Made by a program: the position numbers and the translations under genes. A stretch of DNA of 64,000 nt from Candidatus Multivorans sp. (GTDB lineage: Bacteria > Acidobacteriota > Thermoanaerobaculia > Multivoradales > Multivoraceae), in the NCBI GenBank assembly GCA_965224025.1, contig OZ245033.1:1920001-1984000 (forward strand), written 5' to 3'. The notes below the pieces were generated by a model that was not told the origin of the DNA, did not search any database, and worked only from the letters and a program-made list of their open reading frames with translations. Below, in pieces: positions 1 to 64,000 of the stretch (position 1 is its first letter; each line of letters begins with the position of its first letter).

Positions 1-248
1 TCGACCCGCCGCGGGTGCACGACGTGGCGGATGTCCTAGAGGCGGAACGGGACCGGTTGCCGCCCGAGTTGGCGGGCGATCTGGACCGGCTCGCAGCCGC
101 CTCCAGGAGTCTCCGCCGCGATCGCGAGCTCGCGTTCTACGGCGCGTCGGACATCGTGCCGGTCGACTTCTACAAGGAGGCGGACGCCTCCGAGGCGAGG
201 GAGGCGGCGCGGTTCGTGGTTGCCAGCGTCACACCGAGAGTAGAGTGA
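1..248 (+). CDS. HEPN domain protein (MNT-HEPN type), 5' end outside window
   Basis: Frame reads DPPRVHDVADVL...RRDRELAFYG..., containing the PPxxHD and R-x4-Y motifs typical of small HEPN proteins. Confidence 0.7.
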   Translation, partial: DPPRVHDVADVLEAERDRLPPELAGDLDRLAAASRSLRRDRELAFYGASDIVPVDFYKEADASEAREAARFVVASVTPRVE

Positions 249-274
249 TACGGCCCTATCGCTCGGGTGCCGCC

Positions 275-532
275 ATGAGTCCCAGCATCAAGAACGATGA
301 CGCTTGTCACCGCCCAAACGAACGTCCTCGCCAAACCGGCAAGCCCAAGACCGCTACGAAGGCCGCCGTGTTACGCGAGAGGCTGAACCCAGGACGGCGA
401 CAGAACCAGGCAGAGGCCTTGGCCCGGGGACTTCACGAGATCGGACAACGCTGCGCCCGCCTCCTCCAAGCCGGTCCGTCCGCCGTTGAGCATGGCGACT
501 TGCTGTACGACACGCGCGGACTACCGAAGTGA
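275..532 (+). CDS. VapB-like antitoxin (Rv0623/PSK transcription factor type), probably degenerate
   Basis: MSPSIKNDD...TG...LRERL...LLYDTRGLPK resembles the MxLNIK...LRERL...LYDExGLP pattern; stop overlaps the next start (GTGA). Confidence 0.6.
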   Translation: MSPSIKNDDACHRPNERPRQTGKPKTATKAAVLRERLNPGRRQNQAEALARGLHEIGQRCARLLQAGPSAVEHGDLLYDTRGLPK

Positions 533-600
533 TCGTCGACCCGGCCGCGACCATGGCGATTCCCCGCGGCGACGCAGACGCCCAGTGCTACGGCTTCGCT
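529..600 (+). pseudogene. VapC (PIN) toxin N-terminal remnant
   Basis: GTG ATC GTC GAC... gives VIVDPAATMAI, like the MIVDTSAxxAI PIN start, coupled to vapB; similarity is lost soon after; end approximate. Confidence 0.4.
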
Positions 601-682
601 TGGAGCCGAAACCTCGCACTTCACGAATCGGCGCCTCCATGAAGATCGAGGATTCCGAATTGCTCTGCTAACGCCGGACCAT

Positions 683-2812
683 TCACGGACCCGTCACGAA
701 CGGGCTCGGCTCGCCGAAACCAAGCACCAGTAGCTCCTTCTTCGCACGCGTCGCCGCCACGTAGACGAGCGCCCGCTCCTCCGTCTCGGCCGCCGCGCGG
801 CCTGCTTCGTCGCCGCGAGCGAAGACGGCAGCGCGCAGTGGGACGAGTCCCTTGTTCACGCTCGCGATAGCCACGCGGTCGAACTCGAGCCCCTTTACGC
901 GGTGCATGGAGGCCAGGCGGACGCCTTCCCGCTCGCGGTCGTCGAGGTCATCGGCCTCCAGCACGAAGACGGGGAGCTCGTGCTCGCCAAAGCTCACCGC
1001 CAAGGCGTTGCGTTCTTTGTGCGTCCGGGCGACCACACATGTGCTCCTCAGCCCTTCGCCTCTTTCGCGCAACGCCTGCAGCCACTCGACAAGGGCGGCG
1101 GTCTGCTCGTCCCTCGTCTCGAAGACCCGCACCTGCGGCTCTGGCCCGAGGGTCAAAGATCTGATGCCGTGGTTGTCGTCGACGCCGCCGTCGAGATCGT
1201 CGATGCTGCAGCCGGCAAGCAGGCCGGTCGCCCAGCTCCACGTCTGCTGCGTCGTGCGGTAGTTGAGGCGGAGTTTTCGAGCGCGACCACGGATCTCGAT
1301 CCCGCACCGCCCAAGCACGACCCGGTTCCGACCGTAGATGCGCTGGTGGCCGTCCCCGACGATGAACAGGTCGTCGGCCCCAGGCGAGGCCATGCTGCGG
1401 ATGAGGCGATACGCCTGCGAGCCCATGTCCTGGGCCTCGTCGACGATTACAGTCGTGTATTCCAGTGCGGGCGGGTCGGCTTCCAGCAGTGCAGCAGCGT
1501 CCCGATACGCGTCGTCGACCTCCTTCAGACCGCGCTCCGCGAGCTGCGCGCGGTATTCCTCAAACACCCGCCACACCTTGACCCGCGCCGCGCGGTGCAA
1601 CCGCGTCCCGCGTCCGACTCGAGGCACGCGCCGATACTCCTCTTCGGTCGTCACACCGTTGGCAAGAACGACCCGCTCCCATTCGTCGCGGTAGAAGGCG
1701 TTCCCGTAGTCGAGATCCTGGGGTTTCTGGTCGAGTGCCAACTCCCACGACTCCTGATGGCGCCCGTAGATGACGCGAGACTCGTAGCGACGACCCCGCA
1801 GGAAGCCGATCACCCAGCGGTCCAGGTTTGTCACCTCGATGCGCGCCATCTCGTCCGGCGTGCAGATGGACCGCAAGTTGTTCTCGATGTCAGCGGCCAG
1901 GTTTCTGGTGAAGGTCGTGAACAGGATGCGGCCGCTGTTCGAACTCTTACGGGCGAGCCACCGCGCCCGGTGCATCGCGACCACGGTCTTGCCCGTACCT
2001 GCCCCGCCGAGAACCCTCACCGGTCCGTTCCAGTTCCGTTCGACGAGCCGGCGCTGCGACGGATGCAGGAAGACCCGCCAGCGCTCCAGGGGCGCGTTCA
2101 ACATCGCCTCCAGTTCCACTTCGTCGTCCACGACGACGAACCGGGCCTGGGAATCGGTCCGGTTCAGCGCCTTCTCGAAATCGGTGGTGTCGACCGGCTC
2201 GCGGACGGCCTCGCGCTCCAGCACAAGCCTCTCGTAGGACTCGCCAGCCAGGTACAGGAAGAGCGCCTCGTACGCTTCAACCGGCAACCGCGCCTGCATG
2301 GCGTCGAGTTCCACGTCGTCGCGCACCGCGCGCACCTCCTCCAGCATGGCGGCAGGAACGCCGAGACGCGCCAGCTGGCGATCGCGCAAGTCCTCGAAGG
2401 CCGACGGTCGGTCGGCCGCGGCCGGCGTGGCATCCTCGCCCTTCGCCCCGAGGTCAGCAGGAACAGCCGGTTGGGGCTCGTAGACCTGGAGCGCTCCCGT
2501 CTCGGCGTTGATCCGGCATTCGTGCCGCTCGGCCCAGGCGTACGCGTCGTCATGCTTGGCGGCCCACAGCAGCATGTGGACGTCGCCGCGGTCCGGCTTG
2601 AGCACGATGGCCCGATAGCCGCGGTCGATGCGCAGCGACCGCATGTGCCGGTCCCGTGCCCCGTGGATCCGCTCGTAGTTCAGTCCGCTGGCCGTCGAGT
2701 CGACGTTGAACTTCGAGATGAGCGATCGCACGCCCTTCTGCTGAGGCCGCGGCAACCGTGCGTAGGCCTCGAGAAAGTCGCTCGACATCGCCATCGTTGC
2801 AGTGCTGACCAT
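683..2812 (-). CDS. UvrD/SF1 helicase with N-terminal RelE-like domain (ArmD-like)
   Basis: GGAGTGKT Walker A, IVDEAQD, GDGHQRIY, NYRT, HRVKGLEF, YVAATRA; start overlaps the upstream stop (TGATG). Confidence 0.9.
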   Translation of the reverse strand: MVSTATMAMSSDFLEAYARLPRPQQKGVRSLISKFNVDSTASGLNYERIHGARDRHMRSLRIDRGYRAIVLKPDRGDVHMLLWAAKHDDAYAWAERHECRINAETGALQVYEPQPAVPADLGAKGEDATPAAADRPSAFEDLRDRQLARLGVPAAMLEEVRAVRDDVELDAMQARLPVEAYEALFLYLAGESYERLVLEREAVREPVDTTDFEKALNRTDSQARFVVVDDEVELEAMLNAPLERWRVFLHPSQRRLVERNWNGPVRVLGGAGTGKTVVAMHRARWLARKSSNSGRILFTTFTRNLAADIENNLRSICTPDEMARIEVTNLDRWVIGFLRGRRYESRVIYGRHQESWELALDQKPQDLDYGNAFYRDEWERVVLANGVTTEEEYRRVPRVGRGTRLHRAARVKVWRVFEEYRAQLAERGLKEVDDAYRDAAALLEADPPALEYTTVIVDEAQDMGSQAYRLIRSMASPGADDLFIVGDGHQRIYGRNRVVLGRCGIEIRGRARKLRLNYRTTQQTWSWATGLLAGCSIDDLDGGVDDNHGIRSLTLGPEPQVRVFETRDEQTAALVEWLQALRERGEGLRSTCVVARTHKERNALAVSFGEHELPVFVLEADDLDDREREGVRLASMHRVKGLEFDRVAIASVNKGLVPLRAAVFARGDEAGRAAAETEERALVYVAATRAKKELLVLGFGEPSPFVTGP

Positions 2813-5800
2813 CAATCCTCCCGGGGAAAGGCCTCGACGACCGCACGCATCACGTCGTCAAGGTCGCCGGAGATTACCTGCCACCCCGCCGCCGCCATGA
2901 CCTCGGCCTGTTCCGGGTGCTCCGGCCACACGACGGCGAACCGGCGCTCGGGCCACGCGAGCTCCGCTTCCGCAACCACCACGCCGTCCTCGCCGCACAG
3001 CTCGAATCCCACCTCCGGCGCTGGCGCGCCGCCGCCTGAGAGCGTCTCCAGGACTGGCAGCAGGTCGGGCGCCGCAAACTCGAACGCCTCCCGCCAAAGC
3101 GCGTCGTCTCGTGCCGACGCGGGCGTCAGGGCCGCAAACCCGTGGAGGACATCGTAGAGCCGCCCTTTGATTCCCCGGCGCGTAGTCCACCAGGCCCCGG
3201 GCAGGAACTGGAGGAAGTTGAACAGTCTGAGCGTGGCGTTCCACACTTGGCGGTAGTTGTCCCTGGCTCGGCCCTCCACATCGTCGTGCAGATGGACGAC
3301 CGCCTTCATGCCGTCCGGGTCGCCCCGCTCCACGGCGGCCAGGGGCAGTGCGAGCAAGAGCTCCGCGGCATCTGGCGCCGTGCCTGCCCAGGCGCCCAGG
3401 CCCGCTCGGGCAACCGGTTGCTCCAGATCTTCGAAGGCCGCACGACCTCCTTCGGGCAGGGTCGCCGCCAGTCTGTCCTCGAACCGGGACCGCAGGCCTC
3501 CTCCCAGCATCTCTCCGGTGTCGAAGAGGCCGCACAGCATCGCGAAGACTGCCTGCTTCCACGGCTCGGGCCGAGGGTCAGCCAGGTAACGCGCGAGGAG
3601 TTGCAGCGACGATCCGGCCGCAAGACGGGCACGCAAAGCTCCAACATCCCACCGCCGGTCCAGTGCGGCTTGAAGCTCCGTGTCCCCGGCGCCGAACAAG
3701 TCGAAGGCAGCATCCTCGGGCTTCTCTCCCACGACGTCCCGCCACGTCAGCGACCAGACCAGATAGCCGGCCCGCACAAGCGCCAGCCGCTTCAGCGAAT
3801 CGTCGTCGGTTCGGTCACGGTGGAACTCGAATCCGTCGGTGAACACGGCAATCGGCGGCTGCCCGCTCGACGCGCGCGCCGGGCGGATGACGAAGTCCGG
3901 GCGGCATGGCGCCGCAACGCCGTCGGAAGGCCCTAGATCCACCTGCGGCTCCATGTACCAGGTCGAGCCAGCCACGGTCAGCACGTACCCCGGCTTGCCG
4001 CCAACCAGGTCGCGCCGAACGCGAACGGGTTCGCCGTCCACCGCAACCCCCGGCAGTGCCTCGACGAAACGCTCCTCCAACTCGCTCTCGACCGGCGGCG
4101 CGAACTTCACGGCAGCGAGTCCCTCGACCTCCTCGAGAGCCTCAGCCTGGGCGAGAATGGCCTCCAGAATCTCCACCGCCGTCGTCCTGGATATGCTGGC
4201 CATATCGCGCCCGCGCCGATACGCAAACACGCAGCGATAGCAGCCGTCCTTCTCCGGATCGTCGTTGCACAGACAAACCCTCAGCGCGTCCAGCGCCGTC
4301 CGGAACACGCCCAGCAGCTTCTCTGGTTCGCTCATCAGTTCCTTCAGGTAGCCGGTGCCGCCCGGAACCGTGTCGTAGAGCATCAGATAGCGGCGACGCG
4401 TACTCGTTCCGGCATCCGGGTACTCGCTCGTCATGACGCGCAAGTGGTCGATCTGTCCGCTGAACCACCCCTTCAGGCCCAACTCCAGAGCCGCAACGAA
4501 GGACGCTACGCGCCGCTCGGAGCCGAGTGCCACCGCCACGGGAAGGAGCATCCGAACCGCTTCGGACCGGAACTGGCGGTACAGGTAGAGGCACTCCACA
4601 ATGTCGCTGTCGCCGCCCGAATCGTCGCCCTCGACCGCTCCGAACGCGCTCGACTCGGCGCTGGCGCCACCCCCAGTCCGCGCGGCACTTCGCACCGGAC
4701 ACGTTCGCGCATGAACCGGCTCGTCCTCATGGCGCCCCTGGACCTTCCCGCACCGCCCGCAGATGCGGAAACCGTCCCGCGGCAGCTCACAGCCGGCGAA
4801 CATCGTCGGTTGGCCCTGCTGGCCCAGCCGACCGAAGTTCATCTCGCGGAACGTCGCCGACGAGATGTATTCGAAGCCGAACGGCAGATCGCTCCTGGGC
4901 ATGGCATACGCGCGCTCGACCGCGTCCGGCTCGAAGTCGGCAACGAGCTGCCGCGTGTAGAAGAGCGGCTCACGATCGTCCCGCTCGTCGACGATGCGGC
5001 TGTAACGATCGGGCGTGGTCGCATGCACGAGTCGGAGCGGCAACATGTTGCGGCGCTGGCCCTCGTCCGCCCACATCGAATCGCCGCAACGCGGACACGT
5101 CACGTAGCGGTCACGGACATCGACGCGCTCGCAGTAACTGCAAGTCCGGCACAGCCGCCACGACTCGATCTCCGACAGCCGCAGATCGATCCGATCGATT
5201 TGCACCCGACGACCTCCCGCGTAGAAGTGGTTCTCCGGCGCCAGTTCGCCGAGAGCGGAGGCCGCCGGTCGCATGTACTCGTACGTCTCGTGCGAGTATC
5301 CGGCCCGCTCCGGGGCAGCGGCGCGTTTGCCCTCGGAGTCCTGGTTGCCTCGTTCGCGCTGCCGATAGATGACCGACTTCAGCGTGACGCCCTCTTGCGG
5401 GAAGGCATAGTTCGGCAGGAGGCCCTCGTCGGTCAGGAAGTTGAACGTGTTGCGGCGGTTCAAACGGCGCAGCAGGCCCTGCAGGCCGGCGCGTTCGTCC
5501 TTCAACTCCTCGATCTCCCCCTCCACCGAGTCGTCCTCGGGAGAGCGCCGCAAGGCCCCGATTCGTCGCCGCAGCGTGTCGACCTCCGCGCGCAGCGACT
5601 TTCGCTCCCTGGCGACCTCGGCGAAGCGATCCAGGAGGCGAAGCCGCAGCGACGGCTGACCATCGGCATCGCCCTGCAGAAACCCGCGCAGGTAAGTCCT
5701 GGACGCCGGGTCCAGGTTGTCCGAGAAGGCAGCGAAGAAATCCTCGAGCAGGGCTTCCGCCCGTTCCTGGACGAAGTCGAACAACGGGTACGGGAAGCGG

Positions 5801-8800
5801 TCCAGCGCCGTCTTCTCCACGCTGTCGAGTACCGCGCTGATCCGATGCGGCACCGCGTCCCCGGCGACGCCGGTGGCCGCCCAGCGATCGAAACAAAACG
5901 CTGTGAGCTGCCGCTCCAGCACGGCCGACGCATTCAGGAACACGCCGGGCGGCTCGACCTTGCCCCCCAACATGTCGAGCGGCTCCTCGTAGAAGTAGAG
6001 ATCGTGCGGCCGTCCGGTCGCCACGGTCAGCGTGAGCGCGTTGCCGTCTCGCCTGCCAGCCCTTCCGATGCGCTGGAGATAGTTCTGCTGCGCCGGCGGA
6101 ACGGAGCAGAGCACCACCGTCGACAGGTCGCCGATGTCGATTCCCAACTCCAGGGTCGGCGTGGCCGACAGCACATTGGGCTCCCACGGTCTCGACTCCG
6201 GGTCGGCGAAGCGTTCCTGGATCTCCGCGCGCTCTTCCCGTGTCAGGAGCGCGGTGTGCTCTGCAGACACGAGGCGGCGGATAGCGGTCTTCCGGTACAG
6301 ACGCCCGAACCACGTTGGCGGCGGAGTTTCATGGCGGCCGTATGCGTCGAAGGCCGCAAGATCGAGGCAGGGAACGCCTTGCCAGAGATCCGCTTCCCGC
6401 TCCGGGACCACGAGCACCCGGTTCGACCTCTCACAGTGCATTACCGCAACGCGGGATGTCGCGTACAGGCCGGTCGGGTCGAGAGCCCATGCCCGGGCGC
6501 TGCCGGCATCTACGCGCTGGACCAGTCCGGCGGTCTTGAGCGAGTCGAGGGCGGCCAAGAGCACATCGGCCGCGTCGTGCGTGGCAGAGAGGGGGTCGAG
6601 GGGCGCCAGGACCTTGGCTGCCCAGTCCAGGTACCACGACCGGCGCGCCTTGCCCGTGGAGCGGCTCCAGGCCATCGCCCTTCGCGGCCCCGTCCGTCGG
6701 AAACACGGGCAGCGGCGAACGCGGGCCGAAGTCCGGAAGGGCGATCTCCCGCCTGGTCAGCCACCAGCGGCTCGCGCCGTTTGCTAGGAACCCCTGCACA
6801 AGGTCGGTCCAGATTGCCCCACGCGTCTTCATGCGGCGCAGGATGCCGAGCAACAGGGCGCGCACCGTGTCGCCGTCTACTTCGCGCAGGCCGCCAATCT
6901 CGCGGATGCGGCCGTGGGCCTCGCCGCAGGCCCCGTCGAGCCGTTCACGATCCACGCCAATCGCGGCCGCGCACGTGCGTTCCAGCGTCCGCCCGATGGT
7001 CGACCGATGGCCGAACTCGGCAAGGGCCTCCCAGCGCAACCGACGGGCCACGAGACCGGGCAGGTCGGATCCCCGCGGCAACCGGCCTTGGCTCTTCAGG
7101 GCTGTGAAGTCTTGAAGCCACAAGCGGTCCGGGGCAATGAACTCGCTCACGAAGCGCTTGGCGTCGAACGTTTCGGAAGCTCCCGCGCTCGCGCTTACGC
7201 CACGCCAGCGGGCCACCACCCCGCCGTCGTCATCCGCGCCGCCGATCAGCTCGGACAACCTGATCTCGCCGTGTTCTTCCACGACCTGAGCGATCGCCGC
7301 CCGCACGTTGTTCGGCCAGGTCCGCGCCGCGACGAAACCGGCCCGGTGAGCGGCATCCTGCACGTTGTCGGAGAACGCGATGACCTTGTGGTCGTCGTTG
7401 TGGCGCGAAGCGAAGGTCTGACCCAGCGCCACGCTGAGCAGGCTGGACGCTCGCGCACCAAAGATGATCAACGCCTCCACGGCGCCGCAGTAGGGACAGT
7501 CGCGGCTCAGTTGCATCCTGGAGCCCCGCCCACCGCGGAAGCTCTTCCTGACGACGGACTCCGGGCGGAACACGCGCAGCACCCGGTCTGCCCCGCAACC
7601 GGCGCACGGCTTGCCGGCATTCTCCGCACTCGCGGTGAGCCGGCCGCAGCCGCCGCAGATCGTGCCGTGGATGCCCCTGGCAGGCGACGGCGCCTCGCCC
7701 GGGAAGAGGTACTGCACGTCGACGTCGCGAGCGAAGAACCGGTTGTAGAAGACGGGCAGGTCGCGTTCGATGCCTTCCTTTCCGCCGCTCTTGACGGCGC
7801 CCCAGCCGGTGGCGCGACACTCCCGGCACTGAATCAGCGGCAGGTGGACAGACGGGTCGTCCGGCTTCAGGTCGTCGGAGTGACGCAGGCGATGCAGCGC
7901 GCGCGGACCGGCGCCGGCGTCCTCGCTCGATCCGCTCAACGCTTCGCCGTCGGACTCGAGCGTGGCACCCTCGTGGGAACCTCGGGAAGCGGCAACGTCC
8001 CCGACTCCGCAGACCATGCGGCGGAGCTCCCGAACCCAGAGGTGCAGCCCGACCTGCAGAAACGGCAGCAGCCGGCCTGTCGTGCTCCCGCCCTCACGCC
8101 CGCGCGCTACCGAGATCAGAGCGCACAGTCCATCGAGCACGGCAACAGCCTCGCGCTCGCTCGCCACGGGCAAGCTCCGGCGAAGTCGGTTTGCCACCTC
8201 CGCCACCGGCACGGGGCGCCCGTCGAGCACCCTCAACAGGTTCACGAAGGTGGCGTGCTCCCGCAGGCGGTCGGCCAACGCCACCCGCCAATCCTCCGAC
8301 TCGAAGTCGCCCTCGATGGGCACGCCGAAGAACAGTTCGTGCAGCGCGCGGACATAGTCCTCAGTCGACTCCTGCCGGCGGTTCAGCAACCCCGCAAGGT
8401 CGCCGCGCGGCATCAGGTAACCCTCGATCAACGAACCGGCCAGGAACTCGTCAATGCTCTGCCGCGACTCACCCACGATGGAACCCGGCCCGAACCGCTG
8501 ATCGAAGATCCGGGACACGTAGGCGCGCAACTCCGGCTCGGCGCCTTCGCCCCCCAGCGTCGCCGACGTGCCGGCGCAGATCAGGCCCTCGCCCGCGCCG
8601 AGCCGAGCGCGCAGGCGCCGAATGAGGCAAGCCAGGTCCGTGCCCTGCGCGCCGTCGAACGTGTGCAGCTCGTCGACCGCCAGGTAGCGCAGCGTGCCCG
8701 GCTCGTTGTGCCGCCAGAGCCGCTGGTCCGAGGGCCGAACCAGGAGGTAGTCGAGCATCTTGTAGTTCGTGAGCAGAATGTCCGGCGGACGCTCCAGGAG

Positions 8801-9367
8801 ACTCTCCCGGTCGGCGACGATGTGCTCCGGCCCCATGCCCACCTGCGGAGCGCGCGCCGCCTGGCCGATGAAGAGCCCCGCAGTGACTCGGCCGCGCAGC
8901 GGCGAGTTCCGATGAATCGTCTTCGCGATGCGCCGAGCCTGGTCAGTCGCCAGCGCGTTCATCGGATAAACGATGATCGCCTTGATCCCCTTTCGGCCCT
9001 CCGGCGTACCCGCCTGTTCGCGGCAGTAGTCGAGAATCGGCAGCAGGAAGCACTCCGTCTTGCCCGAACCCGTGCCCGTGGCAATGATCGTCGAACGTTC
9101 GGCATCCGCAGCCAACCGCGAGAACGCGGTCCGCTGGTGGCGGTACGGTGTGTAGCCGAGCGGCACCTCCGGGAACGGCTCGCCCCCTTCCGGCGCATGC
9201 CGGTACGGCAGAGCGACGGAGAGATACGGGCCCTTGACGAGGTTCTCGGGCTCGGCCAGGAAGTCGTCGACGACGCCGGCCAGCTCCGGGTTGGACGGGC
9301 CGAACCCAGTTCTGAGGAAGGACCGGAGGGCGTCGGCGACTTCGGAGGCGACGGCGGACGGGATCAA
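2812..9367 (-). pseudogene. YprA-like DEAD/DEAH helicase + DUF1998 + C-terminal PD-(D/E)xK-like nuclease (~2185 aa, ArmC/DrmAB-like), frameshift at ~6658
   Basis: ORF 6431-9367 has TGTGSGKT, VDELH, SAT. ORF 2812-6675 has TPTLELGIDIG, QRIGRAGR, DUF1998-type LYDTVPGGTGY..C.C..DGCYRC and ESELE..PD..DGFEFH. Total span 6556 nt = 3n+1. Confidence 0.85.
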
Positions 9368-9586
9368 GGGGGCGGTTCGACGGAAGATTACAGGAGCAGC
9401 GGCGGGATAGCCGACACTCTACGCGCGTTTCGTAGCCGCATCTGGTGAGCGCTGGGTCGTTTGTCGACCTGCGCTACGGGCCCGACGCTGGCCAAAGCCG
9501 CAATACGGCTATCCCGATGGCGCCGGCGGGCCGCGGCGAACTGACGACCCGCGTACTGTATCTTCCGGGCACGAAGGGAGACGAGG

Positions 9587-9829
9587 ATGCGAACGCACCA
9601 CTTCACGCTCGTCGTGGAAGGCGCCGACTTGCAGGCCGAGCCGTTGATCGACGAGGTCTTTGAGGCCGGTTGCGACGATGCCACTGTCGGGCGGAGCGAG
9701 GGCATCCAGTACGTCGACTTCGACCGCGACGCGCCCAGCCTCGGCGAGGCCATCCAGTCCGCAATCCGCGATCTCGGCCGGGTCGAAGGCATCCAGGTCG
9801 TGAGGGTTGTCCACCCGAGCGGATCATGA
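9587..9829 (+). CDS. Small protein resembling the N-terminal domain of antitoxin-like DNA-binding proteins, no HTH
   Basis: FEAGCDDATVG...DFDRDAPSL..AI.SAI.D motif; GAGG directly upstream of ATG. Confidence 0.55.
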   Translation: MRTHHFTLVVEGADLQAEPLIDEVFEAGCDDATVGRSEGIQYVDFDRDAPSLGEAIQSAIRDLGRVEGIQVVRVVHPSGS

Positions 9830-9855
9830 AGAGGTGGCCTCCCTCAAACGACGGC

Positions 9856-10998
9856 TCAGAGTTGTTCCTCAGTAAGGTTGGCCTCCAGGGCGTCCAGAAA
9901 GCCCGGTGGATAGCGGAGTCTGCCCTTTCTGGCCCTCTTCGCGAAACCACCAAGCGCGCGTTGCGAGAGGTCCGGCCACTTCCCCGTCGCGAACGCGGAG
10001 AGCCTGCCCAATCGCCTCTTCACCGGATACTCGGAGACCGATGCGATCATTCTCCGGCCATCGACGCTCCAGCCCGCGGTTGGCCAGCGCGTTCCGGGTT
10101 CCAGAGGAACGTCCGTCCCGTCGTCGTACTCCCCAGGGTCTGCCAATCGCTCCCCGATCCACTTCGCCACTGGCACCGAAACGGCATTCCCCACAAGGCG
10201 CCAGCGGTGCCGACCGGCCGGTCCCCGCAATGCCGAAGTCCAACCCGGTCGGAACCCTTGAAACCGCTCCACCGCCTCTATTGGCGGCGTTACGACGCGC
10301 CCGGTCGGCAGGAGAACCGCGGGCGGGGACGGTATCGCCAAAGACGATCCAGCCTTCAGCGGGGGAATCGCGTCGGCCGTCAGGCCGTGCCCAACCCGCC
10401 CCTCCGTCCAGTAGAAGCCAAGCGGTTGCGACCCCACCGGTTCGGTCAAGTCGAACCTGGGCGGCTCGCTCCCAGGGGCCTCGTCTGCCAGCAGTACTTG
10501 CCGGGGATCTCCCACCTGACTGGCGACGATGAACACGCGACGCCGGCGCTGAGCGAGTCCGAACGAGCGACTGTCGACGACCCGGTACGCCCACCTGTAG
10601 TTCCGGCGTTCGAGCCGGTCGAGGATCGAGGAGATCGCCGCACCTTTCCGCAGGTGCAGCATGAAGTAGACGTTCTCGATGACGACCCACGGAACGGCGC
10701 GCACATCGAGCAGCCTGAACAGGTGATCGACGATGACGCTCTTACTGCCCTTGATGCCCTCCTTGTCGCCGGCCATAGAGAGGTTCTGGCATGGGAACCC
10801 CGCCGTGACGATGTCGGCATCGTCCGGCAACGCCGCGAGATCGGCCACGTCATCATGGAAGCGTGCCTTAGGCCAGCGTCGTCGAAGCACTGTAGACGCG
10901 TAGTCGCAGTTCTCGCAGAGCAGCCTCGGGCGATGGCCCGCGCGCTGCAGGCCCAACTCGAAGCCGCCGATGCCGGCGAACAGCCCTGAAACCAGCAT
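9856..10998 (-). CDS. dcm: DNA (cytosine-5) methyltransferase
   Basis: Motifs I FAGIGG, IV GFPCQ, VI ENV, VIII QRRRRVF, X GNAV. Confidence 0.95.
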   Translation of the reverse strand: MLVSGLFAGIGGFELGLQRAGHRPRLLCENCDYASTVLRRRWPKARFHDDVADLAALPDDADIVTAGFPCQNLSMAGDKEGIKGSKSVIVDHLFRLLDVRAVPWVVIENVYFMLHLRKGAAISSILDRLERRNYRWAYRVVDSRSFGLAQRRRRVFIVASQVGDPRQVLLADEAPGSEPPRFDLTEPVGSQPLGFYWTEGRVGHGLTADAIPPLKAGSSLAIPSPPAVLLPTGRVVTPPIEAVERFQGFRPGWTSALRGPAGRHRWRLVGNAVSVPVAKWIGERLADPGEYDDGTDVPLEPGTRWPTAGWSVDGRRMIASVSEYPVKRRLGRLSAFATGKWPDLSQRALGGFAKRARKGRLRYPPGFLDALEANLTEEQL

Positions 10999-12466
10999 GA
11001 ACTCTGGACTCTCCCCGGCGCGTCGGCTCACGTCTTTCGCAGACTCGGCCGCGACCAAGACCCAACCTGCCCCATCAATCCTCGAAGCTCGGGTTGTAGG
11101 CCACCGAATCGCGGAGTCCGAACAGTCCGAGCCCGTCGAGGAACTCCATCGGAAGTGCGGAGTGTATACGTCGCCGAAGGTGGCCGATGCCATCCTCGAC
11201 CAAGTCGGGTGGCGCGGCGACGCCGATCTCTCCAAGGCTCGTCTACTGGAACCGGCGGCGGGCAACGGCGAGTTCGTGCTCCAAGCCGCGAAGCGACTGG
11301 TTACCTCGTTCCGAGCACGAGACGTCGAGCCCCGGATCCGCGAACTGAGCGCCCGGATCACCGCTTTCGAGATTCACCCCGGCGCCGCGACCGAAGCCCG
11401 GAGTCGAGTAGAAGCCGGCCTTCGGGGCATTGACCTCCACCACAAGACGGCAGCCGCGTGCTCCGCCGCCTGGATCAGAACCTCCGACTTCCTGCTTTCC
11501 GCGCCAGCCGCCCGACCGTACTCCCACGTCGTCGGCAACCCGCCCTACATCCGCTGGTCCAAGATCCCAGCCCAGCTCAAATCCCTTTACGAGGAACGAC
11601 TCCCCTCCGCCATGACGCGCGGCGATCTATTCCTTCCATTCCTCGACCGGTCTCTCGACCTTCTCGACAGCAGCGGCAAGTGCGGCATTCTCTGCTCCGA
11701 CCGCTGGCTCTACATGGTATTCGCCCGGAGGTTCCGCGCAAAGTGGCTACCTCGCCTGACCATCGAGTCCAACGAGACCATCAACGCCAAAGACGCCTTC
11801 TCCAGTCCCGTCGCCACTTACCCGTCCATCCTCATCGCTACGAAACGCCGGGCCGCTCGCACCCAGACGCCAGCAGTCGTCCGCCATGCGGGCGAGACCC
11901 TGCAGGAACTCGGCTGCACGATCAAGGTCGGGCCGGCTCTGGGGCATACGCCCGCGTTCGTGATCGAGCCGGGCAAAGCCGACGTCGAAGCCGAACTGCT
12001 CCATCCTTGGCTCGATAGCTCCGAGGTCCTCGAAGGTGCCATCGCGTCGCGGGAGCGTCGCGTGATCGCCCTGTTCGACGACAACGGCGACCTCCTCGAG
12101 ATCGGCCGCTTTCCCCGCTTGGAACGCCGCCTTCGCCGCTTCGCACCGAAGCTCGAAGCGCGCTCCATCGTCAAGAATGGTGCCGTCTGGTATCGAACCA
12201 TCGACAGGGTGCGCCCCGCCGACTGGGTGCCGCCCAAGCTGCTGATTCCCGGTCTCGCAAAACTACCGCGAGTCGCTATCGACCGCTCGGGGGCCATACC
12301 CTCACACGGCGTCTACGCGGTCTTTCCCCCGGCCGGACACGCCGACGCGGTCTACGAGCGGCTCAGCGATGGCCAGCTTGCGACAGCGCTGGAGGGCGTT
12401 GCACCAAAACTCAAGCGGGGCTACGTGCGGTGCTACAAGCACTTCCTCGCAAAGATCCGGGTGTAA
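10997..12466 (+). CDS. N6-adenine DNA methyltransferase, gamma class (M.PaeR7I/M.XhoI-like)
   Basis: GVYTSP (X), EPAAGNGEF (I), GNPPY (IV); C-terminal WYRTIDRV..PKLLIP..PSHGVY resembles the PaeR7I/XhoI-family C-terminus; start could be 10970. Confidence 0.85.
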   Translation: MNSGLSPARRLTSFADSAATKTQPAPSILEARVVGHRIAESEQSEPVEELHRKCGVYTSPKVADAILDQVGWRGDADLSKARLLEPAAGNGEFVLQAAKRLVTSFRARDVEPRIRELSARITAFEIHPGAATEARSRVEAGLRGIDLHHKTAAACSAAWIRTSDFLLSAPAARPYSHVVGNPPYIRWSKIPAQLKSLYEERLPSAMTRGDLFLPFLDRSLDLLDSSGKCGILCSDRWLYMVFARRFRAKWLPRLTIESNETINAKDAFSSPVATYPSILIATKRRAARTQTPAVVRHAGETLQELGCTIKVGPALGHTPAFVIEPGKADVEAELLHPWLDSSEVLEGAIASRERRVIALFDDNGDLLEIGRFPRLERRLRRFAPKLEARSIVKNGAVWYRTIDRVRPADWVPPKLLIPGLAKLPRVAIDRSGAIPSHGVYAVFPPAGHADAVYERLSDGQLATALEGVAPKLKRGYVRCYKHFLAKIRV

Positions 12467-12551
12467 CGCCACGCCCTGCCAAACCTGGGATCCGGATCTC
12501 CTCCATCAGTGCCACGCACCGCGCCTTCGCCGGCACCTGCGCCGCCCCCGG

Positions 12552-13202
12552 TCAGTCGCCAGCGACACCCATCGCCCGGAGTCTGTTCAGGCAGGCACGG
12601 GCCTCTTCCGGCCGACTCGCCTTTTGCCACAGGCTCCTTACCACGGCTTCCACACCGTTCGGGTACCCGTGAACAGCCGTCAGCATGGCGAGGAACATGT
12701 CCAACCATGACTTCCCCGGCACCGGAAGCGCCGGGTAGCTGTCGGGAAGCCAACCCGGCAGACGTCTCACGTCTATGTCCTTCCCGCCGGGCACCTTGAT
12801 TCTCCGGGCCAACTGCATGTGCCAGTACTGATGACGGCTCTCACTCTCCCATTCCCGCTCAAACCGAAACGCAAGAGGAGCCCTTTCCCCAGCGCCCTCG
12901 TCCCCTTGCTGAGCGAGCAGAAGCAGAACCAAGGAAACCAGATCTCCACCCTGCAGCAACGGCAGGAAGAACCACCATTCGTAACCGGATCGCCTCAATC
13001 TGGGCAGATCTACCATCGGCAGGAACCTCGGATCGTTGCCCTTGAAAACCTGTGTCACTCCTGCTTCGTTGTCAACAATCCGGCCACCCCCTATGAGGCG
13101 CTTGGCAGCCCTACGCGAATCGCTATTCGCCGGCTGTGTCCACTCTCTCACGCCCCGTAGCGCATAGAGCCGCATGAGCTCCCTATTCTTTGCTCCAATC
13201 AT
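12552..13202 (-). CDS. Hypothetical protein with FRFE...HxxxHxQ motif, last gene of kinase-receiver operon
   Basis: 216-aa ORF starting 18 nt after the receiver gene stop; GAGG-like RBS. Confidence 0.65.
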   Translation of the reverse strand: MIGAKNRELMRLYALRGVREWTQPANSDSRRAAKRLIGGGRIVDNEAGVTQVFKGNDPRFLPMVDLPRLRRSGYEWWFFLPLLQGGDLVSLVLLLLAQQGDEGAGERAPLAFRFEREWESESRHQYWHMQLARRIKVPGGKDIDVRRLPGWLPDSYPALPVPGKSWLDMFLAMLTAVHGYPNGVEAVVRSLWQKASRPEEARACLNRLRAMGVAGD

Positions 13203-13220
13203 TGGCCCTCTCTTCGGCCG

Positions 13221-14528
13221 CTATAGAGCGAACCGGCTCTTCGGGGTATAGCCCCAATCGTCCAGGAAGGCCACATGCCGTTGGCTCCACTCACCCTCCA
13301 CTTCCGCGACGAATTCCCGCGGCCCATCTCCCCCGCTTTCAACAGCCAGACCGAACCTTGACTGGTCCTCACAAAACACGGCGCGCTCCCACGGACTGTC
13401 GTCCTCATAGAACATCGCGTGGAGCTCGACGTCGCCATCCAGCTTCGGCCACCAGAAACAGGTCCGCCCTGTCCAAACCTCCTGGCGATACCGGGCCACC
13501 TCCAGAAACCGCCGAAAGGTCTTCTCCTCAAGAGCGAACGGCGGTTCACTTGCCGCGACCGCCTGGTTCCAGCGCTGCAGCACACCAGCACCATCGCCGA
13601 GAAGAAATGGCATTCGCATCAGGAGATGCGGCACATCTACAAGCACCGATTGAGGGGCGATGACGTCCCGCCTGAACCAACGGTCAAGCTCCGCCGCAAC
13701 GACTCGGGCCACAACCTGCCGAGAAGCCTCGTGCACTGGGTCCCCTTCCGAGGCGGCTCGTAAGCCAGCCGTGATCACTTTCCGCTCACTCGGAATCGGA
13801 AGAGAGCGGCCGGACGACCCGAAAAAGTCCAGGAAGGTCACCGCCTCAAGGGCTGCATCGTCCTCTGATTCTGGCGATAGTGCGCCCTTGGCATGGCGGG
13901 AAAGGTGCACGACGGATCCCCGGTCAAAGGCCACAGCGTCGAGGATCGGCTTCTCCAGTGAGTCCTGGACCAACTTCTCTTGACAACGGCGCCTCGCAGG
14001 CACCTCGTCCAGGCTCGGCCAGTACCACGGAAGGAAGCCCTTGCCCTCCCGCCTCCGCGACCCAGTCCACAGGCCGTGGTTCTTGAGATGCGGAAGGTTC
14101 AACGCCAGGTCAGCGGTCGTCTGATAGTCGCCAACCAAGTAGCGAAGATCAAAGTCCGTCTGCGGATTCTTGTTGAGCGACACTATGTAGGGAATGTCGG
14201 TAAAGGCGCGAACCAGCCCCGCCAGCCCTTCCGCCGTGTGGCGTGCGCCGCCAACGTCCAGCTCAGCCAAGTTGTTATCCAGGATCATCAAGTCACTGCC
14301 GGCGCTGGCGAACAGCGGGTCGCTGCACGACGCGCCTGCATCCGCCGCGTCGCTCAAGAACCGCCGACCATGGTCGACGAGCGCGTTCATAGCGCGCTCA
14401 AAGTCCTTGAAAGGAACGACGATCACTTCGTGGTCGACGCCGGCTGCATCGATGGCCTCTTTCGCCTCTTGGCCACGCTTCGGCACATCGTCACATACGA
14501 GGATCCTCACTTCGTTGCCCCTTTCCAC
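13221..14528 (-). CDS. Receiver (REC)-domain protein with large unknown C-terminal region
   Basis: ILVCDD acidic pair, DLMILDNNL phosphoacceptor-like Asp, IVSL; overlaps the kinase 3' end. Confidence 0.75.
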   Translation of the reverse strand: MERGNEVRILVCDDVPKRGQEAKEAIDAAGVDHEVIVVPFKDFERAMNALVDHGRRFLSDAADAGASCSDPLFASAGSDLMILDNNLAELDVGGARHTAEGLAGLVRAFTDIPYIVSLNKNPQTDFDLRYLVGDYQTTADLALNLPHLKNHGLWTGSRRREGKGFLPWYWPSLDEVPARRRCQEKLVQDSLEKPILDAVAFDRGSVVHLSRHAKGALSPESEDDAALEAVTFLDFFGSSGRSLPIPSERKVITAGLRAASEGDPVHEASRQVVARVVAAELDRWFRRDVIAPQSVLVDVPHLLMRMPFLLGDGAGVLQRWNQAVAASEPPFALEEKTFRRFLEVARYRQEVWTGRTCFWWPKLDGDVELHAMFYEDDSPWERAVFCEDQSRFGLAVESGGDGPREFVAEVEGEWSQRHVAFLDDWGYTPKSRFAL

Positions 14529-16756
14529 GAGAGCTCGATGGACGTGGAGAAGCCGGAACGCGGTCTCACAAACACGGCGCGCACTCCCCTTCGGGCGGCG
14601 ATTAGCCGTACCAAGGCGAGACCCAGTCCCTGACCGCCCATTGCCACCGGCCGATTTCGATCACTGATGCGAAGCCGGCGCTCGAATGGTTCGAACAGCG
14701 CCGGTGCCTCTCCGAGCGGGACACCCAGACCGACGCCCGTGTCGCTCACGCGAAGCCACTCCCGGAATCGCCCCTTGCGACCGCCGTCGAAGGCTACGGA
14801 AGCCTCTTCCGCATCAAGCATGGCGTTCCAAGCGTTGGACAGCAGGTTCTGGAGAACGGCGTTCCAATCGGCAAACGAACCGACCGGGAACCGAAGATCT
14901 TCGGGCACGTCGACAACTTCAAACGCCACGCCAGGCACAATGGGCCGCATGGCGCGGACGACGCTGCCGACAACAGGACCAACGCGAAGACGCGCCGTAG
15001 CCTCCCTGTCTTCCTCGGACACCAAGGGAGCAAAGAGCTCTTGGAGTGCCCGAAAGCGGCTCCCGGCGTCCGAAAGGTCCCTTGCAATCTCCGCGAGTTC
15101 CGGAGTCTCCAGTCTCGCAGCAACCGCAATCAGTCTATCGGCAAGTCTACTCACGAGCTCGGTTTCGCGAGCGAGCTCATGATTCAGGGCAAGCGCGGTC
15201 ATACCCGCAGTAGCCAGCGGGGCCAACAGTACCGCTCGCCGGTCCGTCTCCTCCTCTGCCTTCTTGGAAGCCTTCTCCGCCGCTACGACCGCACTCCTGA
15301 CTTCCCGGAAAACAACCCGCGGCATCGCGTCCCGGTTCCGGTCCAACGCCGTCACCGCCCTGCGAACGGTTCGTGCCGGTGACTCCTTGGCACGCACTTT
15401 CTCGGCCGCCTGGGCCGCCAGCATCCGATAGCGACTGGCATAGAAGTCCAAGGAGAACCGGACGAGATCGCCGAGTTGCTCGAACGCGGCGTTCTCGGCG
15501 AGCCGGTCTCGACCCGGCGAGAGCTGGAGCGACTGGCCCGGCACCACGCGAGTTCTCTCTGCGAGCCCTCGTTCGTGGTTGGTGTCGATCTCCACCGCAC
15601 CGAAGATCCTGCCTGGGGCGGGCAGATCCAATAGGTAGCGCCCTTCGACATTCAGCCGTGCGGGAAGGAGTTCGGAGGCAATCAACCGGCGACCTTGATC
15701 TCTTGTCACGTTCAACCAATCCTGCGATGCACCGTAGTAGGGGAGCCTGAACCCGCTGTCATAAACCGAGACGTTGCCGTACCGGCGCAGGTACTCCCTG
15801 ACTTCTCCAACTGCCAACCCACCTGGCTGCCTTCCTTCCGTCTTGAAGACCAGAATCTCGAATTTCGTGTGATCTATGGCACACGGGATGCTAGGACTTC
15901 TGGTCGGCCGGGACCTAATCGGCAGCGACATTCTCTCTCTGAAAGATCTAACCGCCTCTTGGCCCTCCGGATAGCCTGGCTTGAACTCCACCTCTACCGT
16001 CGCCTCTCCTCCACCCCGCCCGTCCCTGAGCCGCCCTCTGATCTTCGCCTTCCAGTTCTGGAACAGGGCGGTTTGCAGCTTGTCGAAGGCCTCCTTCGCG
16101 TGCCGGATCGCCGGTGCGTCGATGGCGATATGAAAGTCCAGCGCCGAACGTTCAGCCCGGTGAACCGGCGGTGCCCCGGACGGCGGTCGCAGCAGCCAGA
16201 TTTCTTGACCCAGCTTCTCGATCTCCTCCGTGTCCCACTCCCTCCTGAGCTTCTTGAGCACGATCCGGGTACCTGAGTTCCCAGCGATCGGACAGGTCAT
16301 CGGTGTGTCGCGCACCTCCCAGAGAACGTTCACCGTCTCCAAGTCCTGGCCCCGTCGAACAGCGGTCCAGTCGACGATCGCGTAGAGATGGCGTGAAGGG
16401 TCGTCGGCCGTGGAACTCTCAAGAGTCATTTCGTCAGCCAGGAACTGGACCGAAAGACGACCGATTCCCTTCGAGCCCGTCATCGGCCGACAAAGACCCC
16501 GCGACTCACGCGTCACCGTTTTGTGCGTCGTGCCGAGACGCATCCAATGCGCGTGGAACTCTCGCCGAGAAATGCCGTGCCCGTTGTCAGATACGATAAT
16601 CTCGTCGTCGCGGAATTCGATCCGACAATCGGTCGCGTCCGCGTCGTACGAGTTCTTGAGGAGTTCTGCCAGCGCTATGTACGAACGACCGATCAGTCGT
16701 TCACCCAACTCCTGCACCAAGGCAGCGTCTACCGTGAACTTTGCGGATTTCATCAT
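14507..16756 (-). CDS. MORC/MutL-type GHKL ATPase fused to histidine kinase
   Basis: N-term ELLKNSYDA, DNGHG, GSKGIGRLS, GTRI; C-term H-box LNHEL, N-box NLLSNA, DTGVG, FEPF, GQGLGL. Confidence 0.88.
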   Translation of the reverse strand: MMKSAKFTVDAALVQELGERLIGRSYIALAELLKNSYDADATDCRIEFRDDEIIVSDNGHGISRREFHAHWMRLGTTHKTVTRESRGLCRPMTGSKGIGRLSVQFLADEMTLESSTADDPSRHLYAIVDWTAVRRGQDLETVNVLWEVRDTPMTCPIAGNSGTRIVLKKLRREWDTEEIEKLGQEIWLLRPPSGAPPVHRAERSALDFHIAIDAPAIRHAKEAFDKLQTALFQNWKAKIRGRLRDGRGGGEATVEVEFKPGYPEGQEAVRSFRERMSLPIRSRPTRSPSIPCAIDHTKFEILVFKTEGRQPGGLAVGEVREYLRRYGNVSVYDSGFRLPYYGASQDWLNVTRDQGRRLIASELLPARLNVEGRYLLDLPAPGRIFGAVEIDTNHERGLAERTRVVPGQSLQLSPGRDRLAENAAFEQLGDLVRFSLDFYASRYRMLAAQAAEKVRAKESPARTVRRAVTALDRNRDAMPRVVFREVRSAVVAAEKASKKAEEETDRRAVLLAPLATAGMTALALNHELARETELVSRLADRLIAVAARLETPELAEIARDLSDAGSRFRALQELFAPLVSEEDREATARLRVGPVVGSVVRAMRPIVPGVAFEVVDVPEDLRFPVGSFADWNAVLQNLLSNAWNAMLDAEEASVAFDGGRKGRFREWLRVSDTGVGLGVPLGEAPALFEPFERRLRISDRNRPVAMGGQGLGLALVRLIAARRGVRAVFVRPRSGFSTSIELSWKGATK

Positions 16757-16853
16757 GCGCTAGGACCGCCGTGCCAACGCCTTGGGGACCGCGAGACGAC
16801 GAATCTGCTCGCAGATGACCACTGAGAAAGTACCCGATAGAGCCTCGGCTGAG

Positions 16854-17279
16854 ATGCCGGTGGACCCGGCGCGTTCCGCGCTGATGGGGAGAGTTCGCGG
16901 GCGGGATACGAAGCCCGAGTTAGTCGTTCGTAGAACGGCACACGCCTTGGGCCACCGCTTCCGGCTTCACCGACGGGACCTGCCTGGTACGCCCGATCTC
17001 GTCTTCCCGCGGCTCCGCAAGGTGGTCTTGGTCCACGGGTGCTTCTGGCATCGGCACCCCGGCTGCCCACGGACGACGACACCGAGGACCCGTGTCGCCT
17101 AATGGCAGGACAAGTTCCGCAAGAACATCGAGCGAGACCGGCGGAGAATCCGGGAACTGCGGACGCTGGGTTGGGACGTGCTCGTCGTATGGGAATGCGA
17201 GACGTTCGAACGCACGAAGGTGCGGGCGTCGCTGTCCAGGTACCTCGACTGCCCTCCGCTTGGGCAGCCGGCCCCGTGA
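16854..17279 (+). pseudogene. vsr: Very short patch repair endonuclease with in-frame TAA at 17100-17102
   Basis: RSALMGRVRGRDTKPE, LPGTPDLVF, HGCFWHRH, then stop, then WQDKFRKNIERD...GWDVLVVWECE in the same frame. Confidence 0.9.
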
Positions 17280-20200
17280 CTCTCGCCGACATCGCCGGGC
17301 CGGCGAGGGCCGAAACGGGGCTCCTGCCCGGCACATCGCAATCCGCTTCCATCAACCCCTTCCGTATCGTCGTTCGAAGGCCGTCCACGCGACCCGGTAG
17401 TCCGCCTCGCGGTCGCAACGGTCGAACGGAGCATGGTACTCGATGGTCCGTTCGACGGGGCCGCCGGGGAGGGTGTCGTCGGTGATACGGCGGGTCACGA
17501 CAGCCTCCTCGATGCCGTTGATGTCCTCCCAGCCCAAGGCGATGCCGTCCCGGTCGGTTCCCAGCGTGCGCAGGCCGTAGGCCGTGTCGCCCTTGCGCGC
17601 CTTTCGAGGCAGGCCGACGCCGGGAAGGCCCTTGGAGACGGTGAAGACGATGCGGCCGTTCCGGTCGTACCAGGTGTCGGCCTCGTAGTGGCGCATGACG
17701 GGGAACTGGACCCGGTAGACAGTCAGGAGCTCTTCCAGGGTCAGGCCGAGGGCCATCGCGGTGAGGACATCGATCTCGACGAGGGCTTGCCGGCGGGCGT
17801 AGTCGGTCCGCAGAGCGACCTCCCAGCGCCATTCCGGCGTGAGTTGGGCGAAGTCCTGCGGCAGACGGGGGCCCCTTTTCGCCCAGGCGTCCGTTCGGAA
17901 CGCTTCAATGGCCGGAGGGCCACCACCCAACGCGAGGCTCTCCGAGCCGAAGGTGGCTCCCGCACCAGCCGCCCGGCTACGAGCACCCACTAACTCCCCG
18001 GTGCAGATCTCGGACCACAGATCGGCGTAGTGGCTGGTCAGGCAGCAGAGACTGAGGGCCCTGATCCGAAGCGCGTTCCGAATGCGCGGGTCGCAGGCTT
18101 CTCCCAGTATCGGCAGGCGGCTCAACCAAGAAACGTTGACTTCCCCGGTACCTGCGCTCTTGACGAAGAAATCGAGAACGACGGACATTGATAGCGCCGC
18201 GAAGTCCAAGCAGGTCTCTGCCCTGCCGAAGACGTTAGCCATAACGGTGTTGATCAGGGCCGCGTCCCGAGGAACGAGAGCAGAGATCAAAGACCGCTCG
18301 GCCAGAGGGCCGACCATCCTTCGGTTCACGACACGCCAGTACTCCGTCGCCTTCAGAGGCCATCCTCGTTCCGGGCTCGACCACGGCACAGCAGGCGTTC
18401 GCCGTTCGTACTCTCTCCGCCCGCACGCCGCCACGTAGTTCCCTCGCGGCAGATAGTCCGCCGGGAGCGTGGTCAGGTCCAAGACGTCGTAGTCGCTATT
18501 CTTCGTGCAGGTCCTTCGCGGTGTCTTGTTGAACGGGTTGCCCACGAAGAAGTGCGGCCCCGAGAAGATCAGGTCCGCCGGCGTTTCCGGAAACGCGGTC
18601 TGTCTTCGAATGGTCGCATCCTTCTGCGAAGCGGTTTCGTGCCAATGAGAGGTCACGAAGAAGTCGTCCTTCAAGTCGCCGAGTCGCCGCTGATGCTCGG
18701 CGAACTTGCGGAGCACGGCCAGCAGCACCCTCGAATGCAGGGCCGGCAACCGCGCCTGTAACGATGGAGTCCCGGACGGGTCATACAACCTCGCGAAGGT
18801 GCTCAGGCCGTGGACGTCGATCTCGACGATCCGGTGCTCATGGCCGACGATGCTCCAGTTGTTCGCGTCATCCTTGATGCTGGGCACGGGCCCGGCGCCG
18901 TCGTGCTCCAAACAGGCATCCACCGTCGCAGGAGCGAAGAGGTTGGCGATATGAGCGAATCGGGGCGACGACCGCCGCTCACCGTACACATTGACGCTGA
19001 ACAGGGTGTGGTGATCAACCTCGGGGAACAGTCGTTTCTCGTTCTGAAACTGGAAGTGCCCACGGAGTCGCAGATAGAGCGCCTGTCTGAGCTCCCCGCC
19101 CTTCGGGTCGTCGTACACTCCCTCGGGATGCAGGAACCCTGCCACGCCTGCCTCGCTCGCCACCATCCATGCCTGCGGGGCGAAGCACTTGTACAGATTC
19201 GCCTGCTGACCGGAGAGTAACGGATAGTTCTGCAGCGCACTCAGGTACGTCCGCATCGCCTCCGCCGCTTCCAACGCGGTGAGCCAAGCGTTCCGCAAAC
19301 CTGCATACCGGTTGAGGGCTGCACCGCGCAGACCGGCGAGCGCGGCTGCCGAGTAGCCGCGAAGCGCGAGGAGCGGATTGTAGTCCCCCAGCAAGTCGCC
19401 CTCCTCCCATCTCACCTTCACCCACGGCGGATTCCCCACCACCAGATCGAAGCCGCCACGGATCTCCCCACCGGCCCGCTCCCCGTAGAACACGTCCGCG
19501 AACGCCAACTCCCAGTGGTGGCAGCGGTGCCGCGCCGCCAGTTCGTCGACGAACTTCAGCCGCGGAAACTGCTCGAACAGTTTGTCGAGGTCCAGCATCC
19601 CGATCGCGTTCGTGATCCGTTTGGCGATCTCGTCCCCGTGCTCAGCGTACTCCTCGCCGAACAAGTCGGCGGTCTGGTTCGGCCCGAGGCCGGGCTGAAA
19701 CACGGAGCCGGTGAGGACCAGAGTGATCTCGTTCAGGAAGTCGTCGCGGTCCGGCAGTTGGTCCGCCTTCTCGATGGGCCAGAACCAGAGAGCGCACCAG
19801 TAGTCCATGACCAGCTTCAGACGCCGGTAGGGGCTCGCCGTGCGCCCGCTCTCACTGAGTACACCCTGGGCGCGGATGCGGTCCTTCCAGGCGTTCGTCG
19901 TGAGGCGCTCGCGCTCCGCGGGCGGCTGGCCCCACACGGGCAGGGTGTCCTCTGTTGCCCGGTGGTCGCGGGCGAGCTGCTCGGAGTGAAGGGCCCAGAG
20001 TTCGTCCACCCGGTCGGAGAGCCTCTCAAGCTCGGCAATCTGGTCGCCAGCAAACGGCCGAACGAAGTCCCTGCGCCACTTCGAAGTGCGCTCGAAGCTC
20101 TCGGGCGCCAGTTCCTTCGCCGCCTTGTTCCGGTAGTTCGCCATGCCGGGGTCGGGGACGAGAAAGTGGTACACGGCACCGGGCGGTCGCCGCGGCGCGT

Positions 20201-20662
20201 GGGTCAGCGGTTCGACCCGTTCCGGCGGTTCGTTGAACCAGAGGTCGGCCTTCCGTTTCTGGCGACGCAACCTCGCCGAAGGGAACACCTGGCGCCTCGC
20301 GCCCACCAGCGAGTTGCCGCACAGGAGTTGGTAGCCGAACCACGGCACGTGGCCGTCTTGGTGGATGCAGTTCAGCCACAACGAGACCTCCGCCAGTTCA
20401 AGCGCCACGGGGTTCAGGTCCACCCCGTAGACGTTGCGGTCCGCGATGTAGTGCCGGACCTTCTGTAGCTCGCCGGCGTATTCGTCGTGCGGGATGCGAT
20501 CGCCCAGTTCGGCCTGCTTGCGGTCGAGGTACTTCTCGGCAAGCTGGTTCACGGCCTCGTTGAGGAACGCAGCGGAACCCATTGCCGGCTCGCACACGGT
20601 GAGGTCCAGGATGCGGTCGGCGGGCATGTCGTCCGGGATGAGTTCCTTGAGCGAGTACTTGA

Positions 20663-22160
20663 GGCTCTTTTGAATTGCGAGTGGGTCAAGCGGTGTGCGG
20701 GTTGAGCGTGTGGAAGTCGAGTTTGCCGGCGATGAGGAAGAAGGCGATGCGTATGGTGTCGAATCGCTTGTAGCCTCTGGCCTTGCGTTTGGCGGACTGG
20801 AAGAGTCCGTTGAGGGCTTCGAGGAAGCCGTTGGTCTGCCGGGTTCGCGCCCAGGCAGCGATCGCTTGCAGGTGCTTTCGGATGGTGCGGGCGACGGCCT
20901 TCATGGGTTCGACCTTGGAGCGGTTCACGTTGGTGCACCACTGATGGAGCATTCGCAGCACGACGTTGATCTGCTTGCGGTTGAGAATTTCGCGGAGTTG
21001 CTCCCGATAGAGCCAGGCGCGTGCGGTGCGTCGGCTGGCGACCCTCTTGACGAAGCGGTCGAGGTCGGCCCGTTGGGCCGGCGTCAGGGAGTCGCGGTTC
21101 TTGAGCAGCGTCCAGCGCAGGCCCTTCAGCGACGGATCGAGGCGCTGTTCGAGGCGCCGGGTCTCGTCCACCGCCTTCGAGGCCAGGGCCATGACGTGGA
21201 ACTTGTCGAGGGTCACCTCGGCGTTGGGGAGATTCTCGGCGACGCCCTTGAGGAAGGCGGCCGACATGTCGATGGACGCCCGGCTGATCGCGGCGGGATC
21301 GCCGCCGCGCCTTTGCAGATCGTCGGCGAACTCCTCGATCGTGCCGGACTTGCGTCCCTCGGCGAGGAACACCACGCGCCGGCGCTCGCTGTCGGCGACC
21401 GCGGTCACGTAGTCGTGCCCCTTGGCGCGGGAAGTCTCGTCAATGGCCACGTGGCGCAGTTCGGAGAGGTCGTCCCGGTCGACCGCCAGCTCGACGTAGC
21501 GCTTGCAGATCGCGTGCACCCGATGCCACGACACCCCGGTCAACCGGGCCACCGCAGCGAAGGTCATGTCTCGGCACATGGCCAGAATCAAGGCTTCGAA
21601 CAGCAGCGTGAAGCCGGACAATCTGCCCGACCAGGGCGGAGTCACCAACGCCACCCGCTGGTCGGGGAGTCGCACACGGGGCACTCGCGCCTCGAGCAGG
21701 CACTCGTGCTGGAAGAAGTTGAGGTGCCGATAGCGCTTGATCTGCGTGTCGTGCACCGGATGAGAACCGCCGTCCCCCTCGTGGGCGAATCGGCTGCCCT
21801 TCCTGAAGTCGATCCGTATCGTCAACCGACGCTCCCTCTCACAGAAGTCCACGCCGTCAACGAACCACGGCGCCGACACGCCCAGCGCTCTCGCGAACAA
21901 TTCCCTCTGCATCTCTCGTCCTCCTTCAGTCGGAACAGGAGAGACGAGTCTTGCTCATTCCGATCGCCCGCGACTACAGCCGCCACCCGAAATCGCCGCG
22001 AACGCCCTCCCCACCGGACAGCTTGCGCCCTCGCCGCTACCGGTCTTCCGCAGATTCCACAGCCCGACGGCGGCGGCTACGGCGGCGGAGGCCGCTATCC
22101 CAAGACCCCCTCAGCATCTGCACTCGCCCGCGCCCTACCCACTCGCAACTCGAAAGAGGC
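20663..22160 (-). mobile_element. ISL3-family insertion sequence, intact, 1498 bp
   Basis: Imperfect 24-bp IRs (GGCTCTTTTGAATTGCGAGTGGGT / GCCTCTTTCGAGTTGCGAGTGGGT); 8-bp TSD GTACTTGA at 20655-20662 and 22161-22168. Confidence 0.95.
20686..21912 (-). CDS. ISL3 family transposase
   Basis: YRHLNFFQHEC, AIDET, SIDMS, DKFHV, TNGFLEALN, KRKARGY. Confidence 0.95.
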   Translation of the reverse strand: MQRELFARALGVSAPWFVDGVDFCERERRLTIRIDFRKGSRFAHEGDGGSHPVHDTQIKRYRHLNFFQHECLLEARVPRVRLPDQRVALVTPPWSGRLSGFTLLFEALILAMCRDMTFAAVARLTGVSWHRVHAICKRYVELAVDRDDLSELRHVAIDETSRAKGHDYVTAVADSERRRVVFLAEGRKSGTIEEFADDLQRRGGDPAAISRASIDMSAAFLKGVAENLPNAEVTLDKFHVMALASKAVDETRRLEQRLDPSLKGLRWTLLKNRDSLTPAQRADLDRFVKRVASRRTARAWLYREQLREILNRKQINVVLRMLHQWCTNVNRSKVEPMKAVARTIRKHLQAIAAWARTRQTNGFLEALNGLFQSAKRKARGYKRFDTIRIAFFLIAGKLDFHTLNPHTA

Positions 22161-23835
22161 GTACTTGACGACGCACTTGGTGAGCGACTCGGGCGTGTAG
22201 TAGCTCGCCGTCTTCTGCCGGTCACGACCGGCCAGGCGGTAGACGAACGAGCCCTTCGGATGGACTCGGAGCTTCTTGCGGCCCTGTTCGTCCCGGTCGT
22301 AGACCTTCTCTTCGTCCTCGTACTCGCTCAGGTCACGCGCCGGCACGAACCAGACGCTGGCGAGAACGTCGGGCTTCTCTCCCGCCTTCTTTACCTCGTA
22401 CAGGTCCTCTTCGGCGAAGAAGCCCCGGTAGGAGAGCAGGGCCTCGTAGACCGCGCCCAATTGGTTGATGCCGAGCTGGGCGTATGAGATGCGGCCGCGA
22501 CGGCCGCGACGGCCCTTTGCCGGGCGGCTGAGGGACATCAGCTTGATCACCCGCTGGAGCACCCGGTTGCGCAGCTTCACGCGGTCAAGGAGCGGCGTGG
22601 CGTCGTCCCGGAAGAGGCGGCTGTCAAGGGCCCTCATCCGGAAGCCGTGGCTGCGAGAGGGGCTGCTGCCGAGCACGAACTGACTGCCCTGGTCGCCGAA
22701 GCCGTCGCGAACGAGCCGGAAGAGGATCTGGACGCTGTCATGCAGGTAGTACCCGTCGAGCGACTCCTCGCTCGTCAGACGCACCAACTCCAGGTCCCGC
22801 AGCCGTTCCAGGCTGTAGCCCTTCCGGTACGCCTCGGCGTCCACGGGCGCATAGCCCAGATCGGGCCGCGCCTCGATGTAGAAGAGAAACAGCAGCCGAT
22901 ACATGTAGCGCAAGCACTCCAGGCCGAGCTCGCCAGCGAGCTGGTCGTCGAGGTCGTACACACGGTCCTTGCTCACTTCGCGCAGGTACCGGATCGCCTC
23001 GTTCCCGATCAGCTCGATCGACTCGCGCAGCGCGTACTTCAGGTCCTCCGAGACGGCGAACGCGTGCTTGTGGCTGTTCTCGTCCAGACTGTCGAGAAGG
23101 CTCCCGCCCTGCGCGGGGACGAGGCACTCGCGGTGCAGAAGGGCTGCTGCGGCCTTGAGCGTGGCGCCGTCGCGGCGACCGAGAACCTCATTCAGGTCGA
23201 AACGCAGCAGCCGGTTGTGGGTCCACTTCCCGCGTTCGATCAGGAGAACCTGTCCCGCGGAAAGGAGCACTACCCAGCGAGGTGGTTGTTGCTGCCCGAA
23301 GATGCGGCGGGTGACGATCTCGCTCCAAGTGTCTCGGAGCAGCGCCTCCGGCGGCGGCGCCTCGCCGTGGAACTGGGCGCGGTGCGGCTTGAGGGTGAGC
23401 GGATCCTCGTCTTCCCCCGTGGCGTCGTAGGCGCCGAGCACCAGCAGGTTGATCCTGCCGTGCTGGCTCGCGGCGTGCAGTACCGGCACTTCATCGCCGT
23501 CGTCGAGGACGTGGTTGCCCGGTTCGTACTCGTAGCCGAGGGCGGCGAGAAGCTGGCGGAACCACTCCCGCTGACGTTCAACGCGGACCTCGGCCCGGCG
23601 TTCCCGACCAAATCGGTCACGGAACCGGAGGTAGTCACGGGCGAGCCCTCCGAGCGCGTCGTAGGGCGTCCTGGCGTCGGCAGTCGCGCCACGCGCCGCT
23701 TTCGCTTCGGCGCCCCAACGGGCGACGGTCTCTCCGATGTCCTTGGCGAAGATCTCCGCGAGGTAGTGCTGGCTGTAGAACTCGTTCTCGTTGTGAATGC
23801 CGGGGAACGTGGCGGCGGCGTTGGCGGGCATCGGC

Positions 23836-26733
23836 TCAGTTCCCTCCCGTTCCCGCTCCCGTCATCACGCAGATGACCTTGATCCAGGGACTCTTCTCGG
23901 TGGTCATCGTGTCCTGGACCCAACCCAGATAGTCGTCGAAGATCTCGTCGATCTCCCGCATGCCCTTCTCTTCGCGAGCACGCTTGAACATCTCCTTCTG
24001 CAAGGACCGCTCCAGCGTTTGCCTGAAGCGGGCGAGTTGCCGTGACTTGAGTCGTTCCAGGGCATCGAGTTCCTCCTGCAGCTTGATGTTCACGACGTCC
24101 TCGAACCGGTTGCGCCGTTCCACGATGTGAGCGCGGGCCCGCTCAACCGCGACCGGCAGGAGCTCCCCAAGACTCTCGACATCCACTGACGAACCGCGAT
24201 TCGGGACCGCCTGACGGTCCAGGCCCGTCCATTCAAGCAGGTCGTCGAACGGAACCAGCGAATCGAATTCGTCCCCGCGGAAACGCGCGCCGACCCACTC
24301 GTAGACGAGAGGATGGCTCTTGCGGTTCGGCACGACACCCGAAAGCACGAATACGGCCTCCCCTCGCTCCAACCCCGGCAACCCGGCCAGCACGGGCGCT
24401 TCGTGCCGGCTGAAGAGAGCCAGCATCCGGTCGTTCAACCAGCCGACCACGGGGTTCAGCCGCCAGAGATAGTGCTGCCGCGGCCACGCCGCCTCGTCGC
24501 GCCGGCTCTCGGCAATGGCGTCGTTCATGCGCTTGTGGTCGGCGGTGAGTTCGAAGCGCCAGTTCTCCGGCACAATCTCCCGCGGCAGATAGCCGAAGCG
24601 GTGGCGCAGGTCCTCGGGAGCATCAAGCGTCAGGGTCATCGAGTCCCGGTTCGCTTCGAAGCGCAGGTCGCCCCGAGCGACCGCTTGCCGCCGAAGCCGA
24701 TGCAGGGCCGCCTCGCAGTACTCCAGGTCGCCATCGAAGAGCGACTTCGACGGCGCCGGCGCTTCGCTTGGGCGTCCCGGATCGTCCTCCGCGCCGCTCG
24801 TGCCGAGAAACAGGGCCAGCAGGCCGTCGCCCTCGTTCGATCTCGGCTGGAGCCGCTCGTCGAACCGCGTCGGCTCCTCGCCGCTGGCCATCGCTTCGCG
24901 GGTGATCTTCTCCTCTTCCTCGATGTCGTGAACGTTCATGAACGCCGAAGGATCGCCCACGTTCTTGTACGCCTGTTCGTCCTTCTCCTGGAGCACTTCG
25001 AGGATCCGCATGTCGCCGCGGATCGTCTCGTTGGCGCTCCGGGTCACGAGGTAGACGATCCGGGGTTCGCGCTCCTGCCCGTAGCGGTCTATCCGGCCGT
25101 TGCGCTGCTGGAACACCATCAGCGACCAGGGCATGTCGAAGTGGATCAGGCGGTGGCAGTGGTAGTGCAGGTTGATGCCCTCGGACGCCACATCCGAGCA
25201 GAGCAGCAGGCGCACCGGCCGCTTCTCGTTGCCGAAATCCTCCACCACCCTTTGCTGCTCGATGTCGCTCATGCCGCCGTGGAGGACTTCGATCTGGTTG
25301 GCGCCCAGCTTCGGCTTCAGATCCTGCCGCAGGCGGTCTCGAAGCCAGTGCAGGGTTTCGATCCGCTCGGTGAAGACGACGAGACGATCGGCCGGAGCCT
25401 TTGCCTTCCAGCGGAAGGGCTCGCCGCCCTGGATTGCCGCGAGCAGCGCCCGGTACTTGGCGTAGTCGCCCGGGCCGATGCGGGTCAGAGCCGAGCGCAG
25501 CTTCTTCAGTGAAGCGACTTCGGCGGCGATGCCTTCGGCCAGCTCGCCTTCCAGTTCCCGGCGGCGGCGCGCGATGCGGTGGTCAACGGTCTGGACGCAG
25601 GCTGCCGGACTGGAGAAGAGCGCCTTCTCCAACGTGACGATGAAGAGGTCCCGGCGAGTCGAACCCGCCGAGTTCGCCACGCGCACCGCCAGCAGGGCAT
25701 CGTAGGCCGCCTCCTCGGCGGCGGAGGCGTCGAAGGCCCGACGGTAGGTGGTCCGGTCCCGAAACGCCTCGCGGACCTCGTGCTGAATGTCCTTCTTGAA
25801 GCGACGGACGACGAGACCCTTGCCCCGGAAGTCCTCCGCGCTGTAGTCGTCCGGGTCCGCGATGGCGGTGGCGTCGAGCATGTTCATCAGGCTCGCGAAG
25901 CTCCTCGCCTTGCCGTCGTGCGGAGTGGCCGAGAGCATGATCAGCGTGTCGGACCGCCGCGCCAACAGACGAGCCAGGTGGCTGCGCAGGGAGCCCGTGC
26001 CGCGGTCGGCCACGTTGTGCGCTTCGTCGATGACGATCACGTCCCAGTACGCCTGTTCGAGGTAGGTGCGGTACTCGGAAGCCTGCTTCAACGTGTCGAT
26101 GGAGATGATCGTCTTGTCGTAGTAGTAGAACGGGTTGTGGTTGGTGGGGATGCGCCGCCGCACCCGCTGGATTCCGACCGAGTCGAGCCGCGTGAGCGGA
26201 ATCGTGAAGCGGTTCCAGAACTCCTTCTGGAACTGCGTGAGCATGCTCTTGAGCACCAGCACGAGGATGCGCCGGCCACGCCCCCGAGCCATCAGTTCGC
26301 TGACCAGGATGCCCGCCTCCAGCGTCTTTCCGAGTCCCACCGCGTCGGCGATCAGGATGCGCTGCCGTGGCCGGGAAAGAGCCTGGCGAGCAGGGTCGAG
26401 CTGGTACTGGACCAGGTCCATGGCGGCCTGATGGCCGACGTGGATGCGTTCGTCGTTGGGCACGGTGGCACGTAGCTGGCTCTCCATGTAGAGCCGGCTG
26501 TCCACGAATGAGGGTGAAAGATCCGGCGTCAGTCGGGTCTCGGCCGGATCGAGAAACTCGATCTCCTCCAGGGAACTAAGGAAGACGGCCTCCTGCTCGC
26601 GGACGAGTTCCGAAACGCCGTCGCAGACGAGCTGGTAAGCCCCCTCCGACGTCATGTCGACGCGGCGCACAACCCATTCCGCGTCGCGGATCAAGACCCG
26701 AGCGCCGGGGGCAGGAACCGCGGTCAGACTCAT
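23836..26733 (-). CDS. SNF2-family helicase (DrmD/ArmA-like)
   Basis: ADAVGLGKT, IDEAH, SATPH, SEGINL, QRNGRIDRYGQ; stop lies 4 nt before the MTase start. Confidence 0.92.
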   Translation of the reverse strand: MSLTAVPAPGARVLIRDAEWVVRRVDMTSEGAYQLVCDGVSELVREQEAVFLSSLEEIEFLDPAETRLTPDLSPSFVDSRLYMESQLRATVPNDERIHVGHQAAMDLVQYQLDPARQALSRPRQRILIADAVGLGKTLEAGILVSELMARGRGRRILVLVLKSMLTQFQKEFWNRFTIPLTRLDSVGIQRVRRRIPTNHNPFYYYDKTIISIDTLKQASEYRTYLEQAYWDVIVIDEAHNVADRGTGSLRSHLARLLARRSDTLIMLSATPHDGKARSFASLMNMLDATAIADPDDYSAEDFRGKGLVVRRFKKDIQHEVREAFRDRTTYRRAFDASAAEEAAYDALLAVRVANSAGSTRRDLFIVTLEKALFSSPAACVQTVDHRIARRRRELEGELAEGIAAEVASLKKLRSALTRIGPGDYAKYRALLAAIQGGEPFRWKAKAPADRLVVFTERIETLHWLRDRLRQDLKPKLGANQIEVLHGGMSDIEQQRVVEDFGNEKRPVRLLLCSDVASEGINLHYHCHRLIHFDMPWSLMVFQQRNGRIDRYGQEREPRIVYLVTRSANETIRGDMRILEVLQEKDEQAYKNVGDPSAFMNVHDIEEEEKITREAMASGEEPTRFDERLQPRSNEGDGLLALFLGTSGAEDDPGRPSEAPAPSKSLFDGDLEYCEAALHRLRRQAVARGDLRFEANRDSMTLTLDAPEDLRHRFGYLPREIVPENWRFELTADHKRMNDAIAESRRDEAAWPRQHYLWRLNPVVGWLNDRMLALFSRHEAPVLAGLPGLERGEAVFVLSGVVPNRKSHPLVYEWVGARFRGDEFDSLVPFDDLLEWTGLDRQAVPNRGSSVDVESLGELLPVAVERARAHIVERRNRFEDVVNIKLQEELDALERLKSRQLARFRQTLERSLQKEMFKRAREEKGMREIDEIFDDYLGWVQDTMTTEKSPWIKVICVMTGAGTGGN

Positions 26734-26873
26734 GCGAGCGTTGGGCCGCAGCCGTCAACGAAGGCCGGCGCGATCATGCAACTTCTCCTTGCTCAGCCTT
26801 CACCCTTCGATCCAACTTGATCGTGACCGTCTTCAAGGCGCGGTTCGGGGATGAAGTGCCGCGGAAGTCTCGC

Positions 26874-27083
26874 CTACTCCGACCGCGGCAGCGACACCGC
26901 CAGGACCACGCCGAGGCAGGCCAGCACGACGACGTAGAAGATCGTCGTCACGACATCAGCCAGCACCGGAAAGTCGACTGGCCCGGCCAGCGATCTCCGG
27001 CAGGTGGCGAGCGGGAGGCCACCGCCGATCACCGCGAACACGATCCACTGAGTCCAACTGAGTCGCGATGTCTTGTCCGTCAT
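26874..27083 (-). CDS. Small putative membrane protein
   Basis: 69 aa with two hydrophobic stretches; no family recognised. Confidence 0.3.
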   Translation of the reverse strand: MTDKTSRLSWTQWIVFAVIGGGLPLATCRRSLAGPVDFPVLADVVTTIFYVVVLACLGVVLAVSLPRSE

Positions 27084-27267
27084 CTTCCCGGTCCGGTTGT
27101 CATGCGGTCAGGCTCGTGGCTTGCTGCCGGTGCGGTGGTGGAGGATGTCACAGATCGGAGGGCTTCGCAGCCTCACCGGACGAACCCGCCAGGCGGAGAT
27201 CGCCTCGCTCATCGAGGCGATAGGCTGTCCGGTAAACACAGCAGAAGCACACAGCCGGGAGGTCGAG

Positions 27268-28392
27268 ATGCGGATCAGGCAGCACAGGAGGTCTTCGTTC
27301 TGGAGGGTCTGGGGCACCGCGGTCATTTCGGCCCTGGTCGTTTTCGCCGCTTCCCCCGCGGCGGCCGAGGAGATCCCGCGCCGTCATGACGGACGGCCCG
27401 ACCTCTCCGGCACCTACGACATCGCGACGCTGACACCGGCTCAGCGGCCAGCGCAGTACGGGGAGCGGCTGGCGTTGACGCCGGACGAGGCGGCCGCGAT
27501 CGCAGAGCACTGGGAGACGAACTTCAACAAGGACCACGCTCCCAGCGACCCGAACCGCAAGGCGCCTCCCAAGGGCGGCACGGGCATCTACGCGCCGGAG
27601 TTCACGGGCGCCGCGGGCAAGGTGGGCGGCTACAACGCCTTCTTCGTCGACATCGGCACGGGCGCGTTCCAGCTCGACGGCAAGTACCGCACGTCGATCA
27701 TCACGGACCCACCCAACGGCCGCTACCCGCCGCTCAGCGCGATTGGCCAGCAGCGGACCGAGCGGCTCGCGCCGTTCCGGCATGAGAACACCGGCACGGC
27801 CTGGTGGATGCACCTGCCCGTAGGCCCGTACGACGACCCCGAGCTGCGGCCACTCGCCGAGCGCTGCATCCTCACCCGGGGCGCCTCGGGGCCGCCCTCC
27901 ATGCCAGGCATGTACAACAACCTGAAGACGATCGTGCAGACCGACGACCATGTGATGATCCTGATCGAATGGATGCACGACACCCGGATCATCCGGCTCG
28001 ACTCGGAGCACCTCCCGGACAGCGTCCGCAACTGGAGCGGCGACTCGATCGGCTGGTGGGAAGGCGACACCCTGGTCGTCGACACGACGAACTTCCGCGA
28101 GGTTCGAGACTCGGTCAGCCGGGCGTCGCGCGATCTGCACGTGGTGGAACGGATCAGCCGAATCGACGCGAACACCCTTCGCTACCAGTTCACGGTCGAG
28201 GATCCGGTCTACGAGACCGCCTGGAGCGGGGAGTACCCGTGGCCGGCGACCGGCCACCGGCTCTACGAGTACGGCTGCCACGAGGGGAACTACGCGCTCG
28301 GCGGCATCCTGCGCGGCGCGCGGCTCCTGGAGCAGGAGGCGATCGAGCAGGGTGCTTCCGGCACCTCGACCGGGTCCGGGTCCGGCGACTGA
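27268..28392 (+). CDS. Conserved secreted hypothetical protein
   Basis: GGAGG RBS, signal peptide, PDLSG, ERC, YNN..IVQT, GDSIGWWEGDTLVVDTTNF, YEYGCHEGNY. Confidence 0.8.
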   Translation: MRIRQHRRSSFWRVWGTAVISALVVFAASPAAAEEIPRRHDGRPDLSGTYDIATLTPAQRPAQYGERLALTPDEAAAIAEHWETNFNKDHAPSDPNRKAPPKGGTGIYAPEFTGAAGKVGGYNAFFVDIGTGAFQLDGKYRTSIITDPPNGRYPPLSAIGQQRTERLAPFRHENTGTAWWMHLPVGPYDDPELRPLAERCILTRGASGPPSMPGMYNNLKTIVQTDDHVMILIEWMHDTRIIRLDSEHLPDSVRNWSGDSIGWWEGDTLVVDTTNFREVRDSVSRASRDLHVVERISRIDANTLRYQFTVEDPVYETAWSGEYPWPATGHRLYEYGCHEGNYALGGILRGARLLEQEAIEQGASGTSTGSGSGD

Positions 28393-28410
28393 GGAGCGGG
28401 AGGTCAAGCC

Positions 28411-29267
28411 ATGCCAGACATCAACCTCATCCCCCATCCCTGACCGGCACGCCGATCGGCGCCGCGCTCGATCTCTGCGTCATCCTGGCGGCTCTGACCT
28501 GGCTGGCCACGGTGATCACCCGCGAGTACTCCTGGGTGGACCGCCTCTGGTCGCTCTGTCCGGCGATCTACTGTCTGATCGTGGCCGCGGACGCTGACTT
28601 TCAGTCACCGCGAGTGAACCTGATGACCGCCCTCGTCCTGCTCTGGGGGATCCGTCTCACCTTCAACTTCGCCCGCAAGGGGGGCTACCGGAAGGGCGGC
28701 GAGGACTACCGTTGGGCAACCGTCCGGGAGCGGTTCGGGCCGATCGGCATCCAGGTGATGAACATCACGTTCATCTGCCCGGGCCAGATGCTGCTGATCT
28801 GGTGGTTCACTTCGCCGGTACACGCGGCCTGGGAGGCGGGAGACGCGCCGCTTGGCGGACTCGACATTGCCGCCGCCGCGCTGTTCCTTCTGTTCCTGAT
28901 CGGCGAAACCGCCGACGACGAGCAGATGTGGGCCTTCCAGCAGGACAAGAAGCGCAGGATCGCCGCCGGCGATGAGGTCGTGCAACCGTTCATGACCACC
29001 GGGCTCTTCCGCGTCAGCCGCCACCCCAACTACCTGTGCGAAATGGCCATGTGGTGCGTGTTCTACCTGTTCGCCGTCGCCGCGTCGGGCCAGTGGATTC
29101 ACTGGACCGGCCTCGGCTGCCTGATGCTCATCGCCCTCTTTGTCGGGTCGATACCGCTCGGAGAGTCCATTGCGGCCGGCAAGTACCCGGCCTACCGCCA
29201 ATACCAGGCGGCCACTCCCTGCGTGATTCCGGGGCTGCGCATGGGACGCGTGGGAACTACCGACTAG
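28411..29267 (+). CDS. DUF1295 / steroid 5-alpha-reductase-like membrane protein; apparent 1-nt deletion in C-run at 28431-28435
   Basis: VDRLWS, GEDYRW, ETADDEQ, GLFRVSRHPNY; ATG with GGAGGT RBS at 28411 is out of frame by one base. Confidence 0.8.
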
Positions 29268-29331
29268 CACTGGGCGCGTCGGTGGTACGCTCGCCGACGC
29301 CCAAAACCAAGTTCCGAAGGAGGAACCACGC

Positions 29332-30630
29332 GTGATCCGATTGCGTCCTCGGGGGCAGTTCGCCCCGCTTGTCTTCGCCGCCGCCTGTCTGTTGCTTGCG
29401 GCATTTGTTCTCACACCGGCGTTTGCCGGCGAACGCGACCTCGGCATGGCCAAGCCGGCCGATGTCGGCATGGACCCGGCCAGCCTCGAGAAACTGGGCG
29501 CGGCAATGCACGGCATGGTCGACGATGGCAAGCTCGCCGGCGTCGTCACGGTGGTCTCGCGCCAGGGCAAGCTGGTCCACTTCGACGCTTACGGGATGCA
29601 GGACATCGCGAACGAGGTCCCGGTCGCGAAGGACACGATCTTCCGCATCTACTCGATGACCAAGCCGATCATCGGCACAGCATTGATGACGTACTACGAC
29701 GAGGGCCGCTTCACGCTCGACGATCCGGTGTCGAAGTTCATCCCCGAGTTCGCGGATCTCAAGGTCGCGAAGGAGGACGGGCCGGACGGCATGCCCGTGG
29801 TCGAGGACGCCGACCACCCGATGACGATGCGCGAGTTGATGAGCCACACGGCGGGTTTGACCTACGGGCTGTTCTCGCAGTCCCAAGTCGACACGCTCTA
29901 CCAGAAGGCCGGGATCATTCTGGATTCCAGCCTCACCGTGAAGGAAATGGTCGGCAGGCTGGCCAAGATCCCGCTGCGCCAGCAGCCGGGGTCGATGTGG
30001 CACTACAGCGTCGCGGTCGACGTGCAGGGCTACGTGCTGGAAGTGCTGGCCGGCAAGCCGCTCGACGAGGTGCTGAACGCGCGCGTCTTCGGCCCCCTGG
30101 GCATGGACGACACCGCCTTCTGGGTCGAACCGGACAAGGCGGACCGGTTCTCGCACATGTACCAGACGAGCCAGGGCAAGCTGGCCAAAGTGGAGTTCGG
30201 GCAGTACCTCGAGAAGCCGAACTTCCTCTCCGGCGGCGGCGGGCTCGTGTCGACGGCCATGGACTACATGCGCTTCGCCCAGATGCTCGCCAACGGCGGC
30301 GAGCTCGGCGGCGTCCGCGTCCTGAAGCCGGAAACGGTCGAGCTGATGCACAGCGACCACCTGCCCGAGAACGTCACCGACATGGGGCCGCTCTACCGCG
30401 GCAACCGCTTCGGCCTGGATTTCTCGATCGTCACCGATCCCCACCCGGCCAGCGACCACGAACGCGCCAAGGGCGAGTACTGGTGGTACGGCATTGGCGG
30501 CACTTGGTTCGGCATCAACCCGGTCCAGGATCTGGTCGTCGTCGGCATGATCCAGAGCCGCGATTTCCCCGCCGCGGCGGCCGCGCGCTTCACCAGCAAG
30601 CGGCTCGCGTACGAAGCGATCGTCGACTGA
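29332..30630 (+). CDS. Serine hydrolase, beta-lactamase family, secreted
   Basis: FRIYSMTK (SxxK), LMSHTAGL, WHYS, GGGGLVST; signal peptide. Confidence 0.9.
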   Translation: MIRLRPRGQFAPLVFAAACLLLAAFVLTPAFAGERDLGMAKPADVGMDPASLEKLGAAMHGMVDDGKLAGVVTVVSRQGKLVHFDAYGMQDIANEVPVAKDTIFRIYSMTKPIIGTALMTYYDEGRFTLDDPVSKFIPEFADLKVAKEDGPDGMPVVEDADHPMTMRELMSHTAGLTYGLFSQSQVDTLYQKAGIILDSSLTVKEMVGRLAKIPLRQQPGSMWHYSVAVDVQGYVLEVLAGKPLDEVLNARVFGPLGMDDTAFWVEPDKADRFSHMYQTSQGKLAKVEFGQYLEKPNFLSGGGGLVSTAMDYMRFAQMLANGGELGGVRVLKPETVELMHSDHLPENVTDMGPLYRGNRFGLDFSIVTDPHPASDHERAKGEYWWYGIGGTWFGINPVQDLVVVGMIQSRDFPAAAAARFTSKRLAYEAIVD

Positions 30631-30689
30631 GGCGCGCCGCGGGCGCCCACGTTTCCGGGAACCACCTGAACCGTCGAGGAGGTAGGAAT

Positions 30690-32282
30690 ATGAGTCTGTT
30701 CGCCTGGTCGTGGATGTTCCTCATCCTCTACATCGCCGGCATGCTGACGTTCGGCTGGATCGCCAGCCGGCGAATCAGCAACGCGGACGATTTCGCCACC
30801 GCGCGCAGCAGCTACGGCCCCTACTTCCTGGCCCTGGCCTTTGCCGCCACGACCGCCAGCGGCGCCACCTTCCTCGGCAGTCCCGGCCTGGGCTACCAGT
30901 TCGGCATGGCCAGCGTCTGGGGCAAGTTCCTCTACCCGATGGGGGTCTACTTCGGAGTCCTGATCACGATCAGGCTGGTCGCCAACTCGGGGCACAAGTT
31001 CGGCAACCGGTCGATCCCCGAGTACCTCGGCGACCGCTACCGGAGCGACGGCGTGCGGCTGCTGGTCTCCGTCTTCTCCCTGGTCCTGTTCTTCTACGTC
31101 GCCGGGCAGCTCGTGTCGGGGCTGGTCATGTTCGAGACCATGCTGGGCCTCAAGCCGATGACGGCGCTGATCATCACGTCGGGCGTGCTGCTCGTCTACG
31201 TCGTCCTCGGCGGCGCCCACGCGGACATCCTCACGGACGGCATCCAGGGCATGATGATGCTCGCGGTCGCGGTGGTCGTCATCGTTATGTTCCTCTTCGC
31301 CTCCGGAATGGACGGCGGCCTCGGGGCGCTGATCGACAACCTGCGCGCCCAGGACGAGCACATGGTCGGGCCGCTCAACCAATCCAACTCCCTCTACGAC
31401 TCGTGGTGGGCGATTGCGGTCGTTCTCTTCGCCCACATTCCGCTCGGCATGCTGCCCCACATCGGCAACAAGGTGTGGGCGCTCAAGAACGACGGCGACC
31501 GGATGCGCTTCGTCAAGCTCGCCTTCGCCGTTGGCCTGACGATGGGCATGCTGGGGCTCGGCGGCATCCTCGCCCGCGGCGTCCTCGGCGGCGAACTTCT
31601 GGCGGCCGGGCGCAACCCGAACGAGGCGCTGCCCGCGCTGTTCATCGAACTGTTCCCGACCTGGTTGGCGGCCCTCATCGGCGTGGGGATCCTGGCCGCG
31701 ATCATGTCGACGGCGGACGGACTTGTCGTGTCGTCGTCCCAGATCGTCGCCAACGACATCTACCGCCGGTCGATCGTTCCCAAGTACAGCCCCCACCTGA
31801 GCGACGAAGACGTCGATCGCAAGGTGCTGGCGATCAGCCGCTGGAGCACGGTGATCGTGCTGGTCCTGTGTACCTTGATGGCCTGGGCGATGCAGGACAT
31901 GAACATCGCGCTCCTGGTCTGGATCGGCACCGGCGGCATGATGGCCGCCTTCGCGGGTCCGCTGGTCGTCGGCGGGTTGTGGCGCGGCGTTACTCTCGCA
32001 GGCGCCTACACGGGCCTTGTCAGCGGCATGCTGACCTTCATCCTGCTGCGCAGCGGCCTGCCCTGGATGATCGTCGACCCGAGCTCGCTCGGGCCGCTGT
32101 CCGGAATTGCCGAGTGGCTGCACCACTACCGGGCCAACCCGTTCTCCTGCGCGGTCGTCGGCGAGGTCGTGTCCATCGCCGGTACTTGTGCGGTGTCCAA
32201 GTTGACCCAGCCGCTGCCTGAAGACCACGTCGAACGGCTGTTCGCGGCGCCGTCGGAGCCGGCTGAGGCAGCGGGGGGTTAG
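30690..32282 (+). CDS. Sodium:solute symporter (SSS family)
   Basis: Many TM segments; ATTASGATFLGSPG, PEYLGDRY, TDGIQG, AAIMSTADG; GGAGG RBS. Confidence 0.9.
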   Translation: MSLFAWSWMFLILYIAGMLTFGWIASRRISNADDFATARSSYGPYFLALAFAATTASGATFLGSPGLGYQFGMASVWGKFLYPMGVYFGVLITIRLVANSGHKFGNRSIPEYLGDRYRSDGVRLLVSVFSLVLFFYVAGQLVSGLVMFETMLGLKPMTALIITSGVLLVYVVLGGAHADILTDGIQGMMMLAVAVVVIVMFLFASGMDGGLGALIDNLRAQDEHMVGPLNQSNSLYDSWWAIAVVLFAHIPLGMLPHIGNKVWALKNDGDRMRFVKLAFAVGLTMGMLGLGGILARGVLGGELLAAGRNPNEALPALFIELFPTWLAALIGVGILAAIMSTADGLVVSSSQIVANDIYRRSIVPKYSPHLSDEDVDRKVLAISRWSTVIVLVLCTLMAWAMQDMNIALLVWIGTGGMMAAFAGPLVVGGLWRGVTLAGAYTGLVSGMLTFILLRSGLPWMIVDPSSLGPLSGIAEWLHHYRANPFSCAVVGEVVSIAGTCAVSKLTQPLPEDHVERLFAAPSEPAEAAGG

Positions 32283-32434
32283 CCTGGTTCGTGTCTGCCA
32301 GAGAATCCAGAAACCGTTGATTCTACAAGGGCTTGTGGCGGATCTGCGAGTGCGAAGATGGCGTTGATGTCGTAGTCTACGGGCTTGAATCGCGGTCTTG
32401 GGGCGGTTTTGGCTTGATCTTCGGAGGTCTTGGG

Positions 32435-32916
32435 ATGCGGGAAGTCCATCGTCGGCAGTTCGAGTTGGGCCAGACGCCGATTGGCGAGATCTGGATCGAC
32501 CCGAAGTGTCGGGACGACATTCCGGCGGTGTTGCGGGGCGTCTCGCCGCCACCGCTCTGGCAGTAGCGCAGCGTCGGGCGTGCAGCTTCGACCGCAACTT
32601 CCACATCCCGGAGAACCGCATCCGGCTCGACGAGCTTCTCGATCTCAACGTGCTGCCGAAGAAGGGCTATCCGTCGGTCGTCGATCGGGAGCGTGAGAAC
32701 GGCGAAGCGTTCGTCGCCGCCCGGCGTGCGCATCCGGCAGTCGAATCGGCGATCAACGCTCTGGAGCATCGCGGCCTCGACCGTGTCCGAAGCGGCGGCG
32801 CCGACGGCTTCGAGCGCACTGTCGCCCTCTCGGTACTCGCAGCCAACCTGCATCGCCTCGGCCGAATGCTCCAGGCGCTCGAACGAAAGCGCCGGCGGCG
32901 ACGACGCGCCGCCTGA
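32435..32916 (+). pseudogene. Internally deleted ISNCY-type transposase remnant
   Basis: N-term MREVHRRQFELG..RDDIPAVLRG joined out of frame to C-term SFDRNFH..LPKKG..HPAVESAINALEHRGLDR. Confidence 0.7.
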
Positions 32917-33079
32917 CCGCCGCGGCAGCTTGCACTACGCGCGGCGCCGCCTTCCCGCTCATTTCAGGATTGGAAAGCACTTCCCGCCGGAGGCCTTCCG
33001 CGAAGGTGGCGGGCGGCGGTCCGAGACCGAAGCGAAGACAACCCGGCATGCCGGCCCAGCGGCCCGCGACCAGTAGCAC

Positions 33080-33400
33080 GCTTCGGATGGCTCAGGTAGA
33101 TGAGCTTCGTCCGTTCGCCGACGGCGGCCTCGAACGTCTTCCAGTCGAGCGACCAACTCGACTCGTCTTCGCCGGGCAGGAGCGACACGTCCCGCACCAC
33201 CGCGCCCGGCGCCCCGCGCCGCCAGCGCCACTTGCAGATAGGTGGGCACGATCGCCACCACCTCGTCGCCGGGCTCGATCAACACCTGCACGGTCACGTA
33301 GTTCGCCTCGGACGAGCGGCTCGATGCCGCTCTCGCTCAGATTGACGTCCACCCGGTGTTCCCAGAGCGACTGCTGCCGCTACAGTTCGAAGGTCTCCAT
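33080..33400 (-). pseudogene. Class I/II aminotransferase fragment
   Basis: METFEL*RQQSLWEHRVDVNLSESG, then SSEANY..LIEPGDEVV..PTYLQ..TKLIYLSHP with stop, deletion and truncation. Confidence 0.65.
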
Positions 33401-33451
33401 TTCCACTTCAATGCCCTCTGTGGTTCCTCTTCCGCCGCTGGGCGCCGCAGT

Positions 33452-35104
33452 ATGCCCGCCTCCGTCAGGATAGGGGTCGTGCCTCGTGCTCGAATCCTGC
33501 TGCGGCTGCTCGGCGCGGTACACCTCGTCTCCTTCGTCTCACTCTGGGTGCAGGTCGACGGTCTGATCGGGTCGCGCGGCATCCTGCCGGCCGGGGAGTT
33601 CTTCGCCTACCTCGAGCGCGTGCTCGGACCCGGCACGCTCGAACGCCTGGCGAAGGCGCCGTCGTTGCTCTGGTTTTCTCCCAGCGACACGGCGCTGCAC
33701 GCCCTCTGTGCGGCCGGCGTCGTCCTCTCGCTGCTCGCGGTCGCCGGCATGGTGACCGTCCCCGTCTTCGGCGCTCTCTGGCTCTGCTACCTGTCGCTGG
33801 TCTGGGGCGGACAGACCTTTCTCGCCTTCCAGTGGGACACGCTGCTGCTCGAGGCAACGGTCTGCGGCATCGTGCTCGCGCCCCTGGGTTGGCCGTTCCG
33901 AAGTCCGCCAGGAGTGCCGCCGGGTTCCGAGCCGCGGCTGCGGTCGTTCACGGCCTCCGTCCGTTCTGCCTTCCAGGTCGCTCCGGAAACGGCGGCAAGC
34001 CGGCCCGGCCTGTGGCTCTTCCGCCTCCTGGTGGTCAAGCTGATGTTCCTCTCCGGCGCGGTCAAGCTGCTCAGCCTCGATTCGACGTGGTGGCAACTGA
34101 CCGCACTCGATGTCCACTACTTCACCCAGCCGTTGCCGGTCACGGCGAGCTGGTACGCGCACCACCTCCCGGACTGGTTCCAGCGCCTGTCGGTGCTGAT
34201 CATGTTCGCGGTGGAGCTGGCGGCGCCGTGGTTTGTGTTCTCTCGGCGACTGCGTCGCACCGGCATGGGATTGCTGCTGGCGCTTCAACTCCTGATTGCC
34301 GCCACCGGCAACTACGGCTTCTTCAACCTGCTGAGCGTGGTGCTCTGCCTGTCGTGGCTCGACGGCGGCGGGTTCGGTTGGATGGCCGGTCGCGGCTGGC
34401 AGGTGGACAGCCCCGCTCAACCAGCTCCGATTCCCAGGGACGGCAGCCCCCTGCCGGCCGCCTCCCAACGGATCCGCTGGGCGGCAGCCGCCGCGATCCT
34501 CTGTCTGAGCCTCCTGGTCGCCACCCGCGAACTCACCCGCTCCCTGCCGCGCGGACCGGACACTCCCCCACGGGCGACCGCTGCCGCTGACCTGCTGGAC
34601 CGGTTGCTGGTCGATCCGGCAACGCCCCTGCTACGAGCCATCGCCCCCTTCCGCTCGATCAACGGTTACGGCCTGTTCCGCGCCATGACGACTTCGCGTC
34701 CGGAGATCGTGATCGAGACGAGTGCCGACGGCGTGAGGTGGACGGAGCTTGCCTTCCGCTTCAAACCCGGCGACGTGAAACGTCCACCGCGCGCCGCCCA
34801 ACCGCACATGCCCCGACTCGACTGGCAGATGTGGTTCGCGGCGCTCGATCCGCAGCGGGCCGACTGGTTGGGCCCCTTCGTGACGCGGCTGTTCGAGGGC
34901 GAACCTGCGGTGTTGCGGCTGCTCGGCGCCGACAGCCGGCAGGCCGAACGGCCCAACTACGTGCGCCTGCGGCTCTACGACTACTCGTTCAGCGAACCTG
35001 GTGCGGGCGAACCCTGGTGGCGAAGGGAACTGCTCTACGATCTCTCGCCCGTGCTCGAACGAACTGCCTTCGTGGCAGTGCCGGTCCAGAAAGCCGGCTT
35101 GTGA
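33452..35104 (+). CDS. Lipase maturation factor (LMF1) family membrane protein
   Basis: GLIGSRGILP, FQWDTLLLE, HYFTQPLP, TGNYGFFN, PHMPRLDWQMWFAAL; start uncertain. Confidence 0.9.
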   Translation: MPASVRIGVVPRARILLRLLGAVHLVSFVSLWVQVDGLIGSRGILPAGEFFAYLERVLGPGTLERLAKAPSLLWFSPSDTALHALCAAGVVLSLLAVAGMVTVPVFGALWLCYLSLVWGGQTFLAFQWDTLLLEATVCGIVLAPLGWPFRSPPGVPPGSEPRLRSFTASVRSAFQVAPETAASRPGLWLFRLLVVKLMFLSGAVKLLSLDSTWWQLTALDVHYFTQPLPVTASWYAHHLPDWFQRLSVLIMFAVELAAPWFVFSRRLRRTGMGLLLALQLLIAATGNYGFFNLLSVVLCLSWLDGGGFGWMAGRGWQVDSPAQPAPIPRDGSPLPAASQRIRWAAAAAILCLSLLVATRELTRSLPRGPDTPPRATAAADLLDRLLVDPATPLLRAIAPFRSINGYGLFRAMTTSRPEIVIETSADGVRWTELAFRFKPGDVKRPPRAAQPHMPRLDWQMWFAALDPQRADWLGPFVTRLFEGEPAVLRLLGADSRQAERPNYVRLRLYDYSFSEPGAGEPWWRRELLYDLSPVLERTAFVAVPVQKAGL

Positions 35105-35167
35105 GGTCCGCCGGGGAACTCGCCGGCGGCGGCCCGTACAGCCGCGTGCGATCGGGCAAAACGCCTC

Positions 35168-36196
35168 CTACGGCAACGCATGAACCGACGGCATGACGTC
35201 CACGGCGGGGCTCCCGAAGCCGAAGTCCGTCGGCTCGTACTCGCCCACGATCCGCACGTCGCTCTGCTCCGGGATCCGGTCCTCCATCCCGAGTCCCCAG
35301 TACACGGCGTTCACCACCAGCCGCCGGAGCCCCTCGCTTTCGAAGTCCGTAGAGGCGCCCATCGTGGTCGTGAACACGCGCGCGGACTTGCCGCCGCTGC
35401 CCGTGTACGAGCGGGTCCAGGCCAAGGGTTCCATGGGCTCGTTCTTCGGTCCCTCGACGGGCGGATCGTCCGGAGACATACCGGCCAGCACCGCGCCCAA
35501 CAGCAGCACGTCGGCGTCGTCACCGAGGTTCTTGACGCCGTAGACGTCCGTCGGACCCCAGACATCGGTCACGCCGCGCAGGATCGGATGGCCGGCGGCG
35601 CCGGGCGCCATGACGCCGCGGGTGCTCTCCCGGCCGTGGTGACCGTGGTGGTTGATCCACGTTTCACCGAGCACCTGTTGCCCGAATCCGCCCGGCCAGG
35701 TCTCGCTGCGAAAGCTCCAGTGCGAGTACGGGCTGTCCGGGTTGCGCTGATAGGAGAAGGCGTGCGTGGCGGTCCGCAGGCCCACGATCGGCCTCCCCGA
35801 TTCGACGTAGTCGACGATGTGCTTCATCTGCTCGTCGGGAAGCTCCCGGAACCGCGTCGCGATGACCATCAGGTCAGCGTCGTCGAGCGCTTCGAGACCC
35901 GGGATGTTCGTCTGCTCTTCCGGATCGATCGCCCCGGTCTCGGCGTCGATCGAGAACAGCACGACGCACTCGAAGCCGTGCCGCACGGAGAGCACCTTGC
36001 CCAGCATCGGCATCGCCTCTTCCGAGCGGTACTCCTCGTCGCCGGCGATCAGGACGACCTTGCGGCCGGCGCCGGGGCCGTCGCCGCCGGAGTAGATCAC
36101 CCACTGCTGTTCGCTGCTGAATGCCGGCCCGTGCAGGAAGGGCAAGAGCACCGCACACAACGCCGGCCCGGCCGGAAGAAGACGATCCATTCTCAT
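35168..36196 (-). CDS. Secreted ThuA-like (class I glutamine amidotransferase-like fold) protein
   Basis: Signal peptide; GDEEYRSEE, RFRELP, GLRTATHAF, HPILRG, RVFTTTMG. Confidence 0.75.
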   Translation of the reverse strand: MRMDRLLPAGPALCAVLLPFLHGPAFSSEQQWVIYSGGDGPGAGRKVVLIAGDEEYRSEEAMPMLGKVLSVRHGFECVVLFSIDAETGAIDPEEQTNIPGLEALDDADLMVIATRFRELPDEQMKHIVDYVESGRPIVGLRTATHAFSYQRNPDSPYSHWSFRSETWPGGFGQQVLGETWINHHGHHGRESTRGVMAPGAAGHPILRGVTDVWGPTDVYGVKNLGDDADVLLLGAVLAGMSPDDPPVEGPKNEPMEPLAWTRSYTGSGGKSARVFTTTMGASTDFESEGLRRLVVNAVYWGLGMEDRIPEQSDVRIVGEYEPTDFGFGSPAVDVMPSVHALP

Positions 36197-36466
36197 TTCT
36201 GAAGCCTCCAGGATCAGCCTGAGAGCTTGCGCCGCAGGACGCAGCGTAGCAAGTCTGCGGCGAAAGCTCCCAGGCGAGGACGGGATGGGCCGAAACACCG
36301 AGCCTGCGAGGGGTTTCGGGGCGGTAGCACCTAGCCCTAGCACGTGACGCTCCGGACAGCACGGGCGGACGCCTGCATCCAGCAGCCGAGTTGGCGCTAC
36401 TTCCCGCATCACGTACACTCAACGGCCACTTTCGACGGCTTGCACCGTACGTTCCAGGAAGCCCAA

Positions 36467-36703
36467 ATGAAGAGACAACTCCCTCACCTTGCCTTCTTCC
36501 TCGGCGTGCTCCTGCTCGCAACCGGTAGCGCGGAGGCACAAGAATTGAAGACGGAATTCCTCGGCTCGCAGCCGGGCTTCTCACACATCGCCAAGACGAC
36601 CGCGGGCAGCGTCACCACGATCCTCATCTCGGGCCAGGTCGGCTGGGCCGACGACGGCGCGCCCGCGGACACTCTCGCGGAGCAGGTCGAGAAAGCGAAA
36701 TGA
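36467..36703 (+). pseudogene. RidA/YjgF family protein with signal peptide, C-terminally truncated
   Basis: PGFSH..ILISGQVG..LAEQ then stop; the C-terminal half is missing. Confidence 0.6.
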
Positions 36704-36789
36704 GCCGTCGTGCCGAGTCCACTCCCGCCTCCCGCCGGCCAGTTCCCGGCCCCGGAGCAGGAGTACAGGCGTACCCGCAAGCGGCGTGC

Positions 36790-38200
36790 CGCCCCGCGCC
36801 GTCGGTGACGGTTTGACGCCTGCCTGCTCTGACTACAACCCCGGGTAGACCAACGCCGTTCGCGGTCACTGCGCCGGCCACCGAGCCCGACGCGTCGCCT
36901 AACTCGAGCCTAACCTCCACGGTTTCTCCGGCGACGACCTGCACGGAAGTTCTCGCATCCTCCAGCGCTCCGGCGCCGCTGGCAACCACGTCGTATCGCC
37001 CCGCCTCAAGGCCAGCCACGCGGAACGTGCCATCACCGGCCGTCGGGCCCCCGATCCATCTGTCGTGCGCCGCCCGTGAACTCTGCTCAAGGTGCACCCA
37101 AGTACGAACGGGCGTCCCCGCGTGGGTCACTCGCCCTCGAACAACTGCCTCGGGCTGCAGAACGACCCGCAGAGGGGCGGCGCCGGTCGGCGCAACGGCC
37201 AAGAGTCGCTCGGTCGCCAGCCCCGAGGCGGAAACCTCAAGATCGACCAGGGAGTACTCGTTCAATCCGGTGACGAGGAACTGGCCGAGCGGATCGCTTC
37301 GCAGTTCCGCGGCGACTTGGCTCCCCCGGAACAGTTCGGTCCGTGGGACCCGTCCGTGCCCCCATCGACAACCCCGGCCGCCAGAATCCGGGCGCCTGGG
37401 ACCGGAACGAGATCCTGGTCAGGTAGCCGGGGCGTTCCGTGGACACCAGCAGGGAACTCAGCGGGTCCGCCGGCAACGGGCCGAAGACTGGGCGCGTCGG
37501 GCGAGTGATGCGCCCACCCACGAACTCGAACCACAAACGGCCGGAGAGAAGGGCCGCGTCGACTTTGAACCTCCCGGCCGCGTCGGTCACGGCCAATGGC
37601 ACGCCCGCCCTGTCTCGAACCAGCGAACCTGAGAGCAACTGGCCAGCCCCGTCGCGCAGTTCCACCTCGGCTGCGGAAGCCCCCTCCAAGCGAACAGCCG
37701 ACGTCGAGCCGGGACGGCACGTCGAGGTCCGGCTGCGATAGCCGGGGGCGGCAACCAGCAGTTCCGACGGCTCTCCACTGGGTACGACGATCGAGGCGAC
37801 CCCGCGTTCGTCGGTGCGCGTCGGCGGCCGCCACATGCGCCACGCGGGAATCACAGAAGGCCGTCGACCCTCATCGTCCGGTTCGGCCGCGGCGTGTGCC
37901 ACCACTCGCGCCGCCGCTACCGGGTTACCATCGCCTCCCGCCACCGCGACCCGGCACGCCGATGCTTCGACCGGCGACGGCGCCGACAGGTGGCCTGGGG
38001 CCACTTCCTGCCGCCAGAGGAGAGCCATCGGCAGTCGCCCGCCGCCTTCGACCACGACCCACCACGAAGCTCCCTCCGGCGCCGTGCCCCGCACAACGCC
38101 CGTCCCGTCCGCCGAAGACACGACAACGACCGGACGGAGCGCTTCAGGCGGCGACTCGGCGAGCCAGTCTCCCGCTCCCTGTCCCGCGCTCCGCGCGGGC
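36790..38200 (-). pseudogene. Carboxypeptidase-regulatory-like (beta-sandwich repeat) surface protein fragments
   Basis: GRVT..GTP, TAGDGTFRVAGLEAGRYDVVAS, TDERG, TDAAGRF repeats spread over two frames; no clean start or end; boundaries approximate. Confidence 0.55.
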
Positions 38201-38214
38201 ATGGAGCGGGAGAC
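38167..38214. repeat. Near-perfect 48-bp palindrome overlapping tRNA-Gly 3' end
   Basis: GTCTCCCGCTCC (38167-38178) is the exact reverse complement of 38203-38214; inner CCCGCGC/GCGCGGG-type stem. Confidence 0.75.
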
Positions 38215-38276
38215 GGGATTCGAACCCGCGACCAACAGCTTGGAAGGCTGTGACTCTACCCCTGAGTTACTCCCGC
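38202..38276 (-). tRNA. tRNA-Gly (TCC)
   Basis: Cloverleaf GCGGGAG...CT-TCC-AA...TTCGAAT...CTCCCGC-T-CCA. Confidence 0.97.
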
Positions 38277-38297
38277 GCGCCCGCGAAGGGGAAGAAG

Positions 38298-38384
38298 TGG
38301 TGGAGGCGGATGGATTCGAACCATCGTAGGGCGTTGCCCGACAGATTTACAGTCTGTTGCCTTTGACCGCTCGGCCACACCTCC
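38298..38384 (-). tRNA. tRNA-Tyr (GTA)
   Basis: GGAGGTG...CT-GTA-AA, long variable arm, TTCGAAT, CCA end. Confidence 0.97.
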
Positions 38385-38398
38385 GGCAACTTCCTCCG

Positions 38399-38474
38399 TG
38401 GAGCCGGCACCCGGATTCGAACCGAGGACCTACTGCTTACAAGGCAGTTGCTCTACCAACTGAGCTATGCCGGC
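38399..38474 (-). tRNA. tRNA-Thr (TGT)
   Basis: GCCGGCA...CT-TGT-AA...TTCGAAT...TGCCGGC-T-CCA. Confidence 0.97.
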
Positions 38475-38512
38475 CCTCGCAACGAGGCTTCTGAGTGCCA
38501 CGGCGACGCCGG

Positions 38513-38541
38513 AGTCTACGCCAAGCTCTCCGGCCTGACAA
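38513..38541 (-). promoter_or_regulatory. Sigma70 promoter of tRNA cluster
   Basis: TTGTCA-17 bp-TAGACT on the minus strand. Confidence 0.6.
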
Positions 38542-39307
38542 GACGCTGGCGCACCGCTTCGTAGAGCAGCGCCGCGGCCGCCGTGGAGAGGTTGAGGGAC
38601 TCGACGCGGCCCCGCATCGGCAGGCCGAGAAGGCCGTCGCAGAGACTCTTCGTCCGATGGCGTAAGCCGCGCGCCTCGCCGCCGATGCAAAGCACGATCG
38701 GGCCGCTCAGGTCGACCGTCCACGGCGCTTCACCTGTGGCGTCGGCGCCGTAGACCCAGAAACCGTCCCGCTTGAGGCGTTCGATCTCCTGGCCGCTGTT
38801 CACAATCCGCTCGACTTCGAGCCAGTCGACCGCACCCGCGGCGGTTCCGCCGACCGCGGCGGAGAGCGGCGCCGCGCCGCGGTCGCGGATCAGAACACGG
38901 CCAACCCCGGCCCCCTCGCACACTCGCAGCAGGGCACCCAGGTTCCGTGGATCCTGCACGTCCTCGACCAGCACCAGGAGTTCCGTGTCGGCAGCAGCAA
39001 TCGGCGATCCGCCGCGCCTTCGCGGCACAAGGACCGCCGCGAAACCGCGCGCCGCCCGGTGATCAAGTCCCGCCGCTTCGAGCCGCGCCCGCAGTTCAGC
39101 GGCGGCCACGCTCTGAACCGGCACGCGATGTCTCGTGCACAGGCCCTCGATCGTCCGCCGGCGCTCCCCTGCCGCCCTCGAGATGACGATTTCGGCGACC
39201 TGGTGTGGCTGGCTGCGGAGGATCTCACGGACCGGCTGGAAGCCCAGCCGCCATTCCGGGTCAGGGGCTCGCTCCGGCGTACCACGGCGATCTCCCTGTC
39301 TGCTCAC
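38516..39307 (-). CDS. rlmB: 23S rRNA (G2251-2'-O) methyltransferase, SpoU family
   Basis: VQDPRNLGALLR, IGGEARG, LPMRGRVESLNLS. Confidence 0.85.
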   Translation of the reverse strand: MSRQGDRRGTPERAPDPEWRLGFQPVREILRSQPHQVAEIVISRAAGERRRTIEGLCTRHRVPVQSVAAAELRARLEAAGLDHRAARGFAAVLVPRRRGGSPIAAADTELLVLVEDVQDPRNLGALLRVCEGAGVGRVLIRDRGAAPLSAAVGGTAAGAVDWLEVERIVNSGQEIERLKRDGFWVYGADATGEAPWTVDLSGPIVLCIGGEARGLRHRTKSLCDGLLGLPMRGRVESLNLSTAAAALLYEAVRQRLVRPESLA

Positions 39308-40497
39308 GAGCGCCGCCGCTCGATCAGTACGACTGCCTCGGCCGCCATGCCCTCACCTCGACCGAGGGGGCCCAGCCCTTCATGGGTCGTGGCCTTGAAG
39401 TTCATGCGCCCGGGGTCGAGTCCGAGCAGGCGCCCCACATGGTCCTCGATCGCCTCGCGGTAGGGCGCCATGGACGGCCGCTCGGCAATCAGCGTCACAT
39501 CGCAGTTCCGTACCTCGAACCCCTGCTCCCGGACCAGGTCGACGATCCGCCGGAGCAGATCCGAGCTGTCGGCTCCGCGCCAGGTCTCGCTCGACGGCGG
39601 AAAGTGAACTCCCAGGTCACCGAGCCCCGCGGCGCCGAGCAGGGCGTCGCCGATGGCGTGGAGCACCACGTCGGCATCGCTGTGACCGTCCAGACCGACC
39701 TCGTGCGGAATCCGCTGGCCGGCGAGGATCAAGGGCCGCCCAGCGACCAGCCGGTGCACGTCGTAGCCCTGGCCGACCGCGGTCTCGACGACCCCTCGCG
39801 CCCCGTGCCGCGGTCGCAGCAGCGCCTCGATCATGGCGCGATCCGACGGATCGGTGAGTTTCGGGTTCGGGTGGGACGCCGCAACGGCGGCGATCGAACC
39901 CGGCTCGAACAGGCTGCTCTCGTCGTTCACCTCCAGATCCCGCGCGGCCGCCCGATCAAGCGCCGCCGCCAGTTTCCCAGCCCGGAAGACCTGGGGCGTC
40001 TCGGCCCGAAACAGACCCGCCCGATCGACCGTGGCGCCGAGCCGGCCCGACTCGACCGTCTTCAGGGTGTCGCTCACGGGGCGTCCGAGGACCGCGCCGG
40101 CCCTGCCATTCTCGGCCGCCGCCCGGACGACGGCTTCGAGGTCCACCGCGCTCAGACAGGGACGGGCGCCGTCGTGAACCGCAACCCAGTCGGAGGGATC
40201 CGCGGCGGTCGCGGCGAGCGCGGCCGCTACGGAATCCTGGCGGCGCCGGCCACCCTCCACCGTGGCGACCGCAACTCCCGGCCGCGGCCCAACTTCCTCC
40301 GCCAGCATCTCCAGCGTCTCCTTGGCGCTCCCCGCGGGCGCCGCGACGACCACCCGGTCGATGACCGTGACGGCGACAAGCCGCTCGACCGTCCAGGCCA
40401 GTACCGGGCGGTCCAGGAGCAGGGAGAACTGCTTCGGCCGATCGCCACCGAACCGCCTGCCCCTTCCGGCGGCCGGGACAATTGCGTGAACGGTCAA
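39304..40497 (-). CDS. ispDF: Bifunctional IspD/IspF
   Basis: PAAGRGRRFG..KQF, RQDSV, HDGARP, ETPQVF; then GQGYDVH, GHSDADV.LHA..DA, KATTHE. Confidence 0.93.
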   Translation of the reverse strand: MTVHAIVPAAGRGRRFGGDRPKQFSLLLDRPVLAWTVERLVAVTVIDRVVVAAPAGSAKETLEMLAEEVGPRPGVAVATVEGGRRRQDSVAAALAATAADPSDWVAVHDGARPCLSAVDLEAVVRAAAENGRAGAVLGRPVSDTLKTVESGRLGATVDRAGLFRAETPQVFRAGKLAAALDRAAARDLEVNDESSLFEPGSIAAVAASHPNPKLTDPSDRAMIEALLRPRHGARGVVETAVGQGYDVHRLVAGRPLILAGQRIPHEVGLDGHSDADVVLHAIGDALLGAAGLGDLGVHFPPSSETWRGADSSDLLRRIVDLVREQGFEVRNCDVTLIAERPSMAPYREAIEDHVGRLLGLDPGRMNFKATTHEGLGPLGRGEGMAAEAVVLIERRRS

Positions 40498-40519
40498 AGC
40501 AGGGCTCGAGGACGGGCTG

Positions 40520-41074
40520 CTAGACCTCGAGGATGTCCTTCTCCTTGTTCGCCAGCGCCTGGTTCACCAGGCCGATGTAGTGGTCGTGCAGCCTCTGCAT
40601 CTCGTCGAACCCCCGGCGTTCCTCGTCCTGCGAAATCTCCTTGCCCTTCTCCATCTGCTTCAGGCGATCGTTGCCTTCGCGACGCACGCCGCGCACGGTA
40701 TTGCGGAAGCGCTCCGTGATCTCGTGGCCGCGCTTCACCATCTCCTTGCGACGCTCCTCGGTGAGGGGAGGCACCGGGATACGGACGATCCTGCCGTCGT
40801 TGGAGGGATTCAGCCCCAGATCGGCAACCAGGATCGCGCGCTCGATCGCGGCGATCTGGGTCGGATCGAACGGCTGCGCCACCAGCAGCGTGGCGTCGGC
40901 GACCGACAGGCTCGCGAGCTGATTGAGTGGCGTCGGCGTGCCGTAGTACTCCACGGCGACCCCATCGAGCAGCGCCGTCGAGGCCCTACCGGTCCGTAGC
41001 GTCTTCAGCTCCTGGTGAAGGTGGTCGACGCCATCCCTCATCTTGAGCTCCATCTCCAAGAACAGTTCTTGCAT
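40520..41074 (-). CDS. frr: Ribosome recycling factor
   Basis: LRTGRAS, YYG..PLNQ, LGLNP.NDG, PPLTEERR. Confidence 0.97.
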   Translation of the reverse strand: MQELFLEMELKMRDGVDHLHQELKTLRTGRASTALLDGVAVEYYGTPTPLNQLASLSVADATLLVAQPFDPTQIAAIERAILVADLGLNPSNDGRIVRIPVPPLTEERRKEMVKRGHEITERFRNTVRGVRREGNDRLKQMEKGKEISQDEERRGFDEMQRLHDHYIGLVNQALANKEKDILEV

Positions 41075-41139
41075 GTGACCCTCTGCCTCCGTCTACCGAC
41101 TCTAACGCCGCGCCGGGTTGCGGCTCGACGCAGAACGGT

Positions 41140-41868
41140 TCACGTGACCAGGGAACCGACCGTCTCGCCCAGAACCACCCGCCGGATGTTGCCCTCGACA
41201 CCGAGGTCGAACACCGCGATCGGCAGGTCGTTCTCCCGGCACAAACTGATCGCGGCAGCGTCCATGATGCCCAGGTTGCGCTCCAGGACCTCCTGATAGG
41301 TCACTTCGGGCAGGCGTTTCGCCCCGGGGTCGCGGCGCGGGTCGGCACTGTAGACGCCGTCGACCTGGGTTGCCTTGAGCAGGATCTCGGCCTGGACTTC
41401 GTTCGCACGGAGCGCGGCGGCAGTGTCCGTCGTCAGGTAGGGGTTGCCGGTACCGGCGCCGAAGATCACGACCCGGCCCTTCTCCAGGTGCCGGATCGCC
41501 CGGCGGCGAATGAACGGCTCGGCCACGCTGCGCATCTCCAGGGCCGTCTGCACCCGGGTCGGAACACCGGTCTTCTCCAGCGCGTCCTGCATTGCCAGGC
41601 TGTTGATCACGGTCGCCAGCATGCCCATGTAGTCGCCCGTGGCCCGCTCGACGCCGCGGTGACTCGCCGCCAGGCCGCGAATCACGTTGCCGCCCCCGAC
41701 CACGATGCCGATCTCGACGCCGAGCTCGAAGACATCCCGAATCTGAGCGGCGATCTTGCCGACCACGACCTCGTCGATGCCGAACGGCTTGTCGCCCATC
41801 AGGGCTTCGCCCGACAGCTTGAGCAGGATGCGGCGGTAGGCCGGCTCGGCAGCGGCGGCTGCGGTCAT
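41140..41868 (-). CDS. pyrH: UMP kinase
   Basis: [35 protein letters not shown]. Confidence 0.97.
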
Positions 41869-41875
41869 CCGGCCA

Positions 41876-42520
41876 TCAGGAGGGATCGGAAGCCGGAGAA
41901 ACCGCTGTCGCGACGGTCGAGTCGCCGCCGAGCTGGAACCTGGCGAAACGGCAGATACGCATGTTCTCCCCCAGCTTAGCGATCGCCCCCTTGAGCACGT
42001 CCTCGACCTTCCGGTCCGTGTCCTTGACGAATTGCTGCTCCAGGAGGCAGTTCTCGGCGAAGAACTTACGAATCCGGCCCTCAACGATGCGCTCGACGAT
42101 GTGATCAGGCTTGCCCGACTCGAGCGCCTGCTCGCGGTGAATCCTCTTCTCCCGTTCGAGAACGTCCGCGGTCACCTCGTCGCGACCGATGAAACGGGGC
42201 TGGCTGGCGGCCACGTGAAGCGAAAGATCGTGCGCCAACTGCCGGAAGTCGTCCGTGCGAGCGACAAAGTCCGTCTCGCAGTTGATCTCGAGCAACACGC
42301 CGATCTTGCCGCCGGCGTGGATGTAGGAGATCACGAGACCGTCGCTGGTGGCGCGGCCCGCCTTCTTCGCGGCGGAGGCCAACCCCTTCTTGCGCAGCGT
42401 GTCGAGCGCGGCTTCCACGTCACCGCCGGTCTCGACCAGGGCCTTCTTGCAGTCCATCATGCCCGCTCCGGTCCGCTCGCGGAGCTCCTTGACCATGGCG
42501 ACTGTCACTGCTTTGCTCAT
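41876..42520 (-). CDS. tsf: Elongation factor Ts (short form)
   Basis: [29 protein letters not shown]. Confidence 0.97.
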
Positions 42521-42628
42521 CTCTTCCTTCTCCCTACGGGGCTTGACCCGCCCCTGACTGGAACTTCACTGAATCTCGCTCGCCGGACGAAGAACCGTCG
42601 GCGCCTCACCACGAACCTGACGGCCGGC

Positions 42629-43459
42629 TTACGCGCTGCCGCTGGCCGCGGCAGGTTCCGCCACCTCGGCTGCCGGCTCGGCCTGCTCTTCCGAGTCCGG
42701 GGTTTCAGCCGGCGCCGGGGCTTCGCCATCAGGCTCGACGGCCGCCTCGGGTTCAGCTTCCGCCTCGCCGCCCTTTCTCCAAGCGGCAGCACCGTCGATG
42801 TACGAGTCGGCAATGCGGCCGGCAAACAACCTAATCGTCCGTATCGCGTCGTCGTTGCCAGGAATCACGTGATCCACGAGCTCCGGGTCGCAGTTCGTGT
42901 CGACGATGGCCACGACCGGGATGTTCAGCTTGTTCGCCTCGGCTATGGCAATGTGCTCGCGCCTCGGATCGACGACGAAGAGGGCGTCCGGAAGCCGCTC
43001 CATATCCCGGATTCCATCGAGGTTGCGGACCATCTTCTCCCGGTCACGATCCAGGCGTAGACGTTCCTTCTTGGTCAGCAGGCTTTCCTCGTCGGCGAGC
43101 TTCTTCTCCGTATCCTGAAGGCGCTCGACCGAGGCGCGGATGGTGACGAAGTTGGTCAGCGTACCGCCGAGCCAGCGATGCGTAACGTAGAACTGGCCGC
43201 AGCGCCGCGCCTCTTCCTCGATCGCCTGCTGCGCCTGACGCTTGGTGCCGACGAACAACAGCCGGCGGCCCATGCGAGCCATGTGTTCGACATAGTCCGC
43301 CGCCTCGCGGAAGCGCAGCAGGGTCTGCTGAAGGTCGATGATGTAGATGCCGTTACGGCGGCCGAAGATGTAACCGCGCATCTTCGGATTCCAGCGTCTG
43401 GTCTGATGGCCGAAGTGGACACCCGCCTCCAGCATCTCCTTCATCGTGACGTGAGCCAA
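42629..43459 (-). CDS. rpsB: 30S ribosomal protein S2
   Basis: [42 protein letters not shown]; TTG start inferred. Confidence 0.97.
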
Positions 43460-43472
43460 TAACCTGTCCCCG

Positions 43473-43862
43473 CTACCTTTTACTGAACTGGAAGCGCGCA
43501 CGCGCACCCTTCTGACCGTACTTCTTGCGTTCCTTGCGCCGCGGATCCCGGGTCATGAACCCGGCCGCCTTGAGCGGTTCGCGGAAGGCTGGCTCGAAGT
43601 CCACCAGGGCACGCGAGAGGCCGTGCCGAATGGCGCCTGCCTGGCCCGAACTGCCGCCTCCGCGGACCGTGGCCCACATGTCGACCTCGCCTTCCTTCTC
43701 GACCACCTGCAGGGGCTGGTGGACGATCATCTTCAGCACTTCGCTGCTGAAGTAGTCGTCCATCCCCATGCCGTTGACCGTCATCTCGCCACTGCCGGCG
43801 CGCAGGAACACGCGCGCGGTGGCCGTCTTGCGACGGCCGGTCCCGTAACTCGCTTCCGTCAA
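43473..43862 (-). CDS. rpsI: 30S ribosomal protein S9
   Basis: [37 protein letters not shown]. Confidence 0.98.
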
Positions 43863-44332
43863 CTCGGACTCCCTGTAATCGCGATCGGCGCCGGCTGCTG
43901 CGCGGCGTGCGGATGATCCGCGCCGGCATAGACCTTGAGCTTCCGCAGTTGTCGGCGGCCCAGACGGTTCTTGGGCAGCATGCCCCGCACGGCCAACTCG
44001 ACGAGCCTGATCGGCCGGCGGCCACGCAGACGGCCCGCGGTCTCCGACTTGAGCTTGCCCGGCTGTCCGCTGTGGCGGTAGTAAATCTTCTTGTCGTCCT
44101 TGCCGCCGGTGAGAACCGCCCTCTCGGCGTTGACGACCACCACGAAGTCGCCGACATCGATGTGGCGCGCGTAGGTGGGCTTGTCCTTGCCCGTCAGGAT
44201 GCGCGCCACCCGCGTGGCCAGACGTCCAAGCGTCGCGCCTTCCGCGTCCACCACGTACCAGCGTCGCTCGATCTCCCCCACCTTGGGGCTCCAGGTCGGG
44301 TTCGCCGTTCTTGCTCTTGCTATTGCAGTCAT
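43859..44332 (-). CDS. rplM: 50S ribosomal protein L13
   Basis: [46 protein letters not shown]. Confidence 0.97.
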
Positions 44333-44452
44333 TCGTGTTCCTACCCTGGCCGACCGGCGCTTACTCACCGGAATGCGGGCCCTCCTTTGCGCGCAGCATG
44401 ACCGGAGGAGCAGGCATACTCCTACCGAACCACCTCGCGCAGAGGAACGGGG

Positions 44453-44481
44453 ATCGTAGAGTCCCAACCGGGGCTTGTCAA
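44453..44481 (-). promoter_or_regulatory. Sigma70 promoter of rplM operon
   Basis: TTGACA-17 bp-TACGAT on the minus strand. Confidence 0.75.
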
Positions 44482-44521
44482 GACGAGCGACGGTCCCGTG
44501 GCGGCGTATTCTCACGCCACC

Positions 44522-44640
44522 ATGACTGCTCTACGGGTGGGACTCACCGGCGGCATCGCCAGCGGCAAGTCCACGGTCGGCGCCATGCTGGCCGAGATGG
44601 GCTGCGTCGTCACGGACGCGGACGCCCTGGTCGCCGAGTT
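44522..44640 (+). pseudogene. coaE: Dephospho-CoA kinase, only first ~39 codons present
   Basis: [39 protein letters not shown] then runs into antisense rdgB. Confidence 0.85.
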
Positions 44641-45111
44641 CCGCGTAGGTCCGTTCGTGTCCATCGGGCTCGAATACCGGATCCCAGCCGAAGCCGCCCC
44701 CACCTCGGGGCGGCAGCACCAGTCTGCCGGCGGTCGAGCCCTCGGCGATCACCTCCCGGTCGCCACCCCTGAGCATGAGGGCGCATCGCGCCACCACACC
44801 GGGGTTGCCGGCGCGAATCGCTACTTTCGCGATGCCCTCGTCACCGACCGCCTCCAGCATCCACTTGACCAACGGCCCGGGGAAGCCGTTCATCCAGGCC
44901 AGTTCCAGGCCGGTCTCCTCGACAACGACCGGCCGCTCGAGCCGCTGCCAGGCAGCCTCCGCCTTGAACCGCAACACGTCGATCAGGTCGCCCGACTGGA
45001 TCTCCGGCAGATCGATCGCCGCCGTCTCCAGCCGGTGGCCGACGATCCGCTCCGCCTCGCGCCGCTTGTTCGCGTTCCCGGTGACCAGCACCCACGGGCG
45101 CTCGCTGCCAT
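44630..45111 (-). pseudogene. rdgB: Non-canonical purine NTP pyrophosphatase (HAM1), C-terminus lost
   Basis: VTGNANK, LPEIQ, EETGL..FPGP, GFGWDPVF..TYAEL; terminal SHR motif absent; start unclear. Confidence 0.8.
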
Positions 45112-45199
45112 TTCCGCCACTCGCCTGTCGGCGCCTGGAACCGGGAGAGCCAAGGGACAGACAGTGTAGCCGGCCACTACAATCCGGCCCAACGGAGGG

Positions 45200-46129
45200 A
45201 TGTCTCACATGCCTGAACACCTGATCTCGATCGCCGACCTGGAGGAGGGCCAACTCGAGTCGATCCTCGAACTGGCCCTGCAACTCGAAGCCGGGCCGCA
45301 AGCCCACCGCGACACCCTCAGAGGCAAGTCGATCGGCCTCTACTTCGAGAAGGCGTCGACGCGAACCCGAGTCAGCTTCGAAGTGGGCATGGGGCAACTC
45401 GGAGGTCAGGCGATCTTCCTCTCGAGCCGCGATCTGCAGATCGCCCGCAGGGAAACGATCGCCGACACCGCCCGCGTCCTTTCACGCTACGTGGACCTCC
45501 TCATGCTGCGCACCTTCGAGCACAGCACCGTGGTCGAGATGGCCGAGCACGCCACGGTGCCCGTGATCAACGGGTTGACCGACGAGCTGCACCCCTGCCA
45601 GGCGCTCGCCGACCTGATGACCGTCCACCAGGAGTTCGGCGGCCTGCGCGGCCGCCGGATCGCCTACATCGGCGACGGCAACAACGTCGCCCACTCCCTG
45701 ATGATCGCCTGCGCCCGCGCGGGAGTCGACTTCTCCATCGCCTCGCCTCCCGGCTACGAAGTCACCGACGAGTACCTCGACCTCGCCGGAGGACTCGCCG
45801 CCGACACCGGCGCCGGGATCGAAACCGGCGCCGACCCGCACGCCGCCGCCGGCGGCGCGGACGCCGTCTACAGCGACGTCTGGACCTCGATGGGCCAGGA
45901 GAAGGAACGAGAGCAGCGCCTCGCCGACTTCGACGGCTACACCGTCGACGACGACCTGATGTCCAGAGCAAGAGGCGACGCGATCTACCTCCACTGCCTG
46001 CCCTGCCACCGGGGCGAGGAAGTCACGGCTTCCGTCGTCGACGGCCCCCGGAGCCGCGTCTTCGACCAGGCCGAGAACCGCATGCACACCCAGAAGGCCG
46101 TCATGCTCCGCCTCCTCGACCGCGCGTAG
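45200..46129 (+). CDS. argF: Ornithine carbamoyltransferase
   Basis: STRTR, HPCQALAD, GDGNNV, DVWTSMG, HCLP, QAENRMH. Confidence 0.95.
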   Translation: MSHMPEHLISIADLEEGQLESILELALQLEAGPQAHRDTLRGKSIGLYFEKASTRTRVSFEVGMGQLGGQAIFLSSRDLQIARRETIADTARVLSRYVDLLMLRTFEHSTVVEMAEHATVPVINGLTDELHPCQALADLMTVHQEFGGLRGRRIAYIGDGNNVAHSLMIACARAGVDFSIASPPGYEVTDEYLDLAGGLAADTGAGIETGADPHAAAGGADAVYSDVWTSMGQEKEREQRLADFDGYTVDDDLMSRARGDAIYLHCLPCHRGEEVTASVVDGPRSRVFDQAENRMHTQKAVMLRLLDRA

Positions 46130-46284
46130 CTGCGGCGGCGCACACCTGGCGGTGCAGCGCACCCGCCGGCTGGGGGCATGGGCGGTCAACCTCCAGGTGT
46201 TGTTCGCGATGGGTCGGACTATGAGGGGGGCTGCGCTCGCTCCTTCCCACTCGGAGTCCGGTGAACCGGGACCACCTCACAGAG

Positions 46285-47548
46285 TGCTTCAAGGAAGCCG
46301 TTGGTCTTTCTGGTTCGCGCCCAGGCGGCGACGGCCTTCATCGGTTCGACCCAGGAGCGGTTCACGTTGGTGCACCACTGGTGGAGCATTCGCAGGACGA
46401 CGTTGATCTGCTTGCGGTTGAGGATCTCGCGGAGGTGTTCCCGGTAGAGCCAAGCCCGGGCGGTACGGCGGCTGGCGACCTGAGCCACGAGAGCATCTAG
46501 GTCGGCGCGCTGGGCGTTCGCCAGGGCGCCGCGGTCCTTGAGCAGAGTCCAGCGCAGGCCTTTGAGGCTGGGATCGAGGCGCTGCTCGATGCGCCTGGTC
46601 TCGTCCACCGCCTTCGAGGCGAGGGCGACGACGTGGGAACTCGTCGACGGTCAGTCGGCGTTGGGCAGGGTCTCCCGGACTCCCTTGATGAAGGCGGCCG
46701 ACATGTCGATGGAGACCCGGAAGATCCGGGAAGGATCGCCGCCATGCCGGAGCAGGTCGTCGGCGAAGTCCCTGATGGTGGTTGCGCTGCGTCCTTCGGC
46801 AAGGAACACCACCCGCCGACGCCCCGCATCGGCTACCGTCGTCACGTACTTGTGGCCCTTGGCGCGCGATGTCTCGTCGATGGCTACGTTGCCGGCATCG
46901 GAGGGGTCCCTCTGCTCGCAGGCCTCCTCGACGTACCGCTTGCGGACCGCCCGCACCCGGTGCCAGGACTCGCCCGTCAGGCGGGACACCGCCTGGAAAG
47001 GCATTTCCCGGCACAGGCTGAGGATCAAAGCCTCATACAACAGGGTGAACCCCGACAGCCTGCCCGACCACGGCGGCTCGACCAACGCCACGCGGTCGTC
47101 GGGAAGCCGCACCCGCGGCATCCGGGCCTCGAGCAGGCACTCGTGCTGGAAGAAGTTGAGGTGCCGGTACCGCTTCAGCTGGGTGACGTGCATCGGGTGC
47201 GCTCCGCCGGTCTCGCCGTGCGCGAAGCGGCTGCCCCTCCTGAAGTCCATCCGCACCGTCAACCGGCGCTCGCCCTCGTCGAAGTCGACGCCAGCCACGA
47301 GCCAGGGCTCTGACACCCCGAGCGCCCTCGAAAACAGCTCCTGCTCCATCTCCCTCGCCTCCTTGGTCCAAAGGGGCGAAGTCTGACCCGGAAACGCTCC
47401 AAAAACCACCCGGCCATACTGGCCCACCAACCGTTTTCCGCAGCTTCCACAGGCTTCCGCAGACCCGGCGACGGCGGCTCACGGCCAGTAACGACTCGAC
47501 CGCACGCACCTGCACCAAGCCTCTACCCACTCGCAACTCAGAATAGGC
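46285..47548 (-). mobile_element. Degenerate ISL3 element (diverged relative of copy at 20663), frameshifted and 3'-truncated
   Basis: IR ...ACCCACTCGCAACTCAGAATAGGC ending 47548; transposase from 47349 split across frames near 46650; second IR missing. Confidence 0.85.
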
Positions 47549-47647
47549 GGGAAAGACCACCCTACATCTCGGCAACGCACCAACCGTCGCTCGCCATTGC
47601 ACACGCTATTCGAGATTCGAGCCCGAGTACTCGCAAATCAAGACTCA

Positions 47648-47851
47648 CTAAGGAGCCGGCGGCACTTTACGGTCGAACACGGGTCGGACGACGACGTAGA
47701 CCAAGAGAAGAGCCGGCAAGATCAGGCCGATCCACACGAGCGCCGCTTGGTAGTGCCATAGGCCCTTTTCCGTAGCGAACCAATACACTACAAGCCCAAG
47801 CACCGACATGCCGGTGACAATCCGGACAATATTCGCAGCGGTCAATCTCAC
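47648..47851 (-). CDS. Small two-TM membrane protein
   Basis: 67 aa, two hydrophobic helices; GTG start 2 nt after the stop of an upstream truncated ORF. Confidence 0.45.
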   Translation of the reverse strand: MRLTAANIVRIVTGMSVLGLVVYWFATEKGLWHYQAALVWIGLILPALLLVYVVVRPVFDRKVPPAP

Positions 47852-48080
47852 TTCTAAATGGGGTTGCCTGTGAGGTTACAGAAGTCCACGATGATTTGGT
47901 CGGCGTGACCGCCAGCAACGAAAAGTCCCAGCACGCCGGCCAACTGCTTCTTGAGTTCGGCATTCTTAACCGAGGGCTTGCCGAAAATCTCGTTCTCGGT
48001 GAGATCCAACCACATAGCCACGGGAGAGAGCATCCCTATGCCTATACGAAGGGGATTATGTCGAATAGTGCCCAAGCCGC

Positions 48081-48269
48081 TCACCGGCGCGGGCGCTTGG
48101 TGTAGGTGATCTCAACGGGCTGAAGCAGTCGCCGCGCACCTTCGGCAAGCCGTTCCATCAGCGGCAACTCCATCAAGTCCGCTGGCGGCGCTACTTCGTC
48201 GCGCTGTTCGGCCCGTGACGGCTGGTAGTCCGCCTTGACCAGTTCGATCTTCCGCTTCTTCTTGCTCAC
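48081..48269 (-). CDS. Small basic hypothetical protein next to TIR
   Basis: GGAGG RBS + GTG; 62 aa; stop 3 nt from the TIR. Confidence 0.55.
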   Translation of the reverse strand: MSKKKRKIELVKADYQPSRAEQRDEVAPPADLMELPLMERLAEGARRLLQPVEITYTKRPRR

Positions 48270-48495
48270 GTTGCCTCCGTTCTCCTAGAACTGGTGCTGC
48301 TACAGTAGCGGCTTGCAATCGTCAGCAGCGGGACCTGAGTCGGGTTACCCGCTGAATACAACAGCCTGTTCTGAGGCTGCGGGTAGCTCCCGAAGCCGGG
48401 CGAATAGGCGGGAGCCTTGTCCGTGCTCGCTGCATGGCGGTTGCAACGGCCCGGCGCCAATCCAGGGGCTGGTGCCTCAACTGGAGGAGGCCCCC

Positions 48496-49812
48496 ATGAA
48501 GAGACTCGCCGCCGCACTGGCGTTGACCGCGCTCGGCTGCGTATCGACCACCACGTCGGCACCAACCGTCAACCCGACCGCCTACAACGCCACGGTCGCG
48601 GAAGCGGCGAAGAAGCACATGGAGCAGTTCGAGAGGCTCCAGAGCGTCTGGTTCCGACTCACAAGCGCCAACTCGGGCCGATGCACGAAGACGCGGTTGA
48701 TGTCGGGTTTCTGGTTCGCCGACCTCGCGACAGCCGCGCAGCCCTATCGCAGTGCATGGACGGCGAAGTACGGCCCGAGCGAGTACGTGACCGTGACCCA
48801 CGTAGCTGCAGGATCCCCGGCCGAAAAGGCGGGCCTGCGAGCGGGCGACCGGATCGTGGCCCGCGACGGGAAGGATCTCGGCACTGGACGACGAGCCGAG
48901 CGACGGATGAAGCGTAGCCCGCAGTCGCTTCACTACAGGCTGACCGTTCTTCGAGACGGAGGCGAAGCCACGCTCTACATGGCGAGCACTCGGCACTGCA
49001 ACTACCCGGCTGGCCTGCTCGAACACGCGACCGTGAACGCATTCGCGGACGGGAAGTCGGTGGCGGTCACGACCGCCGCGATGGACTTCATCAAGACCGA
49101 CGACGAACTCGCGTACCTGCTCGGCCACGAACTCGCGCACAATGCCTACGGGCATCTCGCGGCCGTGAAGCAGAACCAGATCCTCGGCGCTCTGCTGGGA
49201 GCCGTCGTGACGGTCGCGACTGGCGTCTACCAGGACTACAGCGCCCTCGGGGCGCTCTACCACGCGCCGAAGTTCGAGGTCGAGGCCGACTATGCGGGGG
49301 TCTACTTGGCCGCGCGGGCGGGCTACGACGTGGGGTGCGTCTCGGCGTTCTGGGAGAAGATGATCGCTAGGAATCCCGGTGCCGCGTGGGCCGCGAGTCT
49401 CACGCACCCCGACGGGTCTTCGAGGCTGCACGTACTGGACGCGACCGCAGCGGAGATCCATCAGAAGCGCGAGAACGGGCGGCCACTCGTCCCGAACCTC
49501 AAAGGCACGTTGGAAGCTGATCGGGTCGATGTCGGGTCGTTCTTGGCCGGTACTGATTGCGCCGCCGTAAGGGGCGCAACGAGCGACCTGCAAGACCTTC
49601 AAGACGCCAGTTGCAAGAGCGCGGCGGCGAGCATCGCTGTCTCCGTCGAGGGCCTTCAGACGATTCACGAGGCCAACAAGCCTACGGAGGCTCAGTGCGA
49701 TCTGTACCGCGCCCAAGCGAACCTCTGCCCGAAGGGCCTTGGGCACTGCTCGGACGATGACCGGAGCAAGTGCGCCGCGTGGGACGATCTGGTCGCCGAG
49801 CATTGCGATTGA
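48496..49812 (+). CDS. M48 zinc metallopeptidase lipoprotein with PDZ domain and Cys-rich C-terminus
   Basis: GGAGG RBS, lipobox ALGC, SPAEKAGLRAGD (PDZ), VNAFA, HELAH, EVEADY.G, LTHP. Confidence 0.88.
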   Translation: MKRLAAALALTALGCVSTTTSAPTVNPTAYNATVAEAAKKHMEQFERLQSVWFRLTSANSGRCTKTRLMSGFWFADLATAAQPYRSAWTAKYGPSEYVTVTHVAAGSPAEKAGLRAGDRIVARDGKDLGTGRRAERRMKRSPQSLHYRLTVLRDGGEATLYMASTRHCNYPAGLLEHATVNAFADGKSVAVTTAAMDFIKTDDELAYLLGHELAHNAYGHLAAVKQNQILGALLGAVVTVATGVYQDYSALGALYHAPKFEVEADYAGVYLAARAGYDVGCVSAFWEKMIARNPGAAWAASLTHPDGSSRLHVLDATAAEIHQKRENGRPLVPNLKGTLEADRVDVGSFLAGTDCAAVRGATSDLQDLQDASCKSAAASIAVSVEGLQTIHEANKPTEAQCDLYRAQANLCPKGLGHCSDDDRSKCAAWDDLVAEHCD

Positions 49813-49826
49813 GGACTCCATCCTTA

Positions 49827-51140
49827 TCAGGTTACGGTCTGATTCGCCATGAATCCGTCCTTCTTGTTCTTCCTCCGCAGGCCGATCAGCGTGAGCGTGT
49901 TGGATTTGCGCCGGTTGCACGGGCCGCAGAGCAGGCGACGGTTCGAGATGTTGTTGCTGCCCCCACTGGAGCGTGGCGTGTTGTGGTCCAGTTGCAGGTA
50001 CTCGGACGAGTCAAATCCCCGGTCGCAACCGTCGCAGTACACGTAGCCGTCTTCGTCCGTGCTCTGTTCGACCAACAGCGCCTTGCGTTGCGCGTTCGTG
50101 TATCCGTCTGGCGGTTCCTCGAAGAAGTGCTTGCGGCTCTTCATCTTCGGTGCCGCTATCTGCTCGTCGTCCGTACGTACTGGAACGTCCGTACTGTAGT
50201 GAACAGAGCCGACCATCGACTCTCGATCATCTGCGGCCATCCCTTCCGTTTCCAAGCGGTCAAGAACGACCCCATGGGCACCTTTCCATATATCGATGCC
50301 TGTCCACTTCCGATTCAGACGATGCGCCGCCACGCACGTCGTAGCGCAACCGCAGAACGGGTCAAGAACCATGTCTCCCTCGTTGGACGATGCACGGATG
50401 AAGCGCTCGTACAGCGCAAGCGGCTTCTGAGTGTTGAATCCCGTCCGCTCTTTCGCCCAGGGCATGACGCCGTGCATCTCGATTACATCATCCGGTATCT
50501 TGCCTCGCGCGTCTCTTTCGCTGCCGTCCGCTCTCTTCTGGCCATCGACCCACTTGTGTGGAACACGAACGTCATCGACGTTGAACGTCCACGCTGACTT
50601 GTGCTTGGTGTAGAACAGCAACGTGTCGTGCTTCCGTGCGAAGCGGCGCTTGGATGCACCCCCGCCACTGTAGTACCAGACGAGCTCGTTCTGAAACTGG
50701 AATCGTCCGAACACAGCGTCCATGAGCATCTTGAGGTACGCGCCTGCCGTGTGGTCGCAGTGCAGGTAGACCGAACCGGTCGGCTTCAAGACCCGCCTCA
50801 TCTCCAGCAACCGAATCCCCATCCAGACCAGGAACGCCGCCATGTCCTCGCCGTAGCACGCCCCGGCTGACTCGACCAGTTCCTTGATCGCAGGCCAGTC
50901 ATCGGCGATCTTGTCCACCCACTCTTGTTGGACGTCGTTCTCCCACGTCCAGCGGTCCTTGAAGGACGCGCCTGCCGCGAGGCTGTCGGGCGTCGCGTGG
51001 AAGTCCCGCCCTTTGTTGAACGGCGGGTCTGTGGCGATCAGGTCCACCGTCTCACTGTTCATGCCGCGCAAGACCTCTAGGTTGTCCCGGTGGAACAAAG
51101 TCCGGTTCTTCCAGTTGGGCTCGGAAGTTGCAGTGGACAA
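49827..51140 (-). CDS. Beta-class N4-C/N6-A DNA methyltransferase fused to C-terminal HNH endonuclease (true start probably ATG 51214, out of frame via repeat)
   Basis: DNLEVL, TDPPFN, TQKP, DPFCGCATT; then CDGC..LDHNTPRSSGG.N...N..LLCGPCNRRKS. Confidence 0.9.
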   Translation of the reverse strand: MSTATSEPNWKNRTLFHRDNLEVLRGMNSETVDLIATDPPFNKGRDFHATPDSLAAGASFKDRWTWENDVQQEWVDKIADDWPAIKELVESAGACYGEDMAAFLVWMGIRLLEMRRVLKPTGSVYLHCDHTAGAYLKMLMDAVFGRFQFQNELVWYYSGGGASKRRFARKHDTLLFYTKHKSAWTFNVDDVRVPHKWVDGQKRADGSERDARGKIPDDVIEMHGVMPWAKERTGFNTQKPLALYERFIRASSNEGDMVLDPFCGCATTCVAAHRLNRKWTGIDIWKGAHGVVLDRLETEGMAADDRESMVGSVHYSTDVPVRTDDEQIAAPKMKSRKHFFEEPPDGYTNAQRKALLVEQSTDEDGYVYCDGCDRGFDSSEYLQLDHNTPRSSGGSNNISNRRLLCGPCNRRKSNTLTLIGLRRKNKKDGFMANQTVT

Positions 51141-51145
51141 TTCCG

Positions 51146-51200
51146 GCGCTGGCGCGCTGGCGCGCTGGCGCGCTGGCGCGCTGGCGCGCTGGCGCGCTGG
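51146..51200. repeat. 8-bp tandem repeat (GGCGCGCT)x6 plus partial units
   Basis: Six exact units at 51151-51198, flanked by GCGCT and GG. Confidence 0.95.
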
Positions 51201-51210
51201 CCGTCCGCCG

Positions 51211-52200
51211 TCATGCCGAACGTGCGCCGGACGGCAGACCGTTGTCGGCGATCAACTCGCGGTAGCGGAGTCGCTTGCCGACCAGCCACGCTGATACGAC
51301 CGTCATTTGGTCGATGGTGTCGAACTCCCGAATGTTCTGCCGCCCCGCGAATTCATCGACATAGCGCTGTAGGTGCTTCGGCGAGAGCTTGTGGTAGACG
51401 CCCTTGTGGGCGCGCTTGAGCATCGACCAAAGCGACTCGATGCTGTTCGTGTGGATCTTGCCGTCCACGTACTCGCCGACCGAGTGCCGGACGGTGCCGC
51501 GCTCGTACTCGGTCAGACCGCTGTACGCCCCGGTATCGTCGCTGTACACCGTCGCGCCGGGTTCGACGTGCTCGCGCACGAAACCTTGAAGCGTCCCGCC
51601 GTCAGTCGAGCGGACGACCCGCGCCGCGACCTTCTTGGTCTCCCGATCCTTGATGCCGACCACGGCGGTCTTGCCCACGGTGCCGCGGCCTTCAAGGGTC
51701 TTCCGCTTCTTCGCGTGCATGTTCTTCCGCAGACCGCCGATGTACGTCTCATCGACCTCTACCGGCCCCTCGAAGACGACTCGCGGCCCTTCGGCCTCAA
51801 ACGCCTTGCGGAGACGGTGAGCGAGGTGCCACGCGGTCTTCTGCGTCACGTCCAAGTCACGGTGCAGCTTCATGCTCGATACGCCCTTGAGACCCGTCAG
51901 GAGCAGGTACAGCGCCATCGCCCACACTTGGTAGCCGAGGTTGCTCGCCTCCATGACGGTGCCAGTCTTGAGGCTGAAGCGCTTGCGGCACGTCCGGCAG
52001 CGGTACGGCATCGTCTTGTGCTTCGCGCCACTTTGGACGTTCTCGGAGCCGCAGTGCGGGCACGATGGACCTTCGGGCCAGCGGATGCACGTGAACCACG
52101 CTTCCGCCGCCGCATCGTCGGGGAACAGGCGGATCGCGTCGATCAGGCTCATGCCCTTCCGGTAGTGCTTACCGGGTGCGTCTTGCAGTGTCGTCGTCAT
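51211..52200 (-). CDS. IS1595 family transposase
   Basis: Zn ribbon CPHC..CRTC, HTH region, EVDETY, YSDD, HTNSIESLWS, YVDEF..R.N. Confidence 0.95.
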   Translation of the reverse strand: MTTTLQDAPGKHYRKGMSLIDAIRLFPDDAAAEAWFTCIRWPEGPSCPHCGSENVQSGAKHKTMPYRCRTCRKRFSLKTGTVMEASNLGYQVWAMALYLLLTGLKGVSSMKLHRDLDVTQKTAWHLAHRLRKAFEAEGPRVVFEGPVEVDETYIGGLRKNMHAKKRKTLEGRGTVGKTAVVGIKDRETKKVAARVVRSTDGGTLQGFVREHVEPGATVYSDDTGAYSGLTEYERGTVRHSVGEYVDGKIHTNSIESLWSMLKRAHKGVYHKLSPKHLQRYVDEFAGRQNIREFDTIDQMTVVSAWLVGKRLRYRELIADNGLPSGARSA

Positions 52201-52207
52201 GCCCAGA

Positions 52208-52236
52208 AGATTACAGGATAGTGCCCGTCCTGTCAA
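52208..52236 (-). promoter_or_regulatory. Sigma70 promoter for transposase, probably leaderless, containing a TIR sub-motif
   Basis: TTGACA-17 bp-TAATCT, 7 nt before ATG 52200; spacer contains GGGCACTAT, also present in the TIR. Confidence 0.7.
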
Positions 52237-52253
52237 GTGGTAAGATGGCCTCC

Positions 52254-52568
52254 ATGTCGGACAGTGAACGCCTCGGCGACCTCATGCTGAAGCGGCGGCA
52301 AGCCGAGAATTCAGCAGCCTGCTACCGCACCAAGGCGAAGGGGATCGCTCGGTCTCTGACACAAGCCGCCGCGTCAATGCTGAGCGCCATCGGAGACGCG
52401 GATCAGAACGTCCGAATGACTGGCGGCTATCCGGTCGAGATGCGAGATGCGCGCTACGTGGACTACGCCGAAGCACTCCGCGCCATAGAGCAGTACACGA
52501 AGAACCTCCATGCCGCCGCCGACATCGAACGGAAGATCGAAGAACTACTGCCGCCGCAGTGCCAATGA
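52254..52568 (+). CDS. Hypothetical alpha-helical protein (IS passenger)
   Basis: ORF divergent from the transposase; ATGA overlap with next ORF; start could be 52245. Confidence 0.5.
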   Translation: MSDSERLGDLMLKRRQAENSAACYRTKAKGIARSLTQAAASMLSAIGDADQNVRMTGGYPVEMRDARYVDYAEALRAIEQYTKNLHAAADIERKIEELLPPQCQ

Positions 52569-53002
52569 GCGAAGAACCCCAACGAGATAACGCCACAGAA
52601 GCTCCGCGATGGGTCTTTCGACGTGCGGCTTGCAACTCGGATTCTCTCTTGGAGAACGAGGTTCGGCAGCTTGTCGAGCGCGATACCGCGGACATGAACA
52701 AGCTCTTGGAGTGCCGGGGCGAGAAGTATCGGTACGAGGTCGTCAAAGAAGAACTCACGTTGCGAGTCGCGCAAAAACGAGACGGAGAGTCGGTTGCTGC
52801 CGTATCGTTCCAGTCGACCGGCCTACAACTGCGGTTCTTGATGGCGGAGCAGTCAGATGTGATCGTCACGCCTCGATGGAGCGCGGTAGAGATGCGTTGT
52901 CACCTCCACAAGCCCGGATCGGCAGGCACACGAATCGCTCTCGATGTCTTCGTGCGCGAGAACCTCGAACGGTTCTTCTTCCACGCCGCCGGTATCCCGT
53001 GA
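52565..53002 (+). CDS. Hypothetical protein (IS passenger)
   Basis: 145-aa ORF coupled to the previous gene; stop 1 nt before the TIR. Confidence 0.55.
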   Translation: MSEEPQRDNATEAPRWVFRRAACNSDSLLENEVRQLVERDTADMNKLLECRGEKYRYEVVKEELTLRVAQKRDGESVAAVSFQSTGLQLRFLMAEQSDVIVTPRWSAVEMRCHLHKPGSAGTRIALDVFVRENLERFFFHAAGIP

Positions 53003-53030
53003 CGCTTGGGCACTATTCGACATAATCCCC

Positions 53031-53251
53031 ATCCGAAAGCACCTGCAAGCGATCGCTGCCTGGGCGCGAACCCGGCAGACCAACGGCTTCCTCGAAGCCC
53101 TCAACGGACTCTTCCAGTCCGCCAAACGCAAGGCCAGAGGCTACAAGCGATTCGACACCATACGCATCGCCTTCTTCCTCATCGCCGGCAAACTCGACTT
53201 CCACACGCTCAACCCGCACACCGCTTGACCCACTCGTAATTCAAAAGAGCC
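53031..53251 (+). mobile_element. 3'-terminal fragment of ISL3 (near-identical to copy at 20663-22160)
   Basis: IRKHLQAIAAWARTRQTNGFLEALN...LNPHTA* identical to the first copy; IR ACCCACTCGTAATTCAAAAGAGCC. Confidence 0.92.
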
Positions 53252-54439
53252 ATTGTTATTCTGGTCGGCGACGCGCAGCTCGAAGAACGCTGACGGGCTG
53301 ACGACATAGCCCCAACTCGCCGTCACCATGTCGGCGGGGAGCTGGATGGGGAAGGGGCCAAAGTTGTCGCCGGAGGTGGGGGGGATCGCGAGTACCCTGG
53401 TCGGGCTATCGATTCCCAGCAGCCTCATCTGGTTGCGGTCGTTGGGCTGGAAGTTGAGCTTGACGAGCGCCGGCTCGTTGGTGCGGCCGGCGGCTAAAGG
53501 GGTGCCGGTCGCGGTGATCTTGTCGACGCGATTCTGGTCCAGCTCGGCGTAAGCGGCGAAGAACCATGCCTTGTCGCTGACGATGGGTCCGCCGACGTTG
53601 GCCTCGAAGCTCGAGATGATCGAGTCCGAGCGGGGGATGTCGATATTCTCGTCGGCGGCCCGCCACTCCTGGCTCTGGGGGATGTAGAGAAACTGGCCGT
53701 GGAGAATGTTGGTGCCGCTCTTGACCACCGCGTTGGTGACCCCACCGACCACCCGCCCGTACTCGGTCGAGAAACCGGCGCTTTCCAACTGCACCTCCTG
53801 AAGGGCGCTGGTGGGCAGGAACGTGCGCGCGCTGCCGCCCAAGCGGGAGAAGCTCGAGTCGACGCCGTCGATCATGCCTGCCACTTCGGTGTCCTGGCCG
53901 CCGTTGACCGCCATCTTCTGGTCGCTCTGCCTCCGCGACCTGGCGGAGTGCGTGACGCCAGGCAGTGCGTTGAAGGAAGATTGATATTGGCGCCCACCGA
54001 AGCTCAAGTTCTCCGCCACCGCCGTCTCGAGGCTGGCGGAGGTGCCGACGACGTAGCGGTCGACGAGAGCCGCCCCGGCGGTGACGGTGAGCGTCTCCTC
54101 GGTGACGGCGCCCAGAGTCAGCTCCAGGGTGCGACGGGCGCCGGTCTCTAGACGGGCAGATGTTGCCTCGCTCTCCCCGAGCCCCTCGAGGGCGGCCTTC
54201 ACCGTGTACTCTCCCGCCTCGAGCAGGGCGAACCGGAAGACGCCGTCGTCGCCTGTAATCACGGCCTTCTCGCCGCGGGGACCGGAGAGGGTCACGGTCA
54301 CCCCCGGCAGCGGTTGGCTCTGAGCGTCGAGCACCAGGCCGTCGAGGGTCCCGGTCTGCGGACCGTCGGCCAGAAGTGGCAAGGCGCAGAGGGCGATGAC
54401 GATGCTCCAGATAGAAGACCTAAGGGCGGTGGCGTCCAT
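53252..54439 (-). pseudogene. TonB-dependent receptor (carboxypeptidase-regulatory N-domain + plug), truncated by ISL3
   Basis: Signal peptide, LPGVTVT, EYGR..GGV.NAV.KSGTN..HG, GGPIV.DKAWFF; frame runs into the IS IR after DQNNN. Confidence 0.85.
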
Positions 54440-54608
54440 GATCTCTCCTTCCAGAGTCTTGCGACCCGGTTGAATCGGGATCTCGGGCTCTCTCGAAATT
54501 CTCTACGTCTATATCTTCAGCACGCACTCCCCTCTTGTCCAGGAGACGGGGCAGATTTCTTCGGAGAACCTCTAAAACCTCGCTCGATATACTCGCGGAG
54601 GACCGGCG

Positions 54609-56356
54609 TTGCGTCCGAACAGTCCAGTGAGAGTCTCCGAGCCAGATCGCCGATCGTACTCGTTCGGTGCCTTCCGTCTCGAAGTCGGCGAGAGGCGACT
54701 TCTGCGCGGCGGTCACACCGTTCCACTTCGATCGAGGAGCTTCGACACTCTGCTGGCCCTCGTCGAGAACAGCGGGCGTCTATTGGAGAGAGACGAGCTC
54801 ATGAGGCTCATCTGGCCGGACTCGACGGTCGACGACAGCAACCTCACCCAGAACATATCGGTTCTGCGCAAGATCCTGGGGAAGGAGACCGAGGGCACGC
54901 CCTACATCGTGACGGTTCCCGGCAAGGGATATCGATTCGTAGCGCGGGTCGAGGCAGCGCTGGAGGGCTCGATCGCAGTGCTTCCCATCGCCAATCTGAG
55001 CTCCGACCCGGAGCTCGACTTCTTCTGTGACGGGCTGGCTGAAGAGATCATCGACGCCCTGGCGCAGGTGAAGGGGCTGCGGGTCATTGGCCGAGCCTCG
55101 TCCGCCAACGTCGGGCTCAAGGGGCTGGACGACTCGGAGATCGGGAACAAGCTCGGAGTAGCGACGCTCGTCGAGGGCAGCGTGCGCAAGTCCGAGGGCC
55201 GTTTACGAATCGCCGTCCGGTTGACACGGGCGTCGACCGGCTTCCAGCTTTGGTCGGAGCACTACGATCGAGAGCTGGGCGACGCCTTCGCCATCCATGA
55301 CGACATTGTCACAGCGATCGTCGCGCAGGTTAGGAAGACGATTCTGGGTCCCCGACTCCTTCCCGGTTGAAGAGGCCGACCGAGAATCGGGAGGTCTACC
55401 GGCTCTACCTGGAAGCTCGGTACCAGTTCGCACGTGAGTTCCGCCACCTGGAACGAGCGGTCGAGCTGCTGGAGAGAGCGCTCGAGCTGGAACCGGACTT
55501 TGCCCACGGTCTTGCCTTGCTCGGCCTCGCCCTCACCGATCTGTGTCATTACGGGCTGGCGCCGTTCGAGGACACCCTCCCCAGGGCGGAGGATGCGGTG
55601 AGCCGGGCACTCGAGCTCGACGACTCCCTCCCCGGGGCTCATCGAGCCCTCGGGATCATCCGTTCCACCTTCTACTGGGATTGGCCGGGTGCGCACCGAG
55701 CGATCGAACGCGCGCGGCAGCTCGACCCAGGAGCAGCCAGAGTGCATCTCGCCTACGCCATTTTCTTTCTGGCCCCGGTCGGCCGTCTCGAGGAAGCCGA
55801 GCGAGAGATGAGGATAGCTGTCGATCTCGACCCCCTGGCCCCGCGGTGCAGTCGGGCTCTCGCTCAGGTTCTCTTTTTTTCGCGGCAGTACGATGCGGCC
55901 ATCGGGCAACTCCGCCACACCCTCGAGTTCGAGACCGACTTCCCCGCGACCCGCAACCTGCTCGCCACCGTCTACACCGCCATGGGGCGACCCGATGACG
56001 CGATCCACGAGCGGCAGATCCACCTGCAGAGGCGGGGGCAACCAGAGCAGGCGGAAGAAATGGGTCGGATCTACACCTCGGAAGGAGAGGAAGGCGTCTT
56101 CCGCTGGCTGGCTAAGAAGCAGTTGCTGCGGTTGAAGGCCGGCAAAGCCCATCCCTACGGCCTGGCACTACTCTATGCTTGGCTCGACGAGCGGGAGCCA
56201 GCCCTTGAATGGCTGGAGGAGGCCTTCGCCCGAAAGGGCAGCCTCACTTTGTGGACGAAGGTCCATCCCTGGCTAGACAACCTGCACGGCGAGCACCGCT
56301 TCGAGGCCCTTCTCGACCGCCTGGGGGTCAACCCATCGCAGAATCCCAACCAATGA
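54609..56356 (+). CDS. Winged-helix (CadC-like) regulator with TolB-like and TPR domains, split by a frameshift near 55350
   Basis: YSFGAF.., NLTQNISVLRK.L, TVPGKGYRF, SIAVLP, LWSEHYD; second frame RPTENREVYRLYL then TPRs, normally the same polypeptide. Confidence 0.8.
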
Positions 56357-57822
56357 ATGCCGGATTACGCGCGATCAGAGTGCTCGGAATCGTTCTCGCG
56401 ACGGTCCTGACCGCGCTGCCGGGATCCGTTCTCGCACAAACAGACGCAGGCGAGCGCCCCCACGTCCTGTTTGTTTCGATCGACGACCTGAACGACTGGG
56501 TCGGTCCCCTGGGCGGCAATACCCAGGTCAAGACGCCGAACATGGACCGGCTCGCGGAACGGGGGATGACATTCACGAACGCCCGCTCGCCCAGCGTCCT
56601 CTGCAACCCATCGCGAACGGCCATGATGACCGGCCTGCTGCCCTCGACCTCGGGCATCTATCAAAACCTGCCCGACTGGCGGATTCAGGAGACGTTTCAG
56701 GACATTCGGACCATCCCGGGACACTTTCAGGATGCCGGTTACACGACCGTCGGCGCGGGCAAGCTCTTTCACAGCTCGACCTTTAGCGCCTGGGCCTATT
56801 CCGGCTACAACGACACCACGGCGTGGGACGCCTACTACCCTTCACCTGAACGGCAGATTCCCGACGAGATCAGGCCCCACGACCGACCGGCCAACGGTAC
56901 GCCCCTCAACCGGAACTTCGACTGGTCCACTGTCGTCGCCGATGACCGGGCCATGGGCGACGGCCAGGTAACCGCCTGGTCCGTTGAACGGATCCTCGCT
57001 CCCGGCGAGGGCCCGCGCTTTCATGCCGTGGGCATCTACCGTCCCCATCTTCCCTGGTATCTGCCCCAGAAGTACTTCGACATGTACCCGCTGGAGGACA
57101 TCGAGCTGCCGAGCGTCCCGGAGAGCGATCTGGACGACATCCCGGACTACATGAAACAGGATTCAGGTGGGGAGTTGGCGTCCATGCAGCTCCATCGGTG
57201 GGTACTCGAGGCCGGTGTCTGGCGGGAAGGCGTGCGCGCGTACCTGGCCAGCGTCAGCTTCGCCGATGCCATGCTGGGACAGGTGCTCGACGCACTCGAG
57301 GAAAGTGGTCGCGCGGAAAACACCATCATCGTCTTGTGGTCCGACCATGGATTTCATCTCGGCGAGAAGTCGCGCTGGCGAAAACAGACCCTCTGGAACG
57401 AGTCGACCCGTGTGCCGATCATCGTCGTCGCGCCTGGCGTGACCGAGGCGGGGACGCGTTCCGCGGCCACCGTTTCACTGATGGACATCTACCCGACCCT
57501 GACCGAGCTGGCCGGGCTCGAGACGCCGGATCACATCGAGGGCGTGAGTCTCGTGCCGTTACTGAAGGACCCGGACGCCGAGTGGAATCGATCCGCCCTG
57601 ACGACCAACGGCTATCGTAATCACGCGCTGACGTACGGTCACTACCGCTACATCCGCTATGCCGATGGCACCGAAGAGCTCTACGATCTCGAGTCCGATC
57701 CCAACGAGTGGATGAATCGGGCTGACGACGCCGAGATGGCGGACATCAAGGCCGATCTCATCGCCCGGTTGCCGAAGTACGACGCGCCGGATGCGCGCGG
57801 CGCCGAGACGCCCGGTAACTAG
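56353..57822 (+). CDS. Sulfatase (iduronate-2-sulfatase-like), secreted
   Basis: SIDDL, CNPSR formylglycine motif, GKLFH, RPHLP, SDHGFHLGEK, ELYDL..DP.E. Confidence 0.92.
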   Translation: MNAGLRAIRVLGIVLATVLTALPGSVLAQTDAGERPHVLFVSIDDLNDWVGPLGGNTQVKTPNMDRLAERGMTFTNARSPSVLCNPSRTAMMTGLLPSTSGIYQNLPDWRIQETFQDIRTIPGHFQDAGYTTVGAGKLFHSSTFSAWAYSGYNDTTAWDAYYPSPERQIPDEIRPHDRPANGTPLNRNFDWSTVVADDRAMGDGQVTAWSVERILAPGEGPRFHAVGIYRPHLPWYLPQKYFDMYPLEDIELPSVPESDLDDIPDYMKQDSGGELASMQLHRWVLEAGVWREGVRAYLASVSFADAMLGQVLDALEESGRAENTIIVLWSDHGFHLGEKSRWRKQTLWNESTRVPIIVVAPGVTEAGTRSAATVSLMDIYPTLTELAGLETPDHIEGVSLVPLLKDPDAEWNRSALTTNGYRNHALTYGHYRYIRYADGTEELYDLESDPNEWMNRADDAEMADIKADLIARLPKYDAPDARGAETPGN

Positions 57823-57846
57823 ACCAGCGAATGCACGTCCGTCCCG

Positions 57847-58998
57847 TCAGCGTGGCGGGCGATAGGTCTCGACCGGCGGGAGCTGCGAGCCGGACAGGTC
57901 GGCCGGAACGCCCTCCTCGGCCCTGACGGTGTGGGTCAGCGTGCCGATCCCCTCGATGCTGGCGCTGATCGTCTCGCCCGCCTGCAGGTACCCCGAGCCT
58001 GTCGCGCGCTGGACGCGACCGGCGCCGGTTCCGCCGGACGTCCCGCTTTGCAGAACGTCACCAGGGAACACCGTAATGAGCGACGACGCATACTCGATCA
58101 GCTCCGGGATGTTGTGGATCATGTCTCCCGCCCTGGCCTCCTGGACGGTCACGCCGTCGATGACCAGGGTCTGGTGCAGGCGCTCCATCGGGTCGCCGTA
58201 GAACTCCTTCGGAACGATCCAGGGCCCATGGGGCGCGAACGTGTCATGGCCCTTACCGACGAACCAGTCCAGGACGGCGCCGAAGCCACCGGGAGGACGC
58301 CCGCCACGATCGGATATGTCCATGGCGACCATGTAGCCGAACACGTGGTCGTATGCACGGCTCGCGGAGATGTACTTGCCCGCGCGGCCGAAGACGATGG
58401 CCATTTCGACTTCCCATTCGATCCGGTCACGGCCGTGGGGCATCACGATGTCCTCGCCGCTGCCGATGATCGCGCCGCGGGTGGGCTTCAGGAAGAGATA
58501 GGGCACGCCCCGGTTCTCTTGCCGCTCCCTGGTCCGCGCCTTCAGCTCCTCCTCGGTGCAGCCCTCGCACGCGTGTGTGTAGAAGTTGACCGCCGCGTTC
58601 ATCAGCTTGCTCGGATACAGGATCGGCGCAAGGATCCTGACGTCGTCGACGTTGTGGACGTAGGCGGCGCGCGCGCCCTCCGACAGCCGGTTCCCGGCGA
58701 CGAGGTCGTTGACGATCTCGTAGAGCCGGTACTTGAGGCCGTACTCGTACCGGCCGATCAGCTCAAGCATGTCGGCCGGCATGGCGAGGCGGGGGTAGCT
58801 TGAATCCAGCTCCAGCTCGGTGTTCGCCGCGCCGATGTCGACGATCAGCGAATCCCGCAGCACGAGCCCCACGACGGCCTCCCCATCGATCTGGAAGGTG
58901 CCGACTTTGAAGGGTTCGACCGATTCCATGGCCTGGGCCTGGAGCCCGGCCGGAGCCGCGAGTACCACGAGCAGGACAGCGAGAACAGTTGAGCGCAT
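57847..58998 (-). CDS. Fumarylacetoacetate hydrolase family protein with signal peptide
   Basis: FLKP, EWEVE, DISDR, GKGHDTFAP.GP, PGDV..SGT. Confidence 0.85.
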   Translation of the reverse strand: MRSTVLAVLLVVLAAPAGLQAQAMESVEPFKVGTFQIDGEAVVGLVLRDSLIVDIGAANTELELDSSYPRLAMPADMLELIGRYEYGLKYRLYEIVNDLVAGNRLSEGARAAYVHNVDDVRILAPILYPSKLMNAAVNFYTHACEGCTEEELKARTRERQENRGVPYLFLKPTRGAIIGSGEDIVMPHGRDRIEWEVEMAIVFGRAGKYISASRAYDHVFGYMVAMDISDRGGRPPGGFGAVLDWFVGKGHDTFAPHGPWIVPKEFYGDPMERLHQTLVIDGVTVQEARAGDMIHNIPELIEYASSLITVFPGDVLQSGTSGGTGAGRVQRATGSGYLQAGETISASIEGIGTLTHTVRAEEGVPADLSGSQLPPVETYRPPR

Positions 58999-59160
58999 TC
59001 AGTCCTCCGTGTGAATCGAGTTCAGCGTTCCAGAATGACCGCTCGGAGGGCTGTCGTCAAGACCAATTGTCCTCGCGCCGGGACTCTTCGGTTTCCACCC
59101 CACAACAACGGCGGAAGTGACGGGCGTAGACCGATCCGCTACATTCCGACCGCTCCCACC

Positions 59161-61275
59161 ATGAACCACAGCCAGATCGTCAGCTTCCTCTGGGGCGTCG
59201 CGGACCTGATCCGCGACACCTTCAAGCGCGGCAAGTACCAGGACGTGATCCTGCCGCTGACCGTGCTGCGCCGACTCGACTACGTGCTGGCGCCCACGAA
59301 GGCGGAGGTGCTGGCGACCCAGGCCCGGTACAAGGACGAACTCGGGAATCTGGACGGGCTGCTAAGCCGCGCCTCCGGTTTCGCGTTCTACAACACGTCC
59401 CCTTACGACTTCGGGAAGCTCCTCGCCGATGCGCCCGATCTCGCGAAGAACCTGCGCGCCTACATCGCCGGCTTCAGCCCCAACATGCGCGAGGTGCTGG
59501 AGAAGTTCGACTTCGACAACACGATCTCGAAACTGGACGAATCGGGATTGCTCTTCCAGGTCCTGCAACGGTTCGGCGACCCGAAGGTCAACCTCCACCC
59601 GGACGAGATCGACAACTTCACGATGGGCACGATCTTCGAGGAACTCATCCGGAAGTTCAACGAGGCGCTGAACGAGAACCCCGGCGAGCACTTCACGCCC
59701 CGCGACGTGGTCCATCTCATGGTCGACCTGATGCTGGCGGGCGACGAGGAAGAGCTGCGGACGGAGGGCGTTGCGCGCAGCATCTACGACCCTTGCTGTG
59801 GCTCGGGCGGAATGCTCACGATCGCCAAGGAGCACACGACCCTCGGCGAGATCCGAGACGGCAAGCGCCTGAGCGACCCGGTCAACTCGGACGCTCACAC
59901 GCACCTGTTCGGCCAGGAGGTGAACCCCGAGACCTTCGCCCTCTGCAAGTCGGACCTCTTCATGAAGTCGGAGGACGGCGGCGACGCGAAGAACATCCTG
60001 TTCGGAAGCACCCTCTCGAACGACCGGCACGCCGGAACCGGCTTCGACTACATGATCGCCAATCCGCCCTACGGCAAGGACTGGAAGCGAGACCAGGCCG
60101 CGGTACGGACCGAGCACGACCGGGGCGCCGCCGGCCGCTTCGCGCCAGGCCTGCCGCGGATCAGCGACGGACAACTCCTGTTCCTGCTCCACATGCTCGC
60201 GCACACGAAGGAGCCGGCCGAAGGCGGGTCGCGGATCGCGATCATCATGAACGGCTCGCCCCTCTTCACCGGTGACGCCGGCAGTGGCGAGAGCGAGATC
60301 CGCCGCTTCATCCTCGAAAACGATCTGCTCGAGGCGCTCATCGGGCTCCCCGAACAGCTCTTCTACAACACCGGCATCGCCACCTACGTCTGGGTGCTCA
60401 CCAACCGGAAGCGGCCCGAGCGCCGCGGCAAGGTCCAGCTCATCGACGCCACCTCGTTCTGGGTTCTGCTCCGCAAGAGCCTGGGCGCCAAGCGCCGCGA
60501 GATCCCGTTCGAGCGGAAGGAAGACATCCTGCGGCTGCTCCGGGACTACGAGGACGGCGCCACCCGGACGGTCGTCGAGGATGGCGAGGAGCGCGATGTC
60601 GTCGTCAGCCGCATCTATCCGACGACGCACTTCGGCTTCCGCAAGATCACCGTCGAGCGGCCGCTCCGGCTCGACTTCCAGGCCAGCCCCGAGCGCATCG
60701 CCCGCCTGGACGACCAGCGCGCCTTCGCCAACCTGGCCGTTTCCCGCAAGAGGGACCCCGAAGCCAAGGCCAAGGACGAGCAAGCCGGTAGAGAGAAGCA
60801 GGCAGCGATTCGCGCCCTGCTGGCGACACTGCCCGATCGGCTGTTCCTGGACAGGGCGGCCTTCGAGGTCGAACTGAACCAGGCGGTCCAAGCAGCCGAC
60901 CTGAAACTCACTGCGCCCATCAGGAAGGCCGTGCTCTCCGCTCTGTCCGAGCGCAACGAGAAAGCAGAGATCTGCCGCGACCGTCAGGGCCGCCCCGAGC
61001 CCGATCCGGAACTCCGCGACACCGAGAACGTGCCCCTCTCCGAGAGCATCGACTCGTTCTTCGAGCGCGAAGTGAAGCCCCACGTTCCCGACGCCTGGAT
61101 CGACACGAACCGGCAGGATGACAAGGACGGGAAGGTCGGCATGGTGGGCTACGAGATCAACTTCAACCGCTACTTCTACGTGTATCGCCCGCCCCGCCCC
61201 TTGGAGGAAATCGAGGCCGACATTCAGCGGGTGGAGAAGGAGATCGTGGCGATGTTGGGGGAAGTGACGGGCTGA
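59161..61275 (+). CDS. hsdM: Type I restriction-modification methyltransferase subunit M
   Basis: FLWGVADLIR, ILPLTVLRRLD, GEHFTPRDV, YDPCCGSGGML, ANPPYG, LFYNTGIATY, GYEINFNRYFY. Confidence 0.95.
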   Translation: MNHSQIVSFLWGVADLIRDTFKRGKYQDVILPLTVLRRLDYVLAPTKAEVLATQARYKDELGNLDGLLSRASGFAFYNTSPYDFGKLLADAPDLAKNLRAYIAGFSPNMREVLEKFDFDNTISKLDESGLLFQVLQRFGDPKVNLHPDEIDNFTMGTIFEELIRKFNEALNENPGEHFTPRDVVHLMVDLMLAGDEEELRTEGVARSIYDPCCGSGGMLTIAKEHTTLGEIRDGKRLSDPVNSDAHTHLFGQEVNPETFALCKSDLFMKSEDGGDAKNILFGSTLSNDRHAGTGFDYMIANPPYGKDWKRDQAAVRTEHDRGAAGRFAPGLPRISDGQLLFLLHMLAHTKEPAEGGSRIAIIMNGSPLFTGDAGSGESEIRRFILENDLLEALIGLPEQLFYNTGIATYVWVLTNRKRPERRGKVQLIDATSFWVLLRKSLGAKRREIPFERKEDILRLLRDYEDGATRTVVEDGEERDVVVSRIYPTTHFGFRKITVERPLRLDFQASPERIARLDDQRAFANLAVSRKRDPEAKAKDEQAGREKQAAIRALLATLPDRLFLDRAAFEVELNQAVQAADLKLTAPIRKAVLSALSERNEKAEICRDRQGRPEPDPELRDTENVPLSESIDSFFEREVKPHVPDAWIDTNRQDDKDGKVGMVGYEINFNRYFYVYRPPRPLEEIEADIQRVEKEIVAMLGEVTG

Positions 61276-61314
61276 CGCCAAGCATGGCGCCGGGTGTAGT
61301 CTCTCGCCCAAGCC

Positions 61315-64000
61315 ATGGACTCCATTCCGGAACCCAGCCAGACCGAGGAACGGACGACCTCGCGACACGCCGAACCCGGTGCGCGGTGGTTGCGCTGCGA
61401 TCTGCACGTACACACTCCGTTCGACCAAGAGAAGCGTTTCGGAGAGGACATCCGGGCCGCGATCGAGGCAATGCAGAAGTCCGACGCAACTCGACTCGCC
61501 GCAATCGCCGAGAACTTCGTCGATGCCTGTCGAGCCGCCGACCACGGTCGCGGAATCGACCTCGTCGCCCTCACTGACCACAACAGCATCGAGGGCTACA
61601 GACGGCTCAGGCCACAGTTCCAATCCATCGCTGATCGCGCGCAGGACGAAGGGAAGCCGATGCCGGCCATTCTCCCCGGCGTCGAGTTCAGCGTTGGAGG
61701 CGAGCGCCCACTTCACTTTCTCACCATCTTCGCGTCCGATACTCGTCCCGAAGACATCGAATCCGTGATCCGCTTTGTCTTTGGCGAACGGGAGCGCTTC
61801 GACCCGAAGTTCGGTACGCCCCGCGCCACCGGCGAGTCGGTCCGCACCTTCCTTGAGAGGCTGTACAAGTTCGCGAAGCCCGCGACCGGCGAAAGAAACC
61901 TGAGCTTTGTCCTGCTGCCGGCCCATGCCGACGGCGACCGCGGAGTGGCACGCGAGTCCGGCGCCCACCAGCTTCGCGTCTCCACCAGCCTTTGGGACGA
62001 GATGAAAGGGCACCTCCGGCAGTGGGCCGTGGCACGTACCGAGTGGAACGGCTTCGAAACGGCGCGGCCCTTCGACCGCCTGCCGGACGCGTTCCAGGAC
62101 CTCCTGTGCCGTTGGACCGTCGCGAAGCTGGCCAAGGACTGGGACGGGCTCTCGAAGCCCGAGCGACAGCGCGTGCGGGAGCAGCGTCACTGGCCGATCG
62201 TCGAGTGCTCGGATCCCCACAAGTACGAAGCCATCGGCAGTCGGTTTACGTGGCTCAAAATGGAAGCGCCGGACGTGGAGGGGATCCGTCTGGCGCTACT
62301 TGACCCGGAGTCGCGACTGCGCCGCATGGCGGATGGTCCGCCCGGCCGGAACTACCCTCGCATCGAGCGTTTACATGTGGCAAGCACGGATTTCTTCGAG
62401 GACATTGAAGTCTTCTTCAACCCTTGTCTGACGACGCTCATTGGAGGCCGCGGAACGGGAAAGTCCACCGCCATCGAGTACCTCCGCTATGCCCTGGATC
62501 GCGCGCGCAGAAACGACCTGCACGACGGCGAGGCCTCCGGCGGCCGGGCTCGCATCCAATCCGTGCTGTTGACGAAGAAGGAACGCGACTTCGGTCACAC
62601 CAGAGGAACGCTCTTGCCCGAGCACGAATTGACCGCCGATGTCGTGGTCGCCGAGCGCCGCTACCGGGTCCGCCGTTCGGTCGACGGTCTTGAAGTGACC
62701 CAGGACTGGGACCAGCCGAACGCTCAAGCCGTCCCCATTGAAGTTCGCAGCCTCCTTGCTCCCCGCATCCTCTCCCAGCGTCAGATCGCACGCATCGCTC
62801 GGGATCCTGCCTCGCAGCGCAAAGAACTTGACGCCTTGATCGACTCCACACACCTGAGGGAGCTAGACGACAGACGGCGGTCCCTTGGCGAGTCCCTCGC
62901 CCAGCTCCAAGGCACACGGCGGCACCTCCGGGATCAACGAGTCAAGCGCCCGTCGATCCAGACCGAACTGCAAACGGTACGCGACCAAATCGAGTTTCTC
63001 GAAGACGGGGACCGCAAGGAGATACTCGGTAGATTCGCAGCGTTCGAACGAGAGCGCCGCTGGCTGGAAGACCTGCAAAGCCACATGGGCGCCATCGCCT
63101 CGAAGCTAGCGGAAGAGGCGGAGGCGGTTGGCCAAGACGACTTCGGTCCCGGAGCCCCTCCCGACTCGACGCCGACAACTGTCTGGCTTCGCTCCGTAGC
63201 CGACCGCCTGGCCACTGCTCACAAGTCCCTCGCCACGGCCCTGCAGGCGCAAGTCGCCTCGTTGCAGGCGCTCGCTTCCGACATCCGGCAGGAGCAAACC
63301 CAGGGGTGGAAAGCCCAGTACGACAAAGCCCGAACCGAGTACGAGGCGCTACGCCACGACATGGCTGAGCGACGCGTCGACTTCGCGCAACACGAGAAGC
63401 TGCTGCAGCGCCGAGCCCAACTCGAACGCGAGTTGGCCGCCTTGGACAAGACCGGCCAAGAACTCGAAGAGAACGCCCGCAAGCTACGCGATACGCGTCT
63501 CCAACTTGTCGAGACTCATGAAGCGCGTCTAGCCGCGCGAAGGCAACAGGCGCAGTCACTCCAGGAGATGGACGCCGATGTCCGGCTTGAAGTTCGCTCC
63601 TTCCGCGACCGTGACGACTTCGAGTCGCGGCGCGAGGAGTGGTTTGGCGGCGCGGGACTGCACGAGCGCGACTGGACGGTCCTTTGCGACCACGTCTTCG
63701 CCCGGAGCGGGGAGGTGCCTGACCGGATAGCCACGCTTGCCGAAGCGATCCGTGCCGACCTGGAAGCCACAGCCGCGGTCGGTGGAGTCCTTGATCTGTC
63801 CGACTCCAAGGTCATAGCGTTCGTCGGTCAGTCACTCACCCGGAATTTCCTCAACGCTCTCGCGCGTCCGGAGCGCATTCGCCTCAACGAGATGGAGCGT
63901 TTTCTGCCGGAGGATCTCGTGGAGGCGCGGGTAAGGACCGCCGATGGCTCGTTCAAGACCATCGAGACCGGTTCAGTCGGCGAAAAGAGCACAGCCATTC
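61315..64000 (+). CDS. PHP phosphoesterase fused to ABC/SMC-type ATPase (Ppl/TrlF-like), 3' end outside window
   Basis: Translated by eye (absent from the ORF track): CDLHVHTP, TDHN, PAH, SDPH; Walker A GGRGTGKS; long coiled coil; GSVGEK signature-like motif at the edge. Confidence 0.85.
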   Translation, partial: MDSIPEPSQTEERTTSRHAEPGARWLRCDLHVHTPFDQEKRFGEDIRAAIEAMQKSDATRLAAIAENFVDACRAADHGRGIDLVALTDHNSIEGYRRLRPQFQSIADRAQDEGKPMPAILPGVEFSVGGERPLHFLTIFASDTRPEDIESVIRFVFGERERFDPKFGTPRATGESVRTFLERLYKFAKPATGERNLSFVLLPAHADGDRGVARESGAHQLRVSTSLWDEMKGHLRQWAVARTEWNGFETARPFDRLPDAFQDLLCRWTVAKLAKDWDGLSKPERQRVREQRHWPIVECSDPHKYEAIGSRFTWLKMEAPDVEGIRLALLDPESRLRRMADGPPGRNYPRIERLHVASTDFFEDIEVFFNPCLTTLIGGRGTGKSTAIEYLRYALDRARRNDLHDGEASGGRARIQSVLLTKKERDFGHTRGTLLPEHELTADVVVAERRYRVRRSVDGLEVTQDWDQPNAQAVPIEVRSLLAPRILSQRQIARIARDPASQRKELDALIDSTHLRELDDRRRSLGESLAQLQGTRRHLRDQRVKRPSIQTELQTVRDQIEFLEDGDRKEILGRFAAFERERRWLEDLQSHMGAIASKLAEEAEAVGQDDFGPGAPPDSTPTTVWLRSVADRLATAHKSLATALQAQVASLQALASDIRQEQTQGWKAQYDKARTEYEALRHDMAERRVDFAQHEKLLQRRAQLERELAALDKTGQELEENARKLRDTRLQLVETHEARLAARRQQAQSLQEMDADVRLEVRSFRDRDDFESRREEWFGGAGLHERDWTVLCDHVFARSGEVPDRIATLAEAIRADLEATAAVGGVLDLSDSKVIAFVGQSLTRNFLNALARPERIRLNEMERFLPEDLVEARVRTADGSFKTIETGSVGEKSTAI

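Follow-up and report, generated by a model that had tools for sequence, protein, structure and literature searches.

The Element and Its Genes

The window, a stretch of 64,000 nt from contig OZ245033.1, carries an IS1595-family element that spans positions 48051-53030 (4980 bp; Table 1). Perfect 27-bp inverted repeats were present in all three copies of the element in this genome (G000), and the target duplications matched crosswise between the copies (8/8, 8/8, and 7/8 bases). The insertion target was an ISL3 element, and the empty site was contiguous in 14 of 15 genome matches. The transposase matched NF033547 with 180.8 bits (cut-off 75) and was 100% identical across the three genome copies. 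The passengers inside the inverted repeats comprised a gene for a methylase-HNH protein, a gene for a PDZ-M48 peptidase, which probably starts downstream of the listed TTG, and small ORFs, of which the two overlapping ones had no match in Pfam, PADLOC, or NCBIfam. Inverted repeats, target duplication, and multiple copies supported the proposal of an earlier, sequence-only reading of this DNA that the methylase-nuclease is carried on a transposon. The candidate promoter ends 7 nt before ATG 52200, i.e., the transcript would be leaderless; it was found by eye and was not among the results of a consensus promoter scan.

The methylase-HNH protein has 437 aa when counted from TTG 51140, and 459 aa from the upstream ATG with one repeat unit fewer. 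It harbors PF01555 and PF01844 within a single ORF. The methylase core shows the beta-class motif order (IV, TRD, I), with DPPF at aa 38 (51029-51018) and DPFCGC at aa 260 (from 50363). The zinc-HNH motif CxxC...DH...N...CxxCN is located at 50036-49914, and the HNH residues were invariant across 86 aligned sequences. Foldseek matched the core to solved beta-class methylases (E 3e-17, TM 0.8 over the target), and the best PADLOC models for the protein were MTase_II. Sequence and fold predict that the fusion has both methylase and nuclease activity.

Table 1. Features of the transposon and of the transposase-methylase junction (positions in the window).
Feature	Position	Strand	Basis
Terminal inverted repeat of 27 bp, cargo end, matching the other end perfectly	48051..48077	+	copy comparison
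Second passenger, PDZ + M48 peptidase gene	48313..49812	+	domain search
Beta-class N6A/N4C methyltransferase fused to zinc-HNH nuclease, intact	49827..51140	-	domains, motifs, structure match
Segment unlike the two sister copies, codons 102-420	49881..50837	-	copy comparison
Internal in-frame ATG, 15 nt past the stop of the OFF peptide	51060..51062	-	SD-like AGAGG, alignment
45-aa OFF-state peptide from the coupled ATG	51077..51214	-	translation
Leader past the repeat; a predicted hairpin encloses the in-frame TTG 51140, which has no SD	51119..51147	-	folding, SD pairing
Tandem repeat (GCCAGCGC)x7, frame-setting element	51146..51201	-	array detection, frame arithmetic, copy comparison
ATGA, methylase start over transposase stop	51211..51214	-	sequence, predicted stem
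IS1595-family transposase, 329 aa, zinc ribbon + DDE	51211..52200	-	PF12762, PF12760, NF033547
Two overlapping ORFs between transposase promoter and right end	52176..53002	+	ORF list
Candidate promoter of the tnp-MTase operon, TTGACA-17 nt-TAATCT	52208..52236	-	inferred by eye
Terminal inverted repeat, transposase end	53004..53030	-	copy comparison
8-bp target duplication; partner flanks another copy (G000:C1:245882 on)	53031..53038	-	copy comparison

A Tandem Repeat at the Transposase-Methylase Junction

On the minus strand, an ATG (51214-51212) overlaps the TGA of the transposase gene (51213-51211) as ATGA, which is predicted to be part of a stem with the 3' end of the transposase gene. A perfect 8-bp tandem array (51201-51146) begins 13 nt past this ATG and comprises 7.0 copies of GCCAGCGC; in the alternative register, that of the sequence-only reading, it consists of six full copies of AGCGCGCC (51198-51151). 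Folding predictions allow the array to form a slipped hairpin within itself. The distance from ATG 51214 to TTG 51140 is 74 nt, and translation from this ATG results in 45 aa and stops at TAG 51079-51077. By computation, six units in the GCCAGCGC register open a frame of 459 aa, and 0, 3, or 9 units open frames of 443, 451, or 467 aa. Sequence, translation, and frame arithmetic thus reproduced what had been noted before on the ATGA overlap, the 74-nt distance to the methylase frame, the 45-aa peptide ending at 51077, and the gain of the 459-aa frame with one unit fewer. The junction holds a non-triplet simple repeat of at least three units (threshold from the available part of PMC5909438) in the 5' coding region, which sets the reading frame.

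The array had the top score in the window (112, with 63 for the next among 40 rows). In the genome of 5.14 Mb, only four perfect arrays have at least four copies of a 7- or 8-nt unit, and three of these represent this junction, one per transposon copy. Due to its score and this rarity, we concluded that the junction array is not a chance occurrence. For the nine other transposase copies of the genome, the next gene likewise started at the overlapping ATG in every case among the matches listed. We also considered that the transposase stop might be bypassed by a +1 frameshift as in prfB and rejected this, since the P-site codon should be unable to re-pair.

Copies of the Element in the Same Genome

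The three copies of the ~5-kb transposon carried 7, 7, and 4 units; all of them were out of frame and shared one frame class. Copies A and B differed solely by 24 nt of repeat over ~5 kb. The number of units, which the sequence-only reading had proposed to count in other copies of the element, therefore varies between otherwise identical copies, and its view that the gene is currently OFF held for all three. The genes in OFF frames retained every catalytic motif.

Both ends of the methylase-HNH gene in the window were identical to the sister copies, and the divergence was greatest in codons 151-235, presumably the target-recognition region. The swapped stretch also covers motif I and reaches into the HNH domain. 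In the HNH region, 19 synonymous versus 1 non-synonymous codon differences to the sister copies were counted. The same repeat precedes methylases whose specificity regions differ. At G000:C1:889-890 kb, the copy was out of frame and internally deleted. A 1-nt leader deletion considered for this copy was dropped, as its leader, with two units of a 7-mer, is of the common GIVPA type.

Occurrence of the Repeat in Relatives

A multi-unit 7- or 8-nt repeat upstream of the methylase core was present at 15 of 30 scored homologous loci of the genus (eight genomes), compared to 1 of 95 loci in other lineages and none of 32 junctions at which the transposase gene adjoins a different passenger. Of 3000 random windows, 26 had a repeat with a non-triplet unit. 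The units at the junction position differed within the genus, every one being 7 or 8 nt long, and the arrays reached up to 20 units. One of the 15 repeats (G005) was located upstream of the start codon, outside the reading frame. Matches in the class-wide search were confined to the same genus (13 of 401 genomes). The search of viral contigs gave no match, and the plasmid search gave eight distant records with <40% identity. The pattern scan of genomes returned at least 116 stretches, and among the matches listed about 20 had a transposase and one had this type of junction; the scan of metagenomes returned at least 120 stretches, and the matches listed for them included neither a transposase nor a methylase.

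The number of units varied among near-related alleles, and both ON and OFF forms were found; the exact allele of the window was found only as OFF. Intact sister copies differed by 3, 6, and 15 units (7, 7, 4 in this genome; 8, 8, 2 in G063; 20, 5) and kept their frame class. The sole one-unit step was seen in G021, which has copies with 12 (in frame) and 11 units (out of frame). The in-frame gene of G021 was broken further downstream, as were both in-frame copies of G026. In G010, a gene with nine units of a 7-mer was in frame, with motif I and HNH intact, and the proteins P0234 (463 aa) and P0122 (487 aa) are full-length in-frame forms. P0233 shows an 8-aa periodic tail, which leads into the same PELSTATS leader as in the window gene, and is truncated at 243 aa. 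P0233 and P0234 grouped with the proteins of this genome in a tree, which we used only for this grouping and for the scatter of repeat types, as the rows for the G021a methylase and the G023a transposase are wrong-frame translations and one methylase row is below the length cut. Both proteins start at an upstream ATG and are read through a repeat. The sequence-only reading had named two results that would speak against it, among them homologues starting at the TTG without coupling; neither was found, since close homologues begin at an upstream ATG and not at the TTG.

Among intact genes with determinable frame, 16 of 17 copies and 10 of 11 distinct elements were OFF. Compared to an expectation of one-third ON, this excess corresponded to P = 0.0096 for copies and P = 0.075 for elements, with kin not being independent.

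A Slippage Switch as the Best Reading

As judged from the DNA sequence, the repeat probably acts through slippage as an ON/OFF switch of a single-chain methylase-nuclease on an active IS1595 transposon, and an OFF-biased switch on a transposon-borne restriction-modification fusion is our best reading of the locus. Ribosomes that reach the end of the transposase gene would begin again at the overlapping ATG. A unit number of 3n would yield the full enzyme, extended at its N-terminus by a short tail that the repeat encodes, and with other unit numbers translation would end after 29-64 codons. The unit number would be altered by replication slippage or by recombination between copies. In the ON state a minority of cells would gain a new methylation and probably also a new restriction specificity. 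The switch itself would rest mostly in the OFF state, most likely since a nuclease fusion that is active carries a cost as long as the chromosome is not methylated. Copies that differ in their specificity region could switch independently.

Several observations support a switch: the unit number varies with nothing else changed (copies A and B), repeats occur genus-wide at one position and are rare in the controls, in-frame full-length forms exist (G010, P0234, P0122), OFF genes keep their motifs and show the synonymous excess in the HNH region, and the next gene starts at an overlapping ATG in the other transposase copies listed. According to the available parts of two reports (PMC5909438, PMC7383803), non-triplet repeats in 5' coding regions are a published signature of phase-variable methylases. 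The phase switch proposed in the sequence-only reading was partly supported, namely by the ATGA overlap, the repeat-set frame, the location on a transposon, the OFF state, and the copy-variable unit number. The methylase gene is not a Type III mod gene, since the element showed no Res subunit: an adjacent res (helicase-nuclease) gene was not found, and the neighbors are the transposase and PDZ-M48 peptidase genes.

Other observations argue against a simple switch. Nearly all intact copies were OFF, including the three copies of this genome in one frame class, and the differences of 3, 6, and 15 units between intact sisters are not predicted by one-unit slippage. The only one-unit step affects an already broken gene, P0233 is truncated, and the G005 repeat lies upstream of the start codon. 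It is conceivable, if somewhat unlikely, that the repeat evolved on the transposon as a safety catch. During jumps and multiplication of the element in unmethylated chromosomes, the enzyme would be kept OFF, and it would be licensed only in rare cells; recombination between copies would swap specificity regions and reset the repeat in frame-preserving three-unit steps, and the symbiont would hold a mobile combinatorial bank of silent specificities for restriction and methylation.

Alternative Explanations

The repeat may instead be a mutational hotspot that was selected for knocking out a harmful passenger, with reversion being rare or removed. The prevalence of OFF copies fits such one-way silencing, as do the broken genes in three of the four in-frame genome copies (G021a and two of G026) and the many family members in other lineages that are broken without any repeat. 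We consider it unlikely, as OFF genes keep all motifs and show a synonymous excess, intact repeat-bearing ON forms exist (G010, P0234, P0122), and recurring long non-triplet arrays, built from several different units, exceed what a single frameshift would need.

Another explanation, for which we see even less room, is that some protein is made at a low level in the "OFF" frames and that selection conserves the frame class. Translation could start at TTG 51140 (ATT in relatives), re-initiate at ATG 51062, or read through the UGA-C of the transposase in the frame class aligned with it. The constant frame class among sister copies is consistent with this, and an in-frame TTG or ATT directly past the repeat was present in every leader-type copy of the genus. 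TTG 51140 showed no Shine-Dalgarno pairing (+1.2 kcal/mol), and a hairpin is predicted over it, in agreement with the earlier statement that this fallback start has no good ribosome binding site; the ATT of the relatives also lacks a Shine-Dalgarno sequence, and G415 has no alternative in-frame start. A conserved leader hairpin was dropped as general evidence, since it was predicted in only ~5 of 16 leaders. ATG 51062, overlooked in the sequence-only reading, is preceded by an SD-like AGAGG (pairing -6.5 kcal/mol) and is the start in public gene calls, as in several close database homologues. Its product would lack the first strand (14-17), a helix (20-26), and the invariant residues R13, N20, and L21. 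In ten of the 16 OFF copies, the gene is shifted by one base from the start frame, and in transposase-linked copies this shifted frame is that of the transposase, but the window copy is not in this frame, and both OFF frame classes occur among the copies, so that a single programmed shift would not be sufficient.

It is very improbable that an assembly or polishing error hides a true unit number that is in frame. Repeat lengths are error-prone in assemblies, and the unit number is known here from contigs alone. Against an error, the array is perfect and the copies are otherwise base-identical, the same out-of-frame state was found in many other near-complete genomes, and the close database homologues called from the internal ATG show the same pattern. 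Short-read contigs from four of four runs (two samples, two studies; one perhaps the source sample) ended at 51175, exactly 30 nt into the array, which makes it unlikely that the array itself is a long-read artefact. We take these assemblies to be built with k = 31, and the break would fit a 31-mer graph if the array has at least about five units.

The least probable explanation, raised in the sequence-only reading, is that the palindrome GCGCGC at each unit junction is the enzyme's own site and serves autoregulation; this was not supported, as units of relatives (GACCGGGC, GACGCGG, GACCGGC, GGGGGCC, GCCCAACC) lack GCGCGC, the same repeat precedes methylases of different specificity regions, the genome shows no depletion of GCGCGC (observed/expected 1.04), and the enzyme is a beta-class amino-methylase.

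Comparison to Known Systems

Known examples of methylases that are switched by repeats are mostly chromosomal genes (Type I, III, and IIG) from host-adapted pathogens. The host of the present element is probably an environmental, marine symbiont. The type of switch is known, and for its setting (transposon, transposase coupling, methylase-HNH) a search of the open-access literature (main texts) retrieved no paper. If it switches, the same device would be located on a multi-copy transposon, tied to transposase translation, in a probable marine symbiont, and would gate an uncharacterised methylase-HNH architecture. The proposed switch also suggests a testable explanation of how a methylase-fused restriction enzyme can enter a naive chromosome without cutting it.

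Type IIG enzymes of the Cj0031, Eco57I, and BpuSI type have an M.TaqI/Eco57I-like methylase core and an N-terminal PD-(D/E)XK nuclease. The protein described here also combines nuclease and methylase in one polypeptide, but its core is of the beta class and its nuclease is a C-terminal HNH domain. Cj0031 of Campylobacter jejuni, as described in the available part of PMC4889913, is a phase-variable Type IIG R-M enzyme of 1243 aa with an M.TaqI/Eco57I-like core and a poly-G tract at nt 2573. In both systems a repeat frameshift removes both activities together (predicted activities in the present case), and the repeat occurs in only some alleles of the family. In contrast to Cj0031, the present protein has ~460 aa and a beta-class core, its 8-mer repeat is located at the very start of the gene, and it is carried on a transposon.

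Solved methylases (M.BceJIV with 8URK and 9C3U, M.RsrI, CcrM, M.MboIIA, EcoP15I Mod) share the fold of the methylase core and the motif order; none has a fused HNH domain, and the listed best matches span the core only, with ~25% identity. The phase-variable methylases in the available part of PMC5909438 are likewise beta-class amino-methylases with a non-triplet repeat in the 5' coding region, conserved ends, and a swapped central specificity region. They differ from the present system, known from sequence alone, in which an HNH domain is fused to the C-terminus, no Res subunit was seen, and the gene is a multi-copy transposon passenger coupled to the transposase stop. Movement of target-recognition domains in mod genes of Helicobacter pylori (available part of PMC3467074) also replaces a central region between conserved beta-class motif flanks, whereas the replaced stretch described here includes motif I, extends into the HNH domain, and is carried by copies of a transposon.

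The element shows all tested features of IS1595-family elements with passengers: transposase, inverted repeats, 8-bp duplication, and passenger genes. As far as the available parts of PMC5704250 and PMC12561309 go, it resembles the tIS elements (MTnSag1, tISCpe8) in its DDE transposase, ~25-bp inverted repeats, 8-bp duplication, passenger genes, and few copies per genome. Unlike in these elements, the passenger is not a resistance gene but a methylase-nuclease, the frame of which is set by a repeat.

The repeat at the transposase-methylase junction

An ATG overlapping the transposase stop (ATGA, 51214-51211) and followed by a repeat, as the sequence-only reading had described, is present in the window. 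The unit count depends on the register (7.0 units of GCCAGCGC versus six full units in the register of that reading). Translation from ATG 51214 gave the same peptide of 45 codons, ending at 51077, and the frame was open with 0, 3, 6 or 9 GCCAGCGC units (443, 451, 459 or 467 aa), which reproduces the claim that one unit fewer yields 459 aa. The array ranked first by score among 40 window rows of the tandem-repeat listing. The whole genome has four perfect arrays of 7- or 8-mers with at least four units, and three of them represent this junction; long arrays elsewhere mostly have units of 3, 6, 9 or 12.

Features in and around the transposon
Feature	Position	Strand	Remark
Transposase stop TGA	51213-51211	minus	overlapped by ATG 51214
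Perfect tandem array, 7.0 units of GCCAGCGC	51201-51146	minus	begins 13 bases after the ATG
IS1595 transposon	48051-53030		4980 bp; 27-bp perfect inverted repeats
PDZ and M48 peptidase gene	48313-49812		second passenger; convergent with the methylase-nuclease
Broken ISL3-family transposase	46219-47430		interrupted by a stop at 46651; shares about 78% identity with the genome's intact ISL3 copies
HsdM-like gene (Type I restriction-modification)	59011-61275		candidate identified by eye from motifs; 6 kb from the transposon

The transposon and its copies

The methylase-HNH gene does lie as a passenger inside an IS1595 element with inverted repeats, together with the transposase, the peptidase gene and ORFs without a family match. 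The host genome (G000; 5.14 Mb, three contigs) has three copies with identical transposases. The 8-bp flanks of these copies match crosswise (window 53031-53240 with G000:C1:245882 onward; window 48050 with G000:C1:1567987), and the outer flank of the window copy and a flank of sister copy A are the two halves of one ISL3 element, now far apart in the genome; this element is uninterrupted in 14 of 15 genome matches. Both observations point to insertion with an 8-bp target duplication, as is known for IS1595 elements (PMC5704250, PMC12561309). We infer that the copies have since recombined, with an assembly mis-join as the alternative; such exchange between the copies seems to have rearranged the chromosome.

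Nine more distant IS1595-methylase units occur in the same genome (G000:C1 at 889-890, 910, 2132, 2225, 3607, 267, 475, 1310 and 1997 kb). They carry other beta-class methylases, ATGA-coupled and without long repeats, and some are broken or split by a different insertion sequence. At window 44498-44786 an N-terminus in opposite orientation, which we take to be dephospho-CoA-kinase-like, seems to adjoin a non-canonical purine NTPase-like gene; a local inversion or truncation could have brought the two together.

The methylase-HNH fusion

Pfam N6_N4_Mtase and HNH domains share one ORF with beta-class motif order. The closest sequence and fold matches were M.BceJIV, M.RsrI and CcrM (model pLDDT 85.9), and in both domains the residues for catalysis and zinc binding were invariant across 86 aligned sequences. 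At least 7985 of 8000 scored candidates were relatives; their usual start lies a few residues ahead of NWxNRTLF. Copies A and B carry one and the same methylase. The window methylase equals it in codons 1-101 and 421-437 and differs in between (window 49881-50837); the divergence peaks in codons 151-235 (54 of 83 non-synonymous) and is lowest in the HNH region, with 19 synonymous changes against 1 non-synonymous. The specificity region of the window copy differs from that of both sisters. In the best sample, the window type, the sister type and the shared part had contig depths in a ratio of about 1:2:3; contigs of the second study gave no coverage of the window-type specificity segment.

Repeat variation within the genus

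The unit number varies among copies of the element, as expected from the sequence-only reading: the host genome has 7, 7 and 4 units, and 24 nt of repeat are the whole difference between copies A and B. All three copies are out of frame and share one frame, so the gene is currently OFF, as had been proposed. A homologue was present in 16 of 42 genus genomes, and the repeats at the corresponding junction were GCCAGCGC x12, x11 and x5 in G021, GACCGGGC x8, x8 and x2 plus GGGGGCC x10 in G063, GACCGGGC x2 and x2 in G027 and x1 and x1 in G033, GACGCGG x9 in G010, and GACCGGC x20 and x5 in G003 and at least x14 in G036.

Under uniform scoring (at least three units within 200 nt upstream), half of the genus loci had a repeat (15 of 30, from 8 genomes; 1 of 31 could not be anchored), as did 1 of 95 loci of other lineages (16 of 111 could not be anchored; families of Bryobacterales, Caldilineaceae, Gemmatimonadota, Alphaproteobacteria and others). 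None of 32 transposase junctions with other passengers had one. Random windows scored 79 of 3000, 26 of these with a non-triplet unit; all 16 repeats at the loci (15 genus, 1 other) had units of 7 or 8 nt, these loci not being independent and their units possibly deriving from one another. Repeat types were dispersed over both the methylase and the transposase tree, which were used solely for this scatter and for the grouping of P0233 and P0234; two of their rows (G021a methylase, G023a transposase) were translated in the wrong frame, and one methylase row fell below the length cut.

One of the 15, locus L033 (G005:C6), has no adjacent transposase; its 8-mer array (about 10 units) precedes the start codon, close to a promoter-like sequence, and may serve transcriptional rather than frameshift switching. 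The Bryobacterales homologue L295 (G415:C1:2189611), which also lacks a transposase, combines a promoter-like sequence of its own with an ATG and six 8-mer units; it is out of frame and by its sequence would be the same switch arrangement outside transposase coupling. At three further transposase junctions (L311, L388 and L389; G064, G026) the same MTADG leader with a single GCCAGCGC unit precedes a non-methylase passenger; the repeat unit may derive from the transposase-linked leader.

Frame bias and alternative readings

Among copies with an intact gene and determinable frame, 16 of 17 were OFF (10 of 11 distinct elements); if one third were ON, P would be 0.0096 and 0.075, respectively. This count leaves out G017 (N gap), G036 (contig end), G005 (whose repeat is not in the frame), the loci that lack this leader, and six broken genes, three of which were in frame (G021a and G026 twice). 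Sister copies with intact genes differed by 3, 6 and 15 units, the last in the G003 pair, whose methylases are not the same. Three multiples of three would arise by chance in 1 of 27 cases, and in 1 of 8 under avoidance of the ON state. The sole one-unit step (12 versus 11, G021) was in a gene with a downstream frameshift. These three results speak against a switch of a simple kind; the strong bias towards OFF and the steps in multiples of three deserve to be followed up. The OFF excess favours one-way silencing, which we nevertheless consider unlikely. Against it stand intact ON forms with repeats, such as G010, where the overlapping ATG opens a frame that runs through nine 7-mer units to an intact methylase-HNH.

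Leaky expression combined with conservation of the frame class is somewhat less likely still; the steps in multiples of three would fit it.

TTG 51140 indeed had no good ribosome-binding site: no SD was detected, and the codon sits within a predicted stem. ATG 51062, the start in public gene calls (P0229, P0232), has an SD-like sequence; according to the predicted model and the alignment, its product would lack three invariant residues together with the first strand and first helix. Clearly periodic N-termini were found in 2 of 237 database proteins: P0122, intact with 487 aa, and P0233, which is truncated (243 aa) and shares the PELSTATS leader of the window gene. The intact P0234 (463 aa) shows a single 7-aa period like that of G010, and P0233 and P0234 cluster with the host proteins. 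From the N-termini of these three and G010, near relatives are predicted to use the upstream ATG and translate the repeat, not to start at the TTG.

An artefact is very improbable. Short-read contigs from each of four runs in two studies stop at 51175, 30 nt inside the array, which suggests that independent short reads also hold at least about five units, one of the two samples possibly being the assembly's own source. In a contig of run X4 (second study) the leader is joined to a junction like that of G026, with two units (window 51162-51221). Least probable of all is a self-target array of GCGCGC sites.

Proposed mechanism

We consider an OFF-biased, reversible switch by repeat number probable. 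It builds on the observed geometry, frame dependence, allele variation, intact enzyme and in-frame relatives. A promoter ahead of the transposase would drive transcription, and translation would be coupled at ATGA, with a predicted stem that would cover the start codon until a ribosome arriving from upstream unfolds it. Self-pairing of the units (folding prediction: z -2.6 for the RNA including flanks, z -1.4 for DNA) may favour slippage. A frameshift at the very start would abolish methylase and nuclease activities together, the same logic as the loss of both activities by one frameshift proposed for Cj0031 (PMC4889913). Since the nuclease fusion would be costly, the ON state may be counter-selected.

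Comparison with known systems

By class, the window transposon belongs with those IS1595 elements that carry passenger genes. The arrangement, a methylase-HNH gene whose frame is set by a repeat, is real and well supported by the compared sequences; the open-access literature searched yielded no paper that describes a repeat-switched gene of this type on an IS1595 element. The replaced middle of the window copy resembles the exchange of target recognition domains in H. pylori mod genes (PMC3467074). Repeat-switched Type III mod genes are known, but no res gene was seen within the transposon; the likeness drawn by the sequence-only reading would hold for the way of working and not for class membership. 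Repeat-switched Type IIG genes are known too, and the window gene differs from them by its beta-class core with a C-terminal HNH domain. On these grounds, the window gene would work like the repeat-switched genes of both classes while belonging to neither.
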